39,798 nt of DNA from Phycisphaerae bacterium (lineage in GTDB: Bacteria > Planctomycetota > Phycisphaerae > UBA1845). Location of the stretch: contig DASXUA010000009.1 of the NCBI GenBank assembly GCA_036505095.1, positions 1-39,798 on the forward strand. The letters are read 5' to 3'. Numbering within the stretch: the stretch's first letter is position 1; the number at the start of each line of letters is the position of its first letter. A program made the position numbers and the translations under genes. This document shows, one piece after another, positions 1-39,798 of the stretch. A model generated the notes under the pieces. It saw nothing but the letters and a program-made list of their open reading frames with translations, made no database searches and had not been told where the DNA came from.

Positions 1-1085
1 CCGAACGTCTCGGCAAGCTCGCACCGGAAGTGGTAGAGCCGCTGCAGCGCGCCTGGAGCGGCTTGGTCAAAGGTTGGCAGACCGAGAATGCGGCCCAGGT
101 GAACACCGCGGTAGCATCGCTGGCCGACCTGCTGCCGAACATCGAGTCCAGGCTGTATCCGAACACGAAGACGCTGTTCTGGGAGAGCTGGTATTTCCGC
201 TATCACGGTCTGACGTGGGTGTGGACGTTCTATCTGCTGAGCGTCGTCCTTCTGCTGCTGTCGGTCGTGTATCGCTTCCCGTGGGCGCGTAAGGCCGGCA
301 TGCTGACCTTCGCCGGTTCGGTGCTGGCACACACGGCCGCAGTGGGTCTGAGGTTCTACGTATCGGGCCGCTGGCCGAATTCGAACATGTTCGAGGCCGT
401 CACCACTTCGGCTTGGTTCGGCGGGATCTTCGCACTGATCATCGAGCGCTTCGCCCGCAAGACGCCGCTGCGGGGATTATTCGCGCTGGCATCGGCGGTC
501 GCGTCGATGGTCGCGCTGATGGCCGGCCATTTCATTCCCGAACTCGACCCGAGCATCAGCAACAAGATGGCCGCCCTGAACGACGTCTGGATCTACATCC
601 ATACCAACGTGATCATCTCCAGCTACTGCCTGATCTTCATGGCTTGCGTCAGCGCGCTGGGCTACTTGCGCTATCGCCTGGGCGGTGGCAGCGCGGAAGT
701 CTCGCGCTCCGGCGGCGCCGGCACGCTGGTCATGAATGGCGCCGGCGGCAAGTTCCTGCTGGACGAAAGCAAGACCAACTGGGGCGTGATCCTCGACGCC
801 TGGACCATGGTGTTGATGGAACTGTCGTTCGTGATGCTGTGGACGGGCCTGGTCATGGGCGCCATCTGGGCCGATCACTCCTGGGGCCGCCCCTGGGGCT
901 GGGACCCGAAGGAGATTTTCGCGCTGAATACCTTCATCATCTTCCTGCTGCTGGTGCACGTGCGCATCAAAGTGAAAGACAAGGGCCTGTGGACCGCGGT
1001 CCTCGCCGCCACCGGCTGCGGCGTGATGCTGTTTAACTGGATCGTCATCAACTTCATCGTTTCCGGCCTGCACAGCTACGCGTAG
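1..1085 (+). CDS. ccsA: Cytochrome c biogenesis protein, CcsA/ResC family (5'-partial)
   Basis: Trp-rich heme-handling motif WGRPWGWDPKE. Multiple hydrophobic helices. The frame of ORF 30..1085 stays open to the window edge (ERLGKLAPE precedes the GTG at 30), so the N-terminus probably lies upstream. Confidence 0.8.
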   Translation, partial: ERLGKLAPEVVEPLQRAWSGLVKGWQTENAAQVNTAVASLADLLPNIESRLYPNTKTLFWESWYFRYHGLTWVWTFYLLSVVLLLLSVVYRFPWARKAGMLTFAGSVLAHTAAVGLRFYVSGRWPNSNMFEAVTTSAWFGGIFALIIERFARKTPLRGLFALASAVASMVALMAGHFIPELDPSISNKMAALNDVWIYIHTNVIISSYCLIFMACVSALGYLRYRLGGGSAEVSRSGGAGTLVMNGAGGKFLLDESKTNWGVILDAWTMVLMELSFVMLWTGLVMGAIWADHSWGRPWGWDPKEIFALNTFIIFLLLVHVRIKVKDKGLWTAVLAATGCGVMLFNWIVINFIVSGLHSYA

Positions 1086-1102
1086 CCACGCGAGCGCAGC
1101 GG

Positions 1103-1471
1103 GTGGCATGGTCAACAGCCTTCCGCTTGCCCGTATGGCGACGGCAAGTGTGTCGCGAGCAGGACATGCGCGACCCGCATCCGTACCGCAGCATCGTGTG
1201 TGGAGCGATCGTTTCCTTGTTGATCGGGGCGTTCGTCGCAGCACGGCTGATTGCCACCGGATTTGGTTCCGGATGGTTGTTCGGTCGGAAATTCCCATGG
1301 CAGATCGGTGGCCTCGCGGCCGTAATCAGCCTGCCGCTCGCGATTTTCGTCGTGTCTCTTATCAGCACGCTACGAGCACGGCGTTCTCTTCCGAGTCAGT
1401 GCAGTTTTTGCGGATATGACCTCACGGGCAACAGATCCGGAATCTGTCCGGAATGCGGGCAGCGGATATGA
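1103..1471 (+). CDS. Small membrane protein with C-terminal zinc-ribbon tail (CSFCGYDLTG...CPECG)
   Basis: ORF with two hydrophobic segments and a CxxCGYDL-x8-CPEC motif. The start is uncertain; an internal Met at 1166 is possible. Confidence 0.5.
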   Translation: MAWSTAFRLPVWRRQVCREQDMRDPHPYRSIVCGAIVSLLIGAFVAARLIATGFGSGWLFGRKFPWQIGGLAAVISLPLAIFVVSLISTLRARRSLPSQCSFCGYDLTGNRSGICPECGQRI

Positions 1472-1472
1472 G

Positions 1473-1554
1473 TGCGCGAGGAGAGACTCGAACTCTCACG
1501 GGTTGCCCCACAGGATCCTAAGTCCTGCGCGTCTGCCAGTTCCGCCACTCGCGC
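1473..1554 (-). tRNA. tRNA-Leu (anticodon UAG), class II, no encoded CCA
   Basis: The reverse complement GCGCGAGTGGCGGAACTGGCAGACGCGCAGGACTTAGGATCCTGTGGGGCAACCCGTGAGAGTTCGAGTCTCTCCTCGCGCA folds as a canonical cloverleaf. It has a 7-bp acceptor stem, anticodon stem CAGGA/TCCTG with loop CTTAGGA, a long variable arm and T-arm GAGAG-TTCGAGT-CTCTC. Confidence 0.9.
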
Positions 1555-1652
1555 TACGTCTTGCAGCACAACAGTTTACGTCACTTTCGCATTCAAGTCT
1601 AACACTGCCTGCTGCGCAAATCTGGCAGCGCGCGCATCGAGATTCGCAGCAT

Positions 1653-1985
1653 CGCCGCGTACTGACGCGCACCGACGACGGCCAAGAGATCGTGGTGTTG
1701 GTAAGCAGACTTTCAGCGTTGCGCAATCACCGCCAAAGAGGCGATCCGCATCGTGGAAACGTTCTCGGCGGAACTGGCGATTGTTGACATACCGTTGATG
1801 AACGCCGAGATCGTAGCGCGCCATCTGCACGCCGTTGAACCCAACACGCCCATCATCTTTTTGAGTGGGATGCCCCGCGAGGTCATCGAAGGTGAGGCGG
1901 GCGGGTGCCGAACTCCACGTTCATTGAAAAGCCGTTGGATAATTCGGCTGCTGGCCGAAGTGCGCCGCGTGCTTCAGCCGGTCCG
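1653..1985 (+). pseudogene. Frameshifted response-regulator receiver (CheY-like) domain remnant
   Basis: The receiver signature residues are spread over two frames. RRVLTRTDDGQEIVVLVSRL is in frame 3. ADFQRCAITAKEAIRIVETFSAELAIVDIPLMN...PIIFLSGMPREVIEGEAGG is in frame 1. PNSTFIEKPLD is in frame 3. RLLAEVRRVLQP is in frame 1. An in-frame TAA sits at 1702-1704. At least 3 frameshifts are needed to rebuild one domain. Confidence 0.45.
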
Positions 1986-2024
1986 GATAGGAGCGACGTG
2001 CCAGGGAGTCGCCATCAGCGGGGG

Positions 2025-3038
2025 TCACACCATCGTGAGGACCTGCTGGATGGCTTCGGGAAGCCTTTCGAGAAAGGACACAAAGTCCGCGCGCTTCGCG
2101 AGCCCGAGTTCGCGCGCAGGCTGGCAGGACTCAGCATCGTATCCGCCGCCAGGAGCGTAGCCCAACGTCGCGATGAGCATGTCGCTCAGTTGTATCAACC
2201 AACGCTGTTGTCCCAGCAGATCATCGGCAGCCGGCGAGTGATGGTGATCGGCAATCAAGCTCCGCAAATCTTCAGAGAGCTGCCATTCCTGAGCGATCAT
2301 CTCGCCGAGTTCCTGATGGCATTGATATGCCAGGTACTCAAAAGCATCGATCTCCACCCGCTGACGCGACAACGCGGCCTGGGCAGCCGCCTCGCGAAGC
2401 ACAATTACGTTCCCCACGTCATGAAACAGTCCGACTAGCAGGGCTTCATCCTCGTCGCAACCTATTAGCCTCGCCAAACCACTCATCACGGCGGCGCTGG
2501 CTACGGCGCGCACCCACACCTTTTCCGCCAAGTCACGGTCTCTGGCTCCGATGTCAAAGGCGGCCGCGCGGAGCGATTGGTGGAGCATGAGCATGCGCAG
2601 TACCCGGCTGCCTAATCGGGTCACCGCAGGCGGTAGAGTCGTGATTCGCTGCGCGCCTGCATAGATCGCGGAGTTCGCCATCCGCAGCACGGCGCCCGCG
2701 ATAACCGGATCCTGAGCGATATCTTTGGATATTTGCGAGAAGGAGCATTTCGGATCCCGAAGATGGGTGAGCACCTTGAGCGGGACTTGCGGCAAAGGAG
2801 GCAGGCTCAAGTTGTGCCTGTCGAAGCTGTGGATGAGCCTGTCTTGTAACGTGCGCGCCACATGGTTCCATTTCGGTTCCGGAGGCGTCTGCAGCTCCGT
2901 GAGAACTGCCCCTTCCGGCTTCCACCACAGGCGCGCCGGACCACCTTTCCCGAGAGCGGTGGATGGGCTGGACGGGGACGTTCCGTTGACCGGAGATGGC
3001 TGAGATCGACGTTCCGCGTCCCTCATCACCCAGTTCAT
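2025..3038 (-). CDS. HDOD domain-containing signalling protein
   Basis: Matches the HDOD pattern: LPPLPQVPLKVLTHL...ISKDIAQDPVIAGAVLRMANSAIYAG...TRLG and LLVGLFHDVGNVIVL. Confidence 0.8.
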   Translation of the reverse strand: MNWVMRDAERRSQPSPVNGTSPSSPSTALGKGGPARLWWKPEGAVLTELQTPPEPKWNHVARTLQDRLIHSFDRHNLSLPPLPQVPLKVLTHLRDPKCSFSQISKDIAQDPVIAGAVLRMANSAIYAGAQRITTLPPAVTRLGSRVLRMLMLHQSLRAAAFDIGARDRDLAEKVWVRAVASAAVMSGLARLIGCDEDEALLVGLFHDVGNVIVLREAAAQAALSRQRVEIDAFEYLAYQCHQELGEMIAQEWQLSEDLRSLIADHHHSPAADDLLGQQRWLIQLSDMLIATLGYAPGGGYDAESCQPARELGLAKRADFVSFLERLPEAIQQVLTMV

Positions 3039-3854
3039 CCAATGCCGAACACTCTCGCCGGTGTTCCCCCATAAGCCCCTTTCGCCGCCGCACTGAACAC
3101 CGGCCGGCGAACCAATATTGTTTAATAAATGATCGACTTAGTCGAATTGCGAGTTGCGTTGAGGCCGATAACGGAACGTTGCCCGGCTTTTCTTTACGGG
3201 CGCGACCTAATCCGGAACTCGATCGGCTGCGCAGGCGCGTACGCAGCGGCCCTTACAAATGGTTCGTGCGACTGGACACAAGCGATTGCTGATGGGGCCG
3301 CGCCGCGCACGGCATCCAGGTCGACTGTACGTCACGGCCACCTCAGAGTTAGGACCCAGCGCTGGACATTGAACTCACGGCGGGCAGGCTGCGAAGGTTA
3401 TCGGCTCAGTAGCGCTAATGGACGCGCTACGTGATGAGCATGGCCGGTTTCTCACAGGTAATCCGACAAGCTGGAAACATGGTTAAGGCGGCAACCCCGG
3501 CGGGCGGCCACGATCGCGAAGACATCGGCATGGACCCCTGGGCAAACTGACGGTCACCCCGGCGCCGTGAATCGCGGATCCCCGCTGAGCAGTCGTCGCA
3601 TGATCTGACTGCATCGCGCACGCTGCTCAGCGGTGTTCTTGTTTGGGGAATCGATGCGCGCAAGGACGCCGGCGGCCATCGACGCTGCGAGCGTCGCCGC
3701 GCATCGAGAAGCCAGTGGACGCGCGGCGCACAGAATGGCTCGACGGCACGCCTGACCCTGCTGCCGCCGAGCCAGAATTGCGCGGTAACGGCCTACATCA
3801 CCGAGCATTTTACGCGCTTCGACACTCACTCGCGCGCTGCTGTCTGAAAAGATT

Positions 3855-3891
3855 CTAAGTGCCGCGCGTCTGCCAGTTCCGCCACTCGCGC
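3855..3891 (-). repeat. Duplicated 5' half of tRNA-Leu(UAG), nt 1-37 from acceptor 5' strand to anticodon
   Basis: 35 of 37 positions are identical to 1518-1554 (ctaagtGcCgcgcgtctgccagttccgccactcgcgc versus ctaagtCcTgcgcg...). Identity stops exactly at the tRNA 5' end and in the anticodon loop. Confidence 0.85.
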
Positions 3892-4037
3892 GAATGGGTG
3901 GGCATCAGAGTTTACGCCCGCCAGCGGGGCATCGCCAGCGTCCGGTCTGTTCGCGAGCGTGCTCTCCTGCTATAATGCACTCTTGCATACGGCCCAGTGC
4001 GCCCGCGCGGCAGGGCCACAGCATTCGGAGAGAAGCC

Positions 4038-5330
4038 ATGCAGATCCGTCGTTGGTCAGCTTTTGCGGCTTTTGTGACCGTCGTTGCATTGAGCGCGAGC
4101 GCTTACGGGCAGATCGCGCTCAACCCCGGCTCGATCATCTGGCTGTCGCTGCGCGGCACCGATAACGTCGTGGGCTTTGCGCCGGCCGGCATTTCTTCGC
4201 TGCCGGCCAACGGCACGCTCATGCCCATGGCCGTCGGGGCCAGCGCCAGCGCCGCGTACGATTTCTCCAGCGCTGCTTTCAACGTTAACAACGCGCAGTT
4301 CGCACTGAGCGCGTCGAATGGCGTTTCGAGCTCGGCGGATCTTTATGGGCAGATCAACTTCACCGCCACGACGGCGGTGCCGTGGAACCTGGCTGGCTCG
4401 CTGAGTTGGATGGGCAACTGGGCCAATGGCGTGTCGCTCTTCGCGCGACTGCAGGACCTGACGACTGGCAGCGACGTGACGCTGCACAACTATGCGTCGG
4501 CGGGTGTGCTCTCGTCGGTGACGCTGACGGTCGGCAGCGGCGGCGGCAACTCGATGAACGTGATCGGCCCGACCTCCGGCACGCTGACCGCCGGGCATGC
4601 CTATCAATACACGCTCGAGTTGGCGGCCGACTCCAACCCGTACAGCCCGCAGACCGGCATGGCGATGGGCAATCTGTCGCTGAGCTTCGGCACGCAGACC
4701 GTCACGATCACCGCGGCCAACCCTCCGGCGCCCGCGGGCAATCCCTATCAACCCGGCCAGATCTTCACTGACGTCCTGGACACGGGCAGCGGACCAACCG
4801 TGACGGCCGGCATCGGCGCGCCCGGCACGCTCGATGAGGGGCCCATCAGCTACAGCCCGATTCACGTGACTTTCAGCGGCGCACCCGTACCGCCGCCGGC
4901 GCCGGACAATGTTGTTGTGGGTTGCGTGGGCGGATCGCTGCCCTGCCCGACGATCACGGCCATCAGTCCGGGGCCCGGCGCGAATGAGTATGCGATCAGC
5001 ATAAGCGGCGGGATGCCACCGCTTTCCTGCATGACGTTCATCTTCACGGGGAACGCCGCCGGTCAACGGCTGCATTACTACTCCAATCCCGGCAATTTGA
5101 ACCTGGATTCCTTCGGCAGCACCACGCAAGACGTGCTGTTCCTGATCCAGAACATCAACGACGGCTCCGCCAACCTGCCGGAGAACCTGGCGCGCTTCAA
5201 CGTCAACCGCAGCCACCTGCAACCTCCGCACGTGAATACTCAGGACGTGCTGCGGGTGGTGCAGCTTCTGAACGGCGTCAACACCACGCAGGTATTCAAC
5301 GGCACGCACGCCGCGGCGTGTCCGCCGTAG
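4038..5330 (+). CDS. Secreted protein of unknown function with C-terminal dockerin-like repeats
   Basis: GGAGAG Shine-Dalgarno sequence 5 nt before the ATG at 4038. Signal peptide MQIRRWSAFAAFVTVVALSASAYGQ. Ser/Ala/Gly/Thr-rich body. The C-terminus carries two similar segments (TTQDVLFLIQNINDG / NTQDVLRVVQLLNG). The annotated ORF start at 3894 is probably too far upstream. Confidence 0.65.
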   Translation: MQIRRWSAFAAFVTVVALSASAYGQIALNPGSIIWLSLRGTDNVVGFAPAGISSLPANGTLMPMAVGASASAAYDFSSAAFNVNNAQFALSASNGVSSSADLYGQINFTATTAVPWNLAGSLSWMGNWANGVSLFARLQDLTTGSDVTLHNYASAGVLSSVTLTVGSGGGNSMNVIGPTSGTLTAGHAYQYTLELAADSNPYSPQTGMAMGNLSLSFGTQTVTITAANPPAPAGNPYQPGQIFTDVLDTGSGPTVTAGIGAPGTLDEGPISYSPIHVTFSGAPVPPPAPDNVVVGCVGGSLPCPTITAISPGPGANEYAISISGGMPPLSCMTFIFTGNAAGQRLHYYSNPGNLNLDSFGSTTQDVLFLIQNINDGSANLPENLARFNVNRSHLQPPHVNTQDVLRVVQLLNGVNTTQVFNGTHAAACPP

Positions 5331-5419
5331 CAGGCTCGCTCCAGCCGATCCGTCACACACGCGGTCATCGACAACCGTTTGTCTTGGACCGCGCGCGGCA
5401 TCGCCGTTAGCATGGAACG

Positions 5420-6247
5420 ATGTCCCCGTCTGCGGAACTTCAGCAGATGCTGGCGCTGGCTACTCGCCTGGCCGTCGAGGGCGGACGGATTGCGCGGGCA
5501 CGGCTGGGCACGGCGCGGGCCACGCGCAAGCTGGATGACAGCGAGGTCACCGATGTCGATGTGGCGATCGAGACGTACGTGCTGGAAGCCATCGGCGAAG
5601 TCTACCCGCAACACGCCGCGCTGTGCGAAGAGGGCGTTCAGGCCGGGGTCAAGGGAAAGGCGGGCGAAGCCGAATTCTGCTGGGTGATCGATCCGCTGGA
5701 TGGCACGCGCAATTACATCCGGCAGCTTCCCATCTTCTGCACCTCGATCGCGGTCCTGCAGCATGGCGCTCCGCTGATCGGTGTCATTCATTCGCCAATG
5801 ACCGATCAGACGTTCACGGTGCTCGAGGACGGACCGGTCCGCGGTGCGACCGGCATGCTCCGCGCGAGCGCGCGTCTGTTGGATCGCGACGCGCTACTGG
5901 GCGTGCCGACCGGCCGGCATCGCCCTTCCGTGAAGGTCGTTCAGGCCTGGGCCGAGAAATGGGTGCTGCGCAACCTGGGCTCGACGGCTCTGCACCTGGC
6001 ACTGGTCGCGTCGGGCGCGCTCGACGGGGCGTTTTGTTGCGAGTGCAAGCTGTGGGACATCGCGGCCGGCGCGCTACTGATCGAGCGCGCCGGCGGCGTC
6101 TGCACCGATTTTGAAGGGCGGTCGCTGTTTCCATTTCCGCTGGGTAGGTATCGCGGTGAAGATACGCCGGTTCTAGCCGCCGGCCCGAACGTACACGCGG
6201 AGCTACTTAAGAGCATGCGGGCGGCGCTGGTGAGTGCTGAGCGGTGA
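5420..6247 (+). CDS. Inositol monophosphatase family protein (SuhB/CysQ/HisN-like)
   Basis: Both family signatures are present: WVIDPLDGTRNY and WDIAAGALLIERAGG. Confidence 0.85.
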   Translation: MSPSAELQQMLALATRLAVEGGRIARARLGTARATRKLDDSEVTDVDVAIETYVLEAIGEVYPQHAALCEEGVQAGVKGKAGEAEFCWVIDPLDGTRNYIRQLPIFCTSIAVLQHGAPLIGVIHSPMTDQTFTVLEDGPVRGATGMLRASARLLDRDALLGVPTGRHRPSVKVVQAWAEKWVLRNLGSTALHLALVASGALDGAFCCECKLWDIAAGALLIERAGGVCTDFEGRSLFPFPLGRYRGEDTPVLAAGPNVHAELLKSMRAALVSAER

Positions 6248-7233
6248 GTGAGAGTCGCGTGAGGCGCATCATATGGTATGTGCTGGTGCTAGCAATCACC
6301 GGCTGCCGAGACGACTACGGCCGCGTTAGCCGGCGCGCTACAGGCACCGAGCGCGGTTTTGTGGCGGTCGTGGGGGTCTCCGAGGGTGACTCGTTGTGGC
6401 CGGTGATCCGTTCGGCCGCACGGCAGCACGCCGACGACTTCCGGCCCCTGACCATTCGCACCGAGGCCCCGCCGATGCGCTCGTCCAATGCCCAAATTCA
6501 GCTTCTGCAGAAGCTGCAGCGCGAACGCGTGCGCGGGGTGTGCGTCGACGTGGACGATCCGGAGGCGCTCGCGCCGGCGCTGGAAGCGCTGCGCAGCGCC
6601 GGCGTCGTGGTCGTGACGATGCGGCTCCCGGTGCCGGGGCACACGCCCTTCCTGCACAGCGGCATCGTCGCCCAGGAGGCCGGCGCGCTGCTGGCCGATC
6701 TGGCGGCCGAGGCCCTCCAGCAGCACGGCACCCTGGCGCTCGTCGTCCCCGAGGGGCTGCCCTTTTTCGATCAAGGTCGCGATGGCTTCGAGCGAAAGAT
6801 CGCCACGTATTCAAATGTTCAGATGTTGCCGACCCTGGCGTGTCCGCGCGACACAGCGAAGGCTCAGCGACTCGTGGATGCGTGCGCGCAGCGCTTCCCG
6901 CGGCTCGACGCCTGGGCGCTGTTGGACGCGCGACTGCTCGAACCCGATGCCGGAACACTGCTGAGCCTCCCAGCGGGGGCACGCTTTGTAACCCTGGGCA
7001 TGACGCCGGCAATTCGCGCTCGGCTGGCGGATGGAACCTGCGCAGCCGCGGTCGAGGCCGACTATAACCAGATGGTCGTCAAGGCACTCGAGTTGTGCGC
7101 GATGACGGCCCGCGGGCTCATGACCGGATATCAGACATACGAAGTGCCGCTGCGCGCGGTGCGCGGGCATGAAGCGGGCACACCAGCGCCCGGCGCAGGC
7201 GAACAGCCCGAAACGACCGCCAAGACGCCATAA
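6244..7233 (+). CDS. Lipoprotein with periplasmic-binding-protein-like (sugar-binding/LacI-type) fold
   Basis: GTGA start/stop overlap with the upstream gene. Lipobox LAITGC. Alternating beta-alpha pattern (FVAVVGVSEG..., VRGVCVDVDD..., VVVVTM) typical of type I periplasmic binding proteins. The last residues (TTAKTP) are encoded by the adjacent repeat element. Confidence 0.5.
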   Translation: MSESRVRRIIWYVLVLAITGCRDDYGRVSRRATGTERGFVAVVGVSEGDSLWPVIRSAARQHADDFRPLTIRTEAPPMRSSNAQIQLLQKLQRERVRGVCVDVDDPEALAPALEALRSAGVVVVTMRLPVPGHTPFLHSGIVAQEAGALLADLAAEALQQHGTLALVVPEGLPFFDQGRDGFERKIATYSNVQMLPTLACPRDTAKAQRLVDACAQRFPRLDAWALLDARLLEPDAGTLLSLPAGARFVTLGMTPAIRARLADGTCAAAVEADYNQMVVKALELCAMTARGLMTGYQTYEVPLRAVRGHEAGTPAPGAGEQPETTAKTP

Positions 7234-7330
7234 TAGAACCGCCAAGACGCCAAGGTCGCCAAGATGATTAGGTCCGCTTCGCGGACTCCGCGCGCGGCGG
7301 GACTGGTTCTCCCCTTGGCGTCTTGGCGGT
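7217..7330. repeat. Palindromic intergenic repeat element, copy A (ccgccaagacgccaagg ... ccttggcgtcttggcgg)
   Basis: Internal inverted repeat 7239-7256 / 7313-7330. Positions 7233-7286 are a 54-bp exact reverse complement of 12629-12682. Confidence 0.85.
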
Positions 7331-7369
7331 TAAGAGCTGGCGTCGTGGCGGCTGCCGCAAATCCACGAT

Positions 7370-8692
7370 TCACAGCGACCGCGCGGGTTTGATCGGCGTA
7401 TCCGGCCGGATGAGTACGTCATCGTCGAACGGCTTGTCAGCCAGCAGGAATGGCCGGTGCTGCGAAATGCTGATCAGTAGCGCGACCGCCATGAAGTTGG
7501 TCAGCAGACTGCTGCCGCCGAAGCTGACAAACGGCAACGTCATGCCGGTGATCGGCATCAGTCCCGTGTTTTCACCCATGTTGAGCAGCGCCTGGGTCAC
7601 CACCATGGTGACGACGCCGACCGCCAGCAGGCGCGCGAAAGGCTCGGTCGTAGCGAAGGCGATATTCAAGCCGACCAATGTGATCACGCCATAACATCCC
7701 AGCACGAACAGGCAGCCCAGCAGGCCCCACTGGTGCCCGATGATCGCGAACACGAAATCGTTGTGCTTCTCCGGTAGAAAGTTGTATTCGACGTAAGTGC
7801 CCTGCCCCCAGCCGTGTCCGAATACGCCGCCGCTGCCGAGCGCCGCTTTCGAACCCACAAGCTGATATCCAATGTCCTTCTCCCATTCCAGCGCCTGGCG
7901 TGGCGTGGCCAGCCAGCGGTAGCGCTGCGGCTGGGCGATGATCTTGTCGCGGAATTCCCGGGATTGCATCAGCACCAGCGAAACTCGAGACCGCTGGTAG
8001 GTCTCCAGATGCGACCAAGCCAACGGCGCTGCCAACAGGCCGATCAACAGGACCAGCGCCAGGTGCTTGGCCCGGGCGCCAGCGGCAAACAGAATTACGA
8101 ACAGCACCGGGATCGTTTGCAGCGTCGTGCCGAGGTCGGGCTCCATTAGGATCAGCATCATCGGAACGGCCGACATCAGCAGTGGAATCAGCAGCCCGCC
8201 AAACGTGCGGTAGTTGCGCCGATAGCGCAAGTACCACGCCAAACCGAGCATGTAGGCCACTTTCATCAGCTCGGACGGTTGCAACCCGAAGCCGGGCAGT
8301 TGAATCCAGCGGTAGGTATTGCGTCGCACCGGGACCAGGCCGCCGAAAGAATAATGCGTCAGGCGCGCGATGCACGGTGGAATGAGCAGCAGGAGCGCCA
8401 TTCCGAAGATGAGATAGGCATGCTGTGCGATACGATAGTAACCGATCCGCAGAATCACGGCCGTCAACACCAGCGACGCGGCGAGGTAGACTGCCTGCTT
8501 GCTCGTATTTACATACTCGTCACCCGCGGCCTGCTCGGTCGCGAAGATGCACGCCAAGCCGACGAGACAGAGGACGATGGCGGCGGCCGCCACGGCCGAA
8601 CCAGGAGCAGGCAGGTGCCACCAATGATGCTTCACGTGCACTTCTCCGGAGCGGCTCCTAATCGCCGCGTGCAATTCTACGGCTCGGTGCAT
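7370..8692 (-). CDS. rodA: Rod shape-determining protein RodA (SEDS-family peptidoglycan polymerase)
   Basis: SEDS motifs GSGGVFGHGWGQGTY, LPEKHNDFVFAIIGHQWG and LMPITGMTLPFVSFGGSSLL. About 10 TM segments. Lies downstream of mrdA. The start may be a GTG slightly downstream, because the ORF overlaps the mrdA end by 35 nt. Confidence 0.85.
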   Translation of the reverse strand: MHRAVELHAAIRSRSGEVHVKHHWWHLPAPGSAVAAAAIVLCLVGLACIFATEQAAGDEYVNTSKQAVYLAASLVLTAVILRIGYYRIAQHAYLIFGMALLLLIPPCIARLTHYSFGGLVPVRRNTYRWIQLPGFGLQPSELMKVAYMLGLAWYLRYRRNYRTFGGLLIPLLMSAVPMMLILMEPDLGTTLQTIPVLFVILFAAGARAKHLALVLLIGLLAAPLAWSHLETYQRSRVSLVLMQSREFRDKIIAQPQRYRWLATPRQALEWEKDIGYQLVGSKAALGSGGVFGHGWGQGTYVEYNFLPEKHNDFVFAIIGHQWGLLGCLFVLGCYGVITLVGLNIAFATTEPFARLLAVGVVTMVVTQALLNMGENTGLMPITGMTLPFVSFGGSSLLTNFMAVALLISISQHRPFLLADKPFDDDVLIRPDTPIKPARSL

Positions 8693-10886
8693 CCGGGTCG
8701 AGGTTCGGTCCGAGTACGTCGAGTATGGCGCCCGCCACGCGCTGCGCGATCGGCCCCGCGGCGCGCCCGCCGCTGCCGCCGAACTCGGCCAGCACAGCGA
8801 ACGCGATCCGGGGCGGCCGCGACCAATCGGGCTGCCTCAGGTTGTCGAGTGGCTGCAAGAACCCGGCGAACCAGGCGTGGGCATGCTCGTCACCGTGCAG
8901 CGAATCGACCTGCGGCCAGCGCTCGAACACCTCAGCGTCGCGCGGCGTGACCTCGATGTCGGGATGCAGCGCGTGGAATTCTTCCATGGCCTGGCCCATG
9001 TCGCCGGCTGCCACGATAGCGAATGCTTGCCGACCATCGTGCTCCCTATAGTTGACGCGGTACGAAATCGGCCAGGGCCTGGTCGTGGCGCTGCCCGTCT
9101 TGCCGCACAACGCATAGCCCGTCGAAGGCTGAATGTAGGCATAATCGTGGGCCGTGCCGTTGGGATCATTGACGACGCGGTATAGCCCACGCCGAATCGC
9201 GTGCCACTGTGCATCGGTACCCGGCAGGCGCCATTCTGGTGAGTGATCGGCGCGCTTGAGGAGCGTGACGGGTTGGAACACGCGACTGGCGTACGCGGCC
9301 ACCAGGTTGACGACCTGCACGGGCGTGGCCGAGACTTCGCCGCCGCCGATCACGAAATTGCGCGCATCATTGGGGAACACGGGCCGCCGCCCCTCAAGCC
9401 AGGCGCGCGTCGGATTGATGCCGCGCGCGTCCTCGAGAAGGCCGGTCCCGCTTCCCCCCTTTCGGCCGAAACCCACCATCTCAAAAAATGCCGTAAGCCC
9501 GTCCACTCCCAGCAGATCGCCGATGTAATACATGTAGACGTTGCAACTGTGCGCAATGGCGTCCTCAGCCCGCTGTTCGCCGTGGGCCTTACGCGTCCCG
9601 AGGCCGGCGACTTCCCAGCAGCGTTTGCTCTTATCGCGCGGATAAACGCCGTCGCAGTAGAACGTCGTCTCCAGTGTCACGCGCCCGGTCGCCAGCGCCG
9701 CCAGGCATGCCAAAGGTTTGACGATCGAGCCGGGTGCGTAGCTGTTCGCCACCGCCCGAAATCGCAGCGGCATGTGCCGCATGTCCGCGCGCAGCGTGGC
9801 GTAGTCCTCCGTAAAACGATTCGGATCGTAGCTGGGATACGAGACCAGCGCCAGCAATTCGCGCGTCGGGATGTCCAGCACCACAACCGCACCGCCTGAC
9901 GCAAGGCTCGGAAATGCCTGCAAACTGCGCTCGAGCTCGGCGTACAGACGATCCTGCAAGTCCAAGCGGATGGTAAGGCGCGCGTCCTGCCCATCCTGCG
10001 CGGGAGTCCGTTCCAGGACTTCATCGTTACGGTTCTTCAGGAGCACGCCGCGCGTGCCGCGCAAGTCGCGCTCGGCGAGGTACTCGACACCGCTGCGGCC
10101 GACCATATCATCCGCCAGCAGCTTGCGCAGCGGCTGCTCCGCGTCCGGATCGTTCTCGATATCGCCGGCACTGACGCGCGCCACGCGCCCGAGGACGTGG
10201 GCCAGCGACACGGCGTTGTGATAGGTGCGATGCACACCGCTGCGCACGCTGACCCACGGATACGGCTCCATGGCCAGTCGCGCGGCGATGTGCTGCTGAT
10301 CATCGAGACCTTCAATTAACGCATGGGGTTGCTCTTCTTCACGTACGGTATCGTCGAATCCGCGCCGCGCAGCTACCACCTGGCGAACGGCCGCGACCCG
10401 CTGGCAGATATCTTCCGCCTGGCGCCGTAGCTCGAATTGCGGCTTGCCCGCCAGCCGCGCCAAATCCTCCCACATGCGCTTGATATCTGCCTCCAACAAC
10501 GATTGGACGTCCTGCCGCCGCTTGCCGGGACCGTAACGGTTTTGCCGCGCGTAGCTCGCGGCCCGCTTGTGTAGGCTATCGGCCCGCTTCTCCTGGCTTT
10601 CGGAATCCATCGCCAGGACGTCGTAATCGATGCAAACCTTCCAGTCCGGATCATCCGACGCCAGCACAAACCCGGTGCGATCCAGAATGCGGCCGCGCAC
10701 GCAGGGCAGTCGTTCAGCGGGTTTGAGCAAGACCTGATCGGCCTTGCGACGATAGACGTCGGCGTTGACGACCTGCAACTCGATGAGCCGGCCAACCACC
10801 ACGGCCGCGCAGATCATCAACACGCATGCCAGAATTTTGAGCCGTGTCTCAAACATGAATTGGCTCGCAAAGACCTCACCCCGCAC
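8658..10886 (-). CDS. mrdA: Penicillin-binding protein 2 (class B transpeptidase, elongasome)
   Basis: SxxK (PGSIVKP), SxN (HSCNVY) and KTG (CGKTGSA) motifs in the correct order. N-terminal TM anchor. Sits in mreD-mrdA-rodA synteny. It is longer than typical PBP2 because of an extended N-terminal module. Confidence 0.9.
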   Translation of the reverse strand: MRGEVFASQFMFETRLKILACVLMICAAVVVGRLIELQVVNADVYRRKADQVLLKPAERLPCVRGRILDRTGFVLASDDPDWKVCIDYDVLAMDSESQEKRADSLHKRAASYARQNRYGPGKRRQDVQSLLEADIKRMWEDLARLAGKPQFELRRQAEDICQRVAAVRQVVAARRGFDDTVREEEQPHALIEGLDDQQHIAARLAMEPYPWVSVRSGVHRTYHNAVSLAHVLGRVARVSAGDIENDPDAEQPLRKLLADDMVGRSGVEYLAERDLRGTRGVLLKNRNDEVLERTPAQDGQDARLTIRLDLQDRLYAELERSLQAFPSLASGGAVVVLDIPTRELLALVSYPSYDPNRFTEDYATLRADMRHMPLRFRAVANSYAPGSIVKPLACLAALATGRVTLETTFYCDGVYPRDKSKRCWEVAGLGTRKAHGEQRAEDAIAHSCNVYMYYIGDLLGVDGLTAFFEMVGFGRKGGSGTGLLEDARGINPTRAWLEGRRPVFPNDARNFVIGGGEVSATPVQVVNLVAAYASRVFQPVTLLKRADHSPEWRLPGTDAQWHAIRRGLYRVVNDPNGTAHDYAYIQPSTGYALCGKTGSATTRPWPISYRVNYREHDGRQAFAIVAAGDMGQAMEEFHALHPDIEVTPRDAEVFERWPQVDSLHGDEHAHAWFAGFLQPLDNLRQPDWSRPPRIAFAVLAEFGGSGGRAAGPIAQRVAGAILDVLGPNLDPDAPSRRIARGD

Positions 10887-11382
10887 GCGCGTGCGGGGTG
10901 ATGATCAGCCGTCGGCCCCGCAGAAGGACCCAATGCACCGGCACGGCCCACAGCCCTGTCCAGACCGCCACCGCGATCGCGTGCGCCAGCTCGCGCGTCG
11001 GTGAATCCACCGGCCAGTGGTACGCCAGATCGCGGTACATCGACATGAGCGTTTGCACACCCAGGCTGGCCAACAGCGTCAGCGAAAAATGCGTCAGCGG
11101 ATGCCGAATGAACATGAACTCGCGCACACTATGGACGGCCGCCGCCGTCAAACCATAGGTGATCGCCATCAAGCCCGGCCGCTCGATGCTCACGAGGTCA
11201 GCCCCCAAGCCGATCAGCCATGCCAGAATCGGCGCTTCCGCGCCGCGCACGTGCAAGCCGATGAAGACGGCCAGCACCAGCAGCCAATCGGGCCGCGCGC
11301 CGAGCAGCACCACGCGCGGCGCGAGCGTCACTTGCAACGTCAGCGCCGCCAGCGCCAGGATGACGAATGCCCCAATTCTCAT
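10876..11382 (-). CDS. mreD: Rod shape-determining protein MreD (putative)
   Basis: 168-aa polytopic membrane protein immediately upstream of, and overlapping, mrdA. The call rests on size, hydrophobicity and position; no diagnostic motif was seen. Confidence 0.55.
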   Translation of the reverse strand: MRIGAFVILALAALTLQVTLAPRVVLLGARPDWLLVLAVFIGLHVRGAEAPILAWLIGLGADLVSIERPGLMAITYGLTAAAVHSVREFMFIRHPLTHFSLTLLASLGVQTLMSMYRDLAYHWPVDSPTRELAHAIAVAVWTGLWAVPVHWVLLRGRRLIITPHARAG

Positions 11383-12443
11383 TTCGCCGCAAAAGGTGCC
11401 TGCCGGCGCTGCTCGGCATTGACGATTTCCAGCATGGCCTTGCCAATGGCGACCTGCACGTTCGGATCGTCGCTGGTGGTCAGCGCGCGGTCCAGCAGCG
11501 GCAGCCCGCGCGGATCGCCAATCGCCCCCAGCGCCAGCACCGCAAGCTGGCGCATCCTGCGCACCTGATTCTCGGGCGGATCATCCGGAACGCCCCGCCG
11601 CGGACTGTTCCAATTCAGGGCCTCCGCCGCCAGTGTGTAACCGTCGGCCGCGCCGAGCAGTCCGAGCGCCCGCGCCGCAGCCAGCCGCGTTTCCAGATAA
11701 TCGCTGTGTCGAATTCGATAGTGATAGGTATCCGCGAAACGCGGCTCGTGCGTCAGGCCCAGGGCATTGATCGCAAAGGCCTCCTTGTAACCCGTGCCGG
11801 AAGTGGCATAGAACGTAAGCTGCTGCTGCGCTTCCGGCCTCCCGAGCAGCGACATGGACTCCAGCGCCTGAAGCTGCACGCCTTCGTCGGAGTCGCGCAT
11901 GGCCCGCGCCAACAGCGAGACCGCCCCCTTCTCACCCAATCGGCCGAGCACCAGCGCCGCATTTCGGCGCACGGCCGGATCGCTCGCTGAAAGCAGGTAC
12001 TCGGCAAGCTGACCGGTCAGGTGCGTGTCGCCATACCGGTGCAGCGCGAAGATCGCCCCGACCCGCACACTTTCATCCGGATCAGCGACGCAGCGCGTCA
12101 CGCCATCGAGCGCCAGTTTGTCCTGGAGCGTTCCGGCCGCCAGGCAGGCCGCAAAACGCACCGCCGGATGGGCATCGGTCAGCGCCGCACGGATCCAGGG
12201 CAGGCCGTCCTCCGGCGCGGCTTCCTGGAACGCTTCGACCGCCTGGGCGCGCACCGACGCCAGATGGGGATATTGCACGCCACGCTTAATGGTTTCAAAA
12301 CCGCGTTGCCGCAGCACCGCCAGATCGCCGGGGATGCCGGTCCCCTGCGCAAGGGGCGCGCAGCCAGACGCCAGCAGCACCACCGCGCCGCATCCGATGA
12401 TCGCGCTCGCAGAACAGAAGTTGGTTAAGGTGGGTCGGCGCAT
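11379..12443 (-). CDS. HEAT-repeat (PBS-lyase type) lipoprotein
   Basis: Lipobox LLASGCAP. Repeated D(P/E)xVRxxAaxaLGxlG units: HPAVRFAACLAAGTL, DESVRVGAIFALHRYG, DPAVRRNAALVLGRLG, DEGVQLQALESMSLLG. There is a 4-nt overlap with mreD. Confidence 0.75.
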   Translation of the reverse strand: MRRPTLTNFCSASAIIGCGAVVLLASGCAPLAQGTGIPGDLAVLRQRGFETIKRGVQYPHLASVRAQAVEAFQEAAPEDGLPWIRAALTDAHPAVRFAACLAAGTLQDKLALDGVTRCVADPDESVRVGAIFALHRYGDTHLTGQLAEYLLSASDPAVRRNAALVLGRLGEKGAVSLLARAMRDSDEGVQLQALESMSLLGRPEAQQQLTFYATSGTGYKEAFAINALGLTHEPRFADTYHYRIRHSDYLETRLAAARALGLLGAADGYTLAAEALNWNSPRRGVPDDPPENQVRRMRQLAVLALGAIGDPRGLPLLDRALTTSDDPNVQVAIGKAMLEIVNAEQRRQAPFAAK

Positions 12444-12580
12444 GCCGCAGTCGTTCCTCCTTGAACTGCGTCATCCTAGCTCCCGCCGGGTGATTTCGCC
12501 AGCCCTGGAGCGAGGGCGAGGCCTGGGGCCACCACGGGTGTGCCCAGATTTGCGGGCAACCGCCATGACGCCAGCACTCA

Positions 12581-12698
12581 GCCGCCAAGACGCCAAGGAC
12601 GCCAAGAGCAACGGAGGACCAGCGCGCGGTCCGCGAAGCGGACCTAATCATCTTGGCGACCTTGGCGTCTTGGCGGTTCTATAATGGCGTCTTGGTAG
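12581..12698. repeat. Palindromic intergenic repeat element, copy B (inverted relative to copy A)
   Basis: Has the same ccgccaagacgccaagg / ccttggcgtcttggcgg arms. Positions 12629-12682 are the exact reverse complement of 7233-7286, and the flanks are similar but diverged. Confidence 0.85.
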
Positions 12699-12744
12699 TT
12701 TCGGCCATCTTTGCGCTTGCCCGAATTAGTGGGCACACCCCCAG

Positions 12745-14406
12745 CTACTCGGTGCGTTCGCAGATCCACAGGCACGGCTGGCCGTCGGGTCCGTGAACTT
12801 CGTAAAGCGGTGGGCCGGCGTCGATCTCGCCGGGCCGAATGATGAAGTAGACGTGGTCGTCCCTGCGGTTACGCTGCAGCGCCCGCAGGCTCGGTTTGTA
12901 GACGTCGCCATACATGAAATAGAGCTTGCCACAGCGCCAGTAGGCCTCCCACTCATTGTGGCGCGTCATCTTGCGCGGCTGGCTGAACCAATCGCGCGGG
13001 TCGTAATTCAGGGCGACCAGCGTCGTCACGTAGGGAATGTTGAATCCGCTCGTCGTGCAGAAGATTGCATCAGCCTCATTGGCGTGCGGGCTCAACCACT
13101 GGCAGGCTTCAACCAGCGCGGTTTGAAACTGAGCGTACACTTCGTCGCGCCGCGGATAGTCCTCGAAATAAACGCGCGCAAACTGCACCGTCCATATTCC
13201 GCCGACGCCCGCCGCCAAGACGGCCGCGAGGCCGGTCGCGATGCGACGGCGTTGCCAAAGCCAACTCCCGGCCCGCGCCGCACCCAGCGCAGCCAGCAAA
13301 ACCAGCGCACATACGCCCGGCAGGCTTCGCAGCGCGTGCATGCCGGCCGCCGTGCTGATGCAGTCGGACACGGGATAGAGCAACAGCCAGACCGTCAGCA
13401 CCCGCGCGGCGCGCGAGCGCTCGAACGTCCGTGCCACCACCGCCAGCCCGATCAGCAGCAGGGGCAGCATGAAGTATGGAAACTCACCGCCATATGGGGG
13501 GTGCTGCATCTCCTCCGGGTCTCCGTTGACGAAGAGGAAATCCGACTCGAAATGGCCGGGATAGCGTTGCAGACATTTCCCCAGCTTCAGCACCAGCGGG
13601 TCGGCCGGATTCCAGACGCGCGTCATCGCGCCGCGCTTTCCGATCCGCGCATCAGTCAGGTGCTTCCACGCCAGCGGACCAAACGTCGCGCCCCAGCTCA
13701 CCGCCAGCAGTACGACGGCCAGCGCACCACGCCGCGTACGAATCAGCCGATACCAGGCGCGGATCGTCACCATGACCGCCGCCATCAGAAACAGCGGCAG
13801 GAACACGCGCACCGCCGGATAGCCGTAGCAGCAGATGCCCGCCAATGCTCCGGCCAAACCCGCGATGAGCGGGCGCGGGCCACGCTGCTCGCCGTCGACC
13901 AGTGGCAAGTTCGACCACAGCAGCGCCGCCACCGGAAGAATAATCAGCAGCGGCGTCAGCGTGGCCTCGTGCCCCCAGCGGCTCTGTTGAATGTGCCAGG
14001 GTGCGATCGCCAGCAGCAATGCGGCGATCATCCCGGTGCCGCGGCCGAACAGGCGCGCGCCGACGTAATACGTCAGTAGAACCGTCAGAACGCCGCCGAC
14101 CGCCGCGGGCAGGCGCGTGGTGATGACGTTCATCCCACCGGCGGCCTGGAAGGGCAGCAGCGCGTACATGTACAACGTGCTGCGGTACTCGCCGAAGGCG
14201 CGCGTGCAGAAGAACGGCCAGCGGACGGCATCCTGATCCTTTCCGGTTTTCAGCAGACACCAGGCATTCCAGGCATTTGCGCCTTCGTCCTGATTCAAGC
14301 CCGGCGGGGCCTGATCGAGGTAATACAGTCGCAGCGCGGCTGCTAGCGCGACGATCAGCGCCAGCGCGAGCACCACCTCGATCCGAGTTCGCCGTTCAAC
14401 AGCCAT
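12745..14406 (-). CDS. GT39/ArnT-like (GT-C fold) lipid-carrier-dependent glycosyltransferase, paralog 1
   Basis: N-terminal PPGLNQDEGANAWNAWCLLKTGKDQ motif, about 11 TM helices, and a C-terminal soluble domain ending DGQPCLWICERTE. Collinear similarity to the next gene. Confidence 0.7.
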   Translation of the reverse strand: MAVERRTRIEVVLALALIVALAAALRLYYLDQAPPGLNQDEGANAWNAWCLLKTGKDQDAVRWPFFCTRAFGEYRSTLYMYALLPFQAAGGMNVITTRLPAAVGGVLTVLLTYYVGARLFGRGTGMIAALLLAIAPWHIQQSRWGHEATLTPLLIILPVAALLWSNLPLVDGEQRGPRPLIAGLAGALAGICCYGYPAVRVFLPLFLMAAVMVTIRAWYRLIRTRRGALAVVLLAVSWGATFGPLAWKHLTDARIGKRGAMTRVWNPADPLVLKLGKCLQRYPGHFESDFLFVNGDPEEMQHPPYGGEFPYFMLPLLLIGLAVVARTFERSRAARVLTVWLLLYPVSDCISTAAGMHALRSLPGVCALVLLAALGAARAGSWLWQRRRIATGLAAVLAAGVGGIWTVQFARVYFEDYPRRDEVYAQFQTALVEACQWLSPHANEADAIFCTTSGFNIPYVTTLVALNYDPRDWFSQPRKMTRHNEWEAYWRCGKLYFMYGDVYKPSLRALQRNRRDDHVYFIIRPGEIDAGPPLYEVHGPDGQPCLWICERTE

Positions 14407-14418
14407 ACGAGCCCGCCC

Positions 14419-16176
14419 TCAATAAATCCGTTCGCAGATCCAAAGCGCCGGCTGCCCGTCCGGCCGGCGGATTTCGAAATCGGGATCGCGCAGGCTATGC
14501 TCGCCGGGCCTGACGATCCATACGACCCGATCGGGGCGCTCATTGCGCGCCAGTACTTTCCGCAGTCCATCGGCATAGCCGTCGTAGTCGAAGTGCACTT
14601 TACCGAACCGCATGCAAGCCTCCCACACGTCGCGCTGCACGAAACTGCGCGGCGCCTGGAACCATTCCCGCGGATCGTACTCCAGCCCCACCAGCATGAT
14701 CACGTACGGCATCGGCGGGCCGATGGTCGTGCAGAAAACCGCGTCGGCGTCGCTGAAGCGAGCCTTGAGCCAGCGACTGGCCTCCAGCAGGTCGGCATGA
14801 AACTCGACGTACGCTGTCGGTTGCCGGAAGTAGTCGCCGAAATAGATGCGGGCGAAGTACACGGTGTGTGCGACCACCGCGATACCCAAAGCCGCGCTCG
14901 CGGTGACAGCAGCGACACGGCTGCGTTCGGCGAGCCAAGTTCCTGTGCGCACCGCGCCGAGCGCCGCCAGAAGAATGAGGGCCGGCAAACCGGGAAGACT
15001 GCGGAGCGCGTGCGGTCCGCCAAAGTCGCTGAAGCAATCGGCCAACGGCCAGACCAGCAGCCAGATCAACAGCAGGCGCGCTGCGCGCGAGCGATCCGCG
15101 GTCCGCGCAACAACAATCGCGCCGGCCAGCAGCAGCGGAAGCAGGTACCCCGGCAGCACGCCGCCGCCGGGCAGGCTGCGCACCGGATTGGGATCGCCTT
15201 GAACGAAGAGGAAATTGCTCTCGTAGTGCGGTGGATATCGACAGGCCACAACCCAAGCAAGACTGCCGATGGTGTCCGTAAGCGGCGCGTTGGAATCCCA
15301 GGTGTGCGTGATGGAAGCGCGCCGGCCAATGCGCTCCGCGTGTACCAGGTGTTGCCAGGCGAGCGGACCGAACAGCGCCATCCAGCCGATCGCCAATGCG
15401 GCGACCGCCGCCGCCCCGCGGCGCGTGCGGAACAGGTTCAGCCAGGCCGGCGCGGCAACGATCAGCGTGAACAGGAGCAGCAGCGGAAGCACGACGCGAA
15501 CAGTTGGATACCCATAGCAGGCCAGCCCGGCCGCCGCTCCTGCCAAGGCAGCGCGGATCAAACCCGGGGAAGCGCGGCTCCGCTCGAGCCGTAGCTCTCC
15601 CGGCGCGCCGGGATCGCCCTCCGGATCGTCACCGAGCGGAAACCGCGCCCATAGCAATAGCGCCAGCGGCGCCAGCATCAGCACCGGCGTGGCGACGGCC
15701 TCGTGCCCCCAGCGGGACTGTTGAATCGCCCACGGTGTCACCGCCAGAAGCGCGGCCGCGATGAGTCCAACGGCCCGGCCAAAGAGCCGCGCGCCGACAT
15801 AGAAGATCAGCGCGATTGCCGCCAACCCGCATCCGACTCCCGGTAAACGCGTGGTCCAGACGCTCAGGCCACCGATCGCCTGAAACGGCAACAGTGCATA
15901 AAGGAATAGCGCGCTGCGATACTCCCCGAAAGCGCGCGTGCAGAATAGAGGCCAGCGCTCGCCGGACTGGTCCTGGCCCGTCTTCAGCAGACACCAGGCA
16001 TTCCAGGCGTTTGACGCTTCGTCCTGATGCAGCCCCGGAGGCGCCTGATCCAAGCGATAGAGTCGCAGCGCGGCGCCAACCACCAGGATAAGCAGCAGCG
16101 GGAGGTGCCCGCCTGATCCGACGGTGAATCGCTTGCGGCTATACGCGACCATATGGAACAGTGGCGGGCGCGTCAC
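14419..16176 (-). CDS. GT39/ArnT-like (GT-C fold) glycosyltransferase, paralog 2
   Basis: PPGLHQDEASNAWNAWCLLKTGQDQ, the same TM architecture, and a C-terminus DGQPALWICERIY. It is a tandem paralog of 12745..14406. The start may be the internal Met (MVAYS). Confidence 0.7.
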   Translation of the reverse strand: MTRPPLFHMVAYSRKRFTVGSGGHLPLLLILVVGAALRLYRLDQAPPGLHQDEASNAWNAWCLLKTGQDQSGERWPLFCTRAFGEYRSALFLYALLPFQAIGGLSVWTTRLPGVGCGLAAIALIFYVGARLFGRAVGLIAAALLAVTPWAIQQSRWGHEAVATPVLMLAPLALLLWARFPLGDDPEGDPGAPGELRLERSRASPGLIRAALAGAAAGLACYGYPTVRVVLPLLLLFTLIVAAPAWLNLFRTRRGAAAVAALAIGWMALFGPLAWQHLVHAERIGRRASITHTWDSNAPLTDTIGSLAWVVACRYPPHYESNFLFVQGDPNPVRSLPGGGVLPGYLLPLLLAGAIVVARTADRSRAARLLLIWLLVWPLADCFSDFGGPHALRSLPGLPALILLAALGAVRTGTWLAERSRVAAVTASAALGIAVVAHTVYFARIYFGDYFRQPTAYVEFHADLLEASRWLKARFSDADAVFCTTIGPPMPYVIMLVGLEYDPREWFQAPRSFVQRDVWEACMRFGKVHFDYDGYADGLRKVLARNERPDRVVWIVRPGEHSLRDPDFEIRRPDGQPALWICERIY

Positions 16177-17301
16177 TCAGCACGCCGGACGGCCTCGGAG
16201 CGCTTCGATCCAGTCGCCGGCAGCCTCGATGCCCTGATTGCGCAGCGTGCTGACGCTCCAGATCGGGCGGTCATCGTCCAGCGCGCTGCGCAAGTGCGCC
16301 AGGGTGGCATCGGCGCCCGGCAGATCACACTTATTCACCACGAACGCACTGGCGATCTCCATGATCCCGGCCTTGGAAAACTGAATGGCATCGCCGGAGT
16401 CTGGCATCAGCAACAGCAAAGTCCGGTCGGTCAGCTTGTGCACGCCAACATCGGCTTGACCCGCACCCACCGTTTCGAGCAGGATCACGTCAAAGCCGAA
16501 GCCGGCCATCAGCCGCAGGATTTCGGCGCAGCGCGGTCCCAGACCGTCGTGGACCTCGCCGCTGGCCATGCTGCGGATGAAGAAGCCATCATCCAGCTCG
16601 CCGGACATCATGCGCAGCCGATCGCCGAGCAGCGCACCGCCCGTGATCGGACTGCTGGGATCGACCGCCAGGACGGCTACCTTCAGACCGCGCCCACGCA
16701 AGTCAGCGCTGAGCTTGCCGATGAACGAACTCTTGCCGACACCCGGTGCCCCCGTCACGCCGATCACGCGGGCCGCACCCCGCGGCGGCGTCCAGCCATT
16801 CAGACCGCCAGATCGCTGCACGTGCGTGATCAGCCGGGCCAGAGCCAGCGGCCGGCCGGTCTCGTAGCCGGCGCGGAGCGCGGCCGGCGTTTCGCGCGGA
16901 CGGCTGGCGGCAAGCTGGCGCATGCTGGCGATGATCCGGTCGAGCGGCGAGCCCGGATTGAACACCGCCGCGACCCCCATCTCCTTCAGGGATCCGTAGT
17001 CAGATTGGGGCACGATACCGCCCAGCACGACGGGGGTGCCTTCGATTCCGAGCTTGCGGGCGGCGTTGAAGATCTCCGGCATGATGGTCATGTGGGCGGC
17101 CGAGAGCAGGCTCACGCCGACCACGTCCACATCCTCCTGCATGGCCGCCTGCATGGTGGCCGCCGCCGTCTGCCAGAGGCCGGTATAGATCACGTCGAAC
17201 CCGCAATCCCGCAGGCTGCGGGCGAGGACTTTCACGCCGCGGTCGTGGCCGTCCAGACCGATTTTCGCCAGCAGCACTCTAATGTTCGCCTCACCAGGCA
17301 T
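16177..17301 (-). CDS. Fusion protein: cobalamin-binding domain (mutase small-subunit type) plus MeaB/ArgK-type G-protein chaperone
   Basis: N-terminal DxHxxG B12 motif (GLDGHDRG) with VDVVGVSLLSAAH. C-terminal P-loop GAPGVGKS, GGALLGDRLRM, ETVGAGQ and NKCD. Confidence 0.85.
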   Translation of the reverse strand: MPGEANIRVLLAKIGLDGHDRGVKVLARSLRDCGFDVIYTGLWQTAAATMQAAMQEDVDVVGVSLLSAAHMTIMPEIFNAARKLGIEGTPVVLGGIVPQSDYGSLKEMGVAAVFNPGSPLDRIIASMRQLAASRPRETPAALRAGYETGRPLALARLITHVQRSGGLNGWTPPRGAARVIGVTGAPGVGKSSFIGKLSADLRGRGLKVAVLAVDPSSPITGGALLGDRLRMMSGELDDGFFIRSMASGEVHDGLGPRCAEILRLMAGFGFDVILLETVGAGQADVGVHKLTDRTLLLLMPDSGDAIQFSKAGIMEIASAFVVNKCDLPGADATLAHLRSALDDDRPIWSVSTLRNQGIEAAGDWIEALRGRPAC

Positions 17302-17672
17302 CGGGGGCGATTATGGGGCATGCTGACGCCGCGGACAAGCCGGCGGTCGTACCGGGCGCTCGATGTGCGTCTGAGCCACCGGGGAACGAGGGCTCAACCG
17401 CACCCGGACGCGAGACGATATCGCTTGGGGTTTTGACTGTAGTCGGCGCCGTCGCGGGCCGCGATATGTTAGGCTGTATCGTTGCGTACCGTGCGCAAGC
17501 GGTTCCCTGCTCGCGTGCGGGACGTGGCACGCAAGATTAGATGCGATTTCGGTCCAGCGTAGGCGTGTCGGACACTTGCCGTCCGATAAGATAGTGTGGC
17601 TTGCTCTCGCGATCCACGAGGGACGCGCTGGCATGGGGTTGAATTCGATGGTTCGTTAACTGGGGATTAGCC

Positions 17673-18371
17673 ATGAGACTTCCTGCTCGCGGTTTGTTCG
17701 TCGTTTCGATGCTCTCGGGTGCCGTGCTGGCTGGTTGCGGCAGCACGGGCAATGGTCCGACACCCGGAATCCTGGACCGGCTGAGCACGCTCAGCGATAC
17801 CGACGGCAACGGCTTCGTCGAGGTGCCGGCCACCGCGGGGGTCGACACCAGCCGGGAAGTGGCCGTCGCTATCGAGAACGATATTACGCGTACCGAGGCG
17901 ATCAGCTTGGCTCAGACGAGCGTGCCGAACTTCGTGGCGGATTCCATCAGCTTATCAGCTACGGTCCTGGTCAAAATGACCTATGCGGATGGAAAAGAAC
18001 AACAGCTTCGCGGCTCGCGGAACATCGGCCCCTTCGATCTAGGCTTCGAGGTAGCTTGTCCGGACCGCGTCGAGGTCAATGTGAACGTGACCGCGGATAT
18101 CCCGGTCGTCGGCCGGACGAGTGTTCAGACCTTCGGCCCGTTCGTGTTCAGCAAGGGCACGAATACCGGTCAGTTCCAATGCGATACCGTCATTCACGTG
18201 CGCTCGTTCGTGGATGCCAGCGGACAGCCGAAGGCCACCGCGATGGTCGAGGCCATGCCGGGCAGCGACGGCAGCACGGGGACCGTAACCGGTGGCGATG
18301 GGACCGGGACCGGTTCAGTTGATGGCAGCGGCTCCACCACCGTCGGTACGGCGGGTACGGATCGGCGCTAA
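17673..18371 (+). CDS. Hypothetical lipoprotein
   Basis: Lipobox signal MRLPARGLFVVSMLSGAVLAGC and a Gly/Thr-rich C-terminal tail. No recognisable catalytic motif. Confidence 0.6.
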   Translation: MRLPARGLFVVSMLSGAVLAGCGSTGNGPTPGILDRLSTLSDTDGNGFVEVPATAGVDTSREVAVAIENDITRTEAISLAQTSVPNFVADSISLSATVLVKMTYADGKEQQLRGSRNIGPFDLGFEVACPDRVEVNVNVTADIPVVGRTSVQTFGPFVFSKGTNTGQFQCDTVIHVRSFVDASGQPKATAMVEAMPGSDGSTGTVTGGDGTGTGSVDGSGSTTVGTAGTDRR

Positions 18372-18624
18372 TCGGCCTGATCGCCGAGGCAATCCTCCAT
18401 CACCCCTACGCCAGGGGTGCGCGGCGGCCGCGACTTTTAGCCGCGCGCCCGAATCACCCTCACCGATCCCGGAAGAGTTGCTTGCACTGCATCGTTAGTG
18501 GCGCAGCGTCCGCGCGCGGCGCATTTGCATCTCAACGCTTTTTCGGCGATACTCGCGGGCGTCCAAACCAGGTTCATAGGAGGAGAAGTCCGCGTCCATT
18601 TCACAGCGCGCGGGAGAACGAAGC

Positions 18625-19944
18625 ATGAACGCTCAGCGCTTGATGGTTCTCGGGTTCGGGACGGCCGCCATGTTGGTGGGAAGCGCGCCGTCGCGGGCGA
18701 CGTGGTCGATTGTGCTGGTCGACTCGCAAACGAAAGAGGTGGCGATCGCCTCCGTCACCTGCCTGAACAATTTCGATCTGCTGGCGCTGACTCCGGTGAC
18801 GCTGGTCGGGATCGGGGCTGGCGTCGTCCAGGCGGCGGGCGACTTTGACGGCATCCGACGGCCGATCATTCACGACCAACTCTTGATGGGCACACCGCCG
18901 GCGCAGATTTTGACCATTCTGGCACAAGTGCCCGGGCACCAGCAGCGCCAATATGGGATTGTGAATGCGGTCGGGCAGGCGGTGACGTTCACCGGCACCC
19001 AGAACGGACAGTGGGCCGGCGGAGTGACGGGCAATATCGGGACGCTCTATTACGCCGTTCAGGGCAACGTATTGGCCGGCGGCTGCGTCGTGTCGGCCGC
19101 CGTCAGCGCGCTGCAGAACACGAGTGGCGACGTGCCGGCGAAGCTGATGGCCGGGATGCAGGCGGCCCGCATGGCCGGCGGCGATGGACGCTGCTCGTGC
19201 TCCCCGAATAACCCTGCCGGATGCGGCTGTCCGCCGCCGGCCTTCGTGAAGTCTGGACACATCGGATACATGGTGACGGCGCGCATCGGGGATACCGATG
19301 ACCCGATCTGCAATGTGAACGGCTGCTCCGACGGCTTGTATTTCATGAAGTTCGACGTGGCCTTCCAGCCGAGCAGCGCGCCCGATCCCGTGGTGCAGCT
19401 CCAGAACCTGTTCGATGCGTGGCGCGCAAATCTGGTCGGAAGGCCGGATGCGATTCAATCGACCGCGGTGTTCGATGTGGCGAGCCTGCCGCCGAATGGC
19501 ACGGCGACCGCGAACTTGACCGTTGTCTTGCGCGACTGGCAAGGGCTACCGATCAGCGTGCCGATTCAGAGCGTTGCCTACGGACACGGCCCCGGGACGG
19601 CCGGCAGCTCGACGATTGGACCATTGGTCGACCTGGGTGGCGGCATGTATAGCATCACCATCACGGCCGGAACGATCATCGGCACCGACCATTTCCGTAT
19701 CACCGTGAATGATGGCATTCGACCGGTGACGCTGATGCCCGATCCGATCCTGAATATCCGCTTCGGTGATTTCGGCGGCGACGGCGACGTCGATCTGACG
19801 GAGTACGCGACCTTCGCCGCCTGCCTGAGTGGTCCGACCGCGACCGTGAGCGACGATTGTTCGGCGGCCGATCTGGACGGGGATGCGGATGCGGATCTGA
19901 AAGAGTGCGCGGCGTTTGGCGTTAGTTTCACCGGCGCGCCGTAA
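18625..19944 (+). CDS. Secreted protein with DUF1028-like (Ntn-hydrolase-like) N-terminal domain, Ig-like middle region and dockerin/EF-hand-like C-terminus
   Basis: Signal peptide ends ...APSRA. It is followed by TWSIVLVDSQTKEVAIASVTC, which resembles the DUF1028 N-terminal T-[FW]-S-I-V motif (recalled from memory). The C-terminus reads GDFGGDGDVDLTEY...ADLDGDADADLKE. Confidence 0.6.
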   Translation: MNAQRLMVLGFGTAAMLVGSAPSRATWSIVLVDSQTKEVAIASVTCLNNFDLLALTPVTLVGIGAGVVQAAGDFDGIRRPIIHDQLLMGTPPAQILTILAQVPGHQQRQYGIVNAVGQAVTFTGTQNGQWAGGVTGNIGTLYYAVQGNVLAGGCVVSAAVSALQNTSGDVPAKLMAGMQAARMAGGDGRCSCSPNNPAGCGCPPPAFVKSGHIGYMVTARIGDTDDPICNVNGCSDGLYFMKFDVAFQPSSAPDPVVQLQNLFDAWRANLVGRPDAIQSTAVFDVASLPPNGTATANLTVVLRDWQGLPISVPIQSVAYGHGPGTAGSSTIGPLVDLGGGMYSITITAGTIIGTDHFRITVNDGIRPVTLMPDPILNIRFGDFGGDGDVDLTEYATFAACLSGPTATVSDDCSAADLDGDADADLKECAAFGVSFTGAP

Positions 19945-19948
19945 GGCG

Positions 19949-19986
19949 CATGATTGATTTGACAACTGCGAATCATGTGCTATGTT
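19949..19986 (+). promoter_or_regulatory. Sigma70-like promoter with flanking 7-bp inverted repeat
   Basis: -35 TTGACA at 19959-19964, a 16-nt spacer, and an extended -10 TGcTATGTT at 19978-19986. This is the most AT-rich patch of the window. CATGATT (19949-55) and AATCATG (19971-77) bracket the -35. Confidence 0.5.
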
Positions 19987-19995
19987 ATAGATGTG

Positions 19996-20073
19996 ATGAA
20001 TTGTTCGAGCTCATGCAGTAGTTCCGCCAGCGGCCCAGAGGGTCGAACGGAGATACTGCGCGGCGCGCGTTAA
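19996..20073 (+). other. Candidate leader mini-ORF (25 codons): MNCSSSCSSSASGPEGRTEILRGAR
   Basis: The ATG lies about 10 nt after the -10 hexamer and has no Shine-Dalgarno sequence. Seven Ser codons (TCG AGC TCA AGT AGT TCC AGC) and two Cys codons fall within the first 12 codons. Translation is unproven; the transcript could instead be a non-coding RNA. Confidence 0.25.
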
Positions 20074-20101
20074 GTACGAAGTTAACAGCCGAGCAGATTA
20101 G

Positions 20102-20136
20102 AGCCGGTCGATCCGCGCGGGTCGGCCGGTTTTTTT
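20102..20136 (+). terminator. Rho-independent terminator
   Basis: 11-bp GC-rich stem (20104-20114 ccggtcgatcc paired with 20119-20129 gggtcggccgg, including 2 G-U pairs), GCGC tetraloop, then seven T residues (20130-20136). Confidence 0.8.
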
Positions 20137-20191
20137 GTTGCGCCGGGAAGACAACGAGCAGCGTGGCTCGTGCGGATGGCCTGCGCGCTGC

Positions 20192-20276
20192 GGAGGGTGT
20201 TGTCGCTGTGGAGCGACCGCCGTCTCGAAAACGGATCGAGGCCATTGCGCCTGGGGTTCAACTCCTCCGCCCTCCG
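20192..20276 (+). tRNA. tRNA-Ser (anticodon CGA), non-canonical Sec/allo-tRNA-like cloverleaf
   Basis: 85 nt: GGAGGGTG-TT-GTCGCT-GTGG-AGCGAC-C-GCCGT-CTCGAAA-ACGGA-(17-nt variable arm)-GGGG-TTCAACT-CCTC-CGCCCTCC-G. Eight contiguous acceptor pairs, G at position 8, 6-bp D-stem with 4-nt loop, 4-bp T-stem, discriminator G. Anticodon CGA at 20226-20228. Confidence 0.8.
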
Positions 20277-20318
20277 AATGCCCGCGGGTTTGAACGTGCG
20301 GTCTGGCCCGGTAACTGA

Positions 20319-20403
20319 GGAAGCCGAAGTGGGTGTGGACCCACCACCGCCTGCTAAGCGGTCGGCGCATGCGTGGCGCGCGGTTCGACTCCGCCGGCTT
20401 CCG
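20319..20403 (+). tRNA. tRNA-Ser (anticodon GCU), non-canonical Sec/allo-tRNA-like cloverleaf
   Basis: 85 nt: GGAAGCCG-AA-GTGGGT-GTGG-ACCCAC-C-ACCGC-CTGCTAA-GCGGT-(17-nt variable arm)-GCGG-TTCGACT-CCGC-CGGCTTCC-G. The architecture matches the upstream tRNA, and the D-stem changes are compensatory relative to it. Anticodon GCT at 20353-20355. Confidence 0.8.
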
Positions 20404-20493
20404 TGCGGTGCAGATGCTATTTGGCCCAAGCCTCTGTGCGTGTAGAATGCTCCCGCCCAATAGGAGTTTCGACAGGTCGGGCGGAGGCGCAAT

Positions 20494-20979
20494 GTGCGGG
20501 TTCTGAGCGAATTATCCGAGCAAGGCCCCGAGCGACCCATTCGCGTACCGGTCTCCCAAGAGAATCCAGACGGGATCTGGGTGACCGGCGTTGCCGAGAT
20601 CCTGACGGCGCACATGGAAGAGACCCGCGTCGCCGGACTGGGAATAGCCCGGATTTCACGACTCGATGGAGTATCGACTTGGTTGCCCGAGGGCGACGAA
20701 GTCTACTTCAGAACCGCTCCCGACGAACACACACTCGAGGCTGTGCGCAAGCCAGAACCGGCCGACTACCAGCACTTTCGGCTGCCCGTCTGGATTCAAG
20801 ATCCCGAGATTCCAAGTTGCTGTGAGCGCCCGATGATGTTCGTTGGCCAACTTGATGATAACTTACTCTGCAATCAATGGCCACCGGACGCACGACTCTG
20901 GTGGCACGATGCGAACAGTTTTTATGTGTTCACCTGTCCGCAATGCTTGGGCGTGAAAGCAGTTGGCCAGCAGTTCTGA
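20494..20979 (+). CDS. Hypothetical protein with Cys-rich C-terminal module (CCERPMMFVGQLD...FTCPQC)
   Basis: GGAGG lies 6 nt before the GTG at 20494. A possible promoter is TTGGCC-N16-TAGAAT at 20421-20448. The C-terminal half loosely resembles the DUF1963/YwqG-type pattern (weak, from memory). Confidence 0.5.
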   Translation: MRVLSELSEQGPERPIRVPVSQENPDGIWVTGVAEILTAHMEETRVAGLGIARISRLDGVSTWLPEGDEVYFRTAPDEHTLEAVRKPEPADYQHFRLPVWIQDPEIPSCCERPMMFVGQLDDNLLCNQWPPDARLWWHDANSFYVFTCPQCLGVKAVGQQF

Positions 20980-21016
20980 GGCTCTCGGATTAATTCGCAT
21001 TTGCCCACGCCATCTA

Positions 21017-22627
<1,611 letters not shown>

Positions 22628-22770
22628 GCATCAGTGCTCCGGACCGACGGCATTGTAACAGCATGGGTCCATCATCGAAACACCCGACCAGGAATGATTG
22701 GCATTGGACTTCGCTTCGAACGCAACCAAGGCCCTGCCATCGCTCGACATGCCGGTGCCCGCGCACAGAC

Positions 22771-22798
22771 TTGCAAGGCGCAGTTCGGCCGTGATAAT
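22771..22798 (+). promoter_or_regulatory. Candidate promoter of the methyltransferase gene
   Basis: TTGCAA (22771-76), a 16-nt spacer, then GATAAT (22793-98), 37 nt upstream of the ATG. Confidence 0.35.
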
Positions 22799-22834
22799 GC
22801 CCGCGTGGCGCGGTGCAGTCGGCACGGAGGCAAC

Positions 22835-23776
22835 ATGACGTACGCGATCAATGAAGTGCATCAGGTCGATTGCCTGGTCGGCCTGCGCGGGCTGGAACCG
22901 GGAAGCGTCGATCTGGCCTTTGCCGATCCGCCTTTCAATATCGGCTATGACTACGACGTTTACGACGATCGGCGCGCGGCGGATGCGTATCTCGACTGGA
23001 GTCGCCAGTGGATGCAGGCCGTGTCGGAAGTGCTCACGCCGACGGGCACGTTCTGGCTGGCGATCGGCGATGAATACGCGGCCGAACTGAAGCTCATCGC
23101 GCAGAAAGAACTGGGCTTCACCTGCCGGAGTTGGGTCGTCTGGTATTATACCTTCGGCGTGCATTGCAAGAAAAAATTCGCCCGCAGCCATGCGCATCTG
23201 TTCCATTTGGTGAAGGATGGGAAACACTTCACATTCAACGACAAGGAAGCTCGCGTGCCCTCGGCGCGACAGCTCGTCTATGCTGACCGGCGAGCGGTGC
23301 CCGAGGGGCGTCTGCCCGACGACACCTGGATCCTGCGCCCGCAAGACCTGCCCGAGGGGTTGAAGCCCGACGAAGACACCTGGTATTTCCCGCGCGTCTG
23401 CGGCACGTTCAAGGAGCGCGCCGGCTGGCACGGCTGCCAGATGCCGGAGCAGCTTCTGGGCCGCATCATCCGCGTGTGTTCCAACGAAGACGAATTGATC
23501 CTCGACCCGTTCGGCGGCAGTGGGACGACCCTGGCCGTGGCGAAGAAGCTCAAGCGACGCTGGGTCGGATTCGAACTTTCCGAGCAATACGCACAGCGCA
23601 TCCGTAAGCGCCTGGACGCGATCAATCCCGGCGATCCGCTGGACGGCACCGAAAATCCGCTGACCAGCGTGCCGGCGACGGCCGATGCTCCGCGGCAGAA
23701 CGGCACTTTGCAACGCAGAGCAGGGCGCGCCGCCGGAGTCGAGGCGAAGGACGGCTCACTGTTCTCCGAAATCTAA
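22835..23776 (+). CDS. Site-specific DNA methyltransferase, beta class (N6-adenine or N4-cytosine)
   Basis: GGAGG lies 4 nt before the ATG at 22835. Motif IV ([15 protein letters not shown]) precedes motif I ([14 protein letters not shown]), the permuted beta-class order. The longer ORF starting at 21677 is an antisense artefact over the mutase gene. Confidence 0.85.
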
Positions 23777-23821
23777 GCTGCGTCAGTGCCGGGGCCTGCG
23801 CTGGCGGGCTATCATGTCGGC

Positions 23822-25918
23822 ATGCGGAAACGGCACGCTGAGACGAAGCCTGCCTCGCGCGCCGGCCCGTCGTCGGGCTCGGCCGAAGCTCGCGTGGCCT
23901 GGCGACTCGGTTGGTTCGGGCGGCTGATTCCGCTGGTGGCGCTGGCAACGTTTCTGCCCTCCTTACGAAACGGATTCACGGGCTGGGATGACTCTCCCTA
24001 CATCGTCAGCAACCCCCACATGACAACCCCGGGCGGGTTGCGGCGGATCTGGACCACGCCTGAGTCCGAGCAGTATTACCCGCTGACGTTCACGAGCTAC
24101 TGGTTGGAATATCGGCTCTGGGGCACGAATGCGCTGGGCTATCACGCGACCAACACGGTGCTGCACGCTATCAACGCACTCCTGGTGCTGCTGTGGCTGC
24201 GAGCCATGCGCGCGCCGCGCTGGGCGGCACTTACCGTCGGCCTGCTCTTTGCGGTGCATCCCGTTCAGACCATGACGGTGGCGTGGATCGCGGAGCGCAA
24301 GAATCTGCTCTCGTGCATGTTCGTGCTCGTGAGCCTGCTCAGTTGGCTGCGTTTTCGCCGTGGCGGTGAACGCTGGTACGCCGCAGCGTTGATAGCCTTC
24401 GCGGCTGCGCTATTGTCGAAGTCGGCCGTACTGACGCTGCCGCTCGCGCTGGTCGCACTCGATCGCCTCGTGCTGCGCACATCGTGGCGCTCAAGTCTGC
24501 TGCGCATCCTGCCTATGCTGGCGCTGAGCGTGATCTCGACGCTCGTGACGGTCTTCTTCGAGCAGAAATTTCTCATGCATCCGCCGCAGCCGGGCGTACG
24601 CCCGCTCATCGCGGCGGCGGCGATTTGGTTCTATGCATTCAAGCTACTGATTCCGGCCGGGCTCTTGCCGATCTACCAACTCTGGCAGCCGTCGGTCCGC
24701 TCTGTGTTGTGGTGGCTTCCACTGCTGGGACTGTTGGCCGGCGCGCTCGTTCTGTGGCGCGCGCGCCGGCGGCTGGACGCGCTCGTCGCTTACGGCCTGA
24801 TTCACTTCGTCGTGTTTCTGCTGCCGACTCTGGGACTGGTCCCCTTCGGCAATCTGGCGGTGACCTATGTTTCGGATCACTATCTGTACATCGCGTGCAT
24901 CGGGTTCTTTCTGGCCGTCGTGACGGCTTTCGGCCGAACACGAATTGTGGCTCGTGCGCCGCGGGCTGCTATCGCACTCGCGACCGGCCTAGCGATCGTC
25001 GCGTACATCGTGGTCACTGAAATCTACATCCCGGTCTTCAAAGATCCGCCGGCGATGTGGGAACGTACGCTGACCGGAAATCCCGAGTGTTTTCCCGCCC
25101 AAGCCGGCCTGGGCCGCTACTACGCCCAGCGGCAGGACTGGCAACCGGCGCTGGACCATTTCCGCCGCGCGCTGGCCATCCTGCCGGATCAGTGGGACAT
25201 CGCGATCGATCTGGGGAGCACGTATCTGCGGGCCAACAACATCGAGGCCGCCGAGGAAATCTTTCAGCGTGTGGCCGACGCGCAACCCGGATTGGCGGTT
25301 CCGCTCTTCAATCTGGCGCTGATTGCCGAGCGCACGGGTCGCCCCGAGTACGCCATGCAGCTTTACGAGAAAGGCTTGGCCATCGATCCGCACGATGCGC
25401 GCGCGCACGTCGCACTGGCCGGCATGCAGCTCGGATATCTGCGGCGGGCCGAAGCGGCCCAGCATTTTCGCAAAGCCATCGAGCTGCGCCCGACGGAAGC
25501 CCGCGCTTATTTGGGCCTGGCGACTTGCCAGCGCGGGCAGGGCGCATTCACGGACGCCCTCACAACGCTGCAGCGCGGGCTCAACAACTGCGGCGAGGAT
25601 GTCGCCCTGCTCAACATGCTGGCGCGCATTATGGCGACCGCCCCGGATGATGCTGTGCGCAACGGCGCCATGGCGATGGCGATCGCGCGCCGCGCGGCGC
25701 AGCTCACCCAGGAACAGAATCCCGAAGTGCTCGACACGCTGGCGGCCACGTACGCCGAAGCCGGTGATTTCCGGATGGCGGTTCAGACTGCGCAGACCGC
25801 CGCCCAATTGGCCGAATCCTCCGGCAACACGAGCGCGCTCCGCCGCATCCTCGATAGCCTGGAACTCTACCAGCGCCGCGAACCGCTGCGTGAGACGACC
25901 ATGCAGGAGCGTCGCTGA
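23822..25918 (+). CDS. Polytopic membrane protein with C-terminal TPR domain (TMTC/PMT_2-like putative GT-C glycosyltransferase)
   Basis: N-terminal FTGWDDSPYI...YYPLTFTSYW followed by about 10 TM helices. The C-terminal ~270 aa consist of TPR units (e.g. AGLGRYYAQRQDWQPALDHFRRALAILPD). The start was chosen at the ATG at 23822; a GTG at 23786 is also possible. Confidence 0.7.
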   Translation: MRKRHAETKPASRAGPSSGSAEARVAWRLGWFGRLIPLVALATFLPSLRNGFTGWDDSPYIVSNPHMTTPGGLRRIWTTPESEQYYPLTFTSYWLEYRLWGTNALGYHATNTVLHAINALLVLLWLRAMRAPRWAALTVGLLFAVHPVQTMTVAWIAERKNLLSCMFVLVSLLSWLRFRRGGERWYAAALIAFAAALLSKSAVLTLPLALVALDRLVLRTSWRSSLLRILPMLALSVISTLVTVFFEQKFLMHPPQPGVRPLIAAAAIWFYAFKLLIPAGLLPIYQLWQPSVRSVLWWLPLLGLLAGALVLWRARRRLDALVAYGLIHFVVFLLPTLGLVPFGNLAVTYVSDHYLYIACIGFFLAVVTAFGRTRIVARAPRAAIALATGLAIVAYIVVTEIYIPVFKDPPAMWERTLTGNPECFPAQAGLGRYYAQRQDWQPALDHFRRALAILPDQWDIAIDLGSTYLRANNIEAAEEIFQRVADAQPGLAVPLFNLALIAERTGRPEYAMQLYEKGLAIDPHDARAHVALAGMQLGYLRRAEAAQHFRKAIELRPTEARAYLGLATCQRGQGAFTDALTTLQRGLNNCGEDVALLNMLARIMATAPDDAVRNGAMAMAIARRAAQLTQEQNPEVLDTLAATYAEAGDFRMAVQTAQTAAQLAESSGNTSALRRILDSLELYQRREPLRETTMQERR

Positions 25919-25922
25919 TCTA

Positions 25923-27611
25923 TCAGCCGCCCAGCAGGGCCTTGCGCGTCGGGTCCGGTTTACCGACCAACGACCAGGCGTGCTTGCCCAACACCACAGA
26001 AACCAGATCGCCGCCGCGTGCGTTGACCAGGCGGGTAATCAGCAGCAGCACGGCCAAGCCCGCCCCGGTCAGGAAGCCGCCCAGGTGCGCCCAGTGCGCG
26101 ACCTCATCATGGATTCCGAAGGCCGTGTAGAACACGTCGAACGCGATGTAGAACAGCACTACCCAGAACCCGCGCACCGCCCAGATCTTCAGCGAAAGGT
26201 GAAAGCCAGCCATCAGTCCCCATCGAAGCCAGGCCGCCATGTGAATCTTGTGCACAGGGAATAATACCAGGTACATGCCAGCTAGTCCCATGATGGCGCC
26301 TGAGGCGCCGATCATTGCGCCGGGCGGCAGTTGCGCGGATGCGATGCGATGGGCGATTCCACCGGCGATCGCCAAAAGCGGGTAAACAATTGCGGCGCCG
26401 ACGTTGCCGATCAGCGCGTTGACGCGCGAGCCCAGCACCAGCAGGAATAACAGGTTGCCGATCAAGTGGATCGGATCGGCATGCAGGAACGCGTGGGTGA
26501 TGAGCTGCGAAGGCAGATACGTACCGAAGCACTGTTTCTCCCGCGGCAATGCGCGATGTGCTGCCAGCGTCAACTCCTGATCCGGCACGCTGCCTTCCAA
26601 GTCGTGGTACTTTTCATCGAAGGCCGCCGAGTCGCCATAGGAGGTCTGTTCGTACATTGCGTAGACTTGTTCGGGCGATGGCTCGCCCTCTCCGCACCAC
26701 AGCGCCAGATTCTTGAGCGATTGCATGCGGGGTGAATCGCTCCATTCATAAGCCCAATACCAGACGCTGATGAAGATGGTTAAAGCAGCCAGAGCGCGAA
26801 TCGCATAGGGTTTGCAGGTTCCGAAGGCCTCGGAGACAACCGGATAGATGCCCGCCCATGCCACCCAACTGATCAGACGAATGACGTTCTCGGCCGTTAT
26901 GTAGACCTGGTCAACATCGGCGTCGTGCGCCGTAAGGACCGTGCGGCCGGTCTTGACGTTGATTCCGCATCGGACACAGATCTTGACGCCGGGTCGCTGG
27001 CGCTCGCCGCAGCCCGGACAGATTGGACCCTCGCTTTCGATCGGCGCGAGTCGAGCGGGCGCAGCGGCCGGTACCGACGGCCAAGCATCTTCGTCTGCAA
27101 TCTTGTAGATGGCATCGTCGTCAGACTCGCTGGAATCCGATCCCAGCCGTGTCATTCCCGTTGAGGCGGCGCTCCGCTTTGGCATGTGAAAGCGCAGCTC
27201 AAATTCCCCAATCCGCACCACGTCGCCATCTGCCAGATCGTGCGTCTCGACGCGCTGGCGGTTGACGAACAAGCCATTGCGGCTCTTTTGATCTTCCAGT
27301 CGCCAGCCGGACGGCGTGCGGTGCATTTGGCAGTGGGCCCGCGAAACCAAGTCGCCGTTCAGGACGATGTCGTTCGTGGCCAGTTTGCCAATAGCGATCG
27401 GCTGCCCGCCACCGAGCGAGAACTGCTCACCGACGCCACTCGGTCCGCTTTGGATGACGAAGGTGTCGGCAAAATCGTCGACCAGCAGGTCCCAATCGCG
27501 CGCCACGACGCGCAGTACGGCTTTGCACGCCGGACAGGCTGCCCGCCGGCCGACGTGGACCACCGGCAACGTGATTCGCTTTCCGCACCGGCACGGTACC
27601 TTGAGCGTCAT
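25923..27611 (-). CDS. Zinc-ribbon / FHA domain / zinc-ribbon / rhomboid intramembrane serine protease fusion
   Basis: CRCGK...CPACKA ribbon. FHA core (IAIGKLATNDIVLNGDLVSRAHCQM...SRNGLFVNRQRV). CPGCGE...CVRCG ribbon. Rhomboid motifs HLIGNLLFLLVLG, GASGAIMGLAG (catalytic Ser) and AHLGGFLTG (catalytic His). The start was taken at Met-30 of ORF 25923..27698. Confidence 0.8.
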   Translation of the reverse strand: MTLKVPCRCGKRITLPVVHVGRRAACPACKAVLRVVARDWDLLVDDFADTFVIQSGPSGVGEQFSLGGGQPIAIGKLATNDIVLNGDLVSRAHCQMHRTPSGWRLEDQKSRNGLFVNRQRVETHDLADGDVVRIGEFELRFHMPKRSAASTGMTRLGSDSSESDDDAIYKIADEDAWPSVPAAAPARLAPIESEGPICPGCGERQRPGVKICVRCGINVKTGRTVLTAHDADVDQVYITAENVIRLISWVAWAGIYPVVSEAFGTCKPYAIRALAALTIFISVWYWAYEWSDSPRMQSLKNLALWCGEGEPSPEQVYAMYEQTSYGDSAAFDEKYHDLEGSVPDQELTLAAHRALPREKQCFGTYLPSQLITHAFLHADPIHLIGNLLFLLVLGSRVNALIGNVGAAIVYPLLAIAGGIAHRIASAQLPPGAMIGASGAIMGLAGMYLVLFPVHKIHMAAWLRWGLMAGFHLSLKIWAVRGFWVVLFYIAFDVFYTAFGIHDEVAHWAHLGGFLTGAGLAVLLLITRLVNARGGDLVSVVLGKHAWSLVGKPDPTRKALLGG

Positions 27612-27746
27612 AGATTCGTCTTTCCCGCTCTTGACGGCGCACGTGAAAAATAGAGCCGGCCGGCCATAATAATGGGTCGGCCCGCCTACCGACAACATCG
27701 ATCGGGGTTGAAGCGGGAAGACGGCCGGCTGCGAGGTTCGCCAGCC

Positions 27747-28202
27747 ATGAAGACCGGGGTACTTATATCGCTAGCGTTCGTCGCACTATCAATGGGCGGG
27801 TGCCGCAGACAGACGGTCCGGAAGACTGAGGCGGAGTGGCGGGCGGCTTTAGCGCCGGAGCAATTCCACGTGCTGCGGGAGAAGGGCACCGAGCCCGCCT
27901 TCACCGGTGAGTACTACGCCACGCACGACCGCGGTATCTACCTCTGTGCGGGGTGTGGCAACGAATTGTTCTCTTCTGAGAACAAGTTCGACTCCGGCAC
28001 TGGCTGGCCCAGTTTCTGGCAGCCCGTTGCGAGGCGGAATATCGACACCGAGATGGATACCGGCTTCAACATGCGCCGCACCGCCGTGAACTGCGCGCGC
28101 TGCGGCGGGCATCTGGGGCACGTATTCGACGACGGCCCGCAGCCGACCGGGCTGCGCTATTGCATCAACTCCGCCGCCCTGACGCTCAAGAAAAGCGAAT
28201 GA
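27747..28202 (+). CDS. msrB: Peptide-methionine (R)-S-oxide reductase MsrB, lipoprotein-type signal
   Basis: Zn-binding CAGCG and CARCG motifs, GWPSF, and the catalytic RYCINS motif. N-terminal MKTGVLISLAFVALSMGGC lipobox. Confidence 0.9.
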   Translation: MKTGVLISLAFVALSMGGCRRQTVRKTEAEWRAALAPEQFHVLREKGTEPAFTGEYYATHDRGIYLCAGCGNELFSSENKFDSGTGWPSFWQPVARRNIDTEMDTGFNMRRTAVNCARCGGHLGHVFDDGPQPTGLRYCINSAALTLKKSE

Positions 28203-28204
28203 CC

Positions 28205-29446
28205 TCAGCGGGCGCGCTGCGCGGCGGGCTCCGGCGCGGGTGGTACATACGGCACCGCCAATGGCGAGCGGGCCGGCAGGTAATAGCGAACAATAACGAG
28301 ATAAACTACGCCCAGCGCGATCATCGCAAAGCTGACAAACTGCGATACCGTCATCCCGCCGCTGTCGAGGGGGTTATCGATGCGGATGGACTCCTCGACG
28401 ATGCGCGCCATGCCGTAAAGCACGAACAGCCAACCGATGACGACGCCATGATGCTTGCGGCGATAGAAAATGCTGCTGAGCACCAGCGAGATCAGAATGC
28501 CGTCGATTGCGGCGTAGAGCTGCGTCGGATGCACCGGCAACGAGCGGAAACTGGCGGCAAGCTGCCGCAGCTCGCCATAACTCATGCGTTCTCCCGCCGC
28601 AGCGCGCGAGGGATAGTCCAGAGCGCCGGGCAGCCCGTCGGGCGATCCGAGAAGGTCGGCGTATTCAGCTTTGTGCTTGGCCAGCTCCGCTACCTTCTTC
28701 TGCACCTGATCGTGCAACCGGCGCGCTTCTTCTCCCTGCGGGTCGGCGGCTTTGGCTTTTTCAAGCTGGCTGAGCAGTTCCCTTCTCTCCGACTCCAGCC
28801 GGACCTTGGGCTCGACGACTTTCTTTTCCGGCAGGTCGAGACGCTCGGAACCAAGCGGAACGGCCATGCTCGGCAGGGCCTGCAGCAACTCGGCCGGAAT
28901 GCCGAGCTGCCGGTCCTCCCATTGCTGGATAACGGCGTTGCTCCCGAACGGGAAGCGGACCGCCCACGGCACCGCCGCCTCGTGATGACCGTTCACGCAC
29001 ACTGCTCCCCAGCAGCAACCATTCAGAAAGCAACCAATGCGCGTGATGCCCAGGCCCCACATACCGGCCGGCGCAGCAATGTCCAGATAGAGCCGCCACG
29101 ACTTGCGTTTGATCAGGAGATAAGCGAGCACACACACCGCGCCCAGCAGCAAACCACCATAGGCTTCCATCCCGCCCGCGGTGATGTTGATCGCCGCCAG
29201 CAGCGGGCTCGGTTGCGGAGCGAATTGCGATTTCCAGTAGTGGACGACATAAAAAATGCGGGCCCCCAGCACGCCGGCAATCAGCGCCACGAACCCGCAG
29301 TTCAGCACCATGTCAGGATCGGCCTTGACGCGCTCGGCCCGCCGCATGGCGAACCACACGCCGCTCAGAAAGCCGATCATCAGCATGAAGCCGTAACTCT
29401 TGACGGGGAAATTCAGGATGGGAATCGTGAACAACTCAGGACGCAT
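28205..29446 (-). CDS. lgt: Phosphatidylglycerol-prolipoprotein diacylglyceryl transferase
   Basis: The N-terminus (FPVKSYGFMLMIGFLSG...GARIFYVVHYW), GGMEAYGGLL and HPTQLYAAI match Lgt signatures. A roughly 130-aa insertion sits between the conserved blocks. Confidence 0.85.
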   Translation of the reverse strand: MRPELFTIPILNFPVKSYGFMLMIGFLSGVWFAMRRAERVKADPDMVLNCGFVALIAGVLGARIFYVVHYWKSQFAPQPSPLLAAINITAGGMEAYGGLLLGAVCVLAYLLIKRKSWRLYLDIAAPAGMWGLGITRIGCFLNGCCWGAVCVNGHHEAAVPWAVRFPFGSNAVIQQWEDRQLGIPAELLQALPSMAVPLGSERLDLPEKKVVEPKVRLESERRELLSQLEKAKAADPQGEEARRLHDQVQKKVAELAKHKAEYADLLGSPDGLPGALDYPSRAAAGERMSYGELRQLAASFRSLPVHPTQLYAAIDGILISLVLSSIFYRRKHHGVVIGWLFVLYGMARIVEESIRIDNPLDSGGMTVSQFVSFAMIALGVVYLVIVRYYLPARSPLAVPYVPPAPEPAAQRAR

Positions 29447-29533
29447 GGTAACTCCTGGTGAGTGGTCGCGGAGTGAGGGGTGAGTGGTACCCAGTCTTCA
29501 CCCGTCGCCGGCTGCCACTCACCGCTTACCACT

Positions 29534-30394
29534 TTACCTCTGAACCGCCGGCAAGTCCAACGGCAGGTTATCGATCAGCCGGGTTCGGCCGATGCGCACG
29601 GCCAGACAGATGCGCGCCGGGCGGTCAAGGACGGCGATATCGGTCAGGTCATTCGGATCGACGATGCTGATGTAGTCGATGGTCGCCGGTCCGGCCGCAA
29701 GGATCTGGCGGCGCATCTGCTCGATCAGCGAGGCCGCGTGGCGGGTGCCCGCGTACGCAGCGCGCTGTGCCGTCGTCATGGCGGCGTAGAGCGAAGACGC
29801 CTGAACGCGTTCATCCGGTGAGAGATACGCGTTGCGGCTCGACATGGCCAGCCCATCGGGCTCGCGTACCGTCGGGCAGGCCACGATCTCGACCGGCAGG
29901 TTCAAGTCGCGCACCATCTGCTGGACGATGACAAGCTGCTGGAAATCCTTCTCGCCGAAGAACGCCAGGTCGGGCTCGACGATCCCGAACAGCTTCGCCA
30001 CGACAGTGGTGACACCATCAAAATGGCCCGGCCGAAATGGGCCGCACAGCCGCTCGGTCAATCCGGCGACATGCACCGTGGTGCGTGCTCCGGGCGGATA
30101 CAGCTCGGCCGTTTCCGGCGTAAACACCGCGTCCACGCGTTCCTCCCGGCAAGCCGCCAGATCGGCCTCCAATGTCCGCGGATACTTCGCGAAGTCTTCG
30201 TTCGGCCCGAACTGCATCGGGTTCACGAAGATGCTGACAAACACCAGGTCGCACCGGCCGCGCGCGGCACTCATCAGCGCGCGATGTCCCGCGTGTAGCG
30301 CGCCCATCGTCGGCACGAAGCCGATCGATCGCCCTGTGCGCCGCGCGGCGCGTGAAGCGCCGCGAACTTGTTCGACGCGTTGCAGCGTCAGCAT
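29534..30394 (-). CDS. panC: Pantoate-beta-alanine ligase
   Basis: IGFVPTMGALHAGHRALM (HxGH motif), VSIFVNPMQF and GEKDFQQL. Confidence 0.9.
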   Translation of the reverse strand: MLTLQRVEQVRGASRAARRTGRSIGFVPTMGALHAGHRALMSAARGRCDLVFVSIFVNPMQFGPNEDFAKYPRTLEADLAACREERVDAVFTPETAELYPPGARTTVHVAGLTERLCGPFRPGHFDGVTTVVAKLFGIVEPDLAFFGEKDFQQLVIVQQMVRDLNLPVEIVACPTVREPDGLAMSSRNAYLSPDERVQASSLYAAMTTAQRAAYAGTRHAASLIEQMRRQILAAGPATIDYISIVDPNDLTDIAVLDRPARICLAVRIGRTRLIDNLPLDLPAVQR

Positions 30395-30471
30395 GACATA
30401 ACTCTATCCACGGCAGACCGCATTCACTATCGGGCCTGTTCTCGGCTCAGGGCGTCATAGACCTTCGCTCG

Positions 30472-30499
30472 TTGTCGAGTGCGAGACAGCGCGTATAAT
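30472..30499 (+). promoter_or_regulatory. Candidate promoter for the two-gene cassette
   Basis: TTGTCG (30472-77), a 16-nt spacer, then consensus TATAAT (30494-99). Confidence 0.4.
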
Positions 30500-30536
30500 C
30501 CTTGCGGATGGGTGTGTTCTCAAGAGTCTTGACATC

Positions 30537-30926
30537 ATGAGTCAGCCTGTAACGGATTCGGCCAATCCAGCCGCGTGGGCGCCCGCAACGGTGCAGTCGC
30601 TCGGGCGGGTTCTTGAGCTACCCCCAGGCTGGGACAGTTACGGCGCCCCGGCGATTCAACCCGCGTTTGCAGCGCGAGCGCTAGATTTGATGGTCGCCGT
30701 GTTGCCGGACGATGCTCCCGCTCCCGCCGTCGTCCCGACAAGTCGCGGTGGACTTCAACTGGAATGGCACACGCGCGGCATTGATCTGGAGATCGAATTC
30801 GAGACGCCGCACCGCCTGCGCGGTTACTTCCATGATCATCAAACCCACACGAGTTGGGAAAAGGACTTGTCTGCTGACCATAGCGCGCTACTTGAGGCCA
30901 TTGCCATCCTGTCGCAGCGTTCGTGA
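30537..30926 (+). CDS. Hypothetical protein (129 aa)
   Basis: ORF with the local codon bias. Contains PPGWDSYGAPAI and GGLQLEWH...DLEIEF segments. No recognised catalytic motif and no obvious Shine-Dalgarno sequence. Confidence 0.5.
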   Translation: MSQPVTDSANPAAWAPATVQSLGRVLELPPGWDSYGAPAIQPAFAARALDLMVAVLPDDAPAPAVVPTSRGGLQLEWHTRGIDLEIEFETPHRLRGYFHDHQTHTSWEKDLSADHSALLEAIAILSQRS

Positions 30927-30946
30927 CAGGCAAGGAGAATTGGCGC

Positions 30947-31342
30947 GTGGCTGGGCCGCTTTACCCGGACGATCCGACCATCGCGGATAATGCGGCCCTA
31001 TGGCGGCGCATTCATCCCAACTGGATGGTGCGCGACGACAATGAGCGCGGCTGGCGGATCAGTTCGGCGGCCTTCACCGATAGCCGTGACGGCTCTCCGC
31101 TCTCGGTGCTTCTCGCCGCGATTATCGCTCAAACCGGTCGCACAGCGGAAGGCGTGCTCGCGTCTTTCCCCGGATATGCGCTGGCAGCGATTAGCGCGGG
31201 CTTGGCGCGCGCCCAACGCCAGACCGTAGCGCGCACTCCGCTGCCGGAAGAACCTGCGCATACGTCGATCAGCGGCGATAAGACCCCGGCGGTCAGGCGC
31301 GCGCTCGCGCAGGGCGCAAACTGGGTGCATTTTCCGACCTAG
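30947..31342 (+). CDS. Hypothetical protein (131 aa; alternative GTG start at 30923 overlaps the upstream stop as GTGA)
   Basis: AAGGAG lies 9 nt before the GTG at 30947. Contains LWRRIHPNWMV...WRISSAAF and EEPAHTSISGDKT segments. No family was recognised. Confidence 0.5.
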   Translation: MAGPLYPDDPTIADNAALWRRIHPNWMVRDDNERGWRISSAAFTDSRDGSPLSVLLAAIIAQTGRTAEGVLASFPGYALAAISAGLARAQRQTVARTPLPEEPAHTSISGDKTPAVRRALAQGANWVHFPT

Positions 31343-31368
31343 CGACAACCGCAGTAGAATGCCTGGGC

Positions 31369-33324
31369 ATGGAGGGCCGCGAAGTGGATCAGACCGTGCG
31401 TGCACCATCTCTGGATCGCGGGCTGGCGTGGCTCAATACCGATCGGCCGCTGCGGCTCGAGCACGAGCTGCGCGGGCAGATTGTCGTGCTCGATTTCTGG
31501 ACCTACTGCTGCGTCAACTGCATGCACATCCTGCCGGATTTGGCTTGGCTGGAGCACGAGTATGCCCACGAGCCGGTCGTCTTCATCGGCGTGCATAGTG
31601 CGAAATTCACCAACGAGGCGCAGACCGGCACCATTCGTCAGGCGATCCTGCGGTATGAAATCAAGCATCCGGTGGTCGTCGATGAGCAGATGGCGCTCTG
31701 GAATCTGTACACCGTACGGAGCTGGCCGACGGTCGTCGTGATCGATCCCGAAGGAAACATCGCGGGCACCGTGGCGGGCGAAGGCCACCGCGCCGTCCTG
31801 GACCGCACGATCGCGCAGCTTCTGGAGGTGCACCAAGCCAAAGGAACTCTGGCACGCGCGCCGCTCGAGCTGCGCAGGGAAGGCCAGGTGCCTTCCGCGT
31901 CGGGGCTGGCGTTTCCCGGAAAGGTGTGCGCCGACGGCGCGGGCGGACGATTGTTCATCGCCGATTCCAATCACAACCGCATCGTGATTGCGAGCCTGCC
32001 CGACCAGCAGGGTCGCTGCCGCCTCCTTCAGACGATCGGAAGCGGCGCGGTCGGGCGCGACGACGGTCCGGCGGCGCAGGCAACTTTCAATCATCCGCAG
32101 GGGCTCGCACTGCATCGTGATTCGACGCTCTACGTCTGCGATACGGAGAATCATCTGATCCGAGCGATTGACCTGGCGAGCGGGAATATCAAAACGGTTC
32201 TGGGCACCGGCGAAATGGTCTACGACCACGCCGGCGGAAAAAGGGGCGCGCAGCAGGGAATCAACTCGCCTTGGGATGTGTGCATTGAGGGCAGCACGCT
32301 CTACGTGGCGATGGCCGGCGAGCATCAAATTTGGCGCGTCGATATGCCGGTCGGCTTCGCCCGCGCTCTGGCCGGCAGCGGCCGCGAGAACATTGTGGAC
32401 GGCCCCACCGAGACGGCCGCGTTGTCGCAACCATCGGGCATCTGCGTCCTGAACGGCACGATTTACTTTGCCGACAGCGAGGTCAGCGCGATCCGCGGCA
32501 TCGATCTGGCCGCTGAGCGGGTCTTCACGCTCATCGGTGAAGGCTTGTTCAGCTTCGGCGACGGGGACGGCCAGCCGCCTAACGCCAAGCTCCAGCATCC
32601 GCTCGGCGTGGCACCCTGGCGTAACACGTTGCTGGTGGCCGATACGTACAATCACAAGCTCAAGCAGCTCGACCCGGCCACGCGTGAGCTGAAAACTTTG
32701 TTCGGCACGGGCCGCTCCGGAACCCAGACTGACGACGGCAAGCTGATGCTCAACGAGCCCGGCGGGTTGGTCGTGATCGACGACGTCGCCTTGGTCGCTG
32801 ACACCAACAATCACCGCATCATCCGCATCGATCTGGCGCGCGGCGCGTGGTGCGAAGTCGTGATCGAGGGCTTGGCGGCGAATCGCCGAGCGCAGATTTC
32901 CGATTTCAAGTCTCAGATCTCAGATTCGAGATATCAGGATGCCGATGCCGACGTGATCCGTCTGAAACCGATCGATGTGCCGCGCCGCGGCGAATTGAAG
33001 CTGGTATTCGAGCTGAAGCTGCCGACCGGCACGCACCTGAACGCCGAAGCGCCCTGTCACGTGCGAATCAGCCAGCCCGAGATTCGCCGCACGATCTTGG
33101 CGCAAGCGCGGCAGACGGATCGATTACCGCTGGAGATTCGCGTGCCGCTGGGCGAAGCGGATCACGAGGGCCCGTGGCGCGTGACGCTGGGTCTGACGTA
33201 CTGCACGGATACGGGTACCGCCTTGTGCATCCCGGCCGAAGTCGCCTGGGGAATCCCGGTGCGTCCCAGTGACACGCCCGTTCTGACGATGAACCTGAGC
33301 GCCGAGCTCCGCCCCCACGTTTAG
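31369..33324 (+). CDS. Thioredoxin-like (redoxin) domain plus NHL-repeat beta-propeller protein (NHLRC2/YbbN-like architecture)
   Basis: VVLDFWTYCCVNCMH (CxxC redoxin motif). Six NHL-type repeats (FNHPQGLAL..., INSPWDV..., LSQPSGICV..., LQHPLGVAP..., LNEPGGLVV...ADTNNHRI). A C-terminal beta-rich domain. Confidence 0.8.
   Translation: MEGREVDQTVRAPSLDRGLAWLNTDRPLRLEHELRGQIVVLDFWTYCCVNCMHILPDLAWLEHEYAHEPVVFIGVHSAKFTNEAQTGTIRQAILRYEIKHPVVVDEQMALWNLYTVRSWPTVVVIDPEGNIAGTVAGEGHRAVLDRTIAQLLEVHQAKGTLARAPLELRREGQVPSASGLAFPGKVCADGAGGRLFIADSNHNRIVIASLPDQQGRCRLLQTIGSGAVGRDDGPAAQATFNHPQGLALHRDSTLYVCDTENHLIRAIDLASGNIKTVLGTGEMVYDHAGGKRGAQQGINSPWDVCIEGSTLYVAMAGEHQIWRVDMPVGFARALAGSGRENIVDGPTETAALSQPSGICVLNGTIYFADSEVSAIRGIDLAAERVFTLIGEGLFSFGDGDGQPPNAKLQHPLGVAPWRNTLLVADTYNHKLKQLDPATRELKTLFGTGRSGTQTDDGKLMLNEPGGLVVIDDVALVADTNNHRIIRIDLARGAWCEVVIEGLAANRRAQISDFKSQISDSRYQDADADVIRLKPIDVPRRGELKLVFELKLPTGTHLNAEAPCHVRISQPEIRRTILAQARQTDRLPLEIRVPLGEADHEGPWRVTLGLTYCTDTGTALCIPAEVAWGIPVRPSDTPVLTMNLSAELRPHV
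32893..32937. repeat. Short tandem cagat/tcaga-type repeat embedded in-frame in the NHL protein (AQISDFKSQISDSRYQ)
   Basis: cagatttccgatttcaagtctcagatctcagattcgagatatcag is locally AT-rich and self-similar. It lies in the linker between the propeller and the C-terminal domain. Confidence 0.5.
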
Positions 33325-33346
33325 CCGCCACGCCGTAGGCGTGCGC
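33318..33346. repeat. Small hairpin repeat (acgtttagccgc-N-hairpin-gcg family), copy 1
   Basis: acgtttagccgccacgccgtaggcgtgcg. The stem is acgcc/ggcgt. The element overlaps the TAG stop codon of the NHL gene. See copy 2 at 39745. Confidence 0.6.
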
Positions 33347-33459
33347 TGGGGCCGCTGTCGAGCTACGCACCAAGCTGGTTGGCACGCTGGGCGATCAGCA
33401 GCCGGCGCAGCGCGGCCCTGCGGGCCTGCGGCTAAACGTGACCACTCACCATCTATCAA

Positions 33460-35517
33460 TCAAGTGATGGGCGGCAGCGTTCGGCCCACGGCATCCTCGC
33501 ACATGCAATGGAGCTGATCCGGCGTGAACGTCGGTTCGCCGCGAATCTCGATGGTCTTGTTGGTTTCGCTCTCCAGTCGATTCAGCGCCGCGCGGCGGCG
33601 GTTCTGAACCAGTGAGGCCACTGCGGGACTGACGACCACGGTGACCTTCGTGACCTCCGCCCGATCGATCGCCAGATGAACCACGCGCATAACGTCCAGC
33701 GACATCGTCTCGGGTGTCTTGATCAAGCCGCTGCCGTGGCATTGCGGACAATCGGCATAGAGCGCACGGCGGATCGAGCGGCGCTGCCGCTGGCGCGTCA
33801 TCTCAATCAGGCCGAACGAGCTGGTGCGCAGAATGCGGGCGCGTTCCTTGTGCTTTTTCAGGGCATCGCGCAGGGCCTTTTCGACGTTGCGCTTATGGCG
33901 GTCGTAGCGCATGTCAATGAAATCACAAACGATCACGCCGCCCAGGTCGCGGAGCCTGAGCTGCCGGGCGATTTCCTCGGCGGCCTCGAGATTGGTCTTG
34001 TAGGCCGTCTCTTCGGCGTCGCTCAATTCGCGGAACTTGCCGCTGTTGACATCGATCGCCACCAGCGCCTCAGTCGGATCGATCACGATCGAGCCGCCCG
34101 ACGGCAGCGGCACCCGCCGCGAATTGATGCGGTCGATCTCGGCGTCGATCCTGAATTTGTGGAAGAGGGGTTCGCGGCCGCGGTAGACCTCGACCACATC
34201 CGGCGTGCGCGGCATGACGATCCGCAGGAACTCGCGCACCTTCTGCCCGGTGGGCTCGTCATCGACCACAATCCGCTTGAACTCGTTGGTATACACGTCG
34301 CGAATGGTGCGCACCAGCAAGTCCGACTCGCGGTACAGCTCGGCCGGCGGGTTGAGCGTGCGGATGCGCTCGGCCACGGTCTTCCACAGCCGTTGCAGAT
34401 AATGCAGGTCGCGCTGCAACTCGCGCTTGGGCTGATCGACGCCGGCCGTCCGCAGGATGAATCCCATGCCCTTCGGCAGCTCGAGTTGCATCAGCGCCTC
34501 GCGCATCTTGCGCCGCAGCACTTCATCCTCGATCTTGCGCGAAACGCCGTGGTGACTCATGCCCGGCATCATGACCAGATACCGGCCGGGAATCGACAGA
34601 TACGTCGACAGCGTCGGGCCTTTGGTGCCGATGCCCTCTTTGGTCACCTGCACGATCACGGCGTCGCCGCGGCGGAAGCACTTCTGGATGGGCGGCCGGT
34701 CGCGGCGCGGCACCTTGCGGCCGACCTCTTCGGCCTCGCCGCGATGATCGGGGAAGTACTGCGGCTGCACATCTGAAATGTGCAGGAAGCCGTTCTTGGC
34801 CTGCCCAAAATCGATGAATGCCGCTTGAATGCTCGGCTCGACGTTGGTGATGCGGCCCGAGTAAATGTTGCCGACGTAGGACTCGGTGCTCTGCCGTTCG
34901 ATGAACAGCTCTTCGAGGCGGCCGTCCTGCAGGATGGCGATGCGGCACTCGTCACCATCGGACGTGTTGATGATCATCTCGCGCGCCTGGCGCGGCGCGG
35001 GCCCGCCCTCCTCCGCCACCTCCTCCTCGGCTTCGTGTACTTCCAGCCCAACGCCTTCCTCGCCACGCGAGACCAGTAACTCGTCGTCGCGCTCGAAGAG
35101 GCTCTCGGTCGGCTCCTCGGCATAGGCCTGATCGAGCGTGGGCGCGGCCGTCTCGATGGGTTCGGACTTGCCTTTGCCGCGCCGGCGACGGCCGCCACGT
35201 CGGCCCCGTTTTTTCTCGGGCCCGGTGGCAACCTCGCCCTTCAGCCGCGCCACGGCCGGCACGGTCAGCAGCGGTACGGCGGCCGGCGGCGGCTCGGCGA
35301 TCACCGGGCCGGCATCATCGGGCGGCTCCACTGCATCCGGCGAATAGGCATGGGCGATCCCGTCAGAAACCCGCTCGGACGAAGCCGCCGGATCGGCGCG
35401 CGTGGCCGCTTCATTCACCTTGACGGCGGCCGGTTTACGTCCACCCCTGCCGCGCCGGCGGCGCGGGCGTTTTCGGGCATCCGTCTCAGATTCGTTCGCT
35501 GTCGGCTCTACTGCCAT
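33460..35517 (-). CDS. rng: Rne/Rng-family ribonuclease (RNase E/G) with Arg-rich N-terminal extension
   Basis: S1 domain VGNIYSGRITNVEPSIQAAFIDFG. Catalytic region AIDVNSGKF and VIVCDFIDM. Zn-link CPQCHGSG. Confidence 0.85.
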   Translation of the reverse strand: MAVEPTANESETDARKRPRRRRGRGGRKPAAVKVNEAATRADPAASSERVSDGIAHAYSPDAVEPPDDAGPVIAEPPPAAVPLLTVPAVARLKGEVATGPEKKRGRRGGRRRRGKGKSEPIETAAPTLDQAYAEEPTESLFERDDELLVSRGEEGVGLEVHEAEEEVAEEGGPAPRQAREMIINTSDGDECRIAILQDGRLEELFIERQSTESYVGNIYSGRITNVEPSIQAAFIDFGQAKNGFLHISDVQPQYFPDHRGEAEEVGRKVPRRDRPPIQKCFRRGDAVIVQVTKEGIGTKGPTLSTYLSIPGRYLVMMPGMSHHGVSRKIEDEVLRRKMREALMQLELPKGMGFILRTAGVDQPKRELQRDLHYLQRLWKTVAERIRTLNPPAELYRESDLLVRTIRDVYTNEFKRIVVDDEPTGQKVREFLRIVMPRTPDVVEVYRGREPLFHKFRIDAEIDRINSRRVPLPSGGSIVIDPTEALVAIDVNSGKFRELSDAEETAYKTNLEAAEEIARQLRLRDLGGVIVCDFIDMRYDRHKRNVEKALRDALKKHKERARILRTSSFGLIEMTRQRQRRSIRRALYADCPQCHGSGLIKTPETMSLDVMRVVHLAIDRAEVTKVTVVVSPAVASLVQNRRRAALNRLESETNKTIEIRGEPTFTPDQLHCMCEDAVGRTLPPIT

Positions 35518-36242
35518 TCTACCTCCACGCGCCGGATGAAATGCCGGACCGCGCTCAGATTAATTTCCAATGCTTGACATATTTCGGCCGGCTTGGCGCT
35601 GCCTGCGGGTGTGATGCGCAGGAGCATGTCCAGCTCGATCGGCCATTTTTCGTTGCCCGCCACGACCTCCAATCGTTCGACATACGGGCGAATATCCAGT
35701 GATTTGCCGCCAGGATGCTTTGGGCTGCGGCGCTGCACGCGGCACGCGGCGCTCTGCAGCAGCGCGCTGACGCGCTCGGAGAGCACCGCCACATCCGGCG
35801 CGGCGTCCGTCGCCAGCCCGATCCGATAGGCCGCGCGCACCGGCAGGCAGGTGTCCGTAGGGCGCAATTCCCAGGCGCGGGTAATCCGGATTCCGGCAGG
35901 CATCTCAGCGGCCAGCCGCGCCAGGGCCTCTTGCGGCGCGATCGGCTCGTCCAGCCCGATGATGACGCGCTCGGCCGTCGACGCCATCGCCACGGAGCGC
36001 GGCAACGGCAGCGAAATCTGCGGGTGCGGATTGAACCCCAAACTGTGATGCACCGGCAGCCCGGCCCGAGACGTGGCGCGCGCGAACAGGCGCAGCATGT
36101 CCGAATGAGCCAGGAACCGGACATCACCGTCCACGGTGAAGTCCATGGCTTGGCGAAGGATCACGTTGGCGTATATCTCGTCGCGCCGCGTTCTAACGCA
36201 TTGCGGGCGGGTGGCATGCTTACCCGCTTCGCGTGAAAGCAT
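35508..36242 (-). CDS. DUF2344 / TIGR03936-type radical-SAM-associated protein
   Basis: GDVRFLAHSDMLRLFARATSRAGLPVHHSLGFNPHPQISLPLP is typical of this family. It overlaps the RNase E/G start by 10 nt, which is the usual synteny. Confidence 0.7.
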   Translation of the reverse strand: MLSREAGKHATRPQCVRTRRDEIYANVILRQAMDFTVDGDVRFLAHSDMLRLFARATSRAGLPVHHSLGFNPHPQISLPLPRSVAMASTAERVIIGLDEPIAPQEALARLAAEMPAGIRITRAWELRPTDTCLPVRAAYRIGLATDAAPDVAVLSERVSALLQSAACRVQRRSPKHPGGKSLDIRPYVERLEVVAGNEKWPIELDMLLRITPAGSAKPAEICQALEINLSAVRHFIRRVEVEWQ

Positions 36243-36248
36243 GCCACC

Positions 36249-38015
36249 CTAGATCGGGTCTTCCGGCAACAGCTTGCGCGTTTCCTCGCGCAGGAAGTTG
36301 GTCACGGCGCGTTCAGTCTCTAGCGTCAAAGCCCGGCGCGCAATGCGCTGAGCGTCGCTGATGTTAGCCAGCCGGATGAGCTTCTTGACTTCCGGCACAT
36401 TGGCGGGAGCCATCGAAAAACACCGCAGGCCCAGACCCAGCAGCAGCAAGGTATACATCGGCTGCCCGGCCATTTCACCGCATAGACTACACTCAACCTT
36501 GGCCCGGGCACAAGTTCGGATGACCTGGCGGATGGACCGCAATAAGGCTGGGTGCGAAGTGCTGTATAGCCGGGCCACCCGCTCGTTCCCCCGGTCAATG
36601 GCCAGCATGTACTGCACCAAGTCGTTCGTCCCGATGCTCATAAAGGCGGTTTCGCGGGCAAATTCGGCACATTGCCCCACGGCCGCCGGCGTTTCGACCA
36701 TCATGCCGACCGCGATATCCCGCCCGAATGGCAGGCCCTCTTCCTCCAGATCTTCCATGACGTCACGCAAAACCATTTTTGCCTGCCGCAGCTCCATCAG
36801 GCTGACGATCAGCGGGAACATCAGCCGCACCGTCCCGGGCGGCGCGTCGGCCCCCGCCCGCAGGATGGCCCGGAGCTGCACTTTGAACATCGCCAGGTTC
36901 TGCAGCGAATAGCGGATCGAGCGCAGCCCCAGCATCGGGTTATTCTCACGCTCGAAACGGCGCTCCTGCGTGTATTTGTCGGCCCCCAGATCGAAGGTGC
37001 GGATCGTGATGGGATGACCAGCGGCGCCGGCGATCGCTTCCCTGTACGCGGCAAGCTGCTCCTCTTCATCCGGGCCGGAGCTGGCGCTGGCACTCTCGGA
37101 GCGGAGGAAGAGGAACTCCGTCCGGTATAACCCTACGCCGTTGGCACCTTGAGCCAGGCTGGTGGCGGCCTCATGCGGGAATTCGATGTTTCCCAGCAGC
37201 GAAATGCCGGTGCCGTCGAGCGTGACCGCCGGCAGGTCGCGCAGGCCGGTCAGCTCACTGCTGAGCGAAGCGTAGTGCGCCTGCTGCGTCTGGTACTCGC
37301 GAATGGTGTTCTCGTCCGGCCGGACAATCACCAGTTGGTTGACGGCATCGATGATGACGGTGTCGCCGCCGCTGACGCGCGTGGAGATGTCTTTGAGCCC
37401 GATGACCGCCGGCCGGCCCAGCGAGCGCAGGAGAATAGCCGTGTGCGAGGTCGGACCGCCCACGTCGAGCGTGACACCCGCCACGCGGCTTTGACCGAGT
37501 TGCGCCGTCTGGGTGGGTGACAGGTCATGGGCTACCAGGATCACCGGCGCGGTCAGGTGCGCCAGATCCTCGCGCCGCTCGCCCAGGATATGCCGCAACA
37601 GCCGCCGCTCAATATCCACCACGTCGCGACTACGCTCGACGAGCAACGGATCGGAAAGCTGCAGGAACCGCCGCTGCCGCTCTTTGAGGACCGTGGAGGC
37701 GGCGTAGGCGGCCGACCACAGGTATTTCTTGATCTGGGCGATGATGTCGCGGCGGAGCTTGGGCTCGGCCAGCACGCCCATATGCCAGTCGAAGATGGCG
37801 CCGGCATCGTGGCCCAGCGAACGGCCGACGGTTTCCTTCTGTTGGGCAATCTCGGCGATGGCCTGTTGAACGGCGTGCTCGAGTAGTTCAATCTCGGCCG
37901 GCAGTTCGGCAGGGGTAATGGTGGTCTGCGGGATGCGATAGTCCTCGCTCCCGACCAGGACCGCCTCGGCGATCGCCACGCCGGTGGACACCGAATTGCC
38001 GGTATAAATCTCCAT
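36249..38015 (-). CDS. ptsI: Phosphoenolpyruvate-protein phosphotransferase (PTS Enzyme I)
   Basis: Phospho-His motif GGPTSHTAILLRSLGRPAV, then MVETPAA, SIGTNDLVQY and CGEMAG. There is no N-terminal GAF domain. Confidence 0.9.
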   Translation of the reverse strand: MEIYTGNSVSTGVAIAEAVLVGSEDYRIPQTTITPAELPAEIELLEHAVQQAIAEIAQQKETVGRSLGHDAGAIFDWHMGVLAEPKLRRDIIAQIKKYLWSAAYAASTVLKERQRRFLQLSDPLLVERSRDVVDIERRLLRHILGERREDLAHLTAPVILVAHDLSPTQTAQLGQSRVAGVTLDVGGPTSHTAILLRSLGRPAVIGLKDISTRVSGGDTVIIDAVNQLVIVRPDENTIREYQTQQAHYASLSSELTGLRDLPAVTLDGTGISLLGNIEFPHEAATSLAQGANGVGLYRTEFLFLRSESASASSGPDEEEQLAAYREAIAGAAGHPITIRTFDLGADKYTQERRFERENNPMLGLRSIRYSLQNLAMFKVQLRAILRAGADAPPGTVRLMFPLIVSLMELRQAKMVLRDVMEDLEEEGLPFGRDIAVGMMVETPAAVGQCAEFARETAFMSIGTNDLVQYMLAIDRGNERVARLYSTSHPALLRSIRQVIRTCARAKVECSLCGEMAGQPMYTLLLLGLGLRCFSMAPANVPEVKKLIRLANISDAQRIARRALTLETERAVTNFLREETRKLLPEDPI

Positions 38016-38061
38016 CGCTGTGCCGGATGCTCACTTCTTCCCCGCTCCGAGTTTTCAGTCC

Positions 38062-38166
38062 TGTAGCGTCGCCCCGCGTGGGCGGCGCGCCGGGGACAAG
38101 CCCCGACGCTACATGCGGCGCGCCTTAACCCGCGCCGCGCTGCGGGGGACAAGCCCCGACGGTACA
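38062..38166. repeat. Intergenic repeat cluster between ptsH and ptsI
   Basis: Direct 22-mers ggggacaagccccgacgctaca (38092-38113) and ggggacaagccccgacggtaca (38145-38166). tgtagcgtcg (38062-71) is the inverse of cgacgctaca (38104-13). Confidence 0.6.
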
Positions 38167-38170
38167 GACT

Positions 38171-38488
38171 TCATCCAAGCTCCTCGCCGAAGCCTTCCCC
38201 AATGAGCTTGGCCAGCGCTTCTACGGCCTGTTCGGCGTCGGCGCCTTCCGCCACGATCTGCAAGCAGCTTCCCAAGGGCGCTTCGAGCAGCAACATCTCC
38301 ATGGGACTCTTGCCGTCGACCACCTCGCCCGCGGTCCCGCCCGGCTGGGGATGGCGTTGAGGACCCGTCACCTTGCTCAACCGCACCGTGCTGGCGAACG
38401 TGCCCGCCAGATCGATGAACTTCATCACCGGCCGGGCGTGCAACCCCTCCCGGTTCACAATGGTTACGGTGCGGACGGCCCGGGTCAC
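38171..38488 (-). CDS. ptsH: Phosphocarrier protein HPr/NPr
   Basis: The active-site His lies in REGLHARPV. A Ser46-like region is present (GKSPMEMLLL). Confidence 0.85.
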   Translation of the reverse strand: MTRAVRTVTIVNREGLHARPVMKFIDLAGTFASTVRLSKVTGPQRHPQPGGTAGEVVDGKSPMEMLLLEAPLGSCLQIVAEGADAEQAVEALAKLIGEGFGEELG

Positions 38489-38490
38489 GG

Positions 38491-38958
38491 CTATGCCATT
38501 TCATCCGCTTCCAGGATCAGTTCCTGGATCATCTCGCGCGTGTCCGCCTGCCGCAGGAACCGCCGGAAATTATCGCGCTGCAGGTGCCGGAAAATCCGCT
38601 CCATCGCGCCCAGATGACCATCCGGATCCGACGCCGGGCTCAGCAGCAGCACGACGGTGTAGACCGGCGCGCGGTCCAGCGCGGCAAAGTCTACGCCCGC
38701 ACTCGAGCGGCCGATCGTGGCGACCATCTTGGGGATCGACGCATGTTTCACGTGCGGCACGGCCACTCCTTTGCCGAAGCCGGTGCTGCCCTGATTCTCC
38801 CGGGTGATGGCGGACCGCGCCACGGTCTCGACCGCTTCCTGCGGCAGCGCGCTGTGATCGGCCAGCGTTTGCACCAACTCGCGGATGACACCATTGCGAT
38901 CGGTCGCTTTGAGTTCCGGAATGACTGAGGGAATGACGATGAAATCCGCCAATCTCAT
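38491..38958 (-). CDS. ptsN: PTS EIIA-Ntr (fructose/mannitol-type IIA, nitrogen regulatory)
   Basis: GFGKGVAVPHVKH phospho-His motif. 155 aa. Located in hpf-ptsN synteny. Confidence 0.85.
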   Translation of the reverse strand: MRLADFIVIPSVIPELKATDRNGVIRELVQTLADHSALPQEAVETVARSAITRENQGSTGFGKGVAVPHVKHASIPKMVATIGRSSAGVDFAALDRAPVYTVVLLLSPASDPDGHLGAMERIFRHLQRDNFRRFLRQADTREMIQELILEADEMA

Positions 38959-38994
38959 ATCCGTAGTCCAGTTTCTGAGTTCTGAGTCCGAATC

Positions 38995-39044
38995 GGGAGG
39001 GTGAGGCTCCTGCCGAGCTGGTTCGGCGGGAGCCTCACCCTCCC
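38995..39044 (-). terminator. 16-bp perfect hairpin between hpf and ptsN (terminator or processing site, no U-tract)
   Basis: gggagggtgaggctcc (38995-39010) and ggagcctcaccctccc (39029-39044), with an 18-nt loop. It begins 5 nt after the hpf stop codon. Confidence 0.45.
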
Positions 39045-39048
39045 TCTT

Positions 39049-39432
39049 TCATCGGCCCCGCTTGCGGCTGCTTCGTCCGGCACGCGGCTTGGTTGCCCCG
39101 GCACGCGGCTTCAGCGGCCCGCCGCGCGGCGCGGCCGGGTGCTTGCGATTGCGGACGCGCTCCTTGTGCCGGGTCAACTGCCGTTCGAGCTTGTCGACCG
39201 CCGCGTCGATCAAGGCAAACGTGTCCGGGCCCAGCTCATGCGCCACGAACAAGCGGCGCCCTTCGGTATTCACGATAAACTCGACGGAAAACTGCCCCGA
39301 CTCGTGGCCCAGGACGATCTCGATGGCCTGAATGCGATCGAAGTATTTCGGCAGCTTGAGTGCCTTGTCCTGCGCGTAGCGCTTTACCTCATCCGTGATC
39401 TCGACGTGTCGGCCGGTAACGGAAAGCTGCAC
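39049..39432 (-). CDS. hpf: Ribosome hibernation promoting factor (HPF/RaiA family, short form)
   Basis: VQLSVTGRHVEITDEVKRYAQDKALKLPKYFDRIQAIEIVL... is typical of HPF. GGAGG lies 7 nt before the GTG at 39432. The longer ORF to 39531 has no support. Confidence 0.85.
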   Translation of the reverse strand: MQLSVTGRHVEITDEVKRYAQDKALKLPKYFDRIQAIEIVLGHESGQFSVEFIVNTEGRRLFVAHELGPDTFALIDAAVDKLERQLTRHKERVRNRKHPAAPRGGPLKPRAGATKPRAGRSSRKRGR

Positions 39433-39597
39433 CCACGCACCTCCTGCCACAACAGGGCAGAGCCCTTCGCTGACGGGCGGCATTTCTCCCCGCCGTTTGA
39501 ACAATCCTGAGAAGCCGACGCCACGAACCACCGTTGTCCGGCGCTTCCCGCCATTCGGACACCGTCGGCCGACTCAATCTAGGTGCTGTCCGCAACA

Positions 39598-39685
39598 GCG
39601 TCAACCCTTGACACGCCGCGGGCGAAGCCGCTCGCAAAGCGTGCGAGCGAGCCGCGCAGCGGCTCGCGGCGTGTCAAGGGTCAAC
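39598..39685. repeat. Compound palindrome upstream of hpf
   Basis: The outer arms are cccttgacacgccgcg (39605-20) and cgcggcgtgtcaaggg (39665-80). They enclose two inner hairpins (gctcgca/tgcgagc and cgagccgc/gcggctcg). Confidence 0.6.
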
Positions 39686-39744
39686 CTGCCTAGTAAGCAA
39701 TGCTCCAAGCGCGGCCGCCCGGATGTTTCGCGCTACGGCGAAGC

Positions 39745-39773
39745 ACGTTTAGCCGCAACCCCGAAGGGGTGCG
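39745..39773. repeat. Small hairpin repeat (acgtttagccgc family), copy 2
   Basis: acgtttagccgcaaccccgaaggggtgcg. It has the same 29-nt frame as 33318-33346, with a compensatory stem change. Confidence 0.6.
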
Positions 39774-39798
39774 TTGCGATTGCCGCGTGCGTGCGCCG

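Follow-up and report, generated by a model that had tools for sequence, protein, structure and literature searches.

What governs expression of the two adjacent tRNA-Ser genes in this stretch of Phycisphaerae DNA (39,798 nt, hereafter the window), and does the short element directly ahead of them couple their transcription to serine-codon translation? A sequence-only reading had proposed that a promoter, a Ser/Cys-rich mini-ORF and a terminator with a competing antiterminator form a leader-peptide attenuator of the tRNA genes, and every sequence feature that it listed was recovered at its position (Table 1). Ribosome-mediated leader-peptide attenuators include trpL, hisL, pheL, thrL and pheM of pheST, and we know of such control only for protein-coding amino-acid and synthetase genes. 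No precedent for the attenuation of tRNA genes was found in the literature searched. The general mechanism of leader-peptide attenuation has been summarised previously (PMC4007540, PMC1183508).

Table 1. Features of the element and of the genes that follow it, in window coordinates.
Feature	Position	Strand	Description
−35 hexamer TTGACA	19959–19964	+	TTGACA in L108; TTGACG in L088
Extended −10 TGcTATGTT	19978–19986	+	Same in L108 and L088
Predicted transcription start G	19993	+	7 nt past the −10; placed from spacing
26-codon Ser/Cys-rich mini-ORF	19996–20073	+	MNCSSSCSSSASGPEGRTEILRGAR; ATG at 19996, TAA at 20071–73; no Shine-Dalgarno sequence
P1 5′ strand	20001–20011	+	RNA positions 9–19; 10/10 pairs in both species, one G·U→G-C
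P2 long hairpin	20014–20060	+	Stacked helices 22–28:62–68, 30–33:57–60 and 39–44:48–53; 5′ half bears Ser codons 8–10
Segment 2, GGGTCGAACGG	20040–20050	+	3′ side of apical P2; complements terminator 5′ arm at 10/11; candidate antiterminator strand
Variable linker	20074–20086	+	29% identity, one indel; begins right after TAA
P1 3′ strand, AGCCGAGCAG	20087–20096	+	Conserved island; pairs with 20001–11 as 10-bp closing helix
Intrinsic terminator	20101–20136	+	13–14 bp stem within 20100–20133, GCGC loop, T7 run at 20130–36; 97% identical in L108
Terminator-to-tRNA spacer	20137–20190	+	54 nt; 72% identity, 3-nt indel in L108; no recognisable sigma-70 promoter
tRNA-Ser(CGA)	20191–20277	+	92% identical in L108
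tRNA-Ser(GCU)	20319–20403	+	96% identical in L108

The comparison covers two species, the window and L108, a related uncultured Phycisphaerae-like planctomycete, together with the fragments L088 and L104; all three relatives came only from cluster-member look-ups. The promoter had been described as the only good one near the tRNAs, and it was the top promoter-like site within 2.5 kb, scoring 10/12 with an extended −10 (TG at 19978–79, TATGTT at 19981–86, the latter separated from TTGACA by a 16-nt spacer). Four of the 16 spacer bases were changed in L108, and the hexamers were kept. Conservation between the window and L108 starts at 19992–93, where GTGATGAATTG is identical at 11/11 positions, and 19989 and 19991 are changed. 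The predicted fold of the leader RNA, about 140–144 nt long, consists of P1, a long P2 hairpin and a strong intrinsic terminator, with fold z-scores of −4.2 and −5.0.

Silent sites in genes have diverged by 38–57% between the window and L108. Nevertheless, the promoter hexamers and 5′ end, the ATG and TAA, the Cys/Ser block, and both the terminator and the segment that competes with it are all retained in L108, where the same two tRNA-Ser genes lie downstream of the element. Identity was 94% over the 5′ 33 nt, 93% over RNA positions 68–81 (a block that stops exactly at the TAA), 91% over the P1 3′ strand and 97% over the terminator; in the adjoining spacers it was 51% (between the tRNAs) and 29% (linker). 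The conserved block at 20087–20097 (91%) thus lies between a near-neutral flank (20074–86, 29%) and a 6-nt linker (67%). Because L108 retains the element at such silent-site divergence, we conclude that it is functional, with promoter, folded RNA and terminator all subject to strong purifying selection. Of 23 substitutions, 21 fell in unpaired bases and two among 80 conserved helix positions, both changing G·U to G-C. Helix positions therefore diverge less than the neighbouring tRNAs (4–8%), as would be expected if their bases serve more than one pairing.

The mini-ORF changed in a different way from genes. Its differences by codon position were 6/2/2 compared with 78/43/178 in real genes, its third positions were 92% identical, and six of its eight changed codons were non-synonymous. 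This pattern indicates that selection is on the RNA and not on the peptide. Since the constraint appears to be at the RNA level, the retained ORF features cannot count as separate evidence that the ORF is translated.

Further relatives were sought in several ways, and no third species with the element was found in the collections searched. Synteny around methylmalonyl-CoA mutase in 80 genome loci (best matches 78% and 71% identical, from Phycisphaera and Planctomycetota MAGs) placed no tRNA-Ser nearby. Homologs of the DUF1028 protein (55–62% identity; L082–L087) and of the downstream 161-aa protein (L105–L107, L109, L110) had no tRNA beside them, and a C-terminal fragment of the DUF1028 protein used as a query returned nothing closer. 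In metagenomes, a tRNA-Ser(CGA) pattern had 0 matches and an 18-mer of the element had 15, all in unrelated coding DNA. Two viral-contig scans gave 0 matches, plasmid and phage BLAST matched nothing, and among the collected loci nhmmer and blastn found the window's own contig (L081) and no other. In Rfam, nothing reached the gathering threshold for the element, and at E≤10 the only match within 19949–20136 was noise (SCARNA18, 15 bits, E=3.9); T-box, any riboswitch and every other Rfam family were rejected at this threshold. SRP RNA and 6S RNA often sit near tRNA genes; the former has a conserved helix-8 GNAR loop and an AGCA motif, and the latter is a rod with a central bubble. Both were rejected here, as neither gave an Rfam match and the apical loop of the element is a variable triloop.

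The Ser/Cys content of the mini-ORF is as the sequence-only reading had claimed: its first 12 codons hold 7 Ser (four AGY, one TCG, one TCA and one TCC) and 2 Cys. The codons that it had expected to be rare are so, with AGT making up 9% and TCA 5% of Ser codons and TGT 20% of Cys codons; GC3 is 78% in genes compared with ~58% in the mini-ORF. At least 7 Ser in the first 12 codons occurred in 1/777 ATG-started open frames in the window, which was the mini-ORF itself, and at least 5, the level kept in L108, occurred in 9/777. The open frame as such is uninformative because the other two reading frames over the mini-ORF are also largely open. Up to four isoacceptors decode its Ser codons, and 3/5 of the conserved ones are decoded by the two downstream tRNAs. 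The mini-ORF of L108, MNCSCSCSSSIGGPSGRAEILRGAS, has equal length and shares the TAA position. It keeps Ser codons 4, 6, 8, 9 and 10 and Cys codons 3 and 7, and holds 7 Ser overall; two of the seven original Ser codons are lost, one to Cys and one to Gly, so that the Ser run is kept in the relative only in part (5/7 codons), alongside the alternative pairing (10/11). The caveat raised with the original proposal also applies: the mini-ORF has no Shine-Dalgarno sequence, and the predicted start of transcription, G19993, is 3 nt before the ATG and is also the first base of an in-frame GUG. Translation would therefore have to be leaderless, from a 5′ GUG or AUG. The mini-ORF was called as a gene in 0/2 metagenome annotations retrieved.

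The P2 hairpin showed 0 changes in 34 paired bases relative to L108, while all three apical-loop bases (AGA in the window, GUC in L108) and the internal-loop bases were changed. Its 5′ strands (20014–20036) carry codons 7–14 of the mini-ORF. The sequence-only reading had assigned the sequestration of segment 2 to a helix between 20003–08 and 20043–48. This pairing exists at 6/6 positions in the window and loses one pair in L108, but the main sequestration is by P2. The earlier model of the fold also left out P1, the closing helix that joins 20001–11 to 20087–96. The attenuator model does not need the conserved 3′ strand of P1. A further hairpin, P3 (20069–20086), was rejected as a real helix, as only 2/5 of its pairs are kept in L108 and it is specific to the window. 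RNA strand 9–19 has two possible partners, 95–104 in P1 or 71–78. The alternative helix 11–18:71–78 has 6/8 pairs in the window and 8/8 in L108 through three substitutions, and the minimum-energy fold of L108 uses it.

The terminator was confirmed as a strong one with seven T residues; L108 has T6 instead of T7 and one G·U→G-C change at the stem base. The claimed complementarity of 20040–50 to the terminator 5′ arm (20104–14) at 10 of 11 positions was also present, and it is again 10/11 in L108, where the sole change hits the mismatch position. The duplex of segments 2 and 3 has a predicted energy of −15.1 kcal/mol and beats dinucleotide shuffles (p=0.012 in the window, 0.0035 in L108). Among real 105-nt segments of the same genome, 5–7% equal it (p≈0.05–0.07), and the antiterminator complementarity is only marginally unusual against this genomic background. 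In addition, the pairs of segments 2 and 3 are invariant, and no double-compensatory change was seen in P2 or in the 2:3 pairing between the two species. When a ribosome footprint was modelled by masking RNA positions 1–46 with the terminator 3′ arm not yet made, positions 48–58 paired with the terminator 5′ arm in both species. When no ribosome was present, or one was placed at the stop codon, the terminator 5′ arm remained free in both. The attenuator geometry is thus coherent in this purely thermodynamic model, in which the footprint frees segment 2 in both species. Masking of the 5′ part did not remove the terminator from the full-length minimum-energy fold, and a ribosome could therefore act on it only kinetically.

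The claim that no separate promoter is visible for the first tRNA agreed with our scan, since no sigma-70-like site was seen at 20137–20190 or between terminator and first tRNA in L108; the gap is 54 nt, with a 3-nt indel. A tRNA-Leu gene in the window likewise lacks a clean consensus promoter by the same scan, which makes the absence at the tRNA-Ser genes weak evidence.

The best explanation, which we hold tentatively and at somewhat less than even probability, is that a ribosome-mediated attenuator with a leaderless Ser/Cys leader peptide controls the two tRNA-Ser genes. The segment would be the leader of a small stable-RNA operon in the order leader RNA, tRNA-Ser(CGA), tRNA-Ser(GCU). Transcription would start at about G19993 and place the GUG/AUG of the mini-ORF at the 5′ end for leaderless translation. 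By default, or when a ribosome reaches the TAA, P2 would form during synthesis and lock 20040–50 away; the terminator would then form and release an RNA of ~140 nt, which may also act as an sRNA. A ribosome stalled on Ser codons 4–10 (UCG, UCA, AGU-AGU, UCC) would cover the 5′ strands of P1 and P2, and the freed 20040–50 could pair with the terminator 5′ arm before the 3′ arm is made. Antitermination would let RNA polymerase continue into both tRNA-Ser genes, and serine-decoding capacity would in this way come under feedback control. The original proposal thus stands in part: its features are retained in L108, the modelled fold switches in both species, and a Ser-rich frame unique among 777 sits in front of tRNA-Ser genes. 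The marginal antiterminator statistic (p≈0.05–0.07) and the RNA-level conservation count against it.

Nearly equal in probability to the attenuator is a stand-alone sRNA gene, structured and highly expressed, that adjoins the tRNA-Ser genes. Both the mini-ORF and the likeness of 20040–50 to the terminator 3′ arm would then be coincidences of a conserved, repetitive, GC-rich RNA, and the tRNAs would be made from a promoter that escaped recognition or by leakage through the terminator. A complete promoter-to-terminator unit does bound a conserved structured RNA, closed by P1, whose conserved 3′ strand has no part in the attenuator model. The location of 21/23 substitutions outside helices, the 6/2/2 codon-position pattern, the GC3 of ~58% compared with 78% in genes, the largely open state of all three frames and the 2:3 duplex, which is not rare against genomic background, point the same way, as does the poor capture of this genome's promoters by consensus scanning in the tRNA-Leu example. 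An sRNA gene leaves unexplained, however, why a very strong terminator stands 54 nt before co-oriented tRNAs for which neither species shows a detectable promoter, why the unique Ser/Cys run fits the identity of those tRNAs and why the conserved block has its edge precisely at the stop codon. Furthermore, the helices have changed less than tRNA stems and without covariation, a hint of constraint beyond structure alone, and neither an Rfam family nor a homolog elsewhere points to a known sRNA class.

The missing tRNA promoter and the co-orientation apply equally to a cis-acting leader of the tRNA-Ser operon that works with no ribosome, a reading that we consider unlikely. The terminator would either let through a constant fraction of transcripts and so fix the sRNA:tRNA ratio, or be opened when a protein, small molecule or RNA remodels P1 and P2. 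P1 and helix 11–18:71–78 would be one candidate switch, the dual partners of strand 9–19 and the rise of the second from 6/8 to 8/8 pairs in L108 agree with it, and the extreme stem conservation fits multiple conformations or a bound factor. Nus/boxA-type processive antitermination would be another route; the boxA resemblance in the leader, however, presumably spans only 5 nt. No riboswitch or T-box model matched even at E≤10, the terminator is overlapped by neither P1 nor the alternative helix, which leaves no ribosome-free antiterminator path evident, and unmasked co-transcriptional folds keep the terminator arm free. Terminator read-through within stable-RNA operons has a precedent in the E. 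coli rrn operons (PMC8144298), which favours such a leader. An mRNA for a functional 26-residue Cys/Ser-rich micro-protein would account for the start, stop and length kept in L108, but it is very improbable: 6/8 changed codons are non-synonymous, differences lie mostly at codon position 1, third positions are 92% conserved compared with 38–57% silent-site divergence in genes, no Shine-Dalgarno sequence is present and neither annotation called the ORF. It was rejected on the codon-position pattern. Consensus scans do yield false positives, and a promoter-like site, a hairpin and an ORF could in that way stand together by chance and have no function; block-wise conservation (91–97% in blocks at 38–57% silent-site divergence, compared with 29–51% in adjacent spacers) and the fold z-scores effectively refute this reading, and we give it the least credence of all.

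The element resembles trpL-type attenuators in its promoter-proximal short ORF enriched in one amino acid and its strong intrinsic terminator before co-oriented genes. A strand that could pair with the terminator 5′ arm is likewise sequestered by a hairpin whose 5′ half underlies the regulatory codons, and the stop codon is placed so that a ribosome that does not stall would let this hairpin re-form. It differs in that the downstream genes are tRNAs and not amino-acid biosynthesis or aminoacyl-tRNA synthetase genes, that leaderless translation would be required, that ~54 nt including the extra helix P1 lie between segments 2 and 3, and that its Ser codons are mixed in type and interleaved with Cys codons. 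The genes known to be under T-box control are synthetase and amino-acid genes and do not include tRNA genes. T-boxes share with the element a tRNA-related choice between terminator and antiterminator in a 5′ leader; unlike them, the element matched neither T-box nor Stem I in Rfam (E≤10), and its candidate antiterminator lacks a UGGN bulge. Ordinary sRNA genes with Rho-independent terminators likewise have a promoter of their own, a structured body and a GC-rich terminator hairpin that ends in a U tail, and they too are narrowly distributed across phylogeny, but the element lies directly ahead of co-oriented tRNAs with no visible promoter, has a 5′-terminal ORF with a bias matching those tRNAs and has stems more conserved than theirs. 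Attenuators with leaderless leader peptides have been predicted in Deinococcus deserti, with start codons at or 1 nt from the transcription start and peptides rich in the cognate residue, much as is proposed here (PMC4007540). Those targets are protein-coding and their starts were mapped by dRNA-seq, whereas the start here is placed by prediction, the AUG is preceded by an in-frame GUG 3 nt away and the organism belongs to another phylum, Planctomycetota. The attenuator-derived sRNA rnTrpL of Sinorhizobium meliloti (PMC6614838) is also a prematurely terminated leader that forms a stable, structured RNA of ~100–140 nt, as predicted here, and differs in that the genes downstream of our element are tRNAs. 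If the terminated leader behaved like rnTrpL, that could account for conservation as strong as that of an sRNA.

With an attenuator at this locus, individual tRNA species could be tuned through a codon-specific sensor of their own decoding performance. Growth rate and stringent control, acting at the promoter, are generally regarded as the main determinants of bacterial tRNA expression, together with processing or decay. The speed of serine-codon translation would feed back on serine tRNA supply in a direct homeostatic loop, and a classical mechanism would gain a new target class. It could be the first ribosome-sensed attenuator for tRNA genes, and it would be the first case of RNA-based regulation to be described in Phycisphaerae-type planctomycetes. 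A plain sRNA would be a new, strongly conserved and probably highly expressed RNA of an uncultured lineage, of local interest only.

Two other arrangements around the tRNA genes were rejected. An ECF-type or sigma-70 promoter in the spacer was dismissed on manual reading of the alignment for wrong spacing and the indel there, and a minus-strand gene was dismissed as the minus-strand ORFs here overlap the tRNAs and that strand has no T-run. The motif CGTGCGG, found in the spacer at 20137–20190, recurs in the leader of the second tRNA.

The features from which the sequence-only reading had built its proposal, a ribosome-mediated attenuator ahead of two tRNA-Ser genes, were all present when 19500-20700 was read. 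The promoter scores 10/12 with an extended -10, as the top promoter-like site of the neighbourhood and among the best in the window. A transcript from the predicted +1 (G19993, from which RNA positions are counted) would open GUG-AUG, both in frame; no Shine-Dalgarno sequence was seen ahead of the mini-ORF, and Deinococcus deserti has been proposed to use leaderless leader peptides (PMC4007540). The rare-codon claim also held: AGT encodes 9% of Ser residues and TCA 5%, and TGT encodes 20% of Cys, at a GC3 of 78%. The 5' UGYUCG (20002-20007) resembles the five bases with which rrn boxA begins (UGCUC).

Features of the tRNA-Ser leader and its surroundings, with identity between the window and the orthologous locus L108
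Feature	Window position	Identity	Remark
DUF1028/Invasin_D3 protein gene	18625-19944		+ strand
-35 TTGACA	19959-64		TGcTATGTT follows a 16-nt spacer, its last base at 19986
Promoter		84%	hexamers unchanged; 4 substitutions in the spacer
First 33 transcribed nt		94%
Mini-ORF MNCSSSCSSSASGPEGRTEILRGAR	ATG 19996, TAA 20071-73
Helix P1	20001-11 with 20087-96
P1 3' strand		91%
Long hairpin P2	20014-20060		three stacked helices
RNA positions 68-81		93%
Stretch directly past TAA		29%	with indel
Terminator hairpin	20100-20133	97%	GC-rich, 13-15 bp; takes in start of T7 run 20130-36
CGTGCG(G) motif	20170-20176 and 20297-20303		also L108 equivalents
tRNA-Ser(CGA)	20191-20277	92%
Inter-tRNA spacer		51%
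tRNA-Ser(GCU)	20319-20403	96%
161-aa ORF	20494-20979		+ strand
Methylmalonyl-CoA mutase gene	21017-22627		- strand

Loci were reached via the DUF1028 protein, the 161-aa protein and the mutase, the last with best matches of 78% and 71% identity in Phycisphaera/Planctomycetota MAGs; at none of them was synteny with tRNA-Ser retained. No homolog of the element emerged when metagenome and viral collections were scanned with DNA patterns, or plasmids and phages with BLAST. Cluster-member look-ups yielded one true orthologous locus, L108 (JGI 3300036859), from a related uncultured planctomycete, with L088 and L104 as two fragments from that species. L108 keeps the gene order DUF1028 gene, promoter, element, tRNA-Ser(CGA), tRNA-Ser(GCU), and all conservation figures for the element compare these two species. 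Set against the 38-57% difference at four-fold degenerate sites of three flanking genes, the block identities leave a chance juxtaposition with next to no probability; judged by this comparison, the element is real, conserved and functional.

Folding energies are -64 kcal/mol (z = -4.2) for the window RNA (19993-20136) and -73 kcal/mol (z = -5.0) for its L108 counterpart, and common to both is a fold of a short 5' tail, P1, P2, a variable linker and the terminator. Rfam returned no family match, and no T-box, riboswitch, SRP RNA or 6S RNA. Only 2 of the 23 substitutions fall in the 80 helix positions (both G·U to G-C) and 21 in the 64 unpaired ones (Fisher p = 8e-7, on a consensus structure derived in part from the same two sequences); in the apical loop of P2 all three bases changed above an unchanged stem. 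No double-compensatory covariation was found between the two species in P2 or in the 2:3 duplex, formed by 20040-50 with the terminator 5' arm (20104-14). Another hairpin, P3, was discarded as specific to the window, with 2 of its 5 pairs kept in L108. An alternative helix, RNA 11-18:71-78 (20003-20010 with 20063-20070; L108 5158-5165 with 5218-5225), forms 6 of 8 pairs in the window and is made perfect (8/8) by the L108-specific U12C, A16U and C76A; it competes with P1 and is preferred over it in the L108 minimum-energy fold. This modelled helix could be a further conformational switch in L108, or a coincidence.

The mini-ORF of L108 (MNCSCSCSSSIGGPSGRAEILRGAS) has the same length and TAA. 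Its codons 4, 6, 8, 9 and 10 still specify Ser, and codons 3 and 7 Cys; two other Ser codons have gone, and two new ones appear elsewhere. Among the window's 777 ATG-started frames the mini-ORF is unique in having at least 7 Ser in the first 12 codons, but at least 5, the conserved level, occur in 9. Differences by codon position number 6/2/2, versus 78/43/178 in the DUF1028 gene, a pattern that excludes a conserved peptide, and a functional micro-protein is highly improbable. All three reading frames are largely open across the region. As the aligned sequences indicate, constraint is on the RNA; the kept start, stop and Ser codons are therefore not independent evidence for translation.

Both proposed pairings occur in the window: 20040-50 and 20104-14 are complementary at 10 of 11 positions, and the strands of the 1:2 helix (20003-08 with 20043-48) at 6 of 6. 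The 2:3 duplex retains 10/11 in L108, where the sole change sits on the mismatched position; against shuffles it gave p = 0.012 in the window and 0.0035 in L108, but 5-7% of real 105-nt segments of the window's genome pair equally well with the terminator arm. In L108 the 1:2 helix gains one compensatory change (U:A to C:G) and loses one pair, and this U to C does not discriminate between models because it also turns a P1 G·U into G-C. The sequestering role assigned to this 6-bp helix had to be given up, as 20040-50 is sequestered instead by P2, the 5' strands of which carry codons 7-14. When RNA 1-46 was masked, representing a ribosome stalled at Ser codons 8-10, and the 3' arm of the terminator had yet to be made, 48-58 paired with the terminator 5' arm in the minimum-energy fold of both species; with no mask, or a ribosome at the stop codon, the 5' arm was free and the terminator formed, again in both. 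These folds make for a coherent geometry of the trp type. With these amendments the attenuator reading survives, viable and somewhat strengthened but not established; ribosome-mediated attenuation of the tRNA-Ser pair is a possibility only narrowly ahead of the next.

A stand-alone sRNA with an incidental ORF is about as likely: the original scheme gave the conserved P1 3' strand nothing to do, and this strand would suit an sRNA that is stable and closed. By analogy with rnTrpL, whose terminated leader doubles as an sRNA (PMC6614838), the terminated leader here could likewise do so. A non-ribosomal cis-acting leader or partial terminator is unlikely. That no promoter was seen ahead of the tRNA-Ser pair is weak evidence, since the window's tRNA-Leu also has no clean consensus promoter. 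The element resembles trp/his/pheM-type attenuators in its proposed working and in anatomy; however, their targets are amino-acid or synthetase genes, whereas here tRNA genes lie downstream. Because the target class differs and translation is only putative, it is not to be filed among them and would be at most a new variant of ribosome-mediated attenuator; the literature searched held no paper on leader-peptide attenuation of tRNA genes.

Both window tRNA-Ser genes fall below the Rfam tRNA gathering score (best model tRNA-Sec, 40-42 bits versus a 47-bit cut-off), ARAGORN calls both Ser, and neither encodes CCA. The L108 tRNA-Ser(CGA) (5348-5434) has C7-G66 for the window's U7·G66 and an A3·G70 acceptor-stem mismatch, with G where the window has T20273. 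In E. coli this position contributes to Ser identity; the mismatch may be tolerated, or reflect an error of assembly. In both species CGTGCG(G) recurs in the 5' leaders of the two tRNAs, roughly 15-22 nt ahead of the mature 5' end. The motif may be a signal for processing, or it may be left over from the duplication of a unit of leader plus tRNA.

Between tRNA-Ser(GCU) and the 161-aa gene, L108 (5772-6568) and L104 (42-916) carry a two-gene DUF6932 + HTH_3 cassette absent from the window (insertion point about 20404-20420); it looks like a toxin-antitoxin module, and the difference like a tRNA-adjacent insertion or deletion. The window has a promoter-like TTGGCC-N16-TAGAAT ahead of the 161-aa gene (20421-20448), and L104 retains TTGGGC...TAGAAT there (925-955) despite the cassette inserted upstream. 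At 38996-39043 the terminator scan flagged a perfect 20-bp GC-rich inverted repeat, GGAGGGTGAGGCTCCTGCCG...CGGCGGGAGCCTCACCCTCC, without a proper T-run. At L109, a locus reached via 161-aa protein homologs, 137-aa and 153-aa genes alternate in a tandem array (812-3511) with DDE transposase genes on its flanks; of the two kinds, those of 153 aa are homologs of the window's 161-aa ORF.

Follow-up and report, generated by a model that had tools for sequence, protein, structure and literature searches.

Do the two tandem serine tRNA genes of this Phycisphaerales-like planctomycete fold as ordinary serine tRNAs, with seven acceptor and five T-stem pairs (7/5), or with eight and four pairs (8/4) on a core resembling that of tRNA-Sec? 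And if the latter, do they take part in serine decoding, and where did they come from? The genes lie within a stretch of 39,798 nucleotides, which was analysed as a whole and is referred to here as “the window”.

Gene boundaries and layout of the tandem

The two genes and the elements around them are listed below.

18625-19944: DUF1028/invasin-D3 ORF, upstream of the hairpin at 20100-20133
20100-20133, + strand: G+C-rich hairpin with a T run after it, terminator-like (consensus scan only)
20192-20276, + strand: tRNA-Ser(CGA), 85 nt, 8/4 cloverleaf (ARAGORN, family model R1, conservation relative to contig L003)
20277-20318, + strand: intergene spacer of 42 nt between both tRNA-Ser genes, not conserved in L003
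20319-20403, + strand: tRNA-Ser(GCU), 85 nt, 8/4 cloverleaf (ARAGORN, minimum free energy structure, family model R1)

ARAGORN called tRNA-Ser(cga) at 20191-20277 and tRNA-Ser(gct) at 20319-20403, in agreement with the initial annotation, which had described two 85-nt serine tRNA genes (anticodons CGA and GCU) with a long variable arm and a discriminator G; coordinates and sequence are as it gave them. Relative to L003, a contig from a close relative, conservation of the CGA gene begins exactly at G20192 and stops at G20276 plus 2 nt, which places the mature genes at 20192-20276 and 20319-20403, 85 nt each. The ARAGORN start of the CGA gene is one base early; a 9-bp acceptor stem formed through C(−1):G73 in this gene was rejected, because the base at −1 is conserved neither in the GCU gene nor in L003. 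The tRNA transcription unit is bounded upstream by the hairpin at 20100-20133, and a consensus scan of the 58 nt that separate this hairpin from the first tRNA found no convincing sigma-70-type promoter.

In the CGA gene, the acceptor stem (20192-20199 with 20268-20275) is followed by the linker UU, a D-stem (20202-20207 with 20212-20217) closing the D-loop GUGG, the anticodon CGA at 20226-20228 within the loop CUCGAAA (U33, A37), a variable region of 17 nt, a T-stem (20253-20256 with 20264-20267) closing the T-loop UUCAACU, and the discriminator G at 20276. The GCU gene is built in the same order: an acceptor stem (20319-20326 with 20395-20402), the linker AA, the D-stem GUGGGU/ACCCAC with the D-loop GUGG, a 5-bp anticodon stem with GCU at 20353-20355 in the loop CUGCUAA, a variable region of 17 nt, the T-stem GCGG/CCGC with the T-loop UUCGACU, and the discriminator G at 20403. 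CCA is not encoded in either gene. Both anticodon loops are canonical (U33, A37, A38), the two G that end the GUGG loop are the equivalents of G18-G19, and both T-loops read UUCRACU.

Pairing in the two genes and in their relatives

Eight contiguous acceptor pairs are present in each gene, GGAGGGUG/CGCCCUCC in the CGA gene and GGAAGCCG/CGGCUUCC in the GCU gene, with G8 paired to C66. The 2-nt linker leads in both into a 6-bp D-stem (GUCGCU/AGCGAC versus GUGGGU/ACCCAC) with a GUGG loop, a D-arm of the GCCGAGNGG type is absent from both, and the T-stem has four pairs, with the would-be pair 49:65 being U.C in the CGA gene and C.C in the GCU gene. These departures from the canonical fold, including the compensatory changes between the two D-stems, had been read in the initial annotation, and all of them hold.

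Folding without constraint gives the GCU gene a minimum free energy (MFE) structure identical with the 8/4 cloverleaf (−44.6 kcal/mol, z = −2.65). In that of the CGA gene, the 8-bp acceptor and the 6-bp D-stem are kept and the anticodon/variable region is refolded, the full 8/4 cloverleaf standing at −37.3 versus −39.2 for the MFE. Unpairing position 8 by constraint costs 2.1-2.4 kcal/mol in both genes. G27 opposes A43 in the CGA gene, so that its anticodon stem has four Watson-Crick pairs; this opposition is probably tolerated, because it is conserved in 9 of the 21 family members. Positions 26:44 are unable to pair (C.C, C.U). A pattern running from the D-arm to the T-loop and matching both genes found no match in 100 shuffles of the window, and the structure is far beyond chance.

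Both genes are retained in L003 (88.5% identity for the CGA gene, 93% for the GCU gene), whose mutase is 85% identical to that of the window. The flanks are not alignable, the spacer in L003 is about 550 nt long and contains a tRNA-Ile(UAU), and conservation is limited to the tRNA bodies. All stem differences between the two contigs are compensatory: in the CGA gene, C-G is changed to U-A at two stacked pairs of the D-stem (GUCGCU/AGCGAC versus GUCACU/AGUGAC), and U-A to C-G in the anticodon stem.

In a set of 21 relatives, 16 sequences have G-C and 4 have A-U at the diagnostic pair 8:66, one misaligned sequence has C-G, and none leaves these positions unpaired, whereas the rival 7/5 pair 49:65 forms in only one sequence and is open in the other 20. 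Across this family, 96.5% of cells are paired and 18 of the 23 pairs show double changes, values matched by 0 of 500 shuffles, and the covariation lies far above that of shuffled and slid controls. The D-stem shows double changes in all six of its pairs, with 97.6% of cells paired. The de novo consensus given by RNAalifold is also the 8/4 fold, in which the nucleotide at “position 49” sits in a variable-arm stem of 4 bp whose pairs covary. The initial annotation had left it to homologue alignments whether a 7/5 fold with an unpaired position 8 would be favoured, and it is not. Canonical tRNA-Ser controls from other loci have an unpaired U8 and a paired 49:65. With the covariance model of the family, R1, the CGA gene scores 86.4 bits and the GCU gene 92.4 bits; the 8/4 family ranges from 50 to 93 bits versus 25 to 35 bits for canonical class II tRNAs. 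Single-sequence folding, covariation in the 21 relatives and the RNAalifold consensus thus support the conclusion that both genes have an 8/4 acceptor/T branch, a tRNA-Sec-like D-arm and serine identity elements.

Standard models handle such genes poorly. The best Rfam family for both is tRNA-Sec (RF01852), with 40.5 bits for the CGA gene and 41.8 bits for the GCU gene (gathering score 47). Neither reaches the gathering score (29) of the tRNA model RF00005, with which a canonical tRNA-Leu(UAG) elsewhere in the window reaches 55.7 bits, and RF00005 at gathering also fails to detect the 8/4 genes on contigs L003, L005 and L006. At this threshold the Rfam tRNA model misses every 8/4 gene examined, and ARAGORN misses three of the four in one cluster. 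Therefore, annotation that relies on these tools may under-count tRNA-Ser in such metagenome-assembled genomes (MAGs), which would affect completeness scores and inferences of codon reassignment.

Probable decoding role, distribution and possible origin

Very probably, both genes encode functional elongator serine tRNAs on an 8/4 scaffold. The tRNA-Ser(CGA) would read UCG, and the tRNA-Ser(GCU) would read AGC and AGU; these codons make up 75.5% of the 448 serine codons in 20 window ORFs, so that most serine decoding can be covered by anticodons borne on 8/4 genes. The setting is an ordinary chromosomal core with no prophage genes. Eight plus four pairs would give the same 12-bp coaxial acceptor/T helix as seven plus five, and as this length is preserved, RNase P should measure and cleave the RNA in the usual way, and CCA addition, EF-Tu binding and accommodation in the ribosome should likewise be normal; EF-Tu rejects tRNA-Sec, whose branch has 13 bp. 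Recognition by SerRS depends on G73, acceptor pairs and the long variable arm and not on the anticodon, so this enzyme should serylate both tRNAs. With G8 paired and a tetraloop in the D-arm, the canonical core contacts 8-14 and 15-48 would be impossible, and thus the core would have to be tRNA-Sec-like.

Two other views of what these RNAs do can be weighed against this. They might be non-functional relics or non-translational RNAs, that is, pseudogenes or regulatory tRNA-like RNAs, which we consider improbable. A regulatory role has been proposed for some allo-tRNAs of Acidobacteria linked to toxin-antitoxin loci. Both genes here fall below the threshold of the Rfam tRNA model, 27:43 is G.A in the CGA gene, and some allo-tRNA(UAU) species are inactive in E. 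coli (PMC5389517). Decay is nevertheless hard to reconcile with helices that are all intact in both genes, with compensatory changes and tRNA-limited conservation relative to L003, with canonical anticodon loops, with the strong family covariation, and with anticodons that match the commonest serine codons. It is less probable still, to the point of being negligible, that the genes are selenocysteine-related, being tRNA-Sec variants with sense anticodons that serve as SelA/SelB substrates. The 8-bp acceptor and the 6-bp D-stem with a 4-nt loop are indeed hallmarks of tRNA-Sec (PMC5330540), and RF01852 is the best-scoring Rfam family, but both scores are below its gathering score, the branch has 12 bp (8/4) and not 13 bp (8/5), the anticodons are CGA and GCU and not UCA, and the anticodon stem has at most 5 bp and not 6. 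Moreover, there are two tandem copies here and four-isoacceptor sets in relatives, and no sel genes were found among the window ORFs scanned. Identity as tRNA-Sec was rejected on branch length, anticodon and score.

Elongator serine tRNAs of 8/4 form could be a housekeeping set or an addition to one, and the distribution of the family bears on this. Contigs L005, assigned to Phycisphaerales by its FloA homologues, and L009 carry all four serine isoacceptors as 8/4 tRNAs, one gene each; complete sets exist on cellular contigs. The gene order CGA-then-GCU is common to the window, L003, L005, L006, L008 and L009. The same 8/4 family also occurs in large tRNA arrays (L008, with 19 tRNAs; L011; L012; and L023, a Myxococcales MAG), and the CGA gene of the window is 81-85% identical to copies in a Myxococcota-like contig and in tRNA arrays versus 68% to the other Phycisphaerales copy. 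In relatives, the mutase and meaB genes lie 0.8-1.9 kb apart on one strand; here, 3.7 kb of opposite-strand genes plus the tRNAs lie between them. The cargo of this gap differs from relative to relative (a PemK toxin, small ORFs, or AAA_15/DUF4276). A survey for mobile elements and defence genes around the tandem found only a type II-like DNA methyltransferase.

The mutase of the window has no exact protein match on record. Synteny walks covered mutase homologues 78-80% identical (76-80% by tblastx; L133-L136, L160 and L161) and FloA homologues 77-89% identical (L137-L140). No tRNA-Ser was found near the homologues by ARAGORN (L133-L140) or by R1 (L133-L140, L160 and L161), so the neighbourhood offers no route to orthologues beyond L003/L141, of which L141 lies in assembly GCA_974706495.1. 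A scan of a genome collection with the relaxed pattern TGGANNNACCN{30,50}GGTTCRAMTCCNNYNNNNYCC returned at least 119 loci, mostly canonical class II tRNAs from Actinomycetota, Acidobacteriota, CPR and archaea; among the matches listed, only L023, L044 and, in part, L057 were relevant. The last of these, a Gemmatales contig, has a canonical 7/5 tRNA-Ser(GGA), and the 8/4 form is thus not the ordinary tRNA-Ser throughout the phylum, a possibility raised by the initial annotation.

It is quite possible, with a likelihood somewhat short of even, that the tandem is an accessory, horizontally acquired tRNA cassette and that canonical 7/5 tRNA-Ser genes are present elsewhere in the genome. The two genes would then be extra cargo, derived from phages or mobile tRNA arrays, and would add to the capacity for decoding the commonest serine codons; such copies might also escape tRNA-targeting nucleases through their different core. 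The position of the tandem in the variable mutase-meaB stretch, the absence of the four-tRNA cluster of L005 from the corresponding intergenic position in L138, L139 and L140 (FloA 82-89% identical), and the similarity pattern of the CGA gene all fit horizontal acquisition. Occurrence of the family in large tRNA arrays, the shared CGA-GCU order, sequence similarity that does not track host taxonomy, and the presence of (8/4) tRNASer in phage tRNA clusters (PMC5389517) point the same way. However, no integrase, transposase, att-like repeat or phage protein lies near the tandem, and neither gene had a blastn match in 50,697 phage genomes (INPHARED). The relaxed pattern matched 18 loci in IMG/VR, none of them at family level with R1 (at least 50 bits); the best scored 42 bits and is a 7/5 tRNA. 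The 2 IMG/VR loci matched by the first pattern held no tRNA gene. Retention of the tandem with compensatory changes in L003, whose mutase is 85% identical, and the exactly one gene per serine isoacceptor in L005 and L009, as a housekeeping set would have, also argue against accessory cargo.

The chances are about equal that these two genes are, or are not, the only CGA and GCU tRNA genes of the genome. The wider explanation that we put forward is more tentative and may well be wrong: in this Phycisphaerales lineage, 7/5 tRNA-Ser may have been wholly replaced by 8/4 forms for all isoacceptors, encoded in a compact tRNA-only cassette (...CGA-GCU...) that relocates or is transferred between Planctomycetota and Myxococcota. 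As the Rfam tRNA model and, in part, ARAGORN miss 8/4 genes, wholly replaced genomes would appear to be without tRNA-Ser. If it is true that the lineage has no canonical tRNA-Ser, this would be a natural wholesale replacement of a tRNA scaffold, and it would inform us about the tolerance of SerRS, RNase P, EF-Tu and modification enzymes for a tRNA-Sec-like core.

Comparison with known tRNAs

By the description given in Mukai et al. 2017 (PMC5389517), both genes belong to the (8/4) tRNASer class, and the match to this allo-tRNA class proposed in the initial annotation was correct. Shared with the class are the 12-bp acceptor branch (8+4, with 8/8 acceptor and 4/4 T-stem pairs in both genes), the tRNA-Sec-like D-arm, in which a long stem closes a tetraloop, the serine identity elements of a long variable arm and G73 (G73 or U73 being allowed), and serine anticodons. 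The expectation that such anticodons on a Sec-like scaffold would be unusual did not stand, as (8/4) tRNASer had already been described in 2017 in other bacteria and phages (PMC5389517); the new elements are the host phylum and the arrangement as a chromosomal CGA-GCU tandem. That paper reports bacteriophages, proteobacteria and rumen Clostridia as hosts, and Planctomycetota is not among the phyla named (PMC5389517), while the host here is a Phycisphaerales-like planctomycete, with further copies in Myxococcota-like contigs. No paper linking Planctomycetes with a non-canonical tRNA-Ser was found in the literature searched, in which later work on the 8/4 architecture mostly concerns its use in expanding the genetic code. 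The extension of this rare non-canonical type of tRNA to Planctomycetota is based on comparative evidence, namely covariation at the diagnostic pair 8:66.

Canonical class II tRNA-Ser (7/5) resembles the two genes in its anticodons, long variable arm, G73 and T-loop consensus, but its unpaired U8, its 3-4-bp D-stem with a large loop and its 5-bp T-stem are all absent here. Bacterial tRNA-Sec (selC; RF01852) has in common with them the 8-bp acceptor, the 6-bp D-stem with a 4-nt loop, the long variable arm, G73 and serylation by SerRS. It differs in its 13-bp branch (8/5), UCA anticodon, 6-bp anticodon stem and use of SelB instead of EF-Tu, whereas the window genes have a 12-bp branch, sense serine anticodons and an Rfam score below threshold.

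In a figure legend, (8/4) tRNASer with Y20 in the D-loop is classed as allo-tRNA (PMC5389517). Allo-tRNAs in general are described as having an anticodon stem longer than the canonical one (PMC5389517), while here it has 5 pairs (GCU gene) or 4 pairs plus G.A (CGA gene). [quoted passage not shown] Two allo-tRNAs with the non-serine anticodon GAU were among the matches listed, in L010 and in L044, a Dehalococcoidia MAG. The non-serine allo-tRNAs (8/4 and 9/3; Acidobacteria and others) share the scaffold and the serine identity elements with the window genes, but they carry missense or nonsense anticodons, often lie near toxin-antitoxin genes and may recode or regulate, whereas the two genes of the window have cognate serine anticodons and would decode normally.

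Architecture of the tandem serine tRNA genes

ARAGORN called three tRNA genes in the window, one tRNA-Leu and two tRNA-Ser:

1472-1554, minus strand: canonical tRNA-Leu(UAG), ARAGORN
20191-20277, plus strand: tRNA-Ser(CGA), gene 1, as called by ARAGORN; 85 nt when parsed in register
20319-20403, plus strand: tRNA-Ser(GCU), gene 2, ARAGORN; 85 nt

From 5' to 3', gene 1 reads GGAGGGUG UU GUCGCU GUGG AGCGAC C GCCGU CUCGAAA ACGGA (17-nt variable region) GGGG UUCAACU CCUC CGCCCUCC G, and gene 2 reads GGAAGCCG AA GUGGGU GUGG ACCCAC C ACCGC CUGCUAA GCGGU (17-nt variable region) GCGG UUCGACU CCGC CGGCUUCC G. The in-register parse bore out the four departures that the initial annotation had described in both genes: an unbroken 8-bp acceptor stem that includes G8-C66; a GUGG-looped D-stem of 6 bp, set off from the acceptor by a 2-nt linker; a T-stem of only 4 bp, with a U.C or C.C opposition at the site of the fifth pair; and the absence of the canonical serine D-arm. 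Both anticodon loops are canonical (U33, A37 and A38, with A36-A37-A38 in gene 1), the T-loops are UUCRACU, and each gene has a G discriminator and a D-loop with GG at its 3' end. In gene 1, whose CGA anticodon lies at 20226-20228, the 27:43 opposition at the top of the anticodon stem is G.A, leaving four Watson-Crick pairs. The opposition (occasionally A.A; alignment columns 28:45) is shared by most CGA and several GCU copies; counting gene 1, 9 of the 21 family members have it, so the family apparently tolerates it.

The unconstrained minimum free energy (MFE) structure of gene 2 is the exact 8/4 cloverleaf, i.e., an 8-bp acceptor with a 4-bp T-stem (-44.6 kcal/mol, z = -2.65). In that of gene 1 the 8-bp acceptor and 6-bp D-stem persist but the anticodon and variable region are refolded; the full 8/4 cloverleaf lies 1.9 kcal/mol above it. 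Forcing position 8 to be unpaired cost 2.1-2.4 kcal/mol in gene 1 and gene 2 alike.

At Rfam gathering thresholds, the sole match in the window was the tRNA-Leu (55.7 bits), both serine genes falling below the threshold of the general tRNA model. With thresholds relaxed, both genes matched tRNA-Sec (RF01852) best, at 40.5 and 41.8 bits against a threshold of 47. At gathering, the Rfam tRNA model detected none of the 8/4 genes examined. On contig L009, found by pattern search, ARAGORN called one and missed three of four 8/4 genes, while R1, our covariance model of the family, detected all four (64-91 bits). Mukai et al. describe the same discovery route, in which sequences scoring with the tRNA-Sec model were initially discarded as false positives (PMC5389517).

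Comparative evidence for the 8/4 fold

A search pattern running from the D-arm to the T-loop was derived from both genes, with positions 8 and 49 left free. It had no match in 100 shuffles of the window and matched 11 metagenome contigs, 10 of which hold tRNA genes built the same way; the other, L004, has none. Pairs were counted under the 8/4 and the canonical 7/5 structures on a 21-sequence alignment. Under 8/4, standard pairs occupied 96.5% of cells and both-sided changes occurred at 18 of 23 pairs; these values were not attained in any of 500 shuffles, and pairing fell to 38-56% when the partners were offset by 1-3 columns. Sixteen sequences have G-C at 8:66 and four have A-U, and in none is it unpaired (the L008 GGA gene has C-G, though misaligned), and, under 7/5, pair 49:65 formed in only one of 21. 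Given no input structure, RNAalifold returned the 8/4 cloverleaf as consensus and assigned the would-be position 49 nucleotide to the variable arm, where it helps to close a covarying stem. Canonical tRNA-Ser genes at other loci show the reverse, with U8 unpaired and 49:65 paired. Since the homologues pair 8:66 and not 49:65, with the canonical controls doing the opposite, the 8/4 fold stands, and a preference of homologues for 7/5, which the initial annotation had named as grounds for abandoning it, was not found.

In three genes (L008 1410-1491, minus; L011 565-646, minus; L013 1046-1130, plus) 8:66 and 49:65 can both form. These could be read as 8/4, 7/5 or 8/5 (the bacterial tRNA-Sec arrangement), and may be evolutionary intermediates linking the canonical and 8/4 scaffolds.

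The tRNAs adjoin a methylmalonyl-CoA mutase gene:

21017-22627, minus strand: methylmalonyl-CoA mutase
22628-23776, plus strand: DNA methyltransferase, type II-like N6/N4, divergent from the mutase

The best named homologues of the mutase are from Phycisphaerales, Phycisphaerae and Planctomycetota MAGs (73-85% identity), and the host lineage is Planctomycetota; Phycisphaerae; Phycisphaerales. Twenty window ORFs with Pfam or NCBIfam domain matches have ordinary chromosomal functions, FtsW/RodA, PBP2, Lgt, PanC, RNase E/G and PtsI among them. No cognate restriction enzyme was identified for the window's methyltransferase, and a 360-aa ORF overlapping it (22631-23713, minus) had no family match.

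The closest relative, metagenome contig L003, is identical to contig L141 of assembly GCA_974706495.1 and shares the window's arrangement, in which a DNA methyltransferase gene and the mutase are followed by tRNA-Ser(GCU) and tRNA-Ser(CGA). The mutase genes are 82% identical in DNA and the tRNAs 88.5% (CGA) and 93% (GCU). Neither flanks nor spacer can be aligned; conservation starts exactly at G1 and stops 2 bases past G73. Differences in the stems are compensatory, both in the gene 1 D-stem (GUCGCU/AGCGAC to GUCACU/AGUGAC) and in the anticodon stem (U-A to C-G). Such a pattern points to selection acting on a folded RNA.

Other loci of the family

Two further clusters hold four serine genes each:

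L009, 205-825: four tandem 8/4 tRNA-Ser (UGA, GGA, CGA, GCU), then tRNA-Arg(UCU) and tRNA-Ile(UAU)
L005, 8762-9133: 8/4 tRNA-Ser CGA, GCU, GGA and UGA, between nfeD and floA on the opposite strand; Phycisphaerales contig

Three of the four L005 genes have the T-loop AUCGUGC instead of the usual UUCRANY, plus A8-U66, and the cluster is absent at the same spot in three relatives. A tRNA-Ile(UAU) lies beside 8/4 serine tRNAs on L003 (5601-5672; Rfam tRNA, 70.4 bits) and L009 (925-997); the window's own inter-tRNA spacer holds no such gene. In bacteria an isoleucine tRNA with UAU is uncommon, a lysidine-modified CAU tRNA being the usual solution. Two 8/4 tRNAs with the isoleucine anticodon GAU, a long variable arm, G73 and A8-U66 (L010 387-472, minus; L044 4095-4186, minus) look like allo-tRNAs that would insert serine at isoleucine codons, if serylated. 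L044 belongs to a Dehalococcoidia MAG, and PMC5389517 does not name this phylum among allo-tRNA hosts.

On the Myxococcota-like contig L006, a TROVE/Ro60-vWA-like ORF (9517-11019, minus) adjoins two tRNA-Gly genes and an 8/4 serine tandem; in bacteria, a Ro60 locus usually includes a tRNA-like Y RNA. L012 (1158-2582) and L057 (108-285) each have one 8/4 or 8/4-like tRNA-Ser plus a canonical 7/5 tRNA-Ser of different anticodon, the GCU gene of L057 (Gemmatales MAG) having a 6-bp D-stem but two acceptor mismatches. A degenerate tRNA-like sequence on L108 (1993-2077, minus; Phycisphaerae MAG) lacks a D-stem, but its T-arm and 3' acceptor strand are good and its variable hairpin is long. Uncalled by ARAGORN and scoring 28.5 bits with R1, it may be a tRNA remnant.

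Likely role, origin and class

Among 448 serine codons in the 20 ORFs with domain matches, UCG makes up 30.4%, AGC 36.2% and AGU 8.9%, so about three serine codons in four match the CGA and GCU anticodons. SerRS reads the long variable arm, G73 and acceptor pairs and ignores the anticodon. The 12-bp acceptor/T helix on which RNase P, EF-Tu and the ribosome depend is kept by 8+4 but not by the 13-bp helix of tRNA-Sec. Mukai et al. showed 8/4 and 9/3 allo-tRNAs to be processed, serylated and delivered by EF-Tu in E. coli (PMC5389517). Both genes are therefore probably ordinary elongator serine tRNAs, the best explanation in our view.

That the tandem is non-functional seems very improbable, as conservation limited to the tRNA bodies, together with compensatory changes, argues against pseudogenes. 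There is about an even chance that it supplies the genome's sole CGA and GCU genes. An extra, acquired tRNA cassette is a possibility that we rate at somewhat under even. In Phycisphaerales relatives, mutase and meaB lie 0.8-1.9 kb apart on one strand, and the gap carries a PemK toxin, small ORFs or AAA_15/DUF4276, depending on the relative; in the window, a 3.7-kb stretch with opposite-strand genes and the tRNAs comes between them. Because its cargo differs between relatives, this gap suggests an insertion hot spot. The stretch (17302-21016, next to the meaB/B12-binding gene at 16177-17301, minus) contains plus-strand ORFs (232 aa; 439 aa, DUF1028 plus invasin-D3), a terminator-like hairpin, the tRNA tandem and a 161-aa ORF.

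Acquisition is also consistent with the lack of the L005 cluster between nfeD and floA in relatives whose FloA is 82-89% identical, with family members in large tRNA arrays (L008, L011, L012 and L023, a Myxococcales MAG) and on L006, with a gene 1 core 81-85% identical to the array and L006 copies vs 68% to the L005 copy, and with the mixed 8/4 and 7/5 clusters of L012 and L057. However, the tandem is kept in a relative (L003), its anticodons fit the commonest serine codons, no phage or mobile-element proteins were found near it, it had no match in 50,697 phage genomes, and pattern-matched IMG/VR loci yielded no family-level match (50 bits or more). Moreover, L005 and L009 each cover all four serine isoacceptors, with a single 8/4 gene apiece, and L005 is a cellular contig (floA, nfeD, FAA hydrolase and other genes), the best named homologues of its FloA being from Phycisphaerales and Phycisphaeraceae. 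The further concern that 8/4 might be the ordinary tRNA-Ser form throughout the phylum did not hold; a Gemmatales contig carries a canonical tRNA-Ser(GGA). Whether some Phycisphaerales have wholly replaced the canonical serine tRNA scaffold is a testable question.

Membership in tRNA-Sec was rejected, the branch being 12 bp and not 13 bp, the anticodons sense and the score under threshold. The proposed kinship with 8/4 allo-tRNAs is upheld by the 8/4 branch, long D-stem with tetraloop, long variable arm, G73 and serine anticodon. In the literature searched, of limited coverage, we found no report of an 8/4 fold in Planctomycetes. In PMC5389517, allo-tRNAs are said in general to have a longer anticodon stem, a feature that the window genes lack; the paper also classes (8/4) tRNASer with "Y20" in the D-loop as allo-tRNA, and the D-loop here reads GUGG. 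The closest known class to both genes is its "(8/4) tRNASer". By its sequence features, and with good comparative support, the window tandem belongs to this known 8/4 class, in a new host phylum.
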